The notes below the pieces were generated by a model, which saw only the letters and a list, made by a program, of their open reading frames with translations, was not told the DNA's origin and did not search any database. Both the position numbers and the translations under genes were made by a program. From assembly GCA_000146465.1 (NCBI GenBank), contig CP001948.1: a stretch of 64,000 bases of DNA; one strand, 5' to 3'. Numbering within the stretch: the stretch's first letter is position 1; each line of letters opens with the position of its first letter. Below are positions 1 through 64,000 of the stretch, piece after piece.

Positions 1-1
1 C

Positions 2-1378
2 GAAGAAATAGAAGAACTAAGGAAAAAGCACATCTTAAGAATGTACGACGACAATCCTCTTGAAATACAAGCCAAAGAGCCTTATCCGACTATTCATCAG
101 GACGACATCCTCCCAACACTCTGCTATTTGATGGGTGTTCCAATTCCAAAGATGTCTTGTGGTAACTTCATACACGAGCTTGTACACGATGTAAATGCAT
201 ATCAAACCTACTACAAGCAAAAATGCAGTGTGCTTGGAATTGAGCCACGAGAAGTTCCCAAAGAAACTAATGAATATGCCAAGCTGAACTATAAGTTAAG
301 CGAGGAAATATCTCGGAAATTTGCAGGGAGAAATTATTTCAGGTTAATTATTTCTGCAATACTTTCTGTGGTAATAGCACTAGCCGTTATATTCAAGCTT
401 TTCAGCTCGAAGTTCTACAAGTTCAACGACATTCTTCTGTTGTTTGTTTTCATAATGACTGCACATTCTGTACTATCCATAGTTCATGAGGATTTGTTCT
501 GGGCTGTTACGTTCTTTATTTCGAATCCTTCGGCTAAGAATCTTCTTGGTGTGGTAATTCTTTTACAGATGGTAAGACCTCCATCAAATGCAGATCCTTT
601 TTATGTCCTGGTTATGGAGAGACTCAAGCTTTCTCCGATATTCAATGGAAATCTTCTCTTTATCCTTGAGTTGTGCTTGTTTGGAATCCTCAACAGCACA
701 GCACACTTTGAGCTAGCTCCCCGGTTTTTCTCTAGCAGTATTTTCGAGATTTTCAATAGTCATCCGCATATCTTTATTTCTCTCCTCAGATATCTGTTTG
801 GAAGTGGATTGGATTCTGCATCATGGAGACTCAGCTTATTTCTATCATCCCCCAGCATTGATACCTTAATAGCCCTGGTATTCAGGCCGATGGAGTCCAT
901 ATATCTTATCTATATCATCAGAAATTTAGATATTGAAAACAGCGTTACCGCTTACTTCTCGCTTACGAATATGGCCTTCTTCTCATCAGGACTACAGAAA
1001 TTGTTTCAATCTATTAACTACAGTGTATTCTTCACGTTTTCAGGTAACTTCCTTACTTTGCCTGTCGCCTTGATTGCCATACTATACTTTGTGTGTCCAA
1101 GACTCCGGGCCATACAGTTGTTTATGTCCCATCGAGATAAGACAGGCTCTTCAAAAGGGAAGAAAAGACATCTAAGAGATTTTCAGTCCTCCGTAAAGGA
1201 AATATTCATGTTTCATAGCCTCAATTTATTACTAGTGATGTGGTCAGGATATACCATTTGTGAGTCGCTTTCATTCTACAAATTCCTTGGAATTCGTGCA
1301 TTCTTTGAGTATATCTACTATTTTATAGATATCGCTTTGTTCTCCGTTCTTGGAATAATTAAAAGAAGGCTTAATTGA
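2..1378 (+). CDS. GPI ethanolamine-phosphate transferase (PIG-O/PIG-G/PIG-N, Gpi13/Gpi7/Mcd4 family), C-terminal part; the 5' end lies upstream of the window
   Basis: The frame is open from nt 2. The motif 'DDILPTLCYLMGVPIPKMSCGNF' matches the conserved family motif that follows the sulfatase-like domain. It is followed by about 10 predicted transmembrane helices, as in the polytopic C-termini of this family. Confidence 0.5.
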   Translation, partial: EEIEELRKKHILRMYDDNPLEIQAKEPYPTIHQDDILPTLCYLMGVPIPKMSCGNFIHELVHDVNAYQTYYKQKCSVLGIEPREVPKETNEYAKLNYKLSEEISRKFAGRNYFRLIISAILSVVIALAVIFKLFSSKFYKFNDILLLFVFIMTAHSVLSIVHEDLFWAVTFFISNPSAKNLLGVVILLQMVRPPSNADPFYVLVMERLKLSPIFNGNLLFILELCLFGILNSTAHFELAPRFFSSSIFEIFNSHPHIFISLLRYLFGSGLDSASWRLSLFLSSPSIDTLIALVFRPMESIYLIYIIRNLDIENSVTAYFSLTNMAFFSSGLQKLFQSINYSVFFTFSGNFLTLPVALIAILYFVCPRLRAIQLFMSHRDKTGSSKGKKRHLRDFQSSVKEIFMFHSLNLLLVMWSGYTICESLSFYKFLGIRAFFEYIYYFIDIALFSVLGIIKRRLN

Positions 1379-1396
1379 TGTAATCCCATCCAAAGT

Positions 1397-2491
1397 CTAT
1401 TTCTTTCTTCTAAAAAGAGCTATGAAGAACCCGGTGGCTCCATTGTCGTCTCTCCTGCATCTTATTACATTCCGACTAAATGGAAACTCTGAAGGACAGC
1501 TAGGGCCCCAGAACATGCTTATATCTTCTAGCTCATATTCAGAATCCTTTAGGATTTCTTCCACCACTTCCTCTCCTTCTTCTTTGTGGTTGGAACATAC
1601 AGAGTACATAAGCTTTTCAGGCTTGAATTTTAAAGCATGCTTAACAATGCCCACTTGAAATGATTTAAGGCCTTCTATTCGCTCCTTGTCCATTTTATAC
1701 CCAAAATGCATTCCAGATCCTGAACAACTTGGATCACATAGAATATATCGGATGTCTTTGAAATCTTCCGGATTGGTCTTCATAAAGTCCTCTTCTATAA
1801 CATCCGTATTGTTTACTCCTAATCTTTCTAATCGGATTTTAAGTGTCTTTGCCCTAGCTTTATCTCTCTCAAAAGCGTATATCTTACCTGTATTCTTCAT
1901 GATCATTGCCAACTGCGATGTTTTGTTTCCGGGTGCAGAGCATGTATCTATAACTCTGGATCCTTCATCGGGATTAAGTATGTGTGCAGGAAGGCAAGAC
2001 GAAATATTTTGGATCAAAAACTTACCATTCTTATATTCCTCAGAGAAAACAATATCTTTAGAGTCCAGGATTTTATACACTCCATCAATACATGTCTTTT
2101 CGTGTTTTAGAAAATCTATGTCCTTCTCTGTACCATTCTTTAATGGATTGATCCTTATAAACACAGATGGCTTCGTCAACTTTAGCTTTCTTCCATCGAG
2201 AGCTTTTTTAAACTTCTTGTACATCCTGGTATTTTTCAATCGCCTGTCTAATATCTCGAAACATTTCACCACTCCTAATTCCTGATCTTCTTCCATGTAC
2301 TTACATTTCTTTATCACCTCAAGCAACAAGTCATAATTCTCAACCACCATATGCACCAGTCTGTGGTACATCTTCGGGTCCTTTGTCTTATAAACTTCAC
2401 TCTTAATCGTCGATCGGCCTTCTAGTACGTTTCTTACCATTTCAACACATTTTTCATCGAACTTCGACTTGCTATTTTCTTTCTTTTCCAT
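1397..2491 (-). CDS. NOL1/NOP2/Sun-family rRNA (cytosine-C5) methyltransferase (NSUN5/Rcm1-like)
   Basis: AdoMet/catalytic motifs 'DTCSAPGNKTSQLA' and 'CDPSCSGSG' are present and the size is about 365 aa. The track start at 2509 is TTG, so the start was moved to ATG at 2491. Confidence 0.75.
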   Translation of the reverse strand: MEKKENSKSKFDEKCVEMVRNVLEGRSTIKSEVYKTKDPKMYHRLVHMVVENYDLLLEVIKKCKYMEEDQELGVVKCFEILDRRLKNTRMYKKFKKALDGRKLKLTKPSVFIRINPLKNGTEKDIDFLKHEKTCIDGVYKILDSKDIVFSEEYKNGKFLIQNISSCLPAHILNPDEGSRVIDTCSAPGNKTSQLAMIMKNTGKIYAFERDKARAKTLKIRLERLGVNNTDVIEEDFMKTNPEDFKDIRYILCDPSCSGSGMHFGYKMDKERIEGLKSFQVGIVKHALKFKPEKLMYSVCSNHKEEGEEVVEEILKDSEYELEDISMFWGPSCPSEFPFSRNVIRCRRDDNGATGFFIALFRRKK

Positions 2492-2586
2492 CCCTAGGAT
2501 CCAATCCAAAAATAATTAAGACCTAAGAGAAATTATTTATTTAATCCTGATGTCATAACTCTAGTGTACATCCACTACGGTTCTTT

Positions 2587-3522
<936 letters not shown>

Positions 3523-3631
3523 TTATTTTGGCCATCATCTCGAAAACTCTAGAAACCAACAGATTTTCCAGAAAGGAAAGGAGAAATTACTATGATACAA
3601 CCAGGACAGCTTAAGAATTTAATGTTTGGAG

Positions 3632-4675
3632 TTACAAAATCTGCTTGCAAGCAGAAATAGTTTCGGAATTCTCACAAGGGAAACTTTCCACATGACATTT
3701 CCGCGCGCGAATTCTTCTTCCTCCAAAAAAACGTCCATTAAGAATGTTAAAAGCGTGCCTGGCTTCATCTTCCGTGGAATAAAGGCAGTATACGGCAACT
3801 TCCTCTTTCTTATGTACTCCAAATTCTACAACATCTCCATACTTTTTCATCTCATTCTCCATTTCTTGATCAAAATCGTCATCTGCATCATTTATGTCTA
3901 TCAGGTTTCTCAAAACAACCATTTTTCCTTTGCCAAATATAGCACTTTCAATTCTCTTCTTTATCTCAAACACCTCCTTGGGAATTGCAAAGTAGTTTTT
4001 TTCTGGTAGCTCCATTTTGGTCACACAAGGCCCTATTCTTATTCTTTTTCCATAGAGAATAATCTTGTTACTGTATCCCAAAGCTCTTTTTGCATCGATC
4101 CGTCTCAGAAACTCCACATATCCATATCCTTTGTGAATAAATGAAGATCCATAGGCAAGTCTTACTTCCTTAATTTCCCCCATCTTTCCAAAGATATCTT
4201 CTAGTTGTTCCTCTTCAATATCCAGGTCTATGTTTGATATATAAACAATGACTTCATTTGGAGGCCCAAGTTCCTTTGGGATCTCCGATGGAAACGTAGA
4301 GGTTCTTCCGGCCTTTAGGGTTTTCCCATTAAAGCTTACTCCATTGATCTCCGCTATGCACAAATAAGCTGCATGTGGATTGTCGAAGTCTGCAAACACA
4401 CATTCCTTGTTTCCTATGCATGTCACAGATACTGGCCCAAAAACGCTGAGAAGATCCTGGATAGAGCTTCTGGATCCTGTAAAATTTCCTATGTACACTT
4501 TGTTAAGGAGTCTACTGTCGAACTTTGAAGCCTTGATGCCCTCGTTTGGGATAACCCATCTATTGTATTCTACTACACTTCTGTATGCTGTGTCCAGTTT
4601 CCCAAGCTCGTTCTTTTTGGTATTGGATACTTCTTCTATGTCTTGGAGGAGCTTCTCGTCCTTTACAATTATCAT
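3632..4675 (-). CDS. U2AF65/PUF60-like splicing factor with two RRMs and a C-terminal UHM
   Basis: RNP motifs ('KVYIGNF', 'YGYVEF') and a C-terminal UHM-like RRM ('MVVLRNL…FNILNGRFFGGRRIRA'). The track ORF runs to 4933 and would overlap the separase start head-to-head, so the start was moved to the internal ATG (MIIVKDEK…). Confidence 0.5.
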   Translation of the reverse strand: MIIVKDEKLLQDIEEVSNTKKNELGKLDTAYRSVVEYNRWVIPNEGIKASKFDSRLLNKVYIGNFTGSRSSIQDLLSVFGPVSVTCIGNKECVFADFDNPHAAYLCIAEINGVSFNGKTLKAGRTSTFPSEIPKELGPPNEVIVYISNIDLDIEEEQLEDIFGKMGEIKEVRLAYGSSFIHKGYGYVEFLRRIDAKRALGYSNKIILYGKRIRIGPCVTKMELPEKNYFAIPKEVFEIKKRIESAIFGKGKMVVLRNLIDINDADDDFDQEMENEMKKYGDVVEFGVHKKEEVAVYCLYSTEDEARHAFNILNGRFFGGRRIRARKCHVESFPCENSETISACKQIL

Positions 4676-4702
4676 TCTGGGCCTGAGGCCGTATAGCTTT
4701 CT

Positions 4703-7066
4703 ATGAAAATGAATAAATTCAAGTTCCAACTCCTTGGCATAATGCTGAGCAACCATCAAGAAGAGTTCCTTGAGAAAATTAGATTTAAAGGCAAGGGAAA
4801 TCCTCGTCGAGCTACATGGATAAAAAGAGGAACAGAGGCAATAAAAGCGATTAACAGCATACTCAGAGCACCTACACATGACTTGGCCCTCTTTGGGTTG
4901 GAAATAGTCAAATGTCTGTATATGTACGAACATATCCTTGGGATTCCAAGATACTCATTAGACAAGGCTCTTGTAAGCCTCTGCAGTAAAGTGTTTTTAG
5001 AAGAGATTTATAATGAAATTGAAAGAAGGATCCAGTTACATCTTGAAAAGATGCTCAATAAGGAAATACACTCAATCGACGAGTGCATGAGTTACCTAAG
5101 TAGTCACAGGTCCTCACTGGATGAAATAATTGTTGGGTATCTCATGATAAGATACAGGGTGTATAAGGAATATAAAAAAGAGACATATTGCATTGTTGAA
5201 AGAGTTGATTCAAAGCTAAAAGTTAAGGCAAGGAAGGCATTCGGCTTTTTAGTTGATGGATGTAGAACTTGCTTTTTAGAGTCTAAGGTTAAAGAGCTTC
5301 TAGCTCAAAGAATACACACAGAATTTATAATTGCAAAGAGAGAAGAGATCTCCCATGACCTTACCAAAGATGAGATAGAGTACATAAGAGAAAACTATCC
5401 CCTTGTATCTTGCTTTTACAATATTCCAGAAGATATAGGTGTGCCCTATCTACGCTTAAGAAAGAGCTTTGACGTCAGATACTTTGTAGATGTTTTTTGC
5501 TGGAATGGATTTGTTGAAAGCATCGAGACCTTCTACGGAGCACACGAGGAAAAGCTCCTCGACACAGCTTTTTTAAGGGGTCTGTGCTTCCAGATGTGCA
5601 TAGATAGAAAGTACAATCTGAACTTGATGGAGAAGTTTATAGATAGATCTACATCTTTTGAGAAAGCATTTATGGAAGGCTATAGAAAAGTGGTGTTCCA
5701 GGAATACAAAACTGCCAAGGAAAGATTCAGAATGGTTCTAGAAATTATCAGGGACTTAAGACTAGGCATTGTTCCGGAGATTCAACTCTGGGTGTACGAT
5801 CTTCTTTCCATGTGCCACATGTTTTGTGGGGAATACTTCGAAAGTGTGTTCTATCTGAACAAGGGAATTGAACTGTCTCACAGGTATCAGCTAGGATTCG
5901 TTTCTTTGCATTTTCTCAATTGCAAATTCATAGTGGAGAGAATAGGAGGCATACAAGGGCCCTTCCCAAAAATTAGACTGGACCTGGAAGAAACAATCAA
6001 CTCTCGGTTTGTTATTGAAAGCGAGCAGAAAGCGATAAATAACAGGATTCTTACAAACCTTCTGCTCAAAGATGACATGAGTAATCTCAGAGAAATGAGA
6101 ACTCTCGAAATATTTGCAATGTTCAAGCCTTCCACTCTTTATAAAGACATAGAAAGAACACTAAGCCGTTTAAAAAAGTTCACGGTTGTATCTCTATATT
6201 CGATAGATGGATGCCTGTTTATCAATGACTTTAGAGGATTTGTAAAGGTAGATAGGGGGTTTGGAGACACTAAGGTAAAGATGAATGAGATATTGGCCAA
6301 ATCCAGAAACGTTCTCAAGGGAAATGTAACTAGCGACCTAGACAAGGCAAGATGGTGGATGGAAAGAATGGAACTGGACACACAATTGGGAGAAATCCTC
6401 CGCAGCGTAGGAGATAAGTTTGATAGGCTCTCAATTGGAAAGGATGTAATTCTGGTTTTGGATGAAACCACAACAGAGTTTCCATTTGAATCAATCCCTG
6501 CTTTTAAGGGTAAAAGTGTGTACAGAGTTCCCTCTCTAGAATACTTAGAGGATGTTCCTGGACTTGAGATAGATAGGAAGTCATTTTTCTACCTTTTGGA
6601 TCCGGAAAACAACCTCTTCAAGACTCGGGAAAGAATATCCGGCTTTCTTAGATCTTCGGGAATAAAAAATGGAATCACAGGAAGGCCTCCTTCAGACCTA
6701 GAATGCAAAGAAGCCGATGGTTACGACGTACTGCTTTATTTTGGACACGGAAGCGGACTTAAATATCTGAAGGTTTCTGGAGAGGGGAAGATTATGTTTT
6801 TATTTGGATGTAACAGTGCCAAGCTTTTGTGTGTAGAGAATTATAAGAGAAATGGGTCCATTCTAAAACATCTTAGGAGGAATTCAATGATAGTCGGATG
6901 TCTCTGGGAAGTCACCGATAAAGACATCGACAATTTTAGTGTCAAGGTTATTGAGAGCCTGATAAACGGGTCTACTAATATTGGCGAGGTAGTTTCTAGG
7001 TTTCGTGATGAATTTAAGCTGAGGTATCTGAACGGTGCCTCTGTAGTTATTTATGGCTTTCGCTAA
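4703..7066 (+). CDS. Separase (Esp1, peptidase C50), reduced size
   Basis: C-terminal caspase-like catalytic dyad context 'LLYFGHGSG…' and 'FLFGCNSAKL'. It is 787 aa against more than 1500 aa in most eukaryotes. Confidence 0.6.
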   Translation: MKMNKFKFQLLGIMLSNHQEEFLEKIRFKGKGNPRRATWIKRGTEAIKAINSILRAPTHDLALFGLEIVKCLYMYEHILGIPRYSLDKALVSLCSKVFLEEIYNEIERRIQLHLEKMLNKEIHSIDECMSYLSSHRSSLDEIIVGYLMIRYRVYKEYKKETYCIVERVDSKLKVKARKAFGFLVDGCRTCFLESKVKELLAQRIHTEFIIAKREEISHDLTKDEIEYIRENYPLVSCFYNIPEDIGVPYLRLRKSFDVRYFVDVFCWNGFVESIETFYGAHEEKLLDTAFLRGLCFQMCIDRKYNLNLMEKFIDRSTSFEKAFMEGYRKVVFQEYKTAKERFRMVLEIIRDLRLGIVPEIQLWVYDLLSMCHMFCGEYFESVFYLNKGIELSHRYQLGFVSLHFLNCKFIVERIGGIQGPFPKIRLDLEETINSRFVIESEQKAINNRILTNLLLKDDMSNLREMRTLEIFAMFKPSTLYKDIERTLSRLKKFTVVSLYSIDGCLFINDFRGFVKVDRGFGDTKVKMNEILAKSRNVLKGNVTSDLDKARWWMERMELDTQLGEILRSVGDKFDRLSIGKDVILVLDETTTEFPFESIPAFKGKSVYRVPSLEYLEDVPGLEIDRKSFFYLLDPENNLFKTRERISGFLRSSGIKNGITGRPPSDLECKEADGYDVLLYFGHGSGLKYLKVSGEGKIMFLFGCNSAKLLCVENYKRNGSILKHLRRNSMIVGCLWEVTDKDIDNFSVKVIESLINGSTNIGEVVSRFRDEFKLRYLNGASVVIYGFR

Positions 7067-7115
7067 AGCTCAAACCCTCAAGGAAGCTATTAATTCTTGC
7101 AGTAAAGAACCCAAG

Positions 7116-7442
7116 ATGTCTTGGTATCATATTCAGGACAAAAGGCTTAAGCTGGCGATTAAGGCCAAGCCAAATGCTAGATGCACTCAAGTAAGAGAAA
7201 TAACAGATACGGAGATTGTTGTAAATGTAAGGTGATCAAATTAATTTTAGGTAAATGCACCACCGACAGATAATAAAGCTAATAAGGAGCTGGTAGAGTT
7301 TGTTGGTAAGATGCTTAAAGTCCCGAAGTCTTCGGTTAAGGTAGTGGTAGGTGCTAGTAGTACCAATAAAACTATTGTGGTGAGCGCTTGGGAAGGAGAT
7401 GAAGAGAATCTGAAAGCAGCTGTGAATAAAATGCTAGAGTAG
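7116..7442 (+). CDS. DUF167/YggU-family (UPF0235) protein encoded in two exons (7116..7226 and 7251..7442)
   Basis: Exon 1 reads '…LKLAIKAKPNA…TEIVVNV' and exon 2 reads 'NAPPTDNKANKELVEFVGKMLKVPKSSVKVVVGASSTNKTIVV…'. Joined, they reproduce the YggU consensus '…kVaitApPvdGkAN..lvkfLak.l.v.ks.v.i..G..sr.K.i.i'. The track ORF 7053..7235 ends at a stop that lies inside the proposed intron. Confidence 0.6.
7227..7250 (+). other. Putative spliceosomal intron of 24 nt (alternative 5' site at 7221 gives a 30-nt in-frame intron)
   Basis: The sequence GTAAGGtgatcaaATTAATtttAG has a canonical GTAAG 5' site, a branch-like TTAAT and a 3' AG. Removing it restores the frame and the conserved 'VNAPPxDxKAN' motif. 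Confidence 0.55.
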
Positions 7443-7484
7443 AGATCTGCCATGAATCCATATGGTACTTTAATTTGGATAAAA

Positions 7485-8303
7485 TCAATCGTCTGGCCTT
7501 CCATGATGCTTTACAATAAATGGATGATTTAAAGCTTCGGCAAGCCTCATTCTGTCACTGGGATTTAACATAAGAAGCTTAGAGATAAAGTCCGAGGCAT
7601 TGGAGCTGATTGTTTCTGGAATCGAGTATTTCAATGAGTTGATTTTCTTGTAAGCCTCTCTCATGTTCCTGTTCTTGCTTTCAAATGGTGTTTTCCCTAT
7701 GAGGAACTCGTATGTTAAGATTCCCAAGCACCACAAGTCTATTCCAGAGTCGTGTATGCTGTTGTTGACCATTTCTGGCGCAAGATACTCCATTGTACCG
7801 CAGAAGGTCATTCTCCTCTTATCGGCATTGTAGACCGCCCATCCAAAGTCTCCTATCTTGAGGAGGTTATCCGATCCAAGAAGTAAGTTCTCTGGCTTTA
7901 TGTCTCTGTGTATCACATTGCATTCCTTCATGTACATCAGAGCCAGTATCACCTGTCTTATGTATAGGGAGGCCTCTTTCTCTCCAAACTTGCCTCCCTT
8001 CTCGCTCAGGAACTTGAAGAACTCCCCCTTTCCTGCATACTCTAATATCAGGTATATGTTATCCTTGTCGTGGAAGTGTCCATACATCCTAAGGATGTTC
8101 GGATGCTTCAGATTGGAATGTATTTCTATTTCTCTCCGGATTTGCCTTGCTGTCTCAGCCGTTTGGATCTCCTTAATTGGAATGATTTTCAAAGCAACTA
8201 TAAACCCTTTTTCTTTCTCTCTTGCAAGCCACACCTGCCCGAACTTTCCACGCCCAAGTAACCTTCCTATTTCAAACTTATCCAGAGTCCAATATTCTAC
8301 CAT
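7485..8303 (-). CDS. Aurora/Ipl1 serine-threonine kinase
   Basis: Motifs 'GRGKFGQVWLAREK', 'HRDIKPENLLL', 'DFGWA' and 'GTMEYLAPE' in a 272-aa kinase-only protein. Confidence 0.85.
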   Translation of the reverse strand: MVEYWTLDKFEIGRLLGRGKFGQVWLAREKEKGFIVALKIIPIKEIQTAETARQIRREIEIHSNLKHPNILRMYGHFHDKDNIYLILEYAGKGEFFKFLSEKGGKFGEKEASLYIRQVILALMYMKECNVIHRDIKPENLLLGSDNLLKIGDFGWAVYNADKRRMTFCGTMEYLAPEMVNNSIHDSGIDLWCLGILTYEFLIGKTPFESKNRNMREAYKKINSLKYSIPETISSNASDFISKLLMLNPSDRMRLAEALNHPFIVKHHGRPDD

Positions 8304-8310
8304 CCCAGGG
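8304..8310 (-). promoter_or_regulatory. The same CCC-type motif (ccctggg on the minus strand) immediately 5' of the Aurora kinase ATG
   Basis: The same arrangement appears upstream of the RING gene (3496-3507), Snu13 (22288-22300), the DnaJ gene (56957-56966) and P0 (63805-63815). Confidence 0.3.
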
Positions 8311-8345
8311 TCTTCAAGGGAAATATTTATAAGAACTTGCGTTTG

Positions 8346-9062
8346 TCACGAGCTCAGAAGAGCATTAAGGACAGAATATATGATTGTCTCTCGTCTAGAT
8401 CCATATGTTCTTTTAACCATGTATTTCTCTTTTATCCTGCTTATATGGGCACTAGATGCCGCTGCCTCCTTCTCTGTCATGCAGATGAGTATACTGTCTA
8501 TTGCCGAGCAAAATGTTAGGCACACAACAAGAGCTTCTGCTCTGTAGTCTATCTCTTTGCTACAGGTTAGATATTCCTTTATGTAATTTATCAACTCTAT
8601 CCTTATGTTGTAATCACTCATAGTAATCTTATTGAATATCAAGTTCTTATTTTCGACTCTACATATCCGTCTTTCTTCAAGATCCTTATAAACTCTTAGT
8701 CTGACATTTTTCATATGAACACTTCCTCCTCTTTTTTCTCCGTTGAGCCTGTACATGAGTTCGTCAGGAGGTAGCTGGACCTGATAAATCTTGCTCATCG
8801 CCTCTAGCAGAAGTGAATTGTTTAATGTATTGTCTTTCCCCACCACTCTGCCTTCTTTTAAGCCTATTGCTCCGCAAAGGGCAAGCTCAATCACTATGCA
8901 GGCCCTCAAAGACAAGGAAACGCGGTTGCATAGGAACTTAATCTCACTTCTTGTCCGAAGTAAAATTACAAGTTGCTCATATAGTCTAAGAGAGCCTTTT
9001 GTTTCTATATGTTGAGAATGCTCACGTTTCCGTGTTGACATTGATTCCATCCAGGGCCCCAT
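8346..9062 (-). CDS. GOLPH3/Vps74 (GPP34) family Golgi phosphoprotein
   Basis: 'LRACIVIELALCGAIGLKEGR' matches the GOLPH3 motif 'LRGCMLIELALRGRL'. The protein is about 240 aa. Confidence 0.55.
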   Translation of the reverse strand: MGPWMESMSTRKREHSQHIETKGSLRLYEQLVILLRTRSEIKFLCNRVSLSLRACIVIELALCGAIGLKEGRVVGKDNTLNNSLLLEAMSKIYQVQLPPDELMYRLNGEKRGGSVHMKNVRLRVYKDLEERRICRVENKNLIFNKITMSDYNIRIELINYIKEYLTCSKEIDYRAEALVVCLTFCSAIDSILICMTEKEAAASSAHISRIKEKYMVKRTYGSRRETIIYSVLNALLSS

Positions 9063-9182
9063 TGGTTGTGATTATTGTTGTAGACTGGTTGGTTTTGAAG
9101 TAGCCAATTGCAATGCTTCTAAACACCATTAGGCACAGAACCTTATCCTTGAAATTCCTTTTGCTCTACGAGCTCCTTAGAA

Positions 9183-10295
9183 ATGCCAAAGACCCCAGAG
9201 CTCAAAAGATTGACTGTGTATGATATCCAGAGGATCTTATGCTGGGCATTTAATCTGGCCAAGAGACCTTCATTTCTCCCCTTAAAGGCAAGCGATCGCC
9301 CAAGCACAATAAATATCATTAAACTAGAAGAGACTCCAGAAAGCATCTCAAAGCTTTTGTCAAAACTCAAGATAGAGCATATTGCACTTGTGAACGAGCG
9401 GTTGCCATTGAATAGCATTGTAGAATGTATTCAAAGAGATGGAGGATACGATAGTATTGTCCCATCTCTTGAATATGTAAGAATGGAGAATCTAAAGTTC
9501 ATTCCTATGGTAAGATTTGAAGACATATGTTCCTCAGGAATATTCGTCGATGATAAGAGATCCTTGCTGGAAATCGATCCAAGTAAATATAGAAGGGCTC
9601 GTATACCTAGCTCCTATGATATAATCGCACTGGATATAGAAAAGGTCAAAACACAGAGGGGAAAGGATCCAGGAAGAATAACAATGGTTGATTCTAATGG
9701 AAACGCTGTCTACGACAAAATAATCAAGCCAAAAGAACCTATACTAGATTATCTAACCAGATACAGTGGTTTGACAAAAGAGATAATCGATAAGGGAATT
9801 GATGTTGAAGTTGTCCGAAACGAAATTTTCGACTTTATTGGTACAAACACTGTGATTGTAGGGCATGGGATTGAAAACGACTTGAGTTCCCTAGAGTTGT
9901 ATCACAACAAAATAATAGATACGGCACATCTGTTCCTGAATCCATCTGGAAGAAAGATATCTCTTGCACAACTAGCAAAAATATATCTTTCCAAGGACAT
10001 CCACGCAGAAACACATGACTCAAGGATAGATGCAACCACTTGTCTTGAACTTCTTTCGATGAAAGTACAATACATGCTCAGGATAACAGATCCAGAAAGT
10101 CCAAAACTAAAACTACAGGCAAAAACAAAAAGAAGATGCATTCTCGACATCTTAAAGCATAACAGAGGATATCTTAACATAACAGCTTGTAGCTACCGGG
10201 ACTTGGCCAAATCCTTGAGATCCTACAAGAAGACCAAAGAATGTCTCTGGATGTTAATCTACGAGATTGATAATAATGTCTACCTAAGCTTCTAA
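9183..10295 (+). CDS. DEDDh 3'-5' RNA exonuclease (REX/REXO family)
   Basis: Exo III motif 'VGHGIENDLSSL…IDTAHLF' with upstream DEDD acidic motifs. Confidence 0.7.
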   Translation: MPKTPELKRLTVYDIQRILCWAFNLAKRPSFLPLKASDRPSTINIIKLEETPESISKLLSKLKIEHIALVNERLPLNSIVECIQRDGGYDSIVPSLEYVRMENLKFIPMVRFEDICSSGIFVDDKRSLLEIDPSKYRRARIPSSYDIIALDIEKVKTQRGKDPGRITMVDSNGNAVYDKIIKPKEPILDYLTRYSGLTKEIIDKGIDVEVVRNEIFDFIGTNTVIVGHGIENDLSSLELYHNKIIDTAHLFLNPSGRKISLAQLAKIYLSKDIHAETHDSRIDATTCLELLSMKVQYMLRITDPESPKLKLQAKTKRRCILDILKHNRGYLNITACSYRDLAKSLRSYKKTKECLWMLIYEIDNNVYLSF

Positions 10296-10309
10296 TACAT
10301 CTTTATTTA

Positions 10310-13252
10310 TCATCTCTCTACCCATTCACCTTTACCAGGTTTGTCCAATACGATAACATCACAAAAGTCTTCAAAGAGGTCCTCTACCCCCAGAGGAGTT
10401 ATCAGGATACCTTGGAACCCACTTTCTTGGAAAAAATCCAGAAGTAGTCTTATGGCTTGTTTTCTATTTAGATCATCCATGAACACATCGAACTCATCAA
10501 GGATCTTAATGGGACATGAAAGTGAAGGCCAAAGGGAGAGAAGCAACGAAACACATGCGAAAGATCTTTCTCCACCTGAAAGCATGCTTCTAGATCCTAC
10601 CGAGGTCTCTCCATCAACCTTCATCTTTACATCCAGTCTTTTCTTATCGTGATTAAATTCCAGAACTCCTTCATATCCCCTAGCTTTCGTTACCCTAGAA
10701 AACTCCTTGGCTGCATTATTGGCAATCTCTTTCCGCATAAAATCTCTTTTGGCTATTCTCGCTGTGATGTTTTCAAGAGTCTTTTCTATTTTTCCATTAT
10801 GTTCAGAAAGAAGGTCTTCTTTTCCCTTTTTGGCTTTCTTTAGATGAGCCACAGTAGCTAATGCCTTTTCTTCATCATCGATTCCTTTGCACATGTCGAT
10901 TTGTGCTTGGATCGAAACTATCTCTCTTCTGACTTCGTCTTCTGTCCTTGATTCTATTTCCTTCTTTCCACTCTTGAGGAGTATGCCTTTTTCTGCATTG
11001 TAAAGATCCACCTGCTTTAAATGTTCTTCTTTTAGCTTAACAACTTCCCCTCGTGACACTCCCATCTTTCTCTCAATGCTTGAGACTTCTGCGCTCTTCC
11101 TGTAAATCTCCTGTCTTAGCTTTTCTGTGTTTTCCACCTTATGCTCTTTGATCTCCTTGTACTCTTTTTCCAAAATTTCAATCTCCTTGTTAATTTCATA
11201 TTGCTTCTTTTCTAACAATGAGATTTGATTCTCAAGGCTTTTCGTTTCTTCATAAAGGTCATCGTTCTGTACAACTTCCATTTGTGCATTATATATCTGT
11301 TTTTCCTGGTTCATCTCAATCTCCAGAGTCTTGCAAGTCCTTTGAAGACCTTCTATCTTCTCTCGGACTTTCTCCATCTCATTGCTTATCTCCTCCAGCT
11401 TCTTCCCCCAGCTTTTCTCAATCCTCCCCTCCACTAGGTTCTTCATCTCTGCCCTACACCTTTCAAGCTTTTCACGTGTGTTCTCAAAATAAAACCTGTC
11501 TACTCCCCTTGTAACAAAATCAGACATACTTCCCCCAACTAGCCTAATCTTGTCTCCGTTCTTTGTATATGCACACTCTACAGATGCAGGTCTTGATCTT
11601 ATTATTTCATAAGCTTCCTTCCGATCCTCAACCAGAATCGTCTGCTCAATAGAGGCTGTTATTATCAGATAATTTATCACAAACGGGCTTCTTACCTCAA
11701 GGATATCAAGCACTGTCTTGTATTTCTCGTTTGCCCGGTATTTTATAACATTTGGTTCCTTGCTTGAGAGTGTCGAAATTGGAAAGTCTACTTTATGCTT
11801 CCTAAAGATTCGGAGCAAAATGTCTTTGTCTCTTTTATCCATTATAATAAAGGTTGACAAGAAGTTATTTAGTACAATGCTAACAGCCTTACTCCACTTC
11901 TGTTCCTTGAGTTTTACCTCAAATCCAATCGGACCGATAATCTTTCCATTGAACCTGGTTTTTGAGATCTCATCTATAACATTAGGGAAGTTGGGCCCAA
12001 AAAAACTATTCTTATCATTCTTGGAGTAAAATTCAATCTGCCTCCTAAGATGGAAAATACGGCCTTGCCTTTCGGAAATCATTTCCTCTTCCTCTCTCGC
12101 CTTCGCTCTGCATTCCTTAGCTCTTTCCTCAAGACTTTCCAGTATCCCATTCTGAGACTCAATTTCAGATGCCGCTTCCTTGTGCTTTTCCTCAAGTTGG
12201 GGAAGTAAGTTTTTCACCGTTCCGTCTTGTTTCTCAAAATCAGAAATAATTCTCTTCTTAAAGTCCCTTGCTTCTTTCAATTCCTCGCAGTCATTTCCTA
12301 TTTCTCTGTGCTTCATTCTTAGTTTACCAATCGTCTCATCAATCTCTTCCCTTCTTTTATCCTTGCTCTTTTTCTTTTCTCCTTCCGAGATTTCAATACT
12401 GACTAGTTTCTCCTGGGCATCCTTAACAACTCGAGTAAGCTCTTCCATTCTTTCACTATCTCTGTCCATCTCCTCTTGTTTGCTTTGGAACTTCTCAAAA
12501 CACTTCTCCATCTGTGCCTTTCTTTCATTTACCTTTGCCCACAATATTTCTTCCTCTAATTCAAGAATGGCTTTTTCCATGGCTTTAACACTCTTGATCC
12601 CCTCAAGCCTTCCTTCCTCATCCTTTATCTGTTTGTCGATGCCTTTCAGTTCCTCATCAACAAGGTTTATTCTTTTTCTCATCGCATCTACACTGCTCAT
12701 CGACTCATCATTCAGCTTGCATATCTCGGCAATCTCCGTCCCTTCCATAAACAGTTCATAAAGTGTCTCTGCGTTCGTCATATTCAAGAACTTCTTGGCT
12801 TGCTCTTGTGAAAGGAAGTTCAGAGGATTCTCAAATCTTAACGAAAAAAATTCCAGAACTAGCTCCAGATCCTCTTTTCTTGTCGACCAGACTTTTCTTT
12901 CCCCATTTACGATACTGCTAGTGGCCGACTTCAATCCAATTCTCTTCTCAATAATGATTGTTCCTCCAAAGAACTCCCTTTTGAATCCCCTATGATTCTC
13001 CAATACAACTCTTACAACAGCATTGGACTCCCCACTCTTGATCATATCTCTGAAACAACTTCCTCGTTCCAGATTGTATGCTCTCTGCCCAAGCACCAAT
13101 CCAATTGCAACCATTATTGCACTCTTTCCCGATCCGTTACATCCTGTCACTATCGTTAGAGGCTTTCTTAGATTAATGAGAAGATGGTCATGGCACATGA
13201 ATTTTATGAGTTCGATAGAGGCTATTGTTTTCTTAAACTTCTCGCAACTCAT
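10310..13252 (-). CDS. SMC6 (Smc5/6 complex ATPase)
   Basis: N-terminal Walker A 'GCNGSGKS'. The C-terminal signature and D-loop 'LSGGERSFACVSLLLSLW…ILDEFDVFMD' matches the SMC6-type 'LDEFDVYMD'. Long coiled coils lie between them. Confidence 0.75.
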   Translation of the reverse strand: MSCEKFKKTIASIELIKFMCHDHLLINLRKPLTIVTGCNGSGKSAIMVAIGLVLGQRAYNLERGSCFRDMIKSGESNAVVRVVLENHRGFKREFFGGTIIIEKRIGLKSATSSIVNGERKVWSTRKEDLELVLEFFSLRFENPLNFLSQEQAKKFLNMTNAETLYELFMEGTEIAEICKLNDESMSSVDAMRKRINLVDEELKGIDKQIKDEEGRLEGIKSVKAMEKAILELEEEILWAKVNERKAQMEKCFEKFQSKQEEMDRDSERMEELTRVVKDAQEKLVSIEISEGEKKKSKDKRREEIDETIGKLRMKHREIGNDCEELKEARDFKKRIISDFEKQDGTVKNLLPQLEEKHKEAASEIESQNGILESLEERAKECRAKAREEEEMISERQGRIFHLRRQIEFYSKNDKNSFFGPNFPNVIDEISKTRFNGKIIGPIGFEVKLKEQKWSKAVSIVLNNFLSTFIIMDKRDKDILLRIFRKHKVDFPISTLSSKEPNVIKYRANEKYKTVLDILEVRSPFVINYLIITASIEQTILVEDRKEAYEIIRSRPASVECAYTKNGDKIRLVGGSMSDFVTRGVDRFYFENTREKLERCRAEMKNLVEGRIEKSWGKKLEEISNEMEKVREKIEGLQRTCKTLEIEMNQEKQIYNAQMEVVQNDDLYEETKSLENQISLLEKKQYEINKEIEILEKEYKEIKEHKVENTEKLRQEIYRKSAEVSSIERKMGVSRGEVVKLKEEHLKQVDLYNAEKGILLKSGKKEIESRTEDEVRREIVSIQAQIDMCKGIDDEEKALATVAHLKKAKKGKEDLLSEHNGKIEKTLENITARIAKRDFMRKEIANNAAKEFSRVTKARGYEGVLEFNHDKKRLDVKMKVDGETSVGSRSMLSGGERSFACVSLLLSLWPSLSCPIKILDEFDVFMDDLNRKQAIRLLLDFFQESGFQGILITPLGVEDLFEDFCDVIVLDKPGKGEWVER

Positions 13253-13403
13253 TCCTAAGGCCTTTTCTTTTCCAGCCTAAATCCAGCCTCGAAAGTTCCA
13301 AATAACATTGAAAAAGATAAAGTATCCGAAGAATGATGGATGGACTTTACTTATATTAGGAGTAGGGTGTTGATGATTAAACAGGAATTTAATAGCATCA
13401 TAT

Positions 13404-14045
13404 TTAAGCCAGGGACGAGTACTTTCCAAAAGATGGTCTCATGTAGGATCCCCCACTAGGGAAGAACCCAGCTTTCTCAGATGACTTGGATGCATTGTCT
13501 TTCTCCATTCCATTCTCTCCCTCAGCCTGTTCTTGGCCTCCTTCTAATCCAGAGTCTTCTCCTCCCTTGGCCTCTTCGCTTGCCTTTTCATCCTCAGGAG
13601 TGGTTGGCTTCTCCTTACCCTTTGCGCCCTCTTTGCTTTCAGGTGTCTTAGCATTAGCATTACCTGCTTTCTTTGTCATATTATTGTATCCCTCCATGTA
13701 GGAGAAGTCGGGCTTTGGAATGAATTTGTTGGAAGCCCCAAACCTTTCCGATGCAAATGCCACCCTATCAAGGCTCTCAAGGACTGGCCCTGGGACAAAC
13801 TTGACCTCATAGGGGTTGACATAGGTTGTTGTTTCACGTACAATGGCCAAACCGTTCTCAAGTACCATCTTTCTAGTCATCTCTGGAGTAAAAGTATCTT
13901 TCATGGTCGTCCTGGTAACTAGATATTCATTCTGATAGTTACTGTCACTATCCCCAGCGAACTCTTCCTTTCCAGAAGTGGTCTTTTCCGAGGCAGCAAC
14001 CTTGTACAGGTAACAGGCGGCCAGCTTGAATGTGGTAAACTTCAT
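13404..14045 (-). CDS. Secreted, low-complexity K/E/G-rich protein, lineage-specific
   Basis: A predicted signal peptide 'MKFTTFKLAACYLYKVAAS' is followed by a globular part and a charged tail (…KEGAKGKEKPTTPEDEKASEEAKGGEDSG…). The track start is TTG and was moved to ATG. I recognise no homolog. Confidence 0.35.
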   Translation of the reverse strand: MKFTTFKLAACYLYKVAASEKTTSGKEEFAGDSDSNYQNEYLVTRTTMKDTFTPEMTRKMVLENGLAIVRETTTYVNPYEVKFVPGPVLESLDRVAFASERFGASNKFIPKPDFSYMEGYNNMTKKAGNANAKTPESKEGAKGKEKPTTPEDEKASEEAKGGEDSGLEGGQEQAEGENGMEKDNASKSSEKAGFFPSGGSYMRPSFGKYSSLA

Positions 14046-14290
14046 AGTCTTGAGATTATGAAAATCGTGGTTTAAATAGTTTTTCTTGCTCTTACAATGT
14101 TTTGGATCTACCAATAGTCCACGGGCCTATGCCTGAAACACTTCTCAGATTGATCCACCTATTCTTCTTGCAGTGTCTGTTATGGAGTCTTAATGGATAC
14201 AGATCACATAGACCAAGCTTTTCTTCTGGCCCTGTTAAGCAGACCGGGCTTATATCATGGATTTTATACTTGGAAATTAAGGCCCTTGAA

Positions 14291-15178
14291 ATGGTAGTAC
14301 AGGAGAGGAAAGACAACCTTCCTCCAAAGGGACTAAGAAATAGAGGGAACACTTGTTTCTTCAACTCGGCAATGCAATGCATTCTATCGATCGGCGAGCT
14401 CAACACCTTCTACAAGAACACGGATTTCCCAAAAGAAAAAGTAATATCTAATGCATTTAAACAATTCATATCGGAGTATGAAAGTCGGGGACACAACGAC
14501 CCAAAGAGTCTTATCGATAAGCTTAGTACAAAGATAAAGCTGTTCAACGGGATGCAGCAGGATTCCCATGAGTTTCTTATTCAATTCATTGATCTGTTGT
14601 ATACGGAATCGGATAGAAACAAAGGTAGATTTGAATCAAGAGAAGAGTTTGAGGAGGTTCGGAAACACAATCTGATTGCAAAGACTTTGTTTTCGATGGA
14701 TAGACAGGTATTAACATGCGAAGCATGCAGTTATTCCTCTGTGACACTTGCTATAAACAGCACGATTCTTGTAGAGCCCCGTGAGACTATCCAACTAGGA
14801 ATAGACCAGTGTTACGAAGAGGTGAAGCTTGAGGGAAAGGATGCCTGGAAATGCGACAAGTGTGGAAAAAAGAAGAGCTCTAAAAAGAAGATAGAGATTC
14901 TTGTTCATCCCGAAGTTCTAATAATTCATATCTCAAGATTCCATCCACAAGGGTGGAAGAATACAGCAAGTGTCAATATTGATGACACATTGTTTTTCAA
15001 CAATAGAAAATACAGTCTTTTTGGGGTTGTTTGCCAGAATGGAACTCTGAGCGGAGGACATTATTTTGCAGAGGCCAAAAGATCTGGTACATGGAATGTG
15101 TACAATGACGAGCAGGTGACAAAAGGCTCCAAGACCTACAGTGGAGCACATCCTTACATAGTTTTCTATGCTCTTTAA
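14291..15178 (+). CDS. Ubiquitin carboxyl-terminal hydrolase (USP, peptidase C19), minimal
   Basis: Cys box 'GLRNRGNTCFFNSAMQCI' and His box 'GGHYFAEAKR…WNVYNDEQV'. The start was set to ATG 'MVVQERK'; the TTG start at 14102 is unlikely. Confidence 0.7.
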   Translation: MVVQERKDNLPPKGLRNRGNTCFFNSAMQCILSIGELNTFYKNTDFPKEKVISNAFKQFISEYESRGHNDPKSLIDKLSTKIKLFNGMQQDSHEFLIQFIDLLYTESDRNKGRFESREEFEEVRKHNLIAKTLFSMDRQVLTCEACSYSSVTLAINSTILVEPRETIQLGIDQCYEEVKLEGKDAWKCDKCGKKKSSKKKIEILVHPEVLIIHISRFHPQGWKNTASVNIDDTLFFNNRKYSLFGVVCQNGTLSGGHYFAEAKRSGTWNVYNDEQVTKGSKTYSGAHPYIVFYAL

Positions 15179-15335
15179 CAATGGCGACAAATACCTTACT
15201 ATCCTCTCCCGCTTGGAAGTTGCTCATTTGATTTGTCTTTCCTTGTCTTCAAAGACCTGGAGTGATTTGCCAAGAGATGGTAGTCTTATTGGTGTTCTGG
15301 GGGTACAAAAGCAATGATTCCGGATTCCAAAGCCG

Positions 15336-16142
15336 ATGGTATTTTGTATGGAAAACTTCTGGAGCATAGTTCCATGCAGGAGTAAAAGAGAGGAGAAGGT
15401 TATTAAAAGTACCTATCTAAAGAGCTATGAGGCAACTCAAAGTGAATGTGAATCGGATTTTTTTTCCGATAGCGGTGGACTTGACGAAGCACGTGGGAAG
15501 GACAACTCCCGACGGATGAAAAGAAATGAAAGAAATATTTCTAAAAAAATCCGGAAAACAAGTTCTAGCATGGTTTCAGAGCCAAGAATCGATGAAAAGA
15601 AGAAACAAAAGCCAAGGACCAATAGTACTGTGAGTAGCGAGGAACTTTGGAGTGGTGAGGATGAAGAAATAGTTGATCAAACAGAGTCTTTCAGCGGATT
15701 CAAAGAAAGGAAAAGAGATAGGAATAGAAGAGGGAAGTCGGAAGGTAATAGAGAAGTCTCTTCAGAGGATTCACACTTTGAAGACATCCAGGGCCCGAGG
15801 AGATCTTCTAGGACAATAGATGCATCTGCCAAGAAGACCGAGATACTTGAGAAGTATAGAAGTAGGATATATCGTGACAACAAAAAATCCCGCGATCCCG
15901 AGGATATTTCAAGGGAATCTGGAATCGAATCAAACGATTATGGAAAAGAGGAAAGGTTTTCTAAGTCGCAAGGGCTTAATAGATTTGGAGACTCCAAAGT
16001 AAATGAAAGAGATGCCCGCAACTTTGATGATAGCGAAAGCGAAATCAACTTTATAATGGACGTATACGACAAATCATCACTGAATAATAGCTTGAGAGAA
16101 AAGATGTTTGAATACCTTAACCAAATAGGGAGGAAAGGATAA
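15336..16142 (+). CDS. Hypothetical charged, S/K/E/R-rich protein, possibly nuclear or nucleolar
   Basis: The ORF is long and of biased composition, with no recognisable domain. Confidence 0.25.
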   Translation: MVFCMENFWSIVPCRSKREEKVIKSTYLKSYEATQSECESDFFSDSGGLDEARGKDNSRRMKRNERNISKKIRKTSSSMVSEPRIDEKKKQKPRTNSTVSSEELWSGEDEEIVDQTESFSGFKERKRDRNRRGKSEGNREVSSEDSHFEDIQGPRRSSRTIDASAKKTEILEKYRSRIYRDNKKSRDPEDISRESGIESNDYGKEERFSKSQGLNRFGDSKVNERDARNFDDSESEINFIMDVYDKSSLNNSLREKMFEYLNQIGRKG

Positions 16143-16186
16143 GATATATTACATCCATTAAACCTAGTCTCTAAAATCTGCTTCTT

Positions 16187-17128
16187 TTAATTCTGTTCCA
16201 TCTGAACAGGATGGACAAGCCTTTCCTGATTTCCAACAAATATATTTCTTATTTTATCGCTCTGCTTCTCGCCTAAAGGTCTGGAATTCTTTCCATCGGA
16301 GTCCCAGACTTTAAATTCCTTTAGCAATCCGCTGTTGTCCCCTTTAAGAAATGAATGGAGATTACTAATGCTTTGGAAGTGAAGAGATAGGCTACGGGCT
16401 GCATTTATTCCTATTCCCGGAATGTTCTGTAAAACATTTTGGAGATGCTCAATCTTTTGATTTGAAGAAAATGTCTTTGTTTTTGGTACGTGGACGCTCT
16501 CTGAATACAGATGCCTTACTATGGCTTTCAGTTCTCGAGGAAGATCCTCAGGATCATCGATAAAGACAAAGTTTCTACCGTTCTTGATTTGTGTGAGATA
16601 GATTTCCTCCATCTTTTTTTCATATTCATTTTTCTTCCTGACGTATTTTTTTCCTTCTTCCAATGCTTTTCTATATTCCTTGTCTTCTCTCGCTTTTACA
16701 GAACTCCGATATTTGTTTCTGTTCACTACAAAAGAGATGTTGCGGCCACAAGCCTCAATTCCATCCTTTTCCAAATCGATAACTCCTAGAGAATATACTG
16801 TCTTATGGTTATTACATTCAACTATCTCTAAGGACTGGTCCGCGGAAAACTTGTAAACAAATTTCCGGTCCTTTATCTTGTTTACAAACCTCTCTAAGGT
16901 TTGAGGAAAGACAAAGTAATGGTTTGCAAAGGCCGAGTCAAGATTCTTCGGAAATGAATTCTGCTGTGTTTCTGAGGATGCCTTTAGCTGAGGAGCATTA
17001 GATATGGAGAGTGGAATGTCGAGAATGGTAATCGAACTGTCGGTATCGGGGACGTTTCCTGAAGATCTTTCATTCCCTACACTGCTCCTTTCCAAATATT
17101 CCATGAGATTTACATGCTGGCTGTTCAT
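16187..17128 (-). CDS. ERCC4-(HhH)2 family protein, probably a non-catalytic partner subunit (ERCC1/Rad10- or EME1/Mms4-like)
   Basis: C-terminal tandem helix-hairpin-helix 'LQNIPGIGINAARSLSLHF…' and '…RPLGEKQSDKIRNIF'. The ERCC4-like core upstream has 'GR' but no catalytic ERK ('DLEKDG'). Confidence 0.4.
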   Translation of the reverse strand: MNSQHVNLMEYLERSSVGNERSSGNVPDTDSSITILDIPLSISNAPQLKASSETQQNSFPKNLDSAFANHYFVFPQTLERFVNKIKDRKFVYKFSADQSLEIVECNNHKTVYSLGVIDLEKDGIEACGRNISFVVNRNKYRSSVKAREDKEYRKALEEGKKYVRKKNEYEKKMEEIYLTQIKNGRNFVFIDDPEDLPRELKAIVRHLYSESVHVPKTKTFSSNQKIEHLQNVLQNIPGIGINAARSLSLHFQSISNLHSFLKGDNSGLLKEFKVWDSDGKNSRPLGEKQSDKIRNIFVGNQERLVHPVQMEQN

Positions 17129-17159
17129 CAAAAGCCCCCAAAAACTTCTCAATTTATCT

Positions 17160-18653
17160 CTACCCTCTCTTTGGATTCTCAGGAAGAAGCTTAATATACC
17201 CTCTTCTATTAGTATTAAGGTGAAGCTCCTTGGATCTCGAAGGATTTAGATAAAACATCCGAATGGCCTGTCCAACTTTGATGTCTGGGGAAGGATTCCA
17301 CCATGTCACTGTGCATTCTCCGCTACTATCTCTGACCAGTAGCTTGGTATACATAGTGATCCTTACATCATGCGACGAAAAGACTCTTTCTGCTTTCCTT
17401 GCGAGATCTTCTATTCTATCCAGTTCGGGTTCGAGATCATCAGTTGTATTGCTATAATTCTCCACTTTTACAAAATACTTTGTTTCGATGATCTTTATAA
17501 CAACCCCTTCAATGCAGCAGACAGGGCCTCCATTGCTAAGGATTTCCGATATCTTAAGTCTGAACCCTATTCTTTTTCTATATCCAAGTCTTCTCTTGGA
17601 ATGGACTACTCGGACTCCATTGTAATGCAGCTTAAGACGGACATTCTCACAATCAAAAATGGATATTGGCGTGCTTCCCTCAAGATCTGCCCCAAAGACC
17701 TTAAGTCTAAATCCAACTCGGATCTCCTTCTTTTCTATCTTTTTTTGGAGAGCCTCGTCATATGATGCATAGAGACTGTGATATCCATCAAATACCTCAA
17801 TCTTTTCTCCATCTATTCCAACAACCAAGAGGATCATATATCTCCAAGGGACATCGTCCCCCTCCAGAATTCTCCGAAGTACAGAATACTCATTCTCTAG
17901 TCTTATCCTAACCTGCTCTTCTATTCTATCTACAAAATCATTAAACTCCAGCCGTCTCCTCCCAAGGAAAAAATAAATCCACGCCCATGTAAACTGAGCA
18001 AAAACTCGGTTCGTATCTTCTGCAGGAAACCTCTTTTTCATCTCCCTATAAACCCTCTCAGGATCTATTTCTACTTCTTCCCTCTCCACTCTTCGAGATA
18101 AATTGTCCTGCGCTTCTCCATTTGTATCTACTTTTTCCATTCCATCTTCGAATATTTTATATGCTGAGCGAATACTCTCCCTTCGCACCTGGATCTTCTT
18201 TTTAGATCCTGTTGTAAACCCTGAAAACATCATATCTTCATTGGTGTTCCCTCCTTCGCCAAGATCTATATCCAAGATATGATCAGAATCCAAAGATAAG
18301 CGCTTTTGAGGAAAAGTATTGGGATTGTTTTCATCAGTGCTTGTTACACCGATGCTGTTTGTAGAATTAGCATTCATGGCTTTGCATCCATCTTCAGGAC
18401 TCTCAGGAATCCGAGATGAGTCCGAGTTGAAGTCGTAGAATGTTTGATTTTCCTGTTCTAAGGACTCGGATACATCGGGTTCCTCCCCTGCAGTGTTATC
18501 TTTACGGCAAGCATTGTCTGAGCTAAAAAAAATCATATCATCACAACTTACTTGGATTGAATCAAGGACGCTGAAAGAGTCTTCTGTCTCTTCTTCGCTG
18601 TTGCTACTGCTTTGGAAGAAACTTTCAAATTCAACCTCCGAGCCTGCATCCAT
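17160..18653 (-). CDS. BRCA2-like recombination mediator with a single BRC repeat
   Basis: 'FSGFTTGSKKKIQVRRESIRSAYKIFED' matches the BRC consensus 'FxTASGKxIxVSxESLxKAxxLFxE'. The acidic N-terminus and a C-terminal β-rich region are consistent with an OB-fold DNA-binding domain. Confidence 0.45.
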   Translation of the reverse strand: MDAGSEVEFESFFQSSSNSEEETEDSFSVLDSIQVSCDDMIFFSSDNACRKDNTAGEEPDVSESLEQENQTFYDFNSDSSRIPESPEDGCKAMNANSTNSIGVTSTDENNPNTFPQKRLSLDSDHILDIDLGEGGNTNEDMMFSGFTTGSKKKIQVRRESIRSAYKIFEDGMEKVDTNGEAQDNLSRRVEREEVEIDPERVYREMKKRFPAEDTNRVFAQFTWAWIYFFLGRRRLEFNDFVDRIEEQVRIRLENEYSVLRRILEGDDVPWRYMILLVVGIDGEKIEVFDGYHSLYASYDEALQKKIEKKEIRVGFRLKVFGADLEGSTPISIFDCENVRLKLHYNGVRVVHSKRRLGYRKRIGFRLKISEILSNGGPVCCIEGVVIKIIETKYFVKVENYSNTTDDLEPELDRIEDLARKAERVFSSHDVRITMYTKLLVRDSSGECTVTWWNPSPDIKVGQAIRMFYLNPSRSKELHLNTNRRGYIKLLPENPKRG

Positions 18654-18702
18654 GGGCAGAATGCAGGAGGGATGCTGTCGGAATAAAATACAAAATAACA
18701 AT

Positions 18703-21393
18703 TTATTCTGTTCTCAATCCGAACAGATTGTTTCTATCGTTGTTCACTAGAAACCAAACAGTTTTGAAGAAGTGTTCGGGAAGGATGAGGGATGAGTTTG
18801 ACTTGGCTGTGTTTGGGTCGTTGTAGTATGATTCCTTCTCAATCTCCTTGGTATCCTTGATTCCTAGCTCAGACAGCGGAAGAATATCGACATCTGGCCC
18901 TCCTCCCATTTCAGACCAGCTTTCTAGAAGATTGACTCTTTCCACAAGAACCCTCTCTGTAAAGGTGTCCAAATACTCCTCTTCCTTGATGTTTAGAGGA
19001 TAGAAGTGGCAGGACTTGTAGAACATCTTCTTAAGGCTACTGCGGAATATAAATGTGATCAGAATAATGGGAAGAAGAAACATCGAGAGGTAAAATCTCT
19101 TGTCCGAAGACATCTTTGCAAAGGTTGCCACCTGGAAAAATATAAGCGAAAACATTATGTTCTGGCATGCAGAGTCCCAATATCCCCCTCCGGACTCATA
19201 CTGGTTTCTAGAAGCATACAAAAACTCCGACTTAAACGTTAAGTAGTTGCATAAGTAGAAAAACGCTCCGAGTAGAAGGATTGGCGGGCATATGACTGCG
19301 TAGACAATAGACATCGAAAATACAGTCAGACACGACGGGAATATGGTCCCGAAGTCAAATGGAGGAGAGAACTCGGCATCGAATCTTTCCCTCCTTGTCT
19401 TTCTCCCCGTAAATGGAAAGATAATGTAATTTATCAGCAACGGAGCAGGCTTCAGCAGTGTTAATGCAGTTCCCACTAAGGTCCTTTGGATAATTGTATT
19501 TGCGAAAAATACAGACGATTCTAGGGACTCATTACTGAACGCCTTGATGACATTGTATATTCTTTCATTTCGGAACAGAACATCTGCAAAGAGCCTATAG
19601 AAGCTTGATGCAAAGAACACCGAGACAAACCCGTTGAAGAACAGGAAGTTGGAGAGTTTGTCCATCAGCTTCTGTTGGAAAGTTGAGTATGAGTAGATTC
19701 CTTCCATGTTCACAAGTGCGGTTATGATCGTAGGGACAAACACCATCATGGAGTTGTAAATAAGTGGGAATAAGATTCCTCGCAAGGAGTCGGTGATAGT
19801 CTCATGCTTGTCCAGAAACGAGGATATAAGCTTGTTTTCTCTAAACATCTCGGTGCTTACTAGCAAAGTAACAATGTTGGCAACTATCGACGAGAATAGG
19901 ATGATAAAAAGAATGAAAAACACCGCCCCAAAGACACTGTACATGTAGTTTTCGACCTCGCTGTTTGTTATGTTCTCCCAGATGACGTCGTTCGGTGCCG
20001 GGGCATCTTCCGATGCGACCGAAAATATTCTTGATCCTATTTGTGACTGCTTCACTATATTTGCACTTCTCTGGTCCTTGAACGTAACAAATCCTCTTTT
20101 GGTTTTTGAGGGGAGGTCTAGAGTAAAGTACATCTTGTAGTTGCTGTAATTGAGTATGTGATGAAACGAAAAGAAGCTTGCATCCTGCGATATGTCACCT
20201 TGCAGGAAAAGAGTGTTATTGTGTGAAACTAGCTCGACAATCCTAACGTCCTTATTCCTTGCTTCCTCATTTTTTATGATCTCCTTTTCCTTGCTAATTC
20301 TGCCATTCACGTTATTCAGTTTTTCCAAATAGAAGTTTACCTTTGGGATATCTTCCTTGAGTGTGTTTTCGAACTGCTTGGCTCCGTCCAAAAATAGAAC
20401 AATAAGTTGTCTCTTCTGTGAAGAATCAAAAACACCCTCTATGTTGGCCTCCTCAACAGTTTTGAGGATGCTCTCTTTAAATCCAGATATACTTTCTGCA
20501 CATGCTTCCTGATTCTTTTCCGACCAGTCTTGCATCTTTGCAAACTTTTCATTGATTTCTTTCTCGATGTTATAGATGTAGCTGTCCTTCTCACTATAAA
20601 GACTCTGCAAAGTATTGGTATCATATACGAGTACACAGTCATCAATCTCTCCAACTCCGAGGGAATCAATAAACTCAAAGAGATCTATATCGTTATTCAC
20701 ATAGCTTGGTAGTCTCGAGAGAATTAGCGTTCTGTTTGGAAGGTTGACATACTCTGTAGACTTCTCGGCACTTCCAAGGTTGTTTGAGAGTCTCTTCAGT
20801 GTTATTATGGACGTCATTATTGCTGGGTTGCGTAGATATGCTTGCCTTAGAACGATATATCTTTTGTAGTATATAAAGATAGAGTACATTATAAAGGCAG
20901 ATATAAGGTACACAACAGGTATTATGAATCCATAACTTTCGGACTTTGGGTCCAAGCTTCCTAGAGAAAGTCTAACAAGCCATTGATCAGAATTCTCGAC
21001 GTTCTCCCGCTGGTTTGTCCAGAACAAATATCCCAGAGATGGGATAACAAAGAAAGATAGGACAAAGAGAATTCTGTACAGCATCTTCAATGTCTGCAGC
21101 ATCATAAATGCATCTAATCCTATGATTGATAAGAGTATTGTGTCGCTTACCGTCACAACAGGAATGATCCAGCTAAGAAACCCGGTGTAGTTATAGCACG
21201 GATGGCAAGGTCTGTCTTTGACGTTGGGTGAATAAAGCCATCTTGCCCTCTTTCTGAAGATGATGTACACTATTAGGATACAGACTGTGATAAATCCCTG
21301 GGACACTATGTTTGTCAACACAGCATTGTCAGCCCCCTTCAGAGGAGGCTTTTCTACTGCCTTCCCCATGTTTTCCTTGTCAGCATCGGCCAT
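18703..21393 (-). CDS. OSCA/TMEM63/CSC1-family (DUF221) calcium-permeable mechano/osmosensitive channel
   Basis: An 896-aa polytopic protein with the N-terminal 'FRKRARWLYSPN' motif, a cytosolic PHM7-like domain and a C-terminal 7TM block. Confidence 0.55.
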   Translation of the reverse strand: MADADKENMGKAVEKPPLKGADNAVLTNIVSQGFITVCILIVYIIFRKRARWLYSPNVKDRPCHPCYNYTGFLSWIIPVVTVSDTILLSIIGLDAFMMLQTLKMLYRILFVLSFFVIPSLGYLFWTNQRENVENSDQWLVRLSLGSLDPKSESYGFIIPVVYLISAFIMYSIFIYYKRYIVLRQAYLRNPAIMTSIITLKRLSNNLGSAEKSTEYVNLPNRTLILSRLPSYVNNDIDLFEFIDSLGVGEIDDCVLVYDTNTLQSLYSEKDSYIYNIEKEINEKFAKMQDWSEKNQEACAESISGFKESILKTVEEANIEGVFDSSQKRQLIVLFLDGAKQFENTLKEDIPKVNFYLEKLNNVNGRISKEKEIIKNEEARNKDVRIVELVSHNNTLFLQGDISQDASFFSFHHILNYSNYKMYFTLDLPSKTKRGFVTFKDQRSANIVKQSQIGSRIFSVASEDAPAPNDVIWENITNSEVENYMYSVFGAVFFILFIILFSSIVANIVTLLVSTEMFRENKLISSFLDKHETITDSLRGILFPLIYNSMMVFVPTIITALVNMEGIYSYSTFQQKLMDKLSNFLFFNGFVSVFFASSFYRLFADVLFRNERIYNVIKAFSNESLESSVFFANTIIQRTLVGTALTLLKPAPLLINYIIFPFTGRKTRRERFDAEFSPPFDFGTIFPSCLTVFSMSIVYAVICPPILLLGAFFYLCNYLTFKSEFLYASRNQYESGGGYWDSACQNIMFSLIFFQVATFAKMSSDKRFYLSMFLLPIILITFIFRSSLKKMFYKSCHFYPLNIKEEEYLDTFTERVLVERVNLLESWSEMGGGPDVDILPLSELGIKDTKEIEKESYYNDPNTAKSNSSLILPEHFFKTVWFLVNNDRNNLFGLRTE

Positions 21394-21578
21394 CCTTGCT
21401 TAGGGACTAAAAATTTTATCTTTGTAGCAACCAATAAAAATATACACACATCCGTTTGCCAGTGAAAGTCTTCTCTTAAGGAGAACCTTCCCATCCATTT
21501 GGATGCACTGTTTTTATGATACAAAATAAAGATGGGTGTTGGGGTCGTTTTAATCCGAAGGGCCTGTGAGGGTAAATA

Positions 21579-21872
21579 ATGCGGATGAAATTTGTGGCAG
21601 AGAAGTCAACGAGTCTTCAAGATGTCGAAGACGAGAAGCAAGCTAATGTTGCCACTTTAAGAGAGAACGAGAAGATCTTGATTCTGTCCGTTGAAGAGGA
21701 GATTGCTCTGAACAAACAAAATATTGGAAACGATGTATATTATGGTGCGAAAAGGGCGTTTTTGTCGGGGGGAAAGAAAAAGCTGGATGAGAAACTTGTA
21801 TCCCTTGGCCTGGACGATGAACAACAACTAATAGTGTCTAACTTGATAATGAGTAAAGAAATAAAAAGATGA
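21579..21872 (+). CDS. Hypothetical small protein of 97 aa
   Basis: An ATG-initiated ORF in an otherwise empty spacer. It has no recognisable domain. Confidence 0.25.
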   Translation: MRMKFVAEKSTSLQDVEDEKQANVATLRENEKILILSVEEEIALNKQNIGNDVYYGAKRAFLSGGKKKLDEKLVSLGLDDEQQLIVSNLIMSKEIKR

Positions 21873-21924
21873 GCTTTGGTTTTTTAATCACAGGCAATGG
21901 TGAAAACACACCCCTATCTATAAT

Positions 21925-22287
21925 CTACTGGAGAGCCTCTTTAATTTTCTCCTCTAGACGCAAGGACTCGGATCCCTTTGGCAAGTAAATGGTGCATGCA
22001 GCAATTGGCCTATGGATTCCGCATGCTACACCCAGGGCACTCTTGGAAGGAATGTGAACAAAGGGAACACCCTTATCTTCACATATTATGGGCAGAAAGG
22101 CCGTTATTTCCTGCGGCTCTGCATCACATGCTATGACAACAAGGAGGGCGGTCCCCTTATTAAGACACTTTGTCGACTCATTTATGCCTTTTCTAACGTT
22201 CTTTGATCTTGTGGCTCCTTGGATTAGCTTCAGTATGTTCTGTACTTTTGAGTCGGAGACCGGAGAGTATGTCTGGGTCATTGTCAT
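21925..22287 (-). CDS. Snu13/NHP2L1 (15.5K), L7Ae-family snRNP/snoRNP protein
   Basis: 'KGINESTKCLNKGTALLVVIACDAEPQEITAFLPIICEDKGVPFVHIPSKSALGVACGIHRPIAACTIY' is nearly colinear with Snu13. The protein is 120 aa. Confidence 0.8.
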   Translation of the reverse strand: MTMTQTYSPVSDSKVQNILKLIQGATRSKNVRKGINESTKCLNKGTALLVVIACDAEPQEITAFLPIICEDKGVPFVHIPSKSALGVACGIHRPIAACTIYLPKGSESLRLEEKIKEALQ

Positions 22288-22323
22288 TGAAGGGGCAAAA
22301 ATTTTGGTGTTTAGAGCCCTTGG

Positions 22324-22710
22324 ATGAATATCAAGTCTAAGTATGACAAGGTGGTGAAAGCTCTATCTATCCGCCAGGTAGATCTATGGGCTGTGCCGAA
22401 GCTGATGACTCCTCTTGAAAACAGCTTTCAGACCGAAGCCATTGGAGACGAAGAGATCTGTATTGTACCCAAGGAAGCCAATTTCCAGCTCCCTAATATC
22501 TTCCTGAGGACCAGGCTGAATCCCGAATGCCAGAAGCTGATCGACAGTAGCAAGAGTAGTGAAAACTGGAACGACATTATCGAAGGGGTGATAGAAATGC
22601 TTGAGGAGGCCGACCTAACTACGGGTGAACACAGCCCTACAACTAGAAAATGCCCTGTGGATCAGGACACCCTGAACAAACTGGTATTTGAGAGATATGG
22701 GCACATCTGA
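22324..22710 (+). CDS. Hypothetical protein of 128 aa
   Basis: An ATG-initiated ORF with no recognisable domain. Confidence 0.25.
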   Translation: MNIKSKYDKVVKALSIRQVDLWAVPKLMTPLENSFQTEAIGDEEICIVPKEANFQLPNIFLRTRLNPECQKLIDSSKSSENWNDIIEGVIEMLEEADLTTGEHSPTTRKCPVDQDTLNKLVFERYGHI

Positions 22711-22899
22711 TTGGAAGAGATGATAGACATACTATTTATATATGTTTGGACTCCATTGGATGAATTAGGGATATCAGCTTAAACCTATTGGTGGGAAGCA
22801 ATACTTCATTTGTCCTTATGATTAGATTGCTTGGTCGAGCAATCACTTTCGATGATGGATACATTTTAAAGATATAAAGACAAACAGTCCATCGTCTAC

Positions 22900-24246
22900 A
22901 TGAACCTTACAGTAGAGGAACCTTCGAAGGTAATAAAAATGAGGGTGAATGGAGGTAAACACCATAAGGAGCCGAGATACAAAAAAACGGTTTCTGGGGA
23001 AGAAGGGGAACTTTATCCGTCTATCTATGGCCAGAAATCCGAGGAAAAAAGGGTTCTTCAGAAAAGGGCTCTTTTTGAGTTGTATGATGATGAGAATTGT
23101 CCAGATGGAGCGATGTTCAATACAAAGGAGGTTTCTATTGATTTCTTTGATTTGAATCCGATGAAAAGGAAACAGCAAAAAGAAGGAAATCCCAAGAGTG
23201 GCGGAGTTAGAGAAGTGGAAAACCCATGGGGTGGGAAGGACAAGGGTATGATACTGGAAAGGAGCTTTATAGAGAGTATGCTAGAAAACGACATCCGGGT
23301 CAAAGATATAAAGTATGGAGAGGACCTTGTATTTATATATTTTTTCACAGTGGAAGATTCTATATCGTTTTACAAGCAGTTCTTACCATATGCAGAAGTA
23401 CACTTCTCCGAAGCATATGACTTTGAGCAAGCTTTATCTCTTTCTTCAGAGGAATGGGCCAGTATTGCACTACTGAACATGTGTTGCGATTCTTCAAAGA
23501 TCAAGGAAAACTCTGTTCAGCCTCCAGATGAAAAAATACATTTGGAAACAAGCAATGCATTAGAAAATGGATTCCAAGCAGATGAACGGAGTGAAAGCAT
23601 AAAAGATGAGGAGACATCCTTATTTAGATGCACGGGATTTGGTAGTAGCGGATGGGACTGTGAGTTGTCCCAAGAAGAAATCTTCACAAGAAAAATTGAG
23701 CACTTCACACATCTCAGGAATTTCTTCTCGAAGAGCGAGGTAAAAGCCATGTCCCAGAGCTTGGAGATGGGAAATGTTGATTTTGTGTTTAAAAACACCA
23801 AAGAACTGGCCGTTGGAAACCAGTCAAACAAGGTGATGCAGGAGGCAATAGGCCTTCTCCCCGAGACTGGAATTGCTCGAATTATTCAGAATCTTGGACA
23901 TGACATTGCTCCTATAGCAGCAAACAAGCATGGAGCATATACTATCCAGATGCTGATTTCGATGTCAAAGACATCGCTAACCCAGAATCTACTATCGAAA
24001 TACTTTAGGAGGTTTGGAGAGTTCTTAATAACCCATGAGATCGGGAACTATACTATCCAGAAGATACTTAGGTTTGATGCGAATCTTGTATTTGAGCTTT
24101 TTATCTCAAGAATCGGAGATGTCGTAAAAAACGAGCTTGGTATAAAGGTTTTGAAGAGATGTATAGAGTTCTTTCCCGATAAAAAAGGCTTCTTGGCCCA
24201 AAAGGCTAAAGAGCATGGAAAGAACTTGACCACTCTGCTATTTTAG
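22900..24246 (+). CDS. Pumilio/PUF-repeat RNA-binding protein (few degenerate repeats, Nop9/Puf-A-like)
   Basis: Puf-repeat cores 'NKHGAYTIQMLI', 'HEIGNYTIQKILRF' and 'LGIKVLKRCIEFF'. Confidence 0.4.
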   Translation: MNLTVEEPSKVIKMRVNGGKHHKEPRYKKTVSGEEGELYPSIYGQKSEEKRVLQKRALFELYDDENCPDGAMFNTKEVSIDFFDLNPMKRKQQKEGNPKSGGVREVENPWGGKDKGMILERSFIESMLENDIRVKDIKYGEDLVFIYFFTVEDSISFYKQFLPYAEVHFSEAYDFEQALSLSSEEWASIALLNMCCDSSKIKENSVQPPDEKIHLETSNALENGFQADERSESIKDEETSLFRCTGFGSSGWDCELSQEEIFTRKIEHFTHLRNFFSKSEVKAMSQSLEMGNVDFVFKNTKELAVGNQSNKVMQEAIGLLPETGIARIIQNLGHDIAPIAANKHGAYTIQMLISMSKTSLTQNLLSKYFRRFGEFLITHEIGNYTIQKILRFDANLVFELFISRIGDVVKNELGIKVLKRCIEFFPDKKGFLAQKAKEHGKNLTTLLF

Positions 24247-24259
24247 GATTGTATTAAAT

Positions 24260-25948
24260 TTATTTTTCATATTCAACCAGTCCAACCTTTGCCTTCAAAT
24301 CGGAAATCACTTTGTTATGGTAGGCTTCGTCAACAAATACTCTACAGGGATCAAATTCCACAAGGGGTTTTGTGCCTAGTGTTGTTTCTAGAAGTAGGAT
24401 TGCCCCATACACATCATTTTCCGATGGTTTTCCGGAATTCAGCAGCTTGGAATGTGCTTCTGTAAGCCTTGCAAGGCTCTCTAGCATTCTAACGGTGTTG
24501 AATTCATTAGCTCCCTCGGCTTTTCTTTTATAGTGGTAGTAGCTCATCAGAACAGAGTTAAGGCTGTCGGGAATGACTGTACTTTTTTTTCTTACAGTTC
24601 CTATGTAGCTCTTTAAAATCCCACTGCCCCAGTACTTTGTTTCTTGTTTCTTCTCGGAAAGTCTCTTCTCAGGATTTCTACCAAGGATCTTATCTACAAT
24701 CATCAAGTCATTACTGTGGCTATTCCCATCAAATAATCCAAAAATAAGATCAAACCTGCTGGCTAAGGGGGTTGCAATCATGGTGTTTTCCGAGACACTT
24801 TTGTCAAAGTTGTATTTATGTCTCGTGTTCACCACTGCAATGACAGAACATCTGGTATTCAATGAAGAAACAATCCCTGCCTTTGCTATGCTGAGTGTTT
24901 GCTGCTCCATTGCTTCCAGAAGTCCGTTTTTTTCATTAACCTTAAGTTTGTTAAACTCATCTATACAGCAAATCCCTGTATCTGCAAGTACTAGAGCCCC
25001 TGCTTCCAGAACCCACTCTTTTCCTTGCCTCACTGCACATGCCGTGAGCCCAGCTTGCGAGGTTCCTACTCCATTGGTCAGAACTGCTGGGGACAGAAGC
25101 TTAGTGCATGTCTTGAGGAGATGGGATTTTCCCGTCCCAGAATCTCCAACCAAGAGTACATGGGAATTTGACCTTGTACATCCCTTTTGCTCTTCATGGA
25201 ATCCGCTTACAAGAGCCAGCAGAAGTCCAAGCTTGACATTCTCGAGTCCTTGTATCTCCTCTCCAAATGAATTAATAAGAAACAGTCTTCTTTGGAAGCA
25301 TTCAAGCCCATCCAATCTGCTTATAAATGCTCTTCCAAGTGGGTCTCCCATAGATTCATCGTCTTGCTTATGAACTGCAAGTGCATGCATGTATATGGAG
25401 CTTGCCATTGGTTCCCCTATCTTGAATGGCTTCCATCTCACAAGAATTACTCCTGTTACAAGTATCTTATCTCCGGGAAAAAACTTTCCTGCAAGATCCT
25501 CCTCGAGAACAACTTCTAGCGTCTCCGACATTGAGTTGGGATTTCCTATGTCCTGGATCCTTATCTTTTGACTCGGAATGGCCTCCCCAAAGCACCTTCG
25601 ATCCTTCAGAAGAGACGATCCACAGGATTCACACAGCATTTTACCCTTTCTTTTTCCCGAAGAGCATTGGTATGCCTTAGAATTGCACTTCAGACACACC
25701 AACTCACTCGTGACATTTCTTATCAAAGTTTCATAGGCTCGGATAAGTGTTCCACTCACAGTGATGATCCGATTGATGTTCTTGCTGTAGCATGCTTTAT
25801 CTGTGAACAATGCATATGGAATCCCTTTAAGAGTCCTCTTGTATATGTAGTGATGGGCAGAAACCTCCAGTGCAATACTATTTGCCAATTCTGGATTCTT
25901 CGAGCAAAGTTCAATTAAGTCGAGTTCCTTTTCCTCTTCCAAAACCAT
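24260..25948 (-). CDS. MCM8/MCM9-family AAA+ DNA helicase (short form)
   Basis: Zn finger 'CLKCNSK…CESCGSS'. Walker A 'LLVGDSGTGKSHLLK', '…LEAGALVLADTGICCIDEFNKL' and 'LEAMEQQTLSIAKAGIV…VSEN…LASRFDLIF' are colinear with MCM8/9 rather than MCM2-7. Confidence 0.65.
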   Translation of the reverse strand: MVLEEEKELDLIELCSKNPELANSIALEVSAHHYIYKRTLKGIPYALFTDKACYSKNINRIITVSGTLIRAYETLIRNVTSELVCLKCNSKAYQCSSGKRKGKMLCESCGSSLLKDRRCFGEAIPSQKIRIQDIGNPNSMSETLEVVLEEDLAGKFFPGDKILVTGVILVRWKPFKIGEPMASSIYMHALAVHKQDDESMGDPLGRAFISRLDGLECFQRRLFLINSFGEEIQGLENVKLGLLLALVSGFHEEQKGCTRSNSHVLLVGDSGTGKSHLLKTCTKLLSPAVLTNGVGTSQAGLTACAVRQGKEWVLEAGALVLADTGICCIDEFNKLKVNEKNGLLEAMEQQTLSIAKAGIVSSLNTRCSVIAVVNTRHKYNFDKSVSENTMIATPLASRFDLIFGLFDGNSHSNDLMIVDKILGRNPEKRLSEKKQETKYWGSGILKSYIGTVRKKSTVIPDSLNSVLMSYYHYKRKAEGANEFNTVRMLESLARLTEAHSKLLNSGKPSENDVYGAILLLETTLGTKPLVEFDPCRVFVDEAYHNKVISDLKAKVGLVEYEK

Positions 25949-26163
25949 ATCCCCACAAGCTCTTTCGCTCTTTCAACAACAAAATTTTAAGGCTTCCCTA
26001 AAGAGAGAGGAGGAGCTACATCTCCTTGTGGACAAAGAGTAGATTTACTTTGGATCCCAGAAAAACCCGCAGGCCTAAATAAGGAGAAAACACAAAAAGG
26101 GGAAAAGGAGTTAACTCCAATTGATGAATTCAAGCATAAAACAAAATAGACAGAGAATAGTCA

Positions 26164-26730
26164 ATGATGGAAGATAAGCAGGAAAAGGTACTTGATGCAG
26201 CAAATGTTGTGGAAGCAAAGGCAATGAATGCAATAGATAATGTTGAGAAGTCGAGCATTGGAAACTCCATTCCACTTGAGGTGAGTCTCCCCCTCCGTGA
26301 GCTAACGAAGTACCTAATGTTCTTCACTATATTTGAGTCGATTCCCATATACTTGATTACTTGCGAAGGAAACAAAAACGAGTTTCTTCATTGGATTTCA
26401 AAAGCAACTGGGTTTGTTTTTCTTATCATAGCCATCACGGCAGCAGTATTAGACCTGGTTACATTTTACGGCAAGCTGTTCTATTTGTACAAGTTCGTTG
26501 TGCCTGTAACTCTTGTAAAATCCGCCATAGCATTTGTTGTTGTAGTCTTTTCCAACATCAGCTCGATGTACGTTGTGATTCTTGCTATATTATATTCCCT
26601 GAGAATCACCGTATTTGATGCACTGTTTCTATACTACCTTGCAATCCTTCTGAGAAGAATAGAGTCCGACGATTACGACAACGACGGAGAGCGGCTCAAA
26701 GCAAAGGAATCAAAGGGAGAGAAAGTATGA
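26164..26730 (+). CDS. Hypothetical membrane protein with about 4 transmembrane helices
   Basis: Hydrophobic helices and an acidic C-terminus. Confidence 0.3.
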   Translation: MMEDKQEKVLDAANVVEAKAMNAIDNVEKSSIGNSIPLEVSLPLRELTKYLMFFTIFESIPIYLITCEGNKNEFLHWISKATGFVFLIIAITAAVLDLVTFYGKLFYLYKFVVPVTLVKSAIAFVVVVFSNISSMYVVILAILYSLRITVFDALFLYYLAILLRRIESDDYDNDGERLKAKESKGEKV

Positions 26731-26841
26731 TTAAAGACTTTGAACTATGTACAAAAAATCATTTTCAACTCTCCTTGTGCGCCCCAAAGTACAAGCTTGA
26801 CTAAATACATTTTTTAATCACTATGGTAAGTAAGGCCGGCC

Positions 26842-28026
26842 TCATTGTGCCTTTATCAGCCCGGTTATCATCCCATCCTCAAAATCAAACTGCTCCTTGC
26901 CTTCATCTTCGTCAGGGATCACTATCTTTATTCTTTCAACCAGAGGATTCCCTTGGTTCACTCCAAACTCCTCTGCTATTCTACTCCACCAGAGGGCCAA
27001 GAGAGCATTTTTCTTGACTCCTATCCCCTGCTTGTAGCATTCAGAGACTAAATATGCTGCAAAAACATTCTCTCTTGTAGCCGCCTTGAGGCCAAGCCGA
27101 AATCCCAGCTTAATATTCTTCTCAACCACTCCATCCAGTCCGTTTAGAAATAGAGCCGAAAGCCTTGTCTGTGCATCAGACTGCCCAAGATCTGCTGCCT
27201 TTATATACCATTCTATGCTCCTTCTCATGTCCTTCTCATGTCCCATTTCTCCGTTCTCAAAGCATTTTCCCACTCTGAACTGACAGTTGGGGCAGTCTAG
27301 AGACGCCCCTTTTAGATAAAGCTTGAATGCATACAAGTCATCTGGGGATATAATGTCCGGCCCCTTGCCCTTCTCATGGCATCTTCCGAGGTCGTACAGG
27401 GCATATGGATAGGTATATGTTGCCTTCTTTGCAGCTAGCCTCAAGTAGAAGTACCCTATCTTAAGATCGCAGTCTCTTTCCATCCTTTCAAATAGCACAA
27501 TTACGCCATAGGTGTGCATTGCATCAATCAAACCTAGTTTGGCTGCACACCTATAAAAATACACCGCCTTTTCGATGTTTCTCGCCTTTCCTATTCCCTT
27601 TTCATAACACTGTGCAACTCGGAAGGTTCCAACAGCACTTCCCAGCTGGGCAGCTACTATATAGTTTTCAAATGCTTTTCTATCGTCCCTCTTTATCCCA
27701 AAGAGGCCCTTTTCATACGAAAGACCCAAGTAGTAATATACCTCTGCCCGCGACATTGGATTCAAGGCCTGGATCAAGTGGCTGGAGATGGATTTCCTCA
27801 GTAGTTTCTTTATAGATAGACGCTGTTTTTCATTAAGGTGCCTAAGGGTCTTCTCCAGCGGCAATGGATCTCCCGGGAAAATTCTCTTCGTATCTCCTCT
27901 CTCGTCCTCCATCTTCCTAGCATAGTGTCCAAGTATGACTAGCACATCACCTACATCTTCTTCAATGTCATCTTGCAGCCCCTCTGCCAACTCTTCCCCA
28001 ACTCCGCCCATCAACACCGGCTTCAT
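26842..28026 (-). CDS. Sel1-like repeat protein (candidate Skt5/Chs4-type chitin-synthase regulator)
   Basis: Repeated 'A…Y..aA..G…A…lG.cYe.G.G' Sel1 units. Confidence 0.5.
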   Translation of the reverse strand: MKPVLMGGVGEELAEGLQDDIEEDVGDVLVILGHYARKMEDERGDTKRIFPGDPLPLEKTLRHLNEKQRLSIKKLLRKSISSHLIQALNPMSRAEVYYYLGLSYEKGLFGIKRDDRKAFENYIVAAQLGSAVGTFRVAQCYEKGIGKARNIEKAVYFYRCAAKLGLIDAMHTYGVIVLFERMERDCDLKIGYFYLRLAAKKATYTYPYALYDLGRCHEKGKGPDIISPDDLYAFKLYLKGASLDCPNCQFRVGKCFENGEMGHEKDMRRSIEWYIKAADLGQSDAQTRLSALFLNGLDGVVEKNIKLGFRLGLKAATRENVFAAYLVSECYKQGIGVKKNALLALWWSRIAEEFGVNQGNPLVERIKIVIPDEDEGKEQFDFEDGMITGLIKAQ

Positions 28027-28245
28027 CTCTGTTCGATATGCTTTATTCCTTTTGCAGGAACCAATAGCTTCCCTAAGGAGAGATTCATTACTGATGGAGT
28101 TAGAGCAATGGTCAAATGGTATTTGATTGTCTAGAGAAATTCCGAGCTGTTGGTAAGGGCCTTGCGAAAAGTTCCAAGGCCGTCTGAGGACTGAGATTAA
28201 CCTTTTTGTGCTTTTCTTCTGTCGTTGATTTTATCCCGGACAAAA

Positions 28246-28254
28246 GAGCCCGGG
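28246..28254 (+). promoter_or_regulatory. GC-rich 'CCC/GGG' motif (gagcccggg) immediately 5' of the kinase ATG
   Basis: Similar C/G triplets lie within about 15 nt upstream of many start codons in this window, including 49548-49559, 52470-52481, 59278-59287, 36288-36296 and 43549-43557 on the plus strand. Confidence 0.3.
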
Positions 28255-29229
28255 ATGTTGAAGATTCAAGACTTTGACTTTGTAAAAGTCGTAGGAGAAG
28301 GAGCCTTTGGGAAGGTGTATCTGGTGAGACCTAAGAGAAATCCAATGCTTATTTTTGCAATGAAGATACTTGACTTTGGGGAAATCCTTAAGCAGAGGTT
28401 AGCTGACCAGCTCGAAAACGAAATTTCTATTTTGAAAAGACTTTATGGATGTCCATTTGTTGCAAAGCTGTATTCAACAGACTTCCATCGTGGAAAGGTG
28501 GGACTAACTCTGGAGTATGTTGGAGGAGGCGAGCTGTTTTATTGGCTCAAAAAGTGTGGGAGATTTGATGAGAAGATGACTCGATTCTATGCAGCAGAAA
28601 TCGTTTTGGCTTTGAAGTTTATACATGGAAAAGGGATTCTCTACAGAGACTTGAAGCCCGAGAACATACTGATTACGTCTACAGGACACATAAAGCTGAT
28701 TGACTTTGGATTTGCAGTCTACGAAAACGAGAGTATATATATGATTTCGGGGACTCCGGAGTACATGTCACCGGAGAAGCTGCGGAGCGAAGATGATGGA
28801 CGTGCAAGCGATTATTGGGGGCTGGGAATTATAATCTACGAAATGCTATGCGGAGACCCTCCATTCTACGATGCAAGTGCTGACACCATTTATCACAAGA
28901 TACTCGAATGCCAGATCGTTTTCCCCCATTATGTAAGTCCTGTTGCAAGAAGCCTGATATCAGGACTATTGGACAAAAGTCGAACCACCAGACTAGGAGC
29001 CAAGGGAATATTCGAAATAATGAATCATCCCTTTTTCAAGGGATTGGACTGGGGAGAAATAGAAGATAGGACTGTAACACCACCGTTCATCCCAAGCCCG
29101 AGCTCTGTCCTCGGATTTTCAGGAAGCAGCTCGGAATACAGTAGCATAGATTATGGAGAAACAGCTGTTTTTAAGCCATACAAGTATGTTAAACACTTTC
29201 GAAAGGACAAGATACCGAAGCGGATATAG
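28255..29229 (+). CDS. AGC-family serine-threonine kinase (PKA catalytic-subunit-like)
   Basis: Motifs 'GEGAFGKV', 'YRDLKPENIL', 'DFGFA', 'GTPEYMSPE' and a C-terminal AGC tail 'FKGLDW…PPFIP'. The track start at 28225 is TTG and was moved to ATG at 28255. Confidence 0.8.
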   Translation: MLKIQDFDFVKVVGEGAFGKVYLVRPKRNPMLIFAMKILDFGEILKQRLADQLENEISILKRLYGCPFVAKLYSTDFHRGKVGLTLEYVGGGELFYWLKKCGRFDEKMTRFYAAEIVLALKFIHGKGILYRDLKPENILITSTGHIKLIDFGFAVYENESIYMISGTPEYMSPEKLRSEDDGRASDYWGLGIIIYEMLCGDPPFYDASADTIYHKILECQIVFPHYVSPVARSLISGLLDKSRTTRLGAKGIFEIMNHPFFKGLDWGEIEDRTVTPPFIPSPSSVLGFSGSSSEYSSIDYGETAVFKPYKYVKHFRKDKIPKRI

Positions 29230-29431
29230 ATCCGATGCAAACCAAATAAATTCAGAGTATTTTCCTTTGAAGTAGTTAAGTACCAAATCTTGTATGGTTT
29301 TTTCTCTGTGGTGAGTTTACGGAGAATGTCCCTATGGACATCAATTGGCAAAGAGGAGATGAGGGAGCCGAATTTGGCAGGAAGAACTAATAAAATTTTG
29401 TTATAAATATTCTTTTGCTAAGAGGGGTAAG

Positions 29432-30583
29432 ATGAGAACAGAAAGCAACAGTGGATCGAAGGGAACCTTCAAGACGATGAAGCTAGGATTTCTAGGGCTG
29501 GTTGGAATGGTGGTTGTGTACTATGTGCTTCTGTTTATCTTTGGAATCAAGTACTTAGACCCGGAATACTATGGAAGTTATTTCTATGCTTGGAGAGTGA
29601 ACTTTGCAGACAAGATCATGACACATGGGAGATACAAGCTCATTAAGAAGAACGAGCACCCGGACACAGAGGACAGGAAGAAGTTCTACAAGATCTCTCA
29701 AGACGAGACAGGCCCATATCTTATTCGATTTGATCGACCGGAGCATTTCCCACGGGGACACGAGCATCAGTTCACATTGAACTTCCCTGGATATGAGGAC
29801 TTCCTAAAGATGCGGGAGAGGTTTATTGTTGAGTCTGAGGGATTGCAGTCTGAGATGGATCTGAGCCACTCTGATTTGATTGACCGGATGAAGAAGAAGA
29901 AGGAAGGAGGAGGACAGTTTCTGGCAGAGTACAAAGGCAAGTCTATTGAGGAAATGAAGAGCATTCTGTTTCCAAAGAACAATGAAGAAAAGAATCCATG
30001 GTTTGAGGTGAGTAACATACTGATCAATGCAATATCCAATATCATGTCCGACAAGGCTGAGGATAGAGAGGGATATCTGTTTGATGGGGAGAAGATTGGA
30101 GACAAGATGATGAAGGACATTCGAAGTGCTCTCGAGGAGCTCGACAGCCGTGCAGAAGACGAAGATGAAAAGCTTTCGGAGAAGATAAGCGATTCCGACA
30201 TCAACAACTTCTTCATCAACAATGGGAGAGTGTCTGCAACACCACATGAAACATTTGCTTACTCACGGATATACTACCTGTTCAACTTCTTGACAGCAGG
30301 GATTGAGTTCAAGTCTCAGAAGCTCGCAGATCTAAGGGAGGGGGAAGATGAAAACGAGTTCCGGGAAGAGCGAATGAATTATGTTGCAAATCTGTTTGCC
30401 AGGATATTTTCAAGCATATACCCTAACCAACACAGAAAAGATGTCAGTTCGATTGGGGTTCTTGAGAAGATAAGAAATTACTATAGCCCGAAGACGGTTG
30501 TTGAAGAGAAGAAGGAGGTGGATGAGGAGGATCTCAATCTCATCAAGGACAAATTCTCAACTTCGTCAAGAGTTCCTGCATGA
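29432..30583 (+). CDS. Hypothetical protein with an N-terminal signal-anchor, lineage-specific
   Basis: N-terminal hydrophobic segment '[22 protein letters not shown]' followed by a charged body. Confidence 0.3.
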
Positions 30584-30619
30584 TCATAATAAAAAAGGTA
30601 TTTCCATCATACGTTTACT

Positions 30620-31378
30620 TTAATCGAAATCTTTTGTCTTGGGTTCGGCATCTTCGTAATATTGCACTGCATTATCTATGGAATAAAACAGCTCCTCAAC
30701 ACTTTCCTCCTTGTTCCAGTCCAGCGGATGGAAGTTCAGCATGCTATTCTCGGCAACAAAGCTCAACATTCTTTTACATATTCTAGAATACTTTCCCCTG
30801 CCAATTAGTGCCGAAAGTTCCTCTGTTGGCGTATAAAACATCTCAAGATCCTCACTCTTAACCAAATCCATTTTCGAAATAACATTGATACAAGGAATAT
30901 TCAACCTTGACATCGAGACAAGTGCACAAAAGCACCCGCTCACATACTTGTTGATATCCACTAAGTATTGGGACTCCATCATATAAACAACACCACATTT
31001 AAAATGCCGGCCTACATGATCGATAATCTTTGGCATTATCTCGGAGTGTGCAAACAATTCTATTTGCCCCGGGCAGTCGAAAACAAGAAAGGCGCCCTCA
31101 AAGTCCTCTAGCCTAAGCTCATCAATGTTTTCGTAGAGTTCCTCCAGTGCAAGCAGAAGCCCCCCATTTGGTCCATAGTCATACTCCTCCATAACATCCC
31201 CAACAGTGATGAAGTCCCGGAGATCCAAGGCATACCCTTCGCCAGGAGCTATCTGCGCAGGATCCAGGTTGATCACCTTGTAGGTTCTGCCTACACTCTC
31301 CCCATGCTCCTGTATATTTCTGCAGAATGTTGACTTCCCCGATCCAGCCGGTCCAAAGACAAAAATGGCATATCCCAT
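30620..31378 (-). CDS. GPN-loop GTPase 3 (GPN3)
   Basis: 'GPAGSGKSTFC', 'NLDPA', the 'GPNGG' GPN loop, 'DCPGQIELF' and 'NVISKMDL', colinear with GPN3. Confidence 0.8.
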   Translation of the reverse strand: MGYAIFVFGPAGSGKSTFCRNIQEHGESVGRTYKVINLDPAQIAPGEGYALDLRDFITVGDVMEEYDYGPNGGLLLALEELYENIDELRLEDFEGAFLVFDCPGQIELFAHSEIMPKIIDHVGRHFKCGVVYMMESQYLVDINKYVSGCFCALVSMSRLNIPCINVISKMDLVKSEDLEMFYTPTEELSALIGRGKYSRICKRMLSFVAENSMLNFHPLDWNKEESVEELFYSIDNAVQYYEDAEPKTKDFD

Positions 31379-31389
31379 TCCAGCCCTCC

Positions 31390-31881
31390 ATGAGGAAAAT
31401 TAATAAAGCCGTCCATTCCGACCCGAATATTGAAGAGCTTCTACTCTCTCTCCAGATAGAGAATGAATCCCTTGAAGAGGGTGAAGCTTTCGAAAGCTCC
31501 TCTTCACTCATGGACGAACCAGAGTGCAGGCTCGCCGGAGACATAGTCCACAGAGATCTTCGTGCAACGGATGCCGACATGAAAGCCCTGATAGAAGGAG
31601 GAAAATGCAAGATCTCGGGGAACTCACTGCCTTTTTCACTATTCGAGGTGATCAAGAAAAAAGAAAGCACCGAAACAGCTGTTGTTTCCAATCAGAAGTT
31701 CCTTATCGAAGGCGGAAGGTATGACTATGGATTTACCCCCAAAGATCTGGAGAGGTACAGAATCAAGCGAAAAAGAAGAATAAAGGAGACATGTCCTAAC
31801 TGGGAAGACATTTCAGAAGAAAAAAGAAACGAGCCGAGAAAAGTTCACGTTAGGTCTTTGAAACTCCGAAACAAAAGATGA
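31390..31881 (+). CDS. Hypothetical protein
   Basis: The track ORF begins at 31327 inside the GPN3 5' end, so the internal ATG was used. It has no recognisable domain. Confidence 0.25.
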   Translation: MRKINKAVHSDPNIEELLLSLQIENESLEEGEAFESSSSLMDEPECRLAGDIVHRDLRATDADMKALIEGGKCKISGNSLPFSLFEVIKKKESTETAVVSNQKFLIEGGRYDYGFTPKDLERYRIKRKRRIKETCPNWEDISEEKRNEPRKVHVRSLKLRNKR

Positions 31882-31926
31882 AAGCCCGAAACCACTATCT
31901 TCAATAAATCGATCTACAAGCTCAAA

Positions 31927-33681
31927 TTATATGACATTCTTTGGTTTAATAACCTTCTTCATGGAAACAATACCAAAGATAAAGGACATAAGAGTGATGA
32001 GGAAGAAGATGCCTATGGATGTGCTGTACCTGACTCTTCGGAATCCGTAGAGATGCAGGGCTTCTCTCCCATTGGGAATGCATCTTTCGGAATCCTTGCA
32101 TTCGAAGGTCAAGTTTTCAAACTGACTCTGTAGAATGGTTTCAAAAGCATAGTACACAGGAGACATCCATACAGTCCACTTAACAAACTCCGGGGCCTCC
32201 TCAGGGTTAACAAACATCCCTCCAAGCATTATGAACAATGCAGCTACTGTAGACGAAACCACCTGTGCGTGGATAAGTGTTTTGGTGTGGAGAGAAACTA
32301 TAACTCCAAATGATATAGAGAAAAGCACAAGCATCACAAAGACAAATACAAACAATATGAATTGGAGGAGGCCTGGGTTCAAACCCACCACCCAGTACAC
32401 CACAACGGTATAAAGAACGCTAGGGATTCCAGATATAAAGAAGCTAGACATCACATTGGCGAAGTAAGATTCAACTGCACCATACATCCCTGCACAGACC
32501 TCTCTTCTGAGTGCCTTCTTGTGGGAGTCGATGAATATGATTGAGGAAGCTATTGACCTTTCAAGGCCGCTTATAACCATAAACGAGAGGATTCCAAATC
32601 GGTCTCGGATGCCTTTCTGTGTGTAGTCTAGGCGGAAGTAAACAAGAACAAGAAACAGCAAGGTTACAAGCTTTTGGACACTCAGAGTCCTCATGAGCCC
32701 ACGTCTTCTGGAAAAGTCTGACAGGTTTCTTTCAAGGACCAGTAAGAAGCTTAAAAAGGACTTCTGAAGCATCACTGGGAGCTCTATCTTCTCTATTATT
32801 GATGATATGGCCAAGGGCTCTATTCTTTTCCAGGATGCTTTTAGTCTTTCTATCCTTCTAGTAGACTCTCTTTCCGACACTGGCGATGCCATATCGATAG
32901 ATAGGATCTTCATAAAGAAGTCCAGCGGGTTTTCATGTTTTTTAAGATTGTATCCACACTTCTTCAAGAAGCTCTTACATTCTCTAAGACTTCCACTGAA
33001 CACAATTTCTCCTTGGCATATCATTATGATCCTGTCAAAGAACGAAAGAATTTCCTTGGGAACCCTTTGGAACGAAACCATAATTCCCTTTCCTTTACTC
33101 TTCAGATCCATAAGAATGTTTAGGATGTGAATGATATTCAGCAGATCAAGATCGTTAGTGACTTCGTCTATAATCAGCACCGAGGGTCTCTTTGCAAGAA
33201 TTATTCCCAGGGAAAGCCTTACTCTTTCTCCAGTTGATATTGAGCTGACTGGAATGTGTGCAACTTTATACAGTCCTAGACTATGGATCAGGTTGGGCAC
33301 CTCTTCTGCCACAATTATTCTCTGATCTCGGTTCCTTGACGCCATCACTGCAAATCTCAAGGTTTCCTCAACCGTCTGTGTTTCATACGAATGGAGATGC
33401 TCTCCCACAAATCCTACGGCATGCTCCCACACTCTTGCATCGGCAAAGTGACCATTTAGGAGGACCTCTCCCGATATCCTTAGTCCTTCCATTGGTTTTC
33501 CTATTATCGCATTTACCATCGTTGTTTTACCTGAACCGCTTGCTCCCACAAGTACAGTCATTTCCGAAGGCCCTATCTTTCCCTGAACCCGATGGATTAC
33601 TGTTTCCTTGAAAGGCCCCTTAATTGATTCCACGTTTATGCTCCTCCAAACGATCTCTACCTTTCCATTCGTTGGATCCAT
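31927..33681 (-). CDS. ABC transporter, ABCG (White-type) half-transporter with NBD then TMD
   Basis: Walker A 'GASGSGKTT', ABC signature variant 'ISTGERVRLSLG', Walker B 'LIIDEVTNDLD', then about 6 transmembrane helices. Confidence 0.75.
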   Translation of the reverse strand: MDPTNGKVEIVWRSINVESIKGPFKETVIHRVQGKIGPSEMTVLVGASGSGKTTMVNAIIGKPMEGLRISGEVLLNGHFADARVWEHAVGFVGEHLHSYETQTVEETLRFAVMASRNRDQRIIVAEEVPNLIHSLGLYKVAHIPVSSISTGERVRLSLGIILAKRPSVLIIDEVTNDLDLLNIIHILNILMDLKSKGKGIMVSFQRVPKEILSFFDRIIMICQGEIVFSGSLRECKSFLKKCGYNLKKHENPLDFFMKILSIDMASPVSERESTRRIERLKASWKRIEPLAISSIIEKIELPVMLQKSFLSFLLVLERNLSDFSRRRGLMRTLSVQKLVTLLFLVLVYFRLDYTQKGIRDRFGILSFMVISGLERSIASSIIFIDSHKKALRREVCAGMYGAVESYFANVMSSFFISGIPSVLYTVVVYWVVGLNPGLLQFILFVFVFVMLVLFSISFGVIVSLHTKTLIHAQVVSSTVAALFIMLGGMFVNPEEAPEFVKWTVWMSPVYYAFETILQSQFENLTFECKDSERCIPNGREALHLYGFRRVRYSTSIGIFFLITLMSFIFGIVSMKKVIKPKNVI

Positions 33682-33818
33682 GGGTGGAAGGGAGTAGCTG
33701 TTAAAATAGTCCTCCTACCATTCAAGTCCCAGAACAAAAAGAAAGAGACCTCCATGAGGATCAATGCCAGACACCTCTGATTCCTTGTCTTAATATCCAA
33801 AGATTTGTTTATCCTAAA

Positions 33819-35351
33819 ATGAAGAGGTCGATTAAGGTTTGCCATTCCAAAACATATGGATTTCCATCAGGTGAGAACATATGCCATCAGGAACTTGCGG
33901 AGAGCTTCCAGATTCTTTCGGCAGTAAATCTTTTGGTGTTGCCTGAGTCGTTTGTAAGAATCGAGTTTTTTTCCACTCGTAGAAGCGTTTTCACTAATGA
34001 TTCCTTTAATGCAACAGACATCTACTCTGTATACAGGAACGGCGAGCTTTTTTTCAATTCCTCCCCGCTTCCATGGGAGTCGGATGCACAGATACCCTGG
34101 GCAGAATATAGAAAAAGGCTAGTCGACTATATTTCAAAGAGGCTAGCTCACGGGATAGAGAACATGGAGGGACTTAACGATCGTTATATATTCTATACAA
34201 AATATCGCCTTGCAAATTCCATCAATCCAAGACAGTGCCGAAAAGACCTCCAGAAGCTCTCCAAAGAGTTTAAGCTATTGGAGAGGATAGAGGTTTTACG
34301 GCTGTCTACACAAAAAGAAATCTCAGGTCCCCTTGCTGATGAAGTATATAACATATTTTTATCCTATAAATCAGATCCAGAGCTAGAAATCAGGTTTATT
34401 TTGGAAGTGATAGACATACTGCCGCTGTCTGTCATTGTAAGAATGGCTAGAAGTATTAGCAAGGCAAGAAGATACCAGGCTGTATTACTGTATTACGAGG
34501 TATACTTGAGATCTCTACAGAAGGAAAGATACAGAACAGCATTTCTGTTTGCCATCAGTGCATCAAGACTTCTTAAGCAGGGGGTGAACTTAAACTTTGA
34601 GGGGACGATCAAGTCAGATTCAATCCGCTGTATTAAGGAAAAAAACTGGCAGATGGTGTTGAAGAATGTGATTAAGGGAATAGAGGAGTTAGATTCACTC
34701 AGATACGGGGTAAATCCATATATATTACACGACATTGATAGATGTGAGTTTACTGTCGATTCTGTGGAACTTGACTGGTCCAACATTACCAAGTGCTCCG
34801 ACACAGTGCTCTTCAATGGAGAAAGCACAAGAACATACTTCACGGATCGGTTCAGAATCAGAATCTTATTTTCTAGAATATCTTGTGCCAATCTCCATGG
34901 GATTTCGGGAAGTATTGCGGGAGGACCGGATATATTTATACCAATATACCAGGTCTTAAATGAAAGTCCTGCAGTTGTCCAAGTATTCTTTGATCTAGCC
35001 AAAGTACTTCCTTCTGCGGAAGATAGAGCCAGTGAGCTTGAACTAAACCTTAAAAGATTAGTTTTCTCCGAAAACATAGTTGTACCTATCGACCTTGAGA
35101 TTACCTGGGTGAGAAGAAAGAGCACAGTCCACGTCAAGGATGCCAGTACTATCGATGACGAAGGGAAAATCATCGTTCTCCTTGTATTATCAAATCAGGA
35201 GGGATTTGAATCCAGAATTCTTGGGCCAGATGTTATAGAGAGAAATGGATGTGAGACAACTGTTTCTCTGCATGTGTCCAAGGGATTCAAAGTATGTTTA
35301 CGCCATGAGATCTCGGAAAGCATATTTGAGACATTCGAACTCACATACTAA
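33819..35351 (+). CDS. Hypothetical 510-aa protein
   Basis: A long clean ORF with no motif I can assign. Confidence 0.3.
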   Translation: MKRSIKVCHSKTYGFPSGENICHQELAESFQILSAVNLLVLPESFVRIEFFSTRRSVFTNDSFNATDIYSVYRNGELFFNSSPLPWESDAQIPWAEYRKRLVDYISKRLAHGIENMEGLNDRYIFYTKYRLANSINPRQCRKDLQKLSKEFKLLERIEVLRLSTQKEISGPLADEVYNIFLSYKSDPELEIRFILEVIDILPLSVIVRMARSISKARRYQAVLLYYEVYLRSLQKERYRTAFLFAISASRLLKQGVNLNFEGTIKSDSIRCIKEKNWQMVLKNVIKGIEELDSLRYGVNPYILHDIDRCEFTVDSVELDWSNITKCSDTVLFNGESTRTYFTDRFRIRILFSRISCANLHGISGSIAGGPDIFIPIYQVLNESPAVVQVFFDLAKVLPSAEDRASELELNLKRLVFSENIVVPIDLEITWVRRKSTVHVKDASTIDDEGKIIVLLVLSNQEGFESRILGPDVIERNGCETTVSLHVSKGFKVCLRHEISESIFETFELTY

Positions 35352-35387
35352 CTTCAGGATTAACAAAACGATCCACTAAATAACATA

Positions 35388-36251
35388 TTACTTGCCTCCA
35401 TTGGCCCCGGAATCCCATGTGTATTGACCCTCTCCTAACTTCTTTTCCGCAATCTTGATATCTTCAACAAACTCCACTTGCTCTGATTTGGTAAAAGAGC
35501 ATCTTGCCTCGGGCGGATATTCCACCTCCTCTTTTGGAAACACAAAACTTTCCACAATGTCCTCAACGGTATTCTCCGAGACATCCATGTCTTCGTCTTC
35601 TATTGCTTCTTCACTAGAAGCTTTTTCTGTATAATCCTCCTCCCCAAAGAAGACCCTGTTCCGAGGCTTCCGGATAAACCTTTTCTTGAGCTTTCTCAGT
35701 ATGTTTCTGTTTATCTCTAACATGTCGTGGTTGTGCTTCTTGGAAGGTTCTTCATAGTCTTCATCGGACGAGGCAATAAACGACAGGGCATCGGAATCAC
35801 CTCCATCCTCTTCATAGGAGGATTCTCCATCCTCAGATGTTTTTGCTTCCAAGTCTATGAATCTTTTAAATCCTTTGGACTTCCCAGACTTGGACTTTGC
35901 TTCTGAACTTGAACCCAAACTCGATGAAGAAGAATGATGCAACGGTTGGGCCTCGGTTTCATCTTGGTCTTCCATTTGTTTACTGGAAGAAAAACACTCA
36001 TCATCGCTTGACATACAACAGACTCCATCCATAGAGGTATCATGACGGCTCTTAAGAAAAATTAAGTCAAAATCATCATCTTTCCTTCCAAGTATCTTAT
36101 TGGTTATTCTCTTCTGGACCTCTCTAACCGCAAGTTCCCTTAAGATCTGCTTGCGATGTTCCCCATAAAGTCCCATCGCATGAGATATTGTATAGACACA
36201 TGCCTTTCTGCTTGTCAAGGAGTTTCTTGGGAATTCTTCGGCTTCCTTCAT
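35388..36251 (-). CDS. Hypothetical acidic, serine-rich protein
   Basis: The ORF has acidic tracts and no motif I can assign. Confidence 0.3.
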   Translation of the reverse strand: MKEAEEFPRNSLTSRKACVYTISHAMGLYGEHRKQILRELAVREVQKRITNKILGRKDDDFDLIFLKSRHDTSMDGVCCMSSDDECFSSSKQMEDQDETEAQPLHHSSSSSLGSSSEAKSKSGKSKGFKRFIDLEAKTSEDGESSYEEDGGDSDALSFIASSDEDYEEPSKKHNHDMLEINRNILRKLKKRFIRKPRNRVFFGEEDYTEKASSEEAIEDEDMDVSENTVEDIVESFVFPKEEVEYPPEARCSFTKSEQVEFVEDIKIAEKKLGEGQYTWDSGANGGK

Positions 36252-36296
36252 GTCTGGAAATAGGTTAGCGATAAAAACAAATAAAAGGGCTCCCTT

Positions 36297-37466
36297 ATGA
36301 TTGAAGAGCTGAAAGGGATAGTGAGAAACAAGGAGACAGTGCTTGAGGAAAAAGAAGCTGCAGTCCTTGAGATTTTTAGGATCCTGATTTCCAAGGGTGA
36401 CTACCAGGAGATCGGGGCCACTATCATTTCATTGAGAGAGACTTGGGAAGATATAACAACACCCAGAATCACAAAGATCATAAGAAACCTTTTTGAAATG
36501 ATCCCATACTCGTCTGACAACTTTGGAAATGTTCTTGAGCTTCTTACTGTTCTTGTGGAATGGGCAGACAAGGAAAATAAGAAGATGCTCCGCCTCGACT
36601 TAGAGTGCAAAAAGATATATGCTTTGCTGAAGACAGGAAGATATTCGGAGGCATTGGCACAGATAGGACCTGTAGCCCATGAGCTCAAGAAGTACGATGA
36701 CAAGATCAATCTCATAACCTTATATGTGTATGAAAGCAAGGCATTCTATGAGATAAAGAACATCTCGAAGTCAAAGTCGTCTCTGACATCTGCAAGGGTT
36801 CTTGCAGTTTCTGCGTACTGCCCGCCCCAGCTTCAGGCACAGATCGATCTTCTAAGTGGAATTTATATATGTGACGAAAGAAACTATGGAGTTGCGTCTT
36901 CTTACTTCATAGAAGCTCTCGAGGGCTTCACACTTGGAAAGATGGATCCTGAAGCCTGCATATCGCTGAGATATCTTATTTTGTCAAAGATCATGGCAAA
37001 TAAGAGAGAGGAAATCAATACGGTGATGAAGAATAAAAGCACTCTCAAACATCTTGGAGACGAGATAATCAGGGTCCTCCTCAAAGTCAGCAACAGTTTC
37101 GCAAACAGAGATCTGAAGTCATACACCAATGTTCTTCAGGAGTATTCCGAGCAGATACACAGCGATTCATTTATCTGCAGCCATCTACAATACTTGTATG
37201 ATCTTCTCCTTGATAAGAACATCATTAAGATAATTGAGCCTTACTCTGTTATCCGAATCAGCTTCATAGCCGATGTATTGGGCTTTGGAGTAGACGTCAT
37301 TGAAAAGAAGCTTAGAAAGATGATCTTGGACAGAGCTGTCAACGGCACCCTCGATCACATAGACGAATGCCTAATTCTGCAAGGAGAGAAAGCCGATGAA
37401 AGCTTTGCAGACGAATGCATGAAACAAGTCAAGGCATTGAATTGTATTGTCTCCCCTCGCTATTAA
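36297..37466 (+). CDS. 26S proteasome lid subunit Rpn6 (PSMD11-like), PCI domain
   Basis: The C-terminal PCI/winged-helix region '…IIKIIEPYSVIRISFIADVLGFGVDVIEKKLRKMILDRAVNGTLDHIDECLIL' is colinear with Rpn6. Confidence 0.6.
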   Translation: MIEELKGIVRNKETVLEEKEAAVLEIFRILISKGDYQEIGATIISLRETWEDITTPRITKIIRNLFEMIPYSSDNFGNVLELLTVLVEWADKENKKMLRLDLECKKIYALLKTGRYSEALAQIGPVAHELKKYDDKINLITLYVYESKAFYEIKNISKSKSSLTSARVLAVSAYCPPQLQAQIDLLSGIYICDERNYGVASSYFIEALEGFTLGKMDPEACISLRYLILSKIMANKREEINTVMKNKSTLKHLGDEIIRVLLKVSNSFANRDLKSYTNVLQEYSEQIHSDSFICSHLQYLYDLLLDKNIIKIIEPYSVIRISFIADVLGFGVDVIEKKLRKMILDRAVNGTLDHIDECLILQGEKADESFADECMKQVKALNCIVSPRY

Positions 37467-37504
37467 AGCCTTTCGCAGCCTATTTTGGTTCTTTCTTTAC
37501 CCAT

Positions 37505-37891
37505 ATGGACATGGCAAATGCTCCAGACAAGACCTCCGGGAAGGTCGGCCTACTTTTCAAGACCATGGGGAAAATGATTCCTGTCAATGCAGTGTATGGA
37601 GACACAGTATTAGAGACTGCACACAAGAATGGCGTGGATCTTGAAGGAGCCTGCGAGGGAAACTTGGCATGCTCAACATGCCACGTGATCCTAGAGGAGC
37701 CTCTATACAGAAGACTTGGAGAGCCTTCCGACAAGGAATACGACTTAATCGACCAAGCGTTTGGCATCACAAGTACCTCAAGACTGGGATGCCAATTGAA
37801 AATTGATAAGAGCTTTGAGAAGACAGTCCTTACAATTCCTAGAGCAACGAAGAACATGGCTGTGGATGGATTCAAGCCCAAGCCCCACTAG
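37505..37891 (+). CDS. Adrenodoxin-type [2Fe-2S] ferredoxin (Yah1-like, ISC pathway)
   Basis: 'GACEGNLACSTCHVI…' and '…SRLGCQ' cysteine ligands. The track ORF starts inside Rpn6, so the start was moved to ATG 'MDMANAP'. Confidence 0.75.
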   Translation: MDMANAPDKTSGKVGLLFKTMGKMIPVNAVYGDTVLETAHKNGVDLEGACEGNLACSTCHVILEEPLYRRLGEPSDKEYDLIDQAFGITSTSRLGCQLKIDKSFEKTVLTIPRATKNMAVDGFKPKPH

Positions 37892-37924
37892 CTGGGAAGA
37901 AGAATATCCAAGAGTCAAAAAACT

Positions 37925-40900
37925 TTATTCCATTCCGTACACAGAATGTCTTACAATTGTAGAGTCTCCATTTCCGTTTCTACTGAGTCTATAGAAGTAT
38001 TCAGGCCCGTCTCTACTTAGCAGCTGGACAAAATCCTCGTCGTGTGTGATTACAATCAGCTGGAAGTTGGAATCCTTTTTGTGCTTCGAGATTATCTTGG
38101 AGAGAGTGAATGCAAGGCTTTCTATGTTGTCTCTGTCGAGATTGGTCGTTGGTTCATCAAGAGCCAATATATTACAGTTGGAAGCAAAGGAATCTGCAAG
38201 CGCCAGTCTTATGAGAATGCTAGCTATCATCTTTTGTCCGGCACTCGACCTTCCTCTCATGTCGAGCTCCACCCCTCCTTTGATAAATACAACCTTGTAG
38301 TTATATGTTCTTTGGCCCGAACTCTCTGTCTTGATCTCTATCCAGTCAACGTCATCTCCTCGGTAAGTATTCATCCACAGGTCCTTCAGCGTTGCATTGA
38401 CTTCTTCTAACTTCGAGGTATGGAAATCCACAATAGCCTTGTCCAATGCCTGGATGCACTTCTCGAGGTCCAGAGAAGATATCTCCAGAGCCTTAACTTC
38501 AATGAAGCATTTGTTATAGTCCTCTACAGTCTTTTCATGATCTTTCTGAAGCTCCTGCCTACAGGACTTTATCCCCAGAGCAATCTGCTTGCATTCCCCT
38601 AGTAATAATGACTTCTGTGCAATCAGCTTCATCTTCTTTTCTTCCAAAAGCTGTTTCTTCTCTCTAAGTCTGGTTAGATACTCAAAGTCAATTTCAGACA
38701 ACTCCTTCTCTATTTCTTCAATTATCCTTTGTCTTTCGTAATACTTCACACTCTCCTCTGCCAGGACACGCATTTCATGCATAGTACGAATCTTCTGTCC
38801 AGCCTCCAAAACCTCATTTTTCTTCTCAAGGAGCTCATTTCTCACAGCATCAAACTTCCCTTCATCCTTAGCCTCATCACAATACTCAATATGAAGAAGC
38901 TTCTTCACCTTACTGTTCAGCTCTTCTATCTCTTTTTCAAGCACTGCTATTTCCTTTTCCTTTTGGTAGAAAATCTCCATACTCATTTCCAACTCTACTC
39001 TCTTTCTCGAAAACTTCTCCAGAATCTTCTCAACCCTGCCTTTCTTTCGCAATACTTCCTCAGAGACTTCTGCAATCCTCGCTCTTATGCTACTCCTCTC
39101 AATCTGGCGAATGGCTTCTTTTGCATCCTCTCGAAAATTGATCTTTTCTCGGATCTCTTTCTCTGCCCTAACTACTTCCTGCTTCCGCTCAAGATACTCA
39201 ATCCTTTCTTTCTTTCTTTTCATCTCCCCTCTCTTCTCCTCATAGATCTTCTTTATTCCATCAATCATTGACTTCAGCTCCTGAACAGACTCTCCTTCCT
39301 TTTCATCCTTCAGCTTCCCCTCTATCGAAAATAGCTCGGAAACTAATGAAAGATAAAACTCTGTTTTCTTGATTCCCTCAGACTCGTCCAGGATGTCTAA
39401 CTCCATCTCCTCTAGAACTTCCTCATCTACTATGCCTTCGCTAGGCTCGTATTTCAGAATAAGCCCAACAATCTCTTCTCGTTTCCTGTTTCTATCCATC
39501 ACTCCTTCATTGATCCTCTCTATTTCCGTCTTTCCCCTACTTTGTCTCTTGGATGTATTTTCTTTCCCTTCTAAAGAGACTCTTTCAATTGCAAGCTCCA
39601 GTCTTCTTTTAAACCCTATCTCTTCCTCCATAGAAAAGGATCGGTGGCAAATAGGACATCCATGGCTTCTTCTTCCATCCTCCAGCATTTCTCTATAAAT
39701 CTTTTCTCTCCACAAACTCTCTGACTCACTTGTCATATCCCAAAGCTCAAAGGCCTCCTTCTTTCCATAGAATCCTTCAAAGTTCAGTAGGTCAACTCCA
39801 AACATTGCTGAATCCGCTCCAAAGAATGTTCGATTTCTTTCTACAATTTCCCTTGCCTTTTCCACTTCACACTCATTTTTGTAGTAGAATCCTGAAACCT
39901 CTAACTCTAGCACTGCTTGATCTCCAGCTTTGAGTTGCATGGCTCTAAGCTCCTCACACTTCCGACCTATTTCCCTTTTGATTCTTTCATTCTCCTTCTC
40001 TCTTTGCATCATTTCAGCCTTCTTAAGATTTATTTCTGTCTCAATCTTCTTTGCCTTCCTCTCCTTCTTTCTAAGTTCTATTCTTTGTCTCTCAAGTTTC
40101 TGGTGAAGCTCAGAGACATTAACCTCGCTCAGAATCCCCTCAATCTCTTTCTTTCTGTTTCTTATCTGGCTCACCATGAAGTTTTTCTCTGCAATGCTAT
40201 ATGCATCGTTCAACCTCCTTTGATAGTCCTCTAACCTTTCTTCCAAGGCCTCCATCTCTCTATCTCCACTTATCTCCATCTTAAGCCTCTCCATCTCCTC
40301 CAAATATGAGACAGAAACATCTATACTTCCATTGTCCTCAAGACCCTCATATTCGTCCACTATTCTTCTCTTCTCAAAGAGGATTTTCGTCCGATTCCCC
40401 TCTTCCTCCTTCAGCTTCCGAAGCTCCTCCTCAAGCTCATTTATACGTTTCTTTTTGTCTCCAATGTCTTCCTCCACTTTCCTGAAAACCTCAAGAGCCG
40501 TTTCCCTGAAGTCCTTCTCAACCCTCAGCTCCAATGAAAGGTTCTTAAAAGCCTCTGTCTTCTGCCGTTTTGCTTCATCTAACAGAGAGGACTTAACAGA
40601 TATCTCCGAAAACACTCCGTCGAGTTCCCCCTTACTCCGGAGATAGCTGCTTCTTTTCTCGCTCAGACTCCTGAATCTTGCTTCCTTTTCCTCTGCATCC
40701 ATCTTCATCCTCTCGTACCTTTCCTCTACCCTCTTCAGGAACTCTCTGCTCAAAATTTCTCTTGCTTCTTCCAACTCCAACCTCTTTTCCTTCAGCCCAT
40801 CAATAAAGCTCTTTAGTTCCTTATGTTCGTTTCTTAGCAAATATGCCCTTTTCTCCCTTTCCCCATTCTTCTCAAGCTCCATATCTATCTCTTCAACAAT

Positions 40901-41647
40901 TCTTTCACATCTTCTTATTTCATTTCCATAGGCTTCAAGTTTTATCTCATTTCTTTCAATAGATCCACATCCATTTCTTATCCGTGACTCCAGCGATTCC
41001 TTCCTTTCCTTCATCTTTCTCAGGAACTCTAGCTCTTGCATCTTCATCCGGATATCCGAAGAGCATTCTTTCTTTGATGACTTCAGACTGTCCAAGGCCT
41101 TCCCATATTTCACAGATGCAAATATCTCGTCTAGCTTCTTCTTGACAACAATCGGTTCTCCAAGAGGCCATGTGCTTTCCTCCTGATGGCAGAATATAAC
41201 GTTTTCCAGTACACTACTCGACACCCCAAAGTGCTGTGGCATCTCCGTATCGACATCTCCACTCCTTCCACTCACTCCTCCTCCATCCTTTTCAGCCCAC
41301 ACCATACTTTCCAGTGTTTTTTGTTCCTTCTTACCTCCTCTCTGTGTTAACTGAAGAGAGCGCGAACATACCATCGTCTCCCCATGCACATTGGTAAACA
41401 AAAGCTTCACCTGTCCTTGAACCTCTACTAGTCTTGCAACCCTCGGGTCATAGATAAACGCTCCACCTCTACTGTTTGGAGGAAGACTTCCAGTACTGAT
41501 ATACTTCAGCGATTCGATTATCGTTGTCTTTCCTGTTCCGTTGGGCCCAACTATCAGTGTCAACGGAGAATAGAACTCCAGTATACTACCCTCTCTATGG
41601 CTGAATGACCTTATTCCTCGTATCATCAGCTTCTTAAGAGATGACAT
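37925..41647 (-). CDS. RAD50: RAD50
   Basis: N-terminus 'LMIRGIRSF…[33 protein letters not shown]', zinc hook '[10 protein letters not shown]', and C-terminus '[20 protein letters not shown]…[19 protein letters not shown]…[10 protein letters not shown]'. Confidence 0.85.
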
Positions 41648-41707
41648 TCCGCAAGGGATCCAAACCTTTTCAAAGTACACTTTCAAAATACTACATAAAC
41701 TATAGCT

Positions 41708-42352
41708 TTATTTTTCCACACATTTGTTCATCATCGAAAGCACTTCCTCGCTTGCAACCCCAAGAAGCTCATCCCTCTCGTTTCGAGCAAGGCTACTCTT
41801 TACTTCCCTGTATTCAAGGAAGGTGTTGTAATCCTCGTCCCCAATACAGCTCACCATACTCATTTGGCTGTAGAGTCTCGTAACATTCTCAAGCTCCAAA
41901 CAGACCTCTGTAATCCTTCTGGCCAGGCCGTCCACAGACTCAGAACATTCAAGAAGAGATCTATACCACTCTTCCCTATATCTTTCAACCTCAATGCTTT
42001 CCCTCACTCCTTCAATCTCTGCTCTATAATAATCCTCAGACTCTAGTACATTCATCAGATCGTCCGTGATCGTCTGCAGATCCACCGTCACAACAACATC
42101 GCTCACTCTCCTCTCCGGTTGGAAAGAGCTCGGAAACCTAAGAATATTTCTCAAAACAAAGTTTGAAAATATAAAGTAGTTTCGACGAAAAGACTCCAAT
42201 ATCGTCCCTGACATTCGATGTATCTTTTTTTTGCCAAGAAACGATAGCTTCTCAATCCCTTCCTTCAGAATCCCTTCTATCTCCCCCTGTAGCTCAGAAA
42301 CTAGGGTCACAGGTGCAAATCCAAAGAACTCAATCTCTTCCTCGCTTCCCAT
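41708..42352 (-). CDS. Mis12/Mtw1-like kinetochore protein
   Basis: 'EFFGFAPVTLVSELQGEIEGILKEGIEKL' resembles Mis12 '[24 protein letters not shown]…'. The size is about 215 aa. The track start is TTG and was moved to ATG. Confidence 0.4.
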   Translation of the reverse strand: MGSEEEIEFFGFAPVTLVSELQGEIEGILKEGIEKLSFLGKKKIHRMSGTILESFRRNYFIFSNFVLRNILRFPSSFQPERRVSDVVVTVDLQTITDDLMNVLESEDYYRAEIEGVRESIEVERYREEWYRSLLECSESVDGLARRITEVCLELENVTRLYSQMSMVSCIGDEDYNTFLEYREVKSSLARNERDELLGVASEEVLSMMNKCVEK

Positions 42353-42393
42353 CCTCAGGGTCAATTTTCTTTCCCCATTCTTATCCAAGACAA

Positions 42394-43521
42394 TTAAATG
42401 ATAAAAAGAACCTTCTCCTTTAGTATCCGCAACCCAGTACTATTCCACTCTTTATCTGTCATCCACATCTCCTTGATGCAGTCCAGCCCTGAAAACACTC
42501 CCATAACATTCATTATCATATCTTCGGCTGAGTCCGGATACATACAAACCTCAGGATAAATCCCACACTCCTCGAAGACCTTTTTTAGAGATGTCTCTGA
42601 CAACAGAGTTCCCCCATGGTTAAACACTATCACCTTACCTCCTATCTTCTTCATCTTTTCCTTACTAAGGACATGGTTTATTCTCTTGCCTATAATCTCA
42701 TAGATGTCTCCCTTTTCATCATACATCTTTAAATGCATCTTGAAGTGCTCCTGAGGATCTACATCTGGATGGCATTCGTTCTCCTTCTGGTGCTGTTGCT
42801 GAAAGTGTGTTTCCATCTTCTCCTCGGTCTCGTCCTTGTAATCACATTTCCCACAAGAAAAGATATTTTTCTCCTCAAACACCTTGATCTTGTTGAACTC
42901 GTCGACAAAGTCTATAGAGTCGGCAAGCTCAAATCCCTTGTTGCTTTCTTTAGATACACAGATCCCATCCAGCATCCAGAAGTCTTCCACAAGACACACC
43001 GTCGTGTAGTTTTCATAGACATTCACCACAACACAGTTTGGTGAAAGAGTTCCGATCGCTTGGGAAAGACTCCGTGGCGTGATCAGAATCCCCTTGAATG
43101 ACAGGACATTAATGAAGAGGTTGCACATCGCCAATATCTCGGTCCTGCCCAGAAGATCTTGGAATATAAGAGAAACAAATGAGTTCTTCGGTTTTATCCC
43201 AAGTTTATGAAGTGCTCCAGAAACCTGGTTCCCCAGCCATCCAATGCATTCCTCAAGATTCCTAAATCTCCTCGTATTCATTCCCGTCGGAAAAAAGAAA
43301 TCCCCCAGATCAATGGACTCCGACTCCACAAGAAGCTTGTTGTTCCAAACCACAATGTGGATTATCTCCTCATCTGCCTTGTAGTTTCCCATTCTATACT
43401 TTTCGTCAACATAGAACGAGACATCGCTTCTCATAAAGAAGCTTTGTATGTTTTTGTTCGGCGTAGTTATTTGCTCAATCTTTGGAACTGTGCACAGTTT
43501 CGGGGTGTATTTAAGCGCCAT
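42394..43521 (-). CDS. Divergent actin-related protein (Arp) with an internal Cys/His-containing insertion
   Basis: The C-terminal actin-fold signature 'VIVFNHGGTLLSETSLKKVFEE…MNVMGVFSGLDCIKEMWMTDKEW' follows the actin pattern '…IVLSGGSTMF…[23 protein letters not shown]'. The insertion is 'SCGKCDYKDETEEKMETHFQQQH'. Confidence 0.4.
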   Translation of the reverse strand: MALKYTPKLCTVPKIEQITTPNKNIQSFFMRSDVSFYVDEKYRMGNYKADEEIIHIVVWNNKLLVESESIDLGDFFFPTGMNTRRFRNLEECIGWLGNQVSGALHKLGIKPKNSFVSLIFQDLLGRTEILAMCNLFINVLSFKGILITPRSLSQAIGTLSPNCVVVNVYENYTTVCLVEDFWMLDGICVSKESNKGFELADSIDFVDEFNKIKVFEEKNIFSCGKCDYKDETEEKMETHFQQQHQKENECHPDVDPQEHFKMHLKMYDEKGDIYEIIGKRINHVLSKEKMKKIGGKVIVFNHGGTLLSETSLKKVFEECGIYPEVCMYPDSAEDMIMNVMGVFSGLDCIKEMWMTDKEWNSTGLRILKEKVLFII

Positions 43522-43557
43522 GGGCTTGGGATTTGATATCTAAATGAACAGTCTTCC

Positions 43558-44199
43558 ATGCCCATGACCTCGAAATATTCTGGAGTCAGTTTAGAGAGTG
43601 ATGAAGAGGAAAAGATTCATCCCAACATAGACGAGAAGAGTTATAAGGAATGGAAAAGAAGACAGAGAGAGCTGAAGAGAAAGGAGCTGGAAAGGAGGCT
43701 TGAAGAGATCAACTCGGTTGAATTTCCGAGTAAAGAGCTGGCCGAAGAGAGAGAGGAGATAGAGAAGATTTTGAAGCCATCCTATGTATGCCTTGGCACC
43801 GAGTCGTTCCGGACCCCCTCTTCAAATGAAGAAAAGGACTATATCCAGGAGTTGAGCCACCTTATAGTTCACAACGAGTTGGACAATTTTATTGAGCTGA
43901 TGGACCAGTGTAAAATTGACATGGAAGAGTTCGAGGTTGTTGTCCTTCACAATCTAGCAGAGCAAATCAAGGAAGGAAACGATGCAGGCGGGCTTATACT
44001 TTCGAAGATATCCTTGTATGTCAAGTATGCCTTGTCGCATGGAAAGGAATTTCTCTTGAAGCTACGTGCCCAACTTACAAACAAAGAAAGGCGAAGGCAA
44101 TTTGAGGAAGACTGTAGAAAGGACTTTGAAGAAACAAGACGAATGTTCTTGGAGCAGTTTGGCACATTGGACTCTACCTGTAGCCAGACTCCTAAATAG
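43558..44199 (+). CDS. Hsp90 co-chaperone Cdc37 (short)
   Basis: The N-terminus 'LESDEEEKIHPNIDEKSYKEWKRRQR' matches the Cdc37 '[24 protein letters not shown]' motif. Confidence 0.55.
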   Translation: MPMTSKYSGVSLESDEEEKIHPNIDEKSYKEWKRRQRELKRKELERRLEEINSVEFPSKELAEEREEIEKILKPSYVCLGTESFRTPSSNEEKDYIQELSHLIVHNELDNFIELMDQCKIDMEEFEVVVLHNLAEQIKEGNDAGGLILSKISLYVKYALSHGKEFLLKLRAQLTNKERRRQFEEDCRKDFEETRRMFLEQFGTLDSTCSQTPK

Positions 44200-44226
44200 G
44201 GGTGCTAGGGACCTAGAACGAATCTT

Positions 44227-44655
44227 TTATTTTGTGTTTGTCTTTAAAGCTGCAAACGGCTTATATAAAAACTCATAACAGCAGGAGATGACAAAGAAGA
44301 CATAAAGCAGCCATGACTTACTGGAGTAGAGCAGAAGCAGCTTCACAACCATCGAAATAAACAGGAAATCAAATGCAACACTGACATGGCCCTTTCCGTT
44401 AAGAGATGCCCCGGGGCTCACCAGAGTTGTTGTCTTTCCGTCGTGAGAAATAACAGGCGTTGAGATTCTATAGAGATAATAAACAGCAAGTGCCTCGGGA
44501 ATGGATCTAACAAGATATACCAGGATGTTTTTCTCTTTGTTCATCAAATACACTGCAAGCGCACATATGTTGTACAGAGCTATGCTTCTTAATATCAACT
44601 TCCTTGTGGTTTTGTTTTTTTCAAAAACTCGAATCTGAGACTTACTTCCTCTCAT
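44227..44655 (-). CDS. Hypothetical small membrane protein with 2-3 transmembrane helices
   Basis: Hydrophobic segments only. Confidence 0.25.
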   Translation of the reverse strand: MRGSKSQIRVFEKNKTTRKLILRSIALYNICALAVYLMNKEKNILVYLVRSIPEALAVYYLYRISTPVISHDGKTTTLVSPGASLNGKGHVSVAFDFLFISMVVKLLLLYSSKSWLLYVFFVISCCYEFLYKPFAALKTNTK

Positions 44656-44758
44656 CTTTGTAGGGCAGAAATAGTAAAAAATATTGATTTCCAGAGCATT
44701 TGTTTAATTCCATTTCCCAAGATAAAAATAGCCTTCCCAGAAGAGGAAAGCTTACATG

Positions 44759-45061
44759 CTATCCCCCTACTTGTGATGTTACCACTTCGAGTTCTTCATT
44801 GCCCTCAAAGCCGAGGTCGCCTGGGGTTTTCCCAGGATCGATATTCTTTCCATTAAACAATAGACGGAACTCCGAGCTGTTCTTCCCGACATTGGAAGAA
44901 AAGGCATCGAGTATCTTCTTGAATGTTGTAGCCGGCTTGACATTGAACACAAGCATTGTACCATCCTGGTCAATAAGCTTCAGCGGCATCTTTTCTGAGG
45001 AAGTTATTTGCGGGATATTCTCTTTGGTCTTGGATTCATTTCCAGAATCCGGCGATCCCAT
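44759..45061 (-). CDS. SUMO (Smt3)
   Basis: β-grasp core '…LKLIDQDGTMLVFNVKPATTFKKILDAFSSNVG…FRLLFNGKNIDPGKTPGDLGFEGNEELEV' ending in the diglycine 'QVGG'. The track start at 45103 is TTG, immediately after the upstream ORF's stop. The first ATG gives 'MGSPDSG…'. Confidence 0.8.
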   Translation of the reverse strand: MGSPDSGNESKTKENIPQITSSEKMPLKLIDQDGTMLVFNVKPATTFKKILDAFSSNVGKNSSEFRLLFNGKNIDPGKTPGDLGFEGNEELEVVTSQVGG

Positions 45062-45103
45062 GGGGTTTCCATCCCACTTGTTTTTGGCCCTGTTTCCTCC
45101 CAA

Positions 45104-45826
45104 TTATCCCTCTTCCCTATCTTCCATCTTTTTTTTCTGGTTTCTTGGCTCCTGAAGCCTGTAGAGTGTGGAAGCTTCGCTGTAGTATGCATTGCCATCT
45201 CTTATGCAGAGAACCAGGAGATTGTCTATCTTTTGTGGTGAGCATGTGAAGACTCGTCCGTCGGACATACAGGCTTTCTTGAACAGCTGGGAAGACCCTT
45301 CTTCTAGAATGGTAAAAGAATCTTTTTGGAAGTCTATCCCGTCCGACTGGATAATGACACTCTCATCTTCCGTCGACGGAAAGAGACTGTAAACCTCTTC
45401 GGCCTTGATGTTCTCGTCTGTAGGGTGAACTATTGTGTTTACATCCTCGAAGGACTCTTGGATATATTTTTGATAGTCGAAGATCTTACTCATGCTTTTC
45501 TTTATCCTTTCTCTCTCCAGAGCCTCGCCTCTTCTTTCCAGCCCACTGGAAGCTCCAAGTCGATGCCCAGGCTTTCCCGTACTTGAGGCCTCCCTTTCGA
45601 TATAGTCCATGACCATTTCTACGAAGTCTATGTCCAAGGCTTCAAGAAGATCTGTATGTAGCCGCCTTGGCACAATCTTCTCAAGGGACCCGTCAAATGA
45701 GGTGAAGTCTCTTTTTATCTGAGGCTCAATGTAGCACATCCCAGGTGTTGGTGCGGGAGGTGCATTTGCCCAGCATATGCTCTCTTCAAGCTCACGGAAG
45801 GCTTTTTCTGGATCCATCTTGGGCAT
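45104..45826 (-). CDS. Hypothetical 240-aa protein, in the same frame as SUMO and immediately upstream of it
   Basis: A clean ORF with no motif I can assign. Its stop codon at 45104-45106 directly abuts the SUMO ORF. Confidence 0.3.
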   Translation of the reverse strand: MPKMDPEKAFRELEESICWANAPPAPTPGMCYIEPQIKRDFTSFDGSLEKIVPRRLHTDLLEALDIDFVEMVMDYIEREASSTGKPGHRLGASSGLERRGEALERERIKKSMSKIFDYQKYIQESFEDVNTIVHPTDENIKAEEVYSLFPSTEDESVIIQSDGIDFQKDSFTILEEGSSQLFKKACMSDGRVFTCSPQKIDNLLVLCIRDGNAYYSEASTLYRLQEPRNQKKKMEDREEG

Positions 45827-46173
45827 TGGGTTGAGAATTTTTCTAGGGTTGATTAAGGCCTTGGCAGCTTTGCCGGCGAAGAAATAAACTTTAAAATCAA
45901 GTGGTCGGGTGCTGGAGAGTAGTCTGAATCCTGTTACAGCACAAACAGCTGCCTTTCGAGTTGGACTATTGGAGTCTAAGACATCGTCCAGTTTCCAAAC
46001 TCCTTCTAGTCATTCCGTTCCGGTCATAGAAGAAGTGAACTTTTCTGTTATGAACGATTTCTGGCATTAACCAGATGCCCTTTCGGCAATGTGTCTCATC
46101 TCAGACCTTCCCAAGGGCAGAGCCCCTAATCGAAAGCTTCCAGCCGCCGACAGGGGTAGGAGAAGAAAAATTT

Positions 46174-49100
46174 ATGAATGGCAGAAAGGCCCTTTTGATG
46201 AATCTAAGGCTAGAATCGATAACAATCCACAACTTCAAAAGCTACAAAGGGACCCATGTGATCCAAGGCCTGGATCCAAGGTTCACGGCGGTAGTTGGGG
46301 CAAATGGCTCGGGGAAGAGCAACATAATAGACAGCATTCTTTTTGTGCTTGGGTTCCGAGCCCGAAGGATGCGTCATTCGTCGATGGCAGGCTTGATCTA
46401 TAGTGGAGACGGAAACCAAGACATGTGTTATGTAGAGCTAGGATTCAACAAGTTCCAAATAAGGAGAGAGGTTTCCTTGGCAGGAAGGACTAGGTATTTT
46501 GTGGATGGAGAAGAGGTACCTTGTACTATGGTGGAGTCTTTGCTCAAGAGCGAGGGTGTTGATATGGAGCACAATAGGTTTTTGATACTACAAGGAGAGA
46601 TCGAGAATATTGCTATGATCAAGCCCATGGATGGTGGTTTGCTGGAATATCTTGAGGATGTAATTGGGACTGGAGAATACAAGGCAGAGATTGAAAAGGA
46701 AGAAAGTGAGCTCCGAAGGGTCTCTGAGGAATGTGAAAGCAAGTCGGCAGCACTGAAGTTCTATGAGAAGGAATACAAACATATTGAAAGAAAGCAGGAG
46801 GAGTGTCTGAGGACAGCCAAAAGAAGAGCTGAATGCCTGTGTCTGGATCGGGATTTACATCTTCTCTTTTCAGAAAGAGGGAAAAAGAAGCTAGAAGGGC
46901 TTCTGTTGGAAAAAAAGAAGATTGAAGAAGATCTTCAGGTCCTTGAAAAGAAGAATAAAGAGAATGGAGGCAAGCTTGAGGTACTGGAAGGGAAAGGAGC
47001 AAATGCAAGAGTTTCGGCTCGAGAAGCCGAGGAGAGGTTTTTGAAGGCGAGAAAAGAATACCAGAGAGCAGAAAGACGAAATAAAATGATGGAAGAGGAC
47101 CTGGAGAGGGAGTCAAAGCGTATTGAGGAGTTATCTCGTGAGATTTCTGAAATCAGGTGTCTGGAAGATAAAAGGCAAAAGGAGGGGCTTAAATGGACAG
47201 AGGAAATTAATCGAAATGTGGAAGAGATCTCTAGATGTAGTGAATTAAGCGAGAAGCTCCGAAGTGAAATTGGAGAAGGACAGAGAAGGATTGAGAAGGA
47301 GGCCAGAAAGAGTATTGAAGAGATTTACAGAGAAGAAGAGCGGATGATGAAGCTTCTCAAGAGGAAAGGAGAGATTGGAGAGAAACAACGAGAATCGGAA
47401 TCTCGATTAGGAATTCTGATGTCGAGGAAGGAGGAGATTTTGAGAAGGGTTGGGGACATCGATGGCAGGCTATCGAAAATGGATGAAGGAAAAATAGAAA
47501 TGGGAAGGTCTGAGGAGGAAATTAGCAGGGAGATTGAAGAGATTGAGAGGGATCTGGCGAAGACAAGAAAGGAAATGAGTAGAAGAATGCAAAGGGCTGA
47601 AGAGCACAGAGAAAACGAGGAGACAAGTTGGAAGGAGAGAGAGATTCTAAGAAGTATTGAGCATGTGAAAGGAGTCTATGGAAGGCTAAGTGATCTTGGG
47701 TCTGTGGAGTCCCAATATGATAGGGCATTCAGGATTGCAGGAAAGGGATTGAACAGCATAGTTGTTGATACAACATGCACTGCAGAAGAGTGTATTTCCA
47801 TAATAAAAAGTCTGGGACTTGGGAGAGCTACATTTATAATATTGGACAGGATTTCCTCGGAGCCTAGCCTTCCTAAGGAGTCTGTGCCTTATCTGTACAA
47901 TCTTGTCAAGTGCCCAAAGGAGTTCCGAAAGTGCTTTTATTTTGCTCTGAAAGACACACTTGTATGCGAAGGATTGGAAGTGGCCGAGAGGCTTGCATTT
48001 GGAAAGACAAGAAAAAGGGTTGTGACGATTGATGGAAAGCTTATTGAGAAGAGTGGAGTCATGAGTGGAGGAAAAGGGAACGGAAGGATAAAAAGCATTG
48101 AAGAGCTTGAGAAGGCGTGCTTGAAGATGATGGAGCTGAAGAAGAAGAAAGTTTCGGAGATGGATATGGTTAGAGACTTGAAGGAAAGAGGAGCCCTATG
48201 GAAGACCCGAGAAAGACTTGCTTCGGACTTAGAGGAAGTGTGCCGGGAGATTGGGAGAGTAGAGAAGAGGATCAATCGAAAAGAGATAGAGGATATTGAA
48301 GTAGAGATTGAGAAGATTAAGAAAAAAGTGTCTTCTCTCCGAGAGGGAATTGAGAGTCTTACCGACATGGAGACCCGTAGGAAGAAAGAAAACCTTCGAA
48401 ATCTTAACGAGAGGATTGAGGTGTTTGAAAAGAGAAACCTTGAACTGAGACTGCATCTTGAAAGCAGTGGATCAGGGGAGCTTCGAGAAAAAGAGCTGGA
48501 GGTTGAAAGAAGAAAAAAAGACTTTGAAAGAATCAGCATCGAAGATATTTCAGGAATGAAGAGCAAGATGATTGAATGTGAAAGGGAATATAAAGAATGT
48601 GCAGAAAGGTTGAGGGGGATATTGAAGGAGATTGCAAACGTGAAAGCCTCTCTTGGAAACGACTACCATATGGAAATTGACCTGAAGAACAGGTTGGATG
48701 ATGCTTGCGATAAGATTGAGGAGTGGACACAGAGGATTAAGGAGAGCGAGACAAAAATAGCTTCTCTTGAGGAAGAATCCAAGAAGTATATGAGGATATG
48801 CAGGCTTGAAATCCATAGTACAGTCAAGGTTGAGGAAATGAACGAAGAGGAAATTGATCGGACAATAGGAAGGATCGGTGGCACGGTGGCAAGACTTAAA
48901 GGCGAAGAGATTGGAGAGATTGATCTAGATGTGTTTGAAGATTGTGAGAGGGCAAGGGTGGAATACGAGAAGGCAAAGGGGGAACATGGATGGTTTGAAT
49001 CTCGGCAGAAGGAGATCAAGGAGTCACTTGAGTATCTGAAAAAGAAGAGGTACGACGAGTTTATGAAAGGATTTACTCAAGTATCTGAAAACCTTAAGGA

Positions 49101-49515
49101 GATTTATAAGTCGATTACACATGGGGGAAACGCAGAATTGGAATTAGTTGACCATCTTGATCCGTTTAGCGAGGGGGTGGTTTTGAGTGTAATGCCACCT
49201 AAGAAGAGCTGGAAGAACATTGGGAATCTGAGTGGAGGGGAAAAGACACTCAGTAGCCTTGCACTTATTTTTGCACTCCATAAATTCAGGCCATCCCCGT
49301 TCTATGTTATGGATGAGATAGATGCGGCTTTGGACTACAGAAATGTAGGAGTGATATCCCACTTCATCAAGGAGATGTCCAGGACAGCCCAGTTTCTTGT
49401 GATAAGTCTGCGAAGTGACATGTTCGAGCTCAGCGAAACCCTCCTTGGAGTGTATAAGGCAAACAATGCTTCTCAATCTCTGATTGTAAACATAGGCAAG
49501 CTTGCAGGCCAATAA
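46174..49515 (+). CDS. SMC4 (condensin ATPase)
   Basis: N-terminus 'ITIHNFKSYKG…AVVGANGSGKSNIIDSILFVLG', hinge 'GVYGRLSDLG…', and C-terminus 'LSGGEKTLSSLALIFALHKFRPSPFYVMDEIDAALDYRNV…QFLVISLRSDMFELS', which is the SMC4-type tail. Confidence 0.8.
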   Translation: MNGRKALLMNLRLESITIHNFKSYKGTHVIQGLDPRFTAVVGANGSGKSNIIDSILFVLGFRARRMRHSSMAGLIYSGDGNQDMCYVELGFNKFQIRREVSLAGRTRYFVDGEEVPCTMVESLLKSEGVDMEHNRFLILQGEIENIAMIKPMDGGLLEYLEDVIGTGEYKAEIEKEESELRRVSEECESKSAALKFYEKEYKHIERKQEECLRTAKRRAECLCLDRDLHLLFSERGKKKLEGLLLEKKKIEEDLQVLEKKNKENGGKLEVLEGKGANARVSAREAEERFLKARKEYQRAERRNKMMEEDLERESKRIEELSREISEIRCLEDKRQKEGLKWTEEINRNVEEISRCSELSEKLRSEIGEGQRRIEKEARKSIEEIYREEERMMKLLKRKGEIGEKQRESESRLGILMSRKEEILRRVGDIDGRLSKMDEGKIEMGRSEEEISREIEEIERDLAKTRKEMSRRMQRAEEHRENEETSWKEREILRSIEHVKGVYGRLSDLGSVESQYDRAFRIAGKGLNSIVVDTTCTAEECISIIKSLGLGRATFIILDRISSEPSLPKESVPYLYNLVKCPKEFRKCFYFALKDTLVCEGLEVAERLAFGKTRKRVVTIDGKLIEKSGVMSGGKGNGRIKSIEELEKACLKMMELKKKKVSEMDMVRDLKERGALWKTRERLASDLEEVCREIGRVEKRINRKEIEDIEVEIEKIKKKVSSLREGIESLTDMETRRKKENLRNLNERIEVFEKRNLELRLHLESSGSGELREKELEVERRKKDFERISIEDISGMKSKMIECEREYKECAERLRGILKEIANVKASLGNDYHMEIDLKNRLDDACDKIEEWTQRIKESETKIASLEEESKKYMRICRLEIHSTVKVEEMNEEEIDRTIGRIGGTVARLKGEEIGEIDLDVFEDCERARVEYEKAKGEHGWFESRQKEIKESLEYLKKKRYDEFMKGFTQVSENLKEIYKSITHGGNAELELVDHLDPFSEGVVLSVMPPKKSWKNIGNLSGGEKTLSSLALIFALHKFRPSPFYVMDEIDAALDYRNVGVISHFIKEMSRTAQFLVISLRSDMFELSETLLGVYKANNASQSLIVNIGKLAGQ

Positions 49516-49559
49516 AGATCTTCTTTTCTTGGAATTCTTGTCTGTCCCTTTTCCCCTGG

Positions 49560-50609
49560 ATGAAGAGGTATCAAGAGCCATTTCTGCACTTCATAAAAGA
49601 CGGCTTTCTGGCTCCAAAGGATCTAGAGAATATACGAAATATACATGGGAAATGTGCGTTTAGAGAGATATACACAGACCTGTTCAGATTCCTGCAGACT
49701 GCCGAGTTGAGAGAGAGGAAGGATCTTCAGTTTTTCAGAGACTCTCTGATGAGGGCTTTTGAAGAGATTGGGGATGTAAAGGGAGGATGGATAGACCTTT
49801 TTGGGTCGTATTACCGAAAGGGAGACTACCTCCTATGCCATGATGACAGAACAGAAAGCCGGAAGTTTGCCTTCAGTTACTACTTGGAAGATCACAGTTC
49901 CGGAGAGCTCATCCTCTATGAAAATGATGGGATGAGTGTTTCGAAGAAGGTAGAGGTAAAGTCAAACAGACTAGTGATATTTGAGGTATCTGATGTATCT
50001 TTCCATGAGGTTGGATACTGTAGCAAAGATGGAAGAAGAGCATTTACTGGATGGCTAAACTTCGAGTATATCAAGCATAACGACCATAGCGAATGTGTGA
50101 ATATGGAGAGTCCGAATGTATGTGGTACGTTTCCGATGGAGATTGACTTCAATGAAAGCCCCCTTGTATTCTATCCTGGCGTGGAGTATGACTTTGAGCA
50201 CACCTCTGGAAGTGTCGAAGGTCCCTTTTGCTTCAGAAGAGTGAAGAGGATAGAGGTTAAAAGCCCATTAGCCCCATGTTTGGATGGATGGGAACTTAAG
50301 GGAGGAGGCTTCTACCACTTCAGGGTCGGAGACTATATACTTCTGAACGATGGATGCAATGCATTTGAAGGAGACGTGTGTGATGTGTTCTTCATAGGAG
50401 GTGATGAACATGTCTTTGAAGACAGGCCAAACATATTTGAAGATTCAAAAAACCCAATCAAATATCTAGATGAAGAAGGGAGGTTTGTGTTCGGCCTTCC
50501 GATAGCTAAGGGGATGTTTGCTATCAAGCGGAACGGCCTTTCTTTGTTTGTAGAAAGGTCTGGGACCGAGTTCTTTATGGGACACTTTATTTATGTTTCC
50601 AAAAATTGA
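49560..50609 (+). CDS. 2OG-Fe(II) oxygenase of the Tpa1/OGFOD1 type (uS12 prolyl hydroxylase-like)
   Basis: 'GDYLLCHDDRTESRKFAFSYYL…' HxD motif with the second 'H…R' downstream, and a double-stranded β-helix tail. Confidence 0.55.
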   Translation: MKRYQEPFLHFIKDGFLAPKDLENIRNIHGKCAFREIYTDLFRFLQTAELRERKDLQFFRDSLMRAFEEIGDVKGGWIDLFGSYYRKGDYLLCHDDRTESRKFAFSYYLEDHSSGELILYENDGMSVSKKVEVKSNRLVIFEVSDVSFHEVGYCSKDGRRAFTGWLNFEYIKHNDHSECVNMESPNVCGTFPMEIDFNESPLVFYPGVEYDFEHTSGSVEGPFCFRRVKRIEVKSPLAPCLDGWELKGGGFYHFRVGDYILLNDGCNAFEGDVCDVFFIGGDEHVFEDRPNIFEDSKNPIKYLDEEGRFVFGLPIAKGMFAIKRNGLSLFVERSGTEFFMGHFIYVSKN

Positions 50610-50643
50610 AATAAAGGCACCGGAGTTTCTAATACAACCATAT

Positions 50644-51240
50644 TTATTTTTCATTCTTTACTTTCTTACTCCCGTGGTATTCCCACAGAGGAACAAAGCT
50701 CTCAAAGAAGCCCACGTCTTCAAACAGATTTGGGAACAGCCAGATCCCGGGAGAATACAGAAAGTATGTTATCGAGAACAGGATCAGCCTTATTATTGCC
50801 AGAACAATTATGAATGTGATGAATCCTCCCAGAGGGTAGACCATATATGAGAACAGACGCTGCTGGAGGTTTCTTGGCCACATTCGGAAGAGAACGATTG
50901 TAAATGTCATCAGGACAAACACCACACAGAGGATAAGAGAAATGTTAGATGTCTTTTCATTTGCAAAGACATAATATTGGTCCTCTTGAAACTTCTGATC
51001 AAGTACCACATCGCATTCCCTTGCATTTTTCTTGTTAATGGACACCTTGAATAGGACACTTTCGTTTAGAAGCTCCTGCATAACAGACTTCGCCTTCAAG
51101 GGCTCCAGCCCCTTTTTTGCCAGAAGAGCAAGGCCACTACTTCCCTTGAACGTCCCCACTCTCCTTCTATATCTCAGTGTTTTCTCCTCTGTTCCAACCT
51201 GTCTCAGAATGGCCTCGTACTTTTTTAATTCTTCCACCAT
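50644..51240 (-). CDS. Sec62 translocon-associated protein
   Basis: A basic N-terminus, two transmembrane helices and 'WLFPNLFEDVGFFESFVPLWE', which resembles the Sec62 motif. Confidence 0.45.
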   Translation of the reverse strand: MVEELKKYEAILRQVGTEEKTLRYRRRVGTFKGSSGLALLAKKGLEPLKAKSVMQELLNESVLFKVSINKKNARECDVVLDQKFQEDQYYVFANEKTSNISLILCVVFVLMTFTIVLFRMWPRNLQQRLFSYMVYPLGGFITFIIVLAIIRLILFSITYFLYSPGIWLFPNLFEDVGFFESFVPLWEYHGSKKVKNEK

Positions 51241-51306
51241 TTGTTTGGGATCAAATTTTCGGCTTTTTTGTCTCTGGCTTATATCTGTAACTTACCCTCA
51301 ACTGGA

Positions 51307-51819
51307 ATGAGACTCAAGGCCTTGATAAAAAAGAGGACAAACGATCTTCTAGTTGCCTTGAGAAGTCTTAGAGGAAAGATATGCAGTGAAGACGTTCTTA
51401 GACAAGTTCTGGGCAATATCCATAAAAGCTATATCCGCCTTGAGGTGCTACTAAATAAGCCAGGACTTTCACATCAGGAGCCTGTGGAAGTTGATTCCAC
51501 AAATGGAGTCGTAAGGTATAAAACAGGGAACCTTGAATTTCTGTATCATGAGGAACATGGGGTTATCTCTGTAAGCACAGGCGACACGGGGATAAATAAT
51601 TACCTCCTCTGTTTGATAAGAGGCAAACCGGTCGACACACACTTAGAAACTGCTTCGGCAATGCTTGGGATGTATGCAGGAAATGAAAGAGCATTGTGTG
51701 ATGTGTGTGGAAATTATGCAACTGTTCCAGGGCTCTTGACACCGATATGCCGGTCTCCTGAAGAAGACTTCGTACTTGTACACCACGCCCAATGCAAAGT
51801 GGAATCTCTGGAGAAATAA
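51307..51819 (+). CDS. Hypothetical protein
   Basis: The track ORF starts with TTG at 51241, abutting the Sec62 ATG, so the start was moved to the internal ATG 'MRLKALIKK'. Confidence 0.25.
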   Translation: MRLKALIKKRTNDLLVALRSLRGKICSEDVLRQVLGNIHKSYIRLEVLLNKPGLSHQEPVEVDSTNGVVRYKTGNLEFLYHEEHGVISVSTGDTGINNYLLCLIRGKPVDTHLETASAMLGMYAGNERALCDVCGNYATVPGLLTPICRSPEEDFVLVHHAQCKVESLEK

Positions 51820-51860
51820 TATTTGAACGCCTGCAACAAATTTTGCACAATCCCCTTAGG

Positions 51861-52373
51861 ATGATTGAATGCTCCGTATTCGGATATTTGATGGAGGTCG
51901 ATTGTATCTGCAACCATCTGAAGTTGCATAAAAGAACAGACAAAACTGTTAGTGAAGCCGTTTATTCTAATGGGACAAATGTGTTGCTTGTGTCTAAGGA
52001 GGATGATGGTATTTACCTGTCAAGCAGAGGGCCACCCGACAGAAACAAGAACAGAATGTCGTTCTGCTCAAGAGTACAGAAGTCAAGGATTAGGACATTA
52101 GACACTTTGAAGGAGTTTCTATCTTCGTTTGGCTTTGAGCTGGTGAGGGAAGGGCAAGTTGAACTAACCACCTTTGAGAAAGGAGCAGGGCGCATTGAAA
52201 TATCCAGGTCCATCTCTGATGAGGGCAACAGCCAGGAAGTAGACACCGGCAGATATTGGCTAGTCAAGGTATTTGTAACTTCAGAAAACACACAGAACGG
52301 AGAAAGAATGTTAAGCAGGTTAATCGAGGAGCTGGAAGACCAAGTCCAACTCATCAAACCCTCAATAAAGTGA
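51861..52373 (+). CDS. Hypothetical protein with a weak Mediator Med18-like pattern
   Basis: 'FLSSFGFELVREGQVELTTFEKGAGRIEISR' loosely follows Med18 'FLMEMGFRMDHEFVAKGHLFRKGIMKIMVYK'. The track ORF at 51792 overlaps the previous gene in another frame, so the internal ATG was used. Confidence 0.2.
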   Translation: MIECSVFGYLMEVDCICNHLKLHKRTDKTVSEAVYSNGTNVLLVSKEDDGIYLSSRGPPDRNKNRMSFCSRVQKSRIRTLDTLKEFLSSFGFELVREGQVELTTFEKGAGRIEISRSISDEGNSQEVDTGRYWLVKVFVTSENTQNGERMLSRLIEELEDQVQLIKPSIK

Positions 52374-52481
52374 TTTCGGCAGTCTCAATAATATGTATTT
52401 CTGCTCCTTTCCACCTCTCCAATGATTTTATTGGAGGCCCTGATCAAAACCCCTTAAGCCAGTGAAAAGAACCCTCCCTAG

Positions 52482-53474
52482 ATGGCAAGAGAATACAAGG
52501 AGACGGTTTACAGCATATTGGCATCTCTTTGTCTGGTGGGAGGGCTGTCCTTGGAAAGTTTTGTGTGTAAGACTGCAAATTGTTCGTTTTTCCTGAGCTC
52601 TACTCTGTTTATTTCAATGGCTCTAACACTCCTCAGTCTTGCACACATGGTAAGGACAAAGGCAAAAGTTACTCTTTTCTCTGCATACAAAGGATCTATC
52701 AGTGCTTTGATGGACATTATGATTGTGTTCATATACACCAAGATCTTGTGCACAAACTCCCTGTTCTTCTGTCTATCCTTTTTAACATATCAGATGACCG
52801 TGTCCATTCTGACCTGCTTCACGTCCTTTTCCAGCTCTGGCTTCATGGTTTGCATATGTGTCATATTTCTTTCCCCACTATTTGACCTGTGGTTTGTGGA
52901 GGAACATGGATTCTCAAGATCTCAGATTCCGGACTTTATGAAGTACTACATCACAAACGGATCTATGAACATAATCTTTTTCATCCCCATAGTTGGGATC
53001 AGGGTGATGTTCGGAGAGTTTTTTGGGAGACTCGAGAATAGAGAGTCGTCCACACTCTTCAACTCTCTGGGAATGGTTGCAATCGGAGCCATATTGGGGC
53101 TTATTGATAGATCCGCATTCTTGGAGGAATTTCGCAAAATGTATCAGGTTTCTATTCCATTTGTTGTGTCAAACATCATGCTTGTAACGTCCTTGGCTAT
53201 CTTCAGATGGAACAAGAACATCAACTTTACCTCTGTATATCCACCTGTATCGGTGCTGTCCATTTTAGTATCTGGACTGTTTTGTTACACCTCAGCACCC
53301 TTGTTCTGGAGGAAAACCATTTTGGAATGCTCGCTTAATGCCCCGTATCTTTTCTATCTCCTCACGTTTTCTCTTTTCACCTTATATATAATCGTTGTGT
53401 ATAAGAGTAATATTGTCTCAAGGCCTGCCAGGGATGGATTCATACCAGGAGTGACCTGGTGGCTTTGGGGATAG
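52482..53474 (+). CDS. Hypothetical polytopic membrane protein of 330 aa with about 8 transmembrane helices
   Basis: Hydrophobic helices only. A CCC motif sits upstream of the ATG. Confidence 0.3.
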   Translation: MAREYKETVYSILASLCLVGGLSLESFVCKTANCSFFLSSTLFISMALTLLSLAHMVRTKAKVTLFSAYKGSISALMDIMIVFIYTKILCTNSLFFCLSFLTYQMTVSILTCFTSFSSSGFMVCICVIFLSPLFDLWFVEEHGFSRSQIPDFMKYYITNGSMNIIFFIPIVGIRVMFGEFFGRLENRESSTLFNSLGMVAIGAILGLIDRSAFLEEFRKMYQVSIPFVVSNIMLVTSLAIFRWNKNINFTSVYPPVSVLSILVSGLFCYTSAPLFWRKTILECSLNAPYLFYLLTFSLFTLYIIVVYKSNIVSRPARDGFIPGVTWWLWG

Positions 53475-53709
53475 TGAGTTCTTGATGGCTGGATATAAAT
53501 CCATAAATTACAGTGATTAAATTAATTTAAAACCGATCACAGCTTGTAGTTTATGACTCAGCACCGCTTTTTGACTTTTTTGTTTGTAAACAATGTTCGG
53601 GAGTTAGTCTACTAGTGATTTAATTTGGTATTAAAGTATCAGGCCGATTTTAATTGGCCCACTTATGAATCAGAAACAAAATATTTAAGAACGAAAACAC
53701 AACAAACAA

Positions 53710-54465
53710 ATGGCTAAGGAAGCGCTAAAGACTCTACAGTCCATGTTTGGAGAGATGGTTGCATCCTTTGTCTTTGGATTTGCGGTATATTCTGCTATAC
53801 TGGGATCTAGCATTAGCCAGTCATCGGCAGATAAGGTCATTGTAGGACTAACAGTTGGATTTTCCGGAATCGGTGTGATATATTCATTTTGCGACGTGAC
53901 CATTGCACACTTCAATCCTGCAATCACTCTTGCAGCCATACTGACATCTAAGATCGATGTACTTCAGGGACTGGGATATATGTTGGCCCAGTACATAGGA
54001 TTTATGCTTGCTGTGTGTGCCCTGCTGGTATGCTCTCCTGTCGAATACAAGGAGACTTTGGACACAATAAGGCCAGGACCTACGGACTTTGGAGCAACCA
54101 GCCTCAATGTTTTCTTCGCCGAGTTTTTCCTAACTGCAATCTTTGTTCACATTGTCTTTGCAACAGCTGTTAATCCATACAAGCCAAAGGTCGACACCGA
54201 AGGAAAGTTTGTGGATCCCGACGAGAAAGAGCCGGTGGATCGCAGAATAACTGCACCCCTCTGTATAGGTCTGACACTTGGGTTCTTGGCATTCATGGGT
54301 TTGGCCAGTTCCGGAGGTGCATTCAACCCCGGCCTCACATTTGCTCCAATGGCAATGTCGAACACTTGGAGCCATTTCTGGATTTATCTTGGGGGTCAGT
54401 ATCTAGGAGGCTTGACAGGAGGTCTTCTCCAGGTGCTTGTGCTATATAAGCTTAGCTCGGACTAG
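53710..54465 (+). CDS. Aquaporin (MIP family) with a non-canonical second NPA box
   Basis: First box 'HFNPAITLAA' and second box 'GGAFNPGLTFAP', across six transmembrane helices. Confidence 0.8.
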   Translation: MAKEALKTLQSMFGEMVASFVFGFAVYSAILGSSISQSSADKVIVGLTVGFSGIGVIYSFCDVTIAHFNPAITLAAILTSKIDVLQGLGYMLAQYIGFMLAVCALLVCSPVEYKETLDTIRPGPTDFGATSLNVFFAEFFLTAIFVHIVFATAVNPYKPKVDTEGKFVDPDEKEPVDRRITAPLCIGLTLGFLAFMGLASSGGAFNPGLTFAPMAMSNTWSHFWIYLGGQYLGGLTGGLLQVLVLYKLSSD

Positions 54466-54517
54466 AGTTCAGAGCATCAAATAATGGAAAAGATAATAAA
54501 ATCACACAAAATTCTTT

Positions 54518-55708
54518 TCATTCGGTCCGCGGCACCTGCCATATCTGTAACATGTTGTCTTCAGAGACACTAACAATCTCAAAGGGCTCTGCAGGGTTCC
54601 AAGAGAGGTCGCATACAGTGCTTGTATGTCCTCCATGAAGAAACCTCATCTCGGGAGGTCCTTCTGCCTTGTACTCCTCAGACACCTCTGCTCCAATCCG
54701 ATTCAGATCCCATATAATTACTCTTCTGTCTGTACTTCCAGATGCAAGTATCCCTTTGTCGTGAGGAGACCACTCTGTGCTCAACACCTCCTTCGAATGT
54801 CCCAGGAGAATATGGAGTGGTTGTTCCAGATTCCTCCTATCCCACACCTTCACAGATTTGTCTCCAGATGATGTAGAGACAATATTCCCGTCCAAGGGCG
54901 AAAACCTTACAGAAAGAACATCAGACGTGTGTGCTTCCTCAATGGCATGTATGCAATCTCTACTCCTCGTGTCCCAAAACACCACCATCCCATCATCTCC
55001 TCCAGATGAGAGAAGACCTTTGTCTAGGAAGCTGAACGAACAGTCGTTGACAGTCATTCTGTGTCTTCTTAATACCACTGTGGGAGAAATTAAAGAAGAT
55101 TCCTGGGATATATCAAACACACATATCTGCTTGTCCTCCCCACAGCTTGCAAGCTCCCCAGAGCTCTGAGGACTCCATGACAATCCAAAACCTCCCCCCT
55201 CGTGCCCCCGAAGAACCATATCAGGCCTTGGAATCTTCTCATGTGAAAGATGCTTTGTGTAATCATAAACATGTATATCCGAAAGATCAGAGCGTACCGC
55301 CAGTACATTGCATGCAAACGGACTGTATCTAACCCTATTGGCCTCGTCCATAATCGAGATCCTTTGCACAATCTTGAATCTCATGTCCCCATTCACCTCC
55401 TCATTCTGAGACTCGTCAAATTCGTCGGGAAACTCAACCTGGGCAATCATTATATACTCGTCTTCCACTCCGCTTGTATGGGTACTCAGCAACAACCTTT
55501 GCACTGTCCTTCCTCCCTCCTCGTCTCTCTTCACATCCGGAAACCACTGCACAGAAAGAGACGGCCACTGGAGAGTGTGGCAGAACATAAGGTCGTAAAG
55601 ATACGGTACATTCTTCTTCCATATCTTATACTCCTCATTGATTATCTTCTGCTCCAACACCTGGTTGTTCATCCACGAGGGCTTTGAGGCCAGGGAATTA
55701 AAACCCAT
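54518..55708 (-). CDS. RbAp48/Msi1/Hat2 histone-binding WD40 protein
   Basis: N-terminal helix 'INEEYKIWKKNVPYLYD' and seven WD repeats with '…GHTSTVCDLSWNP'. Confidence 0.85.
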   Translation of the reverse strand: MGFNSLASKPSWMNNQVLEQKIINEEYKIWKKNVPYLYDLMFCHTLQWPSLSVQWFPDVKRDEEGGRTVQRLLLSTHTSGVEDEYIMIAQVEFPDEFDESQNEEVNGDMRFKIVQRISIMDEANRVRYSPFACNVLAVRSDLSDIHVYDYTKHLSHEKIPRPDMVLRGHEGGGFGLSWSPQSSGELASCGEDKQICVFDISQESSLISPTVVLRRHRMTVNDCSFSFLDKGLLSSGGDDGMVVFWDTRSRDCIHAIEEAHTSDVLSVRFSPLDGNIVSTSSGDKSVKVWDRRNLEQPLHILLGHSKEVLSTEWSPHDKGILASGSTDRRVIIWDLNRIGAEVSEEYKAEGPPEMRFLHGGHTSTVCDLSWNPAEPFEIVSVSEDNMLQIWQVPRTE

Positions 55709-55759
55709 TGAAAAAGATACTCCAAATAGTTAGTTATACCTTAAAACGTTTATTCTCCC

Positions 55760-56956
55760 TTAGAAAAAGCTGAAGCTGTTGAAGAAGCTCCTGGGATTGT
55801 GCATGCCATCGTCAGAGGCCTCTTCATGCTCCCTCTCCTCCTCAGGCATGGTTCCAAACTCCCCGTTTACTTTTGTAAATGTTCCATAGGGCTTCCTTGG
55901 AGGCTCTGCAAGTACTTGCATGATCTTTGCCCTGTCAGACTCACTGCCAATTATCACATTTGGCTTAAGAATCAGACTTCCTTGCTTGTTCCCCTTGAAC
56001 CCTTCGTTCCGAATCTTGAGCACTGTATCAAACGTCTTGAACGGATTCACATTGATCTCAAGCACTCTTCCGTCAATATGGGTGAAGTATACCACTCCTC
56101 CTCCGACTGCAGTGTATAGCGGAATGTCTATCTTCCCCACCAGGTCACTTCCACGCCTCTCAAACCTGCTGTCTTCTTGCACATCAATTATGAAAATTAC
56201 ATCTCCTGGAACGTGGTTTCTTCTCTGGTCTCCCATACCCTCAAAGACAATCTTTTCTCCTTTTCTTGCTCCTGGCTTTATATTCACTTCAAACATGGTC
56301 TTGTCCTGTATATACTCAGACCCGTTACATGTACCACAAGGCTTACCTTTGATCTTATGTCCAGAGCCTCCACACCCATCGCATCGCGTCTCTGCAAGAG
56401 TTACAAACCCTCCTAGATTTCGCCGACTAGTGCACACTCCACTTCCATTGCATCTCTTGCACGTCTCTACATCCTTTCCTCCCTTTCCATCACATGTCCC
56501 ACATATCTTCTCGGTCCTGACATTGAACTTCGACACCTTCCCAACAAACGATTCTCTAAGTGAAATAGTAATCACATACTTTGTTGAGTTGACTTTGTTT
56601 GTTCTCTGGTGTCCTCTTCCTCCAGTAAACTGGCTGAATATATCAAAGATGTCGGAATATCCTCCTCCAGAGAAATGTGCTCCAAACTCCCCAAGCCCAC
56701 TGTCGTACTCTCTCTTCTTCTTCTCGTCAAACAATACACTCTTTGCAGAGTTTAGCTTTGCAGACATCTCTCCACATTCCTTCTTGATCTTCTCCCTTTC
56801 CTCATCATTGGCCGCATTCCTCAGCCTATTCTTGATAAACGGCGAGTCCAGGTGGTACTTTGCCTGTTGCTTTGAGTAGGCCTTTCTTATCTCGGCTATA
56901 GACGCCCCAGGACTAAGCTCAAGTATTTTATAATATCCCTTGGGATCTTTAGACAT
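55760..56956 (-). CDS. Type I DnaJ/Hsp40 (Ydj1-like) with an HLD variant of the J-domain tripeptide
   Basis: J domain 'YYKILELSPGASIAEIRKAYSKQQAKYHLDS…', four CxxCxGxG zinc-finger repeats and a C-terminal substrate-binding β-domain. The track start is TTG and was moved to ATG 'MSKDPKG'. Confidence 0.7.
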   Translation of the reverse strand: MSKDPKGYYKILELSPGASIAEIRKAYSKQQAKYHLDSPFIKNRLRNAANDEEREKIKKECGEMSAKLNSAKSVLFDEKKKREYDSGLGEFGAHFSGGGYSDIFDIFSQFTGGRGHQRTNKVNSTKYVITISLRESFVGKVSKFNVRTEKICGTCDGKGGKDVETCKRCNGSGVCTSRRNLGGFVTLAETRCDGCGGSGHKIKGKPCGTCNGSEYIQDKTMFEVNIKPGARKGEKIVFEGMGDQRRNHVPGDVIFIIDVQEDSRFERRGSDLVGKIDIPLYTAVGGGVVYFTHIDGRVLEINVNPFKTFDTVLKIRNEGFKGNKQGSLILKPNVIIGSESDRAKIMQVLAEPPRKPYGTFTKVNGEFGTMPEEEREHEEASDDGMHNPRSFFNSFSFF

Positions 56957-57071
56957 GGCCCCACAAGATCTACCCTCTTTTATCTTTTTTTTTCCGCGGA
57001 AAAATCTAGAAAAAACCAGATGTCTCTTCAAAACTCCAATACTATAAAGCATTTAATCACAGAAAGACGGT

Positions 57072-58589
57072 TTAGTCTCTTCCTCCCCCACACATTTCGC
57101 ATAAAGATGTATTTCTTTCATTGGCAAAGGTACAGGCCTTGCATTCCCATACAGTACATCTATATTTCTCCATACTCGACACAAAACTCCTAAAGTCCTG
57201 GCTATTGGAAATGGCCTTGAACTTGACCTTGTCTTGCTTGGCTATACACATGAAAAGATCCTTCCAATTGGGAAAGATCTCTTTCACTCTTACCAAAAGA
57301 GTAAAGTTCGAGAACTTCTCCATCGAAAAGTCTCCTCCAAAGTATTCGGCCATCTTCCTCTCCCCAAACTTCTTTGGAATAAACTCTGTATTCTTGAAGA
57401 GTGGATTTGTCTTACACCCATGTGTTAGCTTCACCAGGAAAAACTCTCCTGGGAGGTATGGGTTTGCCTTGACCATCGATTCCTTTGTCTTTGTTCTATA
57501 AAGAATATCCCTTGTTGTCAGGAGCATCAGGGGGTTTTCGGTGGGAAAGATCCAATCTCCCTTGAAAAGAGCCATGCACTGGTTACTTACTTGATACTCC
57601 TGCAGCCCGATATTTCCATCCTTTTCCACAGTAACAACAATGGTTGCAAATCTCGACCCAAACTCTATCTCCTGCTCTCCATCCCTAACCACATAAGGAT
57701 GCATAAGCTGCATCTTTGCTATAAATTCAATCTCCAGAGATGACAAGAAGTAGCTTCGACCAAGTTTGTCGCTTGTAATTCCTCCCTTCTCCATCAGAAT
57801 ATCTGTGTATATCATCCCAACTATTTCAAGGCCTGTTCCCAAAAAGGGCCCGTCCATGGACCCTGTTATCACGAATCCGTCTGGATAGTTTTCCTGTTCT
57901 GGCTCCCATATCCCAGACACCACAGCCTTTAGTCCCAGGGGAATCATCTCATGGTCCATGTATCTCCCGACAAGAAATCCAAATCTCTGCCGTCCACTCT
58001 CCCTCCAGTTCCTAATGAAGTTCTCTACCAAATGCTGCCCGTCAAACTCGACATGGTCAACCATTCGGAACACCTGTGGTGCCAGGATTATGTTTTTTTC
58101 TTGGCATCTATTGCACCTTGTATTGGACCCATGATCCGTGCACGTCTTGATGGTGTAGTCCTCGGCACTTAGTCCCTTATTCTTGCTTTTTATCATCTCA
58201 TGATATGACTGAAAGCTGAGATATTTGATCATGTTGTCTTTGTAATACTTCTCGTCCCATGGATCTAAGGGTGCACAGTTGCTACACATCGCATTAGAGT
58301 CATGCTGGCACATCATCCTATCCCTTTCTCTTTTGATGTTTTTGGAGGCTTCTGGATTCTTCTTTGGCTCCTCTTTCTTCTTCTCGTACTCTACATACAG
58401 CACCTGGCCATTCCTGAGCCCCAAGGCGGTCGGGGTTTGGGTCTTATCCATCTTGTCCTTGCCATCTGGAGTAGAGGATATTGATATCTGACCCACATTA
58501 AAGAAGGCAAGCAGCTGCGTCTCCAATATTCTGGATTCGTCCACTTCCACCCGTCTTTGGCCTTCTGGGCCTCGAACGATGAATATCAT
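57072..58589 (-). CDS. NPL4 (Cdc48/p97 cofactor)
   Basis: Ubiquitin-like N-terminus, zinc-finger and MPN-like core, and a C-terminal RanBP2/NZF zinc finger 'WECKACTFANERNTSLCEMCG'. Confidence 0.7.
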   Translation of the reverse strand: MIFIVRGPEGQRRVEVDESRILETQLLAFFNVGQISISSTPDGKDKMDKTQTPTALGLRNGQVLYVEYEKKKEEPKKNPEASKNIKRERDRMMCQHDSNAMCSNCAPLDPWDEKYYKDNMIKYLSFQSYHEMIKSKNKGLSAEDYTIKTCTDHGSNTRCNRCQEKNIILAPQVFRMVDHVEFDGQHLVENFIRNWRESGRQRFGFLVGRYMDHEMIPLGLKAVVSGIWEPEQENYPDGFVITGSMDGPFLGTGLEIVGMIYTDILMEKGGITSDKLGRSYFLSSLEIEFIAKMQLMHPYVVRDGEQEIEFGSRFATIVVTVEKDGNIGLQEYQVSNQCMALFKGDWIFPTENPLMLLTTRDILYRTKTKESMVKANPYLPGEFFLVKLTHGCKTNPLFKNTEFIPKKFGERKMAEYFGGDFSMEKFSNFTLLVRVKEIFPNWKDLFMCIAKQDKVKFKAISNSQDFRSFVSSMEKYRCTVWECKACTFANERNTSLCEMCGGGRD

Positions 58590-58641
58590 TACAGGGCTTC
58601 CTGGTCTTGTTTTTATTGATCATGGTTATGGCGAGCCCATC

Positions 58642-59238
58642 ATGCCAAAAAGAAAGGATCCATACAAGACACTTGGAGTAAAGTGGACATCCTCTGGGAC
58701 AGAAACAAAAGAGGCATACAGGAGATTACAAAGGCTGTACCATCCTGACAGCAAGACGGGAAATAAAGAAAAATATGAAGAGGTATGCAAAGCATATGAA
58801 GAGACTCTCAAGGATCCACCTGTAGAGATTGTTCCTATTAAAGATGTAGCGAGAATCTACAAGGGCTCACAAGAGGAGGTTGGAGATATCATTGCGTTGT
58901 ACAACAAATACAAAGGGAAGATGGGAAAGATTGTAGACAACCTTCTTCTGTCTGACGATGGGGATGAAGAGAGACTTCGAGGGATTATTGATGAACTGAT
59001 TGGGAACAGGACTCTCAAACAGTACTGTAGCTATAGCAAAAAGGTCAAGGAAGACCCGAAAAGAAGAAGAAGAAAAGCAGAAGAAGAGAGAATGGCTAGG
59101 CAGATTGCAGAGGAAATGGGGATTGATCTCGATGCTCCATTAGAAGATATCCTTGGAGGACATAGAAGAAGGGAAGAAAGGCTTCTTATCAGTCTTGAGG
59201 AAAGGTGTTTGGAGGGTCCTGGAAAAGAAGGAAGATAG
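58642..59238 (+). CDS. DNAJC9-like J-domain protein (histone H3-H4 chaperone family)
   Basis: J domain with canonical 'YHPD'. 'YKGSQEEVGDIIALYNKYKGKMGKIVDNLL' is colinear with DNAJC9 '[30 protein letters not shown]', followed by a basic 'KRRRRKAEEERMARQ' tail. Confidence 0.55.
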   Translation: MPKRKDPYKTLGVKWTSSGTETKEAYRRLQRLYHPDSKTGNKEKYEEVCKAYEETLKDPPVEIVPIKDVARIYKGSQEEVGDIIALYNKYKGKMGKIVDNLLLSDDGDEERLRGIIDELIGNRTLKQYCSYSKKVKEDPKRRRRKAEEERMARQIAEEMGIDLDAPLEDILGGHRRREERLLISLEERCLEGPGKEGR

Positions 59239-59287
59239 ACTTGAAATATGAAGAATAGATGTTTTGTTGACAAATAGATACCCTCTG

Positions 59288-60736
59288 ATGGAAAAAGAGA
59301 TCGATGACTTGTTCCTATATGGGAGTGTTAAGAAGGTTGGGAAAGACAGAATAAGGACCTTGGAGAAATGCATGGGAGACCTTCCAAAGATAAACCCAAA
59401 TCTTGAGCAGGTGTGGACGAAGTGTAAAGAGATTGATTCAAGCTTGGAGCTGTACAGTATCAAACTGGAGTCATTGGCAAGAGAAATGAAAGGGATAGAA
59501 AAGGAAAATACGAAGCTAGAGAACGAGATTCAGTATCAAACATCCATATATGAGCATCTGAAGGAACTCCTGATCAATGTGGAGATAAAGGAGGACCACT
59601 TTATAACGTTAGAGAGCGAGTCCTTTGACAGTATTGATGGGCTTTGCAGGATCGAGAAGGCACTGGAGGTGCTTGATGGATTCCATGTGGATGAGTATGA
59701 CATCAGGATAGTCCGAGAAAAGAAGGAAAGGATCAACGATGCACTGAGGGAATTCTACAAAAGGTTTATAACATATATGGGGAGTTTTATGGTTGACAGC
59801 GAAAGCAGCGGAGACCTGAAGGTTCACAAAGGTCTCTACGGGGCGATCAAGAGGTTCAAGAAGATATTCCAACACTCGAAGAGGTATAGAGATTACTATG
59901 TTGTTCTGTGCTCGATATACATGGCACGCTCGAAGAAGTTATATGAAAGGGAGTTTGGGTTCCACTTGAAGACAGTTCTCCGGCTACTGAAAGAGGATGT
60001 GACACAAGATAAGATGGACCGAATATTCGAGACTCTTTTTGAATCGTACCGCAGCATAGTGAAGTGTGAGGATAGATTTCTTAAGAGTATGGAGATCGAT
60101 GGGACATGCCAAGAGATCTTCCGAAACACAGGGCTCCTGATTGTAGGATTTGTCGAGGATGCATATGACATTGCAGATATCGAAGTATTGAATGGATTGG
60201 GGAAAATATGGAAGGAAGTTGAGCCAGATGAGGATGTATATGGATCTTTCCAGAAGGAGCTTAGAGAAGTATATGGAAGATTAGAGGAAGAGTATCTAAA
60301 GAAGAAGATGGGCAAGGGAGAGAATGGAGTTGGAAAGCTGGAAGAGATCCTCAGCAGGTCCAGCAATGAAGACCTGAAGAGAAAAGCAATAGTTATGGGA
60401 ACACAGAGAATTATGGAGGAGGAAGACAAGGGAGACTTGAGAAGAATAGTAAAGAGATGGAGGCTTCTAGACTACATGGGGAAGAAGTGTACCAAGGAGA
60501 TAGAAGAGGTTTTGGATGCAGAAAGAAAAACCGAATCTGAATTTGAAAAGAGCTGTGCAGATATGATTCTTGGTAGCGGAAAAACAGTCGACAATGTGAA
60601 GAAGGTACTATCTCTCATCAATGGAGAAAAGGGCTTCAAAACAAAGGTGATCAGGAAGATGAGGGAGATGGTTTCAAACGACGTTGAGGAGAAGGATGCA
60701 GAAGATGCAGACAAGCTGCTGAGAGAGGCAATGTAG
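59288..60736 (+). CDS. Hypothetical helical/coiled-coil protein; a tethering-complex-like architecture is possible
   Basis: N-terminal coiled coil and a long helical body. The track start is TTG and was moved to ATG at 59288. Confidence 0.25.
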   Translation: MEKEIDDLFLYGSVKKVGKDRIRTLEKCMGDLPKINPNLEQVWTKCKEIDSSLELYSIKLESLAREMKGIEKENTKLENEIQYQTSIYEHLKELLINVEIKEDHFITLESESFDSIDGLCRIEKALEVLDGFHVDEYDIRIVREKKERINDALREFYKRFITYMGSFMVDSESSGDLKVHKGLYGAIKRFKKIFQHSKRYRDYYVVLCSIYMARSKKLYEREFGFHLKTVLRLLKEDVTQDKMDRIFETLFESYRSIVKCEDRFLKSMEIDGTCQEIFRNTGLLIVGFVEDAYDIADIEVLNGLGKIWKEVEPDEDVYGSFQKELREVYGRLEEEYLKKKMGKGENGVGKLEEILSRSSNEDLKRKAIVMGTQRIMEEEDKGDLRRIVKRWRLLDYMGKKCTKEIEEVLDAERKTESEFEKSCADMILGSGKTVDNVKKVLSLINGEKGFKTKVIRKMREMVSNDVEEKDAEDADKLLREAM

Positions 60737-60814
60737 TCTGTGAAATCGGAAGGAGGCTATCTTTGTTTCCAACCGCAGTGAAATTAAACTTAATTGCAGG
60801 GACGGGGTTTAATG

Positions 60815-61795
60815 TCATTTTTTCCTTGAATATGCATACTTTAGTAAGTCATACACTCTGCATGAATATCCATACTCATTGTCGTACCAGCTGATGAGCT
60901 TGAAAAAATTGGGTCCTATCGAGATGCTCGCATTAATGTCAAACACCGAGCTTCTCGAGTCTCCAATGAAATCGGAGCTTACAACATCATCCTTTGTTGT
61001 TCCTATGATCCCTTCATTGCTTTCCGAGAACCTTTCGATGGCATCCACTATGGCCTCGATGGTTGTCTCTTTCCTTGTTCTGCAGACAAGGTCGACCACA
61101 CTAACATTTGCAACAGGGACCCTCATTGCCATTCCGTTCAATTTCCCGGCAAGAGAGGGAATTACCTTTCCCACGGAAGTTGCTGCACCCGTGCTTGCAG
61201 GGATTATATTGGCCAATCCTGACCTCCCGCTTCTCAGGCACTTTCCAACTCCATCAACAATCTTTTGTGTTGCTGTCACTGCATGAACTGTAGTCATCAG
61301 TCCCTCCACAATTCCAAAGTTGTCGTCGACAATCTTGGCAAGGGGTGCCAAGCAGTTGGTGGTACAGCTCGCATTGCTGATGATCCTTTGGGACACATAG
61401 TCTTGATGGTTGACTCCGTACACAAACATAGGTGCGTCCTTGCTTGGCGCAGTAATCACAACAATCTTGACGTCCTTATGGCCTTCGCAATCCTTCAGTG
61501 TTGTAAACACCCCACTGGCTTCGACAACTGCATCCACTCCATATTCCGTCCATGGGATCTTCTCAGGCCTATCAAAGGCAGACAAGCTTGTTTTTTTTCC
61601 TTTGTATAGGATCTTTCCTCCCTCAACCTTACACTCCTTGCATCTTCCAAAGACACTATCGTACTTCAAAAGGTATTCTGCCTGCTCCGGCTTCAAAAGA
61701 GGGTCATTCACAAGAGGCACCTCTACACCTTTCTCCCTTAGAATCCTGTATACCAACTTTCCTATCCTTCCTAATCCGTTTATTCCCACCTTCAT
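60815..61795 (-). CDS. GAPDH: Glyceraldehyde-3-phosphate dehydrogenase
   Basis: 'GINGLGRIGK', catalytic 'SNASCTTNCLAP' and 'WYDNEYGYS'. Confidence 0.9.
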   Translation of the reverse strand: MKVGINGLGRIGKLVYRILREKGVEVPLVNDPLLKPEQAEYLLKYDSVFGRCKECKVEGGKILYKGKKTSLSAFDRPEKIPWTEYGVDAVVEASGVFTTLKDCEGHKDVKIVVITAPSKDAPMFVYGVNHQDYVSQRIISNASCTTNCLAPLAKIVDDNFGIVEGLMTTVHAVTATQKIVDGVGKCLRSGRSGLANIIPASTGAATSVGKVIPSLAGKLNGMAMRVPVANVSVVDLVCRTRKETTIEAIVDAIERFSESNEGIIGTTKDDVVSSDFIGDSRSSVFDINASISIGPNFFKLISWYDNEYGYSCRVYDLLKYAYSRKK

Positions 61796-61976
61796 TTATA
61801 CGGCACATTGAATTTTGTTTAAATACCTTTTGACAGAAGTAACAAGGAAAGACCCAATTGCCGCCTGGAATCGATTGCAATGATAGCGGCTCATCCAATC
61901 ACCAGGTCTGCTCGATTATCGAGAATATACCGATGCATTCTGTAAACAAAAAAGAAAATACAGGCACCCAAGGAAA

Positions 61977-62996
61977 ATGATTTTGAATAGCCTATTCAAA
62001 AACTTCAAGAACATCAAAAGATATCAAAAGCCAATCAAAGCTATTCTCGTGGTTGTGCCTCTGCTTACCTTCAAAGTAAGCAAAGAGACCCATGTCTCCA
62101 CTAACGAGCCTGTTCAACATTATATAGATAGAAACATCGAACTCGAGAAGCCTTCAGACTCCACACCTCTTTTTACTTGTAACAGATTCATCCTCAATGA
62201 CCTTCCTCCAAGACGGACATTAAGGATTCAGGGACTTCCAGACCAAAAGGAAAACTACTATCCCATAATCTCAACTCTAAAGTCGATGGCCATAAAGAAT
62301 ATCAATGTGATCATCGACCTAAACCCTCCAGATGAGAAATGCATGTATCTGTTCGAAATAGACCTGAGGTTTGCCGGCAGCACATGCATGCTGATACATC
62401 CACTGAAGAACCACCAGCCCAACTCAGACTTCTTTCTTGTTGCTGGAGACTTCTTTCCCTCCAAAATGTCCTTCGACCCCATGGACATCCTTGTCACAAA
62501 CAAGCCGTCAAATCGCCTGCACATCTTGCTGAAAGGTACTCCCCGGAGTCTGAAAATGCTTATTTGCTTTATTAAGTCGATTTCGTTTATAAGGACCCAT
62601 CCATACGGAAGCTACTTCTATATCCCAGTAAGCCATGGATACATAGATATCACCATATTCATGCCTCTAGTGATTTGCGTGTTGGTTTACTACATACTTG
62701 ACTGGATTTGGACTCCCCACCATGTCTCTGTTCCAAGGATATTTCTAGGATCTCTTCTCTATTCGTTCTTTCCTATTTCATTTCTGTTCTTCACAAGGAA
62801 AAACGAGTTTCTTTGTCTTTCAACGATCTTCATGGTCCTGAACCCAAAAATAGGCCTGGCGTACATTGGGATATGCTACCTAAGAATGGTGTACGATACC
62901 TTCTCCATTGCCATACAGATGCTGAAGTCATCAAGAATGTCCCCAATGGATGAAAGATCTTTTATAAATTACAAAGCTAAACACAAGGTAGAATAA
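61977..62996 (+). CDS. Hypothetical membrane protein
   Basis: An ATG-initiated 339-aa ORF with C-terminal transmembrane helices. Confidence 0.3.
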   Translation: MILNSLFKNFKNIKRYQKPIKAILVVVPLLTFKVSKETHVSTNEPVQHYIDRNIELEKPSDSTPLFTCNRFILNDLPPRRTLRIQGLPDQKENYYPIISTLKSMAIKNINVIIDLNPPDEKCMYLFEIDLRFAGSTCMLIHPLKNHQPNSDFFLVAGDFFPSKMSFDPMDILVTNKPSNRLHILLKGTPRSLKMLICFIKSISFIRTHPYGSYFYIPVSHGYIDITIFMPLVICVLVYYILDWIWTPHHVSVPRIFLGSLLYSFFPISFLFFTRKNEFLCLSTIFMVLNPKIGLAYIGICYLRMVYDTFSIAIQMLKSSRMSPMDERSFINYKAKHKVE

Positions 62997-63003
62997 ATGT
63001 CCT

Positions 63004-63804
63004 TTAATTAGCCATGACCATGGATTGCTCCTTGATCGCAAAGTCGGCTCCGAAGGAAACATGCAGGATATCCTTGAATGAGTTTCGGATGTTGTATGGC
63101 ATACTGGCTTGAGTAATGATTTCGGCACCAAGGCTTATTGCTGCTATGCTGCTTATTGCACTTCTCAAGGATGAGACGATGTCTTCCGTTCCGATGTCGA
63201 TGAGAGATGAATCATAAATCACTCCATCCTCGTAGACCTGGTGCATCACCATCTTGTAACTGAATGGCTTGATGTTGAGCATTCCAAGGAGGTTGGCCTG
63301 TGAAGGCCCCACCTTATCTCCTACAGAAAGAACCTTGTATGGAGAGATGATCTCCACCTTACCCTTTGTGATCTTGGTTGCTATTCCAAGAACCTGGAAG
63401 TATGATGTCTTGTCTGGAGTCATTCCTGTGATGCAGTTTTCCACCCATACGTCTTTCTGTGCAATGTTTCCAACCTTGGCACACGCTTCTCTGACGTTAT
63501 CGTCAATGGCCTTCTTGACATCCCTAACGTCTCCCTTGAAAAACACAAAGCAGACGTCTCCCTTGATGAGCTCAAGGATACTTGACAGCTTGGGATTTTC
63601 AAGACTTGCTACTGCACGCTTGATTGCCGAGTTCTTTCCCATGAGAAATTCAACATCCTCTCCCCAACCCTTCTTGATGTTCTTGAGCTGAGTCGACTCC
63701 ACATTCTCGATTCCCACAAGAGCAAACCTGGTGTAGGTTCCAAAGAGCCTCCTAGCCTTCTCATATACCTGTTCCTTCCTTTCCTTGGAGTCCTTTCTAG
63801 TCAT
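63004..63804 (-). CDS. RPLP0: 60S ribosomal protein P0 (uL10), without the acidic C-terminal tail
   Basis: Colinear with P0 ('…[18 protein letters not shown]…[22 protein letters not shown]…[19 protein letters not shown]…'). The ORF ends '…[14 protein letters not shown]' with no 'EESDDDMGFGLFD'-type tail. The track start is TTG and was moved to ATG. Confidence 0.75.
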
Positions 63805-64000
63805 TCCAGGGTGAAAAAATTTCTCTCTTTTGGACTCCGGCATACCCAAAGAGCTCTGGCCAGTCTGGTGGAGCCCTATCAAGAGAAGTTCTGATTTGAA
63901 GGTCATTCCAGCCACCCTCTGAATGGACGGGGTGGTCAGAAGGATTTCCAACCGGCTTGGAACAATGCCAAAGGAAACAACAGAAATGATTTCCCAAGCA

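Follow-up and report, generated by a model that had tools for sequence, protein, structure and literature searches.

Does a protein of 497 residues from Encephalitozoon intestinalis belong to the BRCA2 family? The first-pass annotation of this locus had proposed a BRCA2/Brh2-like protein with a single BRC repeat. We examined this proposal by profile, sequence, and structure searches and by a comparison of orthologs, and we conclude that the gene very probably encodes a strongly reduced BRCA2/Brh2 ortholog, with a role in Rad51 loading that we infer.

The gene and its microsporidian orthologs

The complete coding sequence of the BRCA2 homolog lies on the minus strand at positions 17160 to 18653 of the window, that is, of the whole 64-kb stretch of DNA analyzed here. 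According to the open reading frame (ORF) list and its translation, it opens with an ATG and encodes 497 aa followed by a stop codon at 17160-17162. By exact-sequence look-up in a protein collection, the product was found to be identical to Eint_070380 (ADM11802.1) of E. intestinalis ATCC 50506, which marks the window as microsporidian. A methionine equivalent to the one encoded by this ATG opens all orthologs in the 14-ortholog alignment, and the 513-aa version that a TTG located 48 nt upstream would give is absent from the protein collection.

The window is compact, with about 39 to 47% G+C and ORFs densely packed on both strands. The BRCA2 gene is located 49 nt downstream of a gene coding for an RSN1/CSC1-type channel with 10 TM segments (18703-21393) and 55 nt upstream of an uncharacterized 305-aa gene (16187-17104, minus strand). 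The latter gave no credible Pfam match (best E=0.23), and the neighboring 268-aa and 236-aa ORFs gave zero Pfam matches. A repair-gene cluster around the BRCA2 gene was considered, and Pfam provided no evidence for one among the neighboring ORFs. As a side observation, the 305-aa ORF harbors an HhH-like motif and weakly resembles the C terminus of UvrC (E=0.13).

We then aligned 14 microsporidian orthologs of 461 to 523 aa, among them those of E. cuniculi, E. hellem, E. romaleae, Ordospora colligata, O. pajunii, and a Vairimorpha ceranae-type cluster. The alignment contains 48 invariant columns, which cluster in the BRC repeat and in the OB folds. Mean pairwise identity reaches 0.54 in the BRC repeat, 0.57 in OB1, and 0.52 in OB2, compared to 0.15 in the linker and 0.29 in the N-terminal tail. 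The BRC and OB segments are thus far better conserved than the linker and tail, indicating that the gene has been kept by selection. This pattern of conservation also argues against a compositional artifact as the origin of the Pfam and PDB matches described below.

Gene order is conserved as well. The succession DUF5100, L7Ae, RSN1 channel, and BRCA2, with UCH and SMC nearby, is shared by E. intestinalis and Vairimorpha ceranae-type contigs, which supports orthology. The "putative BRCA2 domain-containing protein" of Ordospora pajunii and NCER_100565 of Vairimorpha ceranae are direct orthologs that share the domain layout at 32 to 68% identity. Conglomerata obtusa KAM0687043.1, named "Breast cancer 2," is less reduced than the Encephalitozoon protein, with 1162 aa. 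The E. cuniculi locus paired with Eint_070380 is ECU07_0390.

The N-terminal tail and the BRC repeat

The protein begins with an acidic, Ser/Thr-rich, and disordered region (aa 1-140, nt 18234..18653, minus strand), as judged by composition, pLDDT, and conservation. The first-pass annotation had described the protein as acidic at its N terminus and β-rich at its C terminus, and both descriptions hold: residues 1 to 142 contain 23.9% D+E and only 4.2% K+R, and the AlphaFold2 model is β-rich over residues 272 to 490. In the same model, pLDDT stays below 50 over residues 1 to 138. We found zero Pfam matches at E<=10 in aa 1-142, although orthologs share a conserved acidic/aromatic motif, SEVEFE(S/D)FFQSS, at aa 5-16 of the tail. 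The acidic disordered N terminus is a lineage-specific tail. A second poorly conserved stretch, the variable linker (aa 171-197, nt 18063..18143, minus strand), follows the BRC repeat, and pLDDT is again below 50 over residues 164 to 193.

The single BRC repeat, FSGFTTGSKKKIQVRRESIRSAYKIFED, lies at aa 143-170 (nt 18144..18227, minus strand) and was delimited by Pfam, PDB peptide matches, and conservation. PF00634, the BRC repeat profile, matches exactly these residues over profile positions 2 to 29 of 29 (E=7.3e-7), with a score of 29 bits against a curated cut-off of 20.3; the repeat of the E. cuniculi ortholog reached an E value of 1.3e-10. The core reads FTTG at the FxxA site, with Gly replacing Ala, and the second module reads IFED at the LFDE site. 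Residues G145, F146, T148, and G149 are invariant in all 14 orthologs, while K152, I154, V156, and S160 are nearly so. The sequence initially picked out as a BRC repeat thus fits one both by its profile score and by the retention of its core in 14/14 orthologs.

When a 53-residue segment containing the repeat was compared to the PDB, the best matches were BRCA2 BRC peptides, 8c3n_B and 1n0w_B (BRC4), both aligned without gaps. These matches were weak (E=0.3 to 0.5), as expected given such short sequences. In the gap-free alignment with human BRC4 of 1N0W, the residues G, F, T, S, K, K, E, S, and F are identical. AlphaFold2 folds the repeat into a β-hairpin followed by a helix, at low confidence (pLDDT about 38 to 52); BRC4 takes the same shape when bound to RAD51 in 1N0W. 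Furthermore, an HMM built from the 14 microsporidian BRC segments alone found 5 to 16 tandem matches in long (1400 to 4500 aa) BRCA2-like proteins. As judged from these sequence comparisons, the BRC motif is more than a chance resemblance.

Every microsporidian ortholog (n=14) carries a glycine at the alanine position of FxxA. We rejected the idea that FxTG is a microsporidian peculiarity, since long multi-repeat relatives often carry FxTG repeats too, as retrieved with a search HMM that is itself biased towards G.

The same glycine bears on the best surviving alternative, namely, that the protein derives from BRCA2 and kept its OB folds but lost the role of Rad51 mediator: with its BRC repeat weakened to FxxG, it would now act, e.g., in ssDNA protection or fork stabilization, in a parasite whose recombination toolkit is reduced. 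The substitution of the canonical Ala in 14/14 orthologs would fit such a loss, as would the fact that the BRC segment of Ordospora, Vairimorpha, and more distant orthologs either scores under the Pfam cut-off or goes undetected. In addition, E. cuniculi is reported to be devoid of Rad54, Rdh54, and Srs2 (PMC1851970), and DSS1 is unreported in microsporidia (PMC8615682; bioRxiv 10.1101/2022.07.11.499521). However, GFxTG and the downstream K, I, V, and S are invariant or nearly so over about 14 lineages, which would be difficult to account for unless a ligand is conserved. The occurrence of FxTG in the long multi-BRC relatives, subject to the HMM bias mentioned above, and the retention of RAD51 by E. 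intestinalis (PMC11061109) also speak against a loss. We therefore regard this alternative as improbable and favor a BRCA2 ortholog that would still engage Rad51.

OB folds and membership in the BRCA2 family

A short helical region precedes OB1 (aa 198-263, nt 17865..18062, minus strand). It was defined by conservation (mean pairwise identity of 0.50) and by helices that AlphaFold2 predicts at 198-208, 214-230, 237-254, and 258-263. PF09169, the BRCA2 helical domain, gave no match in the 497-aa protein at E<=10. Profile matches to long BRCA2-like proteins nevertheless begin at around profile position 213 to 216, about 45 residues before OB1. The region probably represents what is left of the C-terminal helices in the BRCA2 helical domain, a homology that the profile matches support in part.

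OB1 was identified by Pfam (BRCA-2_OB1, PF09103) and PDB alignments at aa 257-359 (nt 17577..17885, minus strand); in the overall layout, it extends over aa ~264-365. PF09103 matched over profile positions 1 to 122 of 123 with an E value of 7.9e-18 and 65 bits, compared to a cut-off of 25.6, and matched all nine orthologs scanned. OB1 aligns to the OB1 of mouse and rat BRCA2 (1mje, 1miu, and 1iyj), and the "DG" of IELTDGWY/IEVFDGYH is conserved in this alignment.

OB2 follows at aa 366-492 (nt 17178..17558, minus strand), as shown by the phmmer alignment to 1mje_A and the AlphaFold2 model, and it lacks the Tower. The phmmer alignment of OB2 runs through aa 476 and covers residues 364 to 473 of 1mje_A, the BRCA2 construct from which the Tower was deleted. 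The model places strands at 378-397, 400-404, 430-441, 446-452, 463-471, and 478-490, which form a predicted β-barrel (aa 378-490), with a pLDDT of 84 to 93 over residues 381 to 480. The sole interruption of this fold is a 14-residue helix (aa 407-420, nt 17394-17435) at the position of the mammalian Tower. The protein ends at residue 497, 5 to 7 residues after OB2, and harbors neither OB3 nor a C-terminal Rad51-binding tail. PF09121 (Tower) and PF09104 (OB3) gave no match in the 497-aa protein at E<=10. Tower and OB3 are features of animal and plant BRCA2, and Brh2 and the Caenorhabditis elegans protein BRC-2 (CeBRC-2) are also reduced there. Since neither element is universal in the family, their absence does not exclude BRCA2 membership.

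To place the whole protein, we compared it to all PDB sequences with phmmer. The only significant matches were chains of the BRCA2 DNA-binding domain, without any RPA: 1mje_A (E=3.7e-9, over aa 283-476, spanning OB1 and OB2), 1miu_A (E=6e-8), and 1iyj_B (E=1.1e-7). We also searched the PDB with Foldseek, using an AlphaFold2 model based on the 14-sequence alignment. The mean pLDDT of this model is only 59 because residues 1 to 138 and 164 to 193 are disordered. The same three chains, 1mje_A, 1iyj_B, and 1miu_A, came out on top (E=1.1e-16 to 2.1e-15), with an alignment of 342 columns to 1mje_A. The next match, Pyrococcus RPA, followed at 2.5e-8, about 8 orders of magnitude behind BRCA2.

Finally, we searched for relatives with a profile of the 14 orthologs. 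In a word-indexed database, this profile retrieved nothing beyond the first 14, and an exhaustive search of representatives was needed to reach canonical BRCA2. The exhaustive search returned 1291 proteins at E<=1e-3, 86 of them at E<=1e-30. These relatives grade from microsporidian-type proteins of ~500 aa through proteins of 600 to 1200 aa to proteins of 2000 to 4500 aa with 13 to 23 matched stretches, a number that, at the level of profile matches, is the signature of many-repeat BRCA2.

The order of domains, BRC and then OB1, is canonical, and the BRC and OB-fold profiles, which had been named as a check of the initial proposal, are two independent BRCA2-specific Pfam profiles that both score above their curated cut-offs (29 bits against 20.3 and 65 bits against 25.6). 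With Pfam, the PDB sequence search, and Foldseek in agreement, the proposed BRCA2/Brh2-like protein with a single BRC repeat is upheld, and the membership of Eint_070380 in the BRCA2 family is secure.

These data leave hardly any room for a generic RPA-like protein that would bind ssDNA through tandem OB folds, carry a BRC-like motif by chance, and stand outside the BRCA2 family. The weak single-sequence PDB matches of the BRC segment to BRC peptides (E=0.3 to 0.5) would be compatible with it, but the BRCA2-specific profiles for both BRC and OB1, the BRCA2 chains found by phmmer in place of RPA, the Foldseek gap, and the retrieval of many-BRC-repeat proteins by the ortholog profile effectively refute it. 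That the gene is a decaying relic without current function, on its way to loss from a reduced genome, is just as implausible: the Tower and OB3 are gone, together with most of the helical domain and any C-terminal Rad51-binding element, and reductive evolution is typical of microsporidia, but all 14 orthologs, drawn from Encephalitozoon, Ordospora, Vairimorpha, and relatives, have an intact ORF of 461 to 523 aa, with the 48 invariant columns mostly in the BRC repeat and OB folds, region-specific conservation, and conserved synteny.

Within the family, the likeness to minimal homologs such as Ustilago Brh2, drawn in the first-pass annotation, is apt. In the protein as in Brh2 of Ustilago maydis, one BRC repeat precedes a reduced BRCA2-type DNA-binding domain that comprises OB1 and OB2 but lacks OB3, and both proteins belong to organisms on the fungal branch of the opisthokonts. 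Brh2, at about 1075 aa, is roughly double the length of the Encephalitozoon protein; it has a DNA-binding region at its N terminus and an element that interacts with Rad51 at its C terminus, and it requires Dss1, whereas the Encephalitozoon protein has an acidic disordered N terminus and ends shortly after OB2, in a group from which Dss1/Sem1 is reported to be absent.

Besides the BRC repeat, the likeness to mammalian BRCA2 (1MIU, 1MJE, and 1IYJ) lies in OB1 and OB2, which align at E=3.7e-9 by sequence and at E=1e-16 by Foldseek. Mammalian BRCA2 has eight BRC repeats, a helical domain of about 190 aa, and a Tower of about 130 aa, compared to one BRC repeat, with FTTG instead of FxTA, about 65 aa of helices, and a 14-aa helix at the Tower position in Encephalitozoon. 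The latter also lacks OB3, the PALB2-binding N terminus, and the C-terminal TR2 site. CeBRC-2 is a minimal BRCA2 of <500 aa with a single BRC region and one OB fold, unlike the microsporidian protein, which has two. The reductions of CeBRC-2 and microsporidian BRCA2 are independent. The C. elegans BRCA2 serves as a reference in PMC11061109. As to gene content, E. cuniculi and U. maydis encode Rad52 in addition to BRCA2: Rad52 is listed for E. cuniculi in PMC1851970, and the pair is given for U. maydis in PMC13451438.

Proposed Rad51 loading, DSS1, and the literature record

By analogy with the family, the most likely function of the protein is the loading of Rad51 onto single-stranded DNA. The single BRC repeat would bind a Rad51 monomer by imitating the motif through which Rad51 self-associates (FxxA, present here as FTTG), and IFED, the counterpart of LFDE in human BRC4, would make a second hydrophobic contact with Rad51. 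The OB1-OB2 pair would bind ssDNA at resected breaks or stalled forks, and the protein would then deliver Rad51 onto RPA-coated ssDNA, from which homologous recombination could start. We infer Rad51 binding, DNA binding, and mediator activity alike from the family.

The presumed partner is present in E. intestinalis, with RAD51 given as ADM12569.1 in the supplement of PMC11061109. In E. cuniculi, RAD51 and Rad52 are present, while Ku70, Ku80, and Dnl4 are absent (PMC1851970), so that recombination is the expected route of double-strand-break repair. Rad51-dependent repair is probably the main such route in these parasites. Gill and Fast (2007) considered the recombination toolkit of Encephalitozoon so reduced that working recombination was in doubt; their comparison was with yeast only, and BRCA2 was not considered (PMC1851970). 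A putative Rad51 mediator can now be added to this toolkit. The 497-aa protein is among the smallest BRCA2 homologs that keep a BRC repeat and two OB folds, and it could suit as a minimal model.

DSS1 is required for the function of BRCA2 in mammals and of Brh2 in Ustilago. The crystal structures 1MIU, 1MJE, and 1IYJ contain it together with the DNA-binding domain of BRCA2. No ortholog of Sem1/Rpn15 (DSS1) has been recognized in microsporidia (PMC8615682; bioRxiv 10.1101/2022.07.11.499521), and according to one of these two sources, the lid of the Vairimorpha necatrix 26S proteasome shows no Sem1 density. Since DSS1/Sem1 is reported absent from microsporidia, yet needed in mammals and Ustilago, the mechanism may differ in detail.

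We also searched the 64-kb window for DSS1, using human DSS1 and yeast Sem1 as phmmer queries against all six-frame ORFs of >=35 aa. Within this window, nothing DSS1-like scored below E=1.8, and none of these ORFs harbored a WxxxW acidic motif. The EFExF of the N-terminal tail resembles the DSS1 motif DEFEEF. As a fused or cis homolog of DSS1, for which PF05160 and the motifs EDDEFEEF and WEDNWDDD served as marks, the tail was rejected: it gave no Pfam match, and Smith-Waterman comparison of the N-terminal tails of the 14 orthologs with human DSS1, whose sequence was verified in the PDB, yielded z values of -1.35 to +0.76 against shuffles in all 14 orthologs. The resemblance to DSS1 thus goes no further than composition.

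We tentatively consider, as an idea with the odds against it, that canonical microsporidia have retained a BRCA2 with a DNA-binding domain that functions independently of DSS1/Sem1. The absence of the Tower and of most of the helical domain would then be a structural trace of DSS1 independence, and the conserved acidic/aromatic N-terminal tail (SEVEFEDFFQSS...) might substitute for DSS1 in cis by mimicking DNA and thereby assisting in the displacement of RPA. If this were true, the protein would be a natural, single-chain minimal BRCA2 of 497 residues. The protein also lends itself to asking whether DSS1 is dispensable for BRCA2 function.

With regard to what was already on record, we searched the literature on BRCA2, Brh2, or the BRC repeat in combination with microsporidia, Encephalitozoon, or cuniculi and found no description of the Eint_070380 protein. 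According to a 2026 review, Brh2 appears to occur in every fungal phylum except Ascomycota (PMC13451438). In a 2024 survey of Fanconi/HR genes that includes the E. intestinalis assembly, the available repair-gene rows list only FANCW and RAD51 for this organism; the only microsporidian BRCA2 in the accessible part is that of the metchnikovellid Amphiamblys (OIR57862.1), and ADM11802 was not found in the accessible part of the supplements (PMC11061109).

The initial remark that such genes are often annotated as hypothetical holds in part: NCBI names Eint_070380 "uncharacterized protein," but in UniRef it is already listed as "BRCA2 OB1 domain-containing protein," the name that UniRef also gives to NCER_100565 of Vairimorpha ceranae. 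Because UniProt and Pfam carry these domain labels and orthologs are named BRCA2 in GenBank, the gene counts as already known, flagged by automatic domain annotation. It is also ordinary in kind and represents no new kind of biology. Several orthologs bear wrong names derived from neighboring genes, that of E. romaleae being called "integral membrane protein" and that of V. ceranae (XP_024332325.1) "ubiquitin c-terminal hydrolase."

Conserved gene order and product names of the BRCA2 orthologs

On the minus strand, the BRCA2 homolog is adjoined by the gene of an RSN1/CSC1/OSCA-type calcium-permeable channel homolog with 10 transmembrane segments (18703-21393, minus strand; PF13967, PF14703, and PF02714). 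A UCH-family deubiquitinase (14102-15178, plus strand; PF00443, E=2.3e-36) is also encoded in the flanking region. The same order of channel and BRCA2 genes was found in the two Vairimorpha ceranae-type contigs that we compared (L001 and L002), with UCH and SMC genes close by.

Three of the BRCA2 orthologs, those of E. romaleae, "Biomphalaria pfeifferi," and Vairimorpha ceranae (XP_024332325.1), are annotated with incorrect product names. The labels "putative integral membrane protein" and "ubiquitin c-terminal hydrolase" belong to nearby genes in the shared gene order, where the gene of the RSN1 channel lies next to BRCA2 and that of the UCH 3 to 5 kb from it. Because the wrong names match genes located near BRCA2, they suggest an off-by-one transfer of annotation. 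The "integral membrane protein" attributed to the snail B. pfeifferi shares 51% identity with the Encephalitozoon BRCA2 homolog and is probably a microsporidian contaminant of the snail assembly.

The N-terminal motif of the BRCA2 homolog

At the extreme N terminus of the BRCA2 homolog (aa 5 to 12, 18618-18641, minus strand), we found an acidic/aromatic motif, (S/D)E(V/L)(E/D/G)FE(D/E/S)FF(Q/R)SS, which is kept in the Encephalitozoon and Ordospora orthologs, the remainder of the tail being variable. This motif superficially resembles the DEFEEF motif of DSS1, a likeness without statistical support.

Two neighboring genes lacking a credible Pfam match

A 268-aa open reading frame with a very high content of K, R, E, and S (15336-16142, plus strand) gave no Pfam match. 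It is called as a gene in the NCBI assembly (8512-9318 of locus L003), on the strand opposite to BRCA2, and may encode a low-complexity protein of the nucleus or nucleolus.

Directly downstream of BRCA2 lies a 305-aa gene (16187-17104, minus strand), for which the Pfam scan returned no credible match (best E=0.23). Its product harbors a helix-hairpin-helix-like motif, LQNIPGIGINAARSL, with a weak resemblance to the C-terminal (HhH)2 domain of UvrC (2nrt_A, E=0.13), and may represent a divergent partner protein that binds DNA or has nuclease activity.
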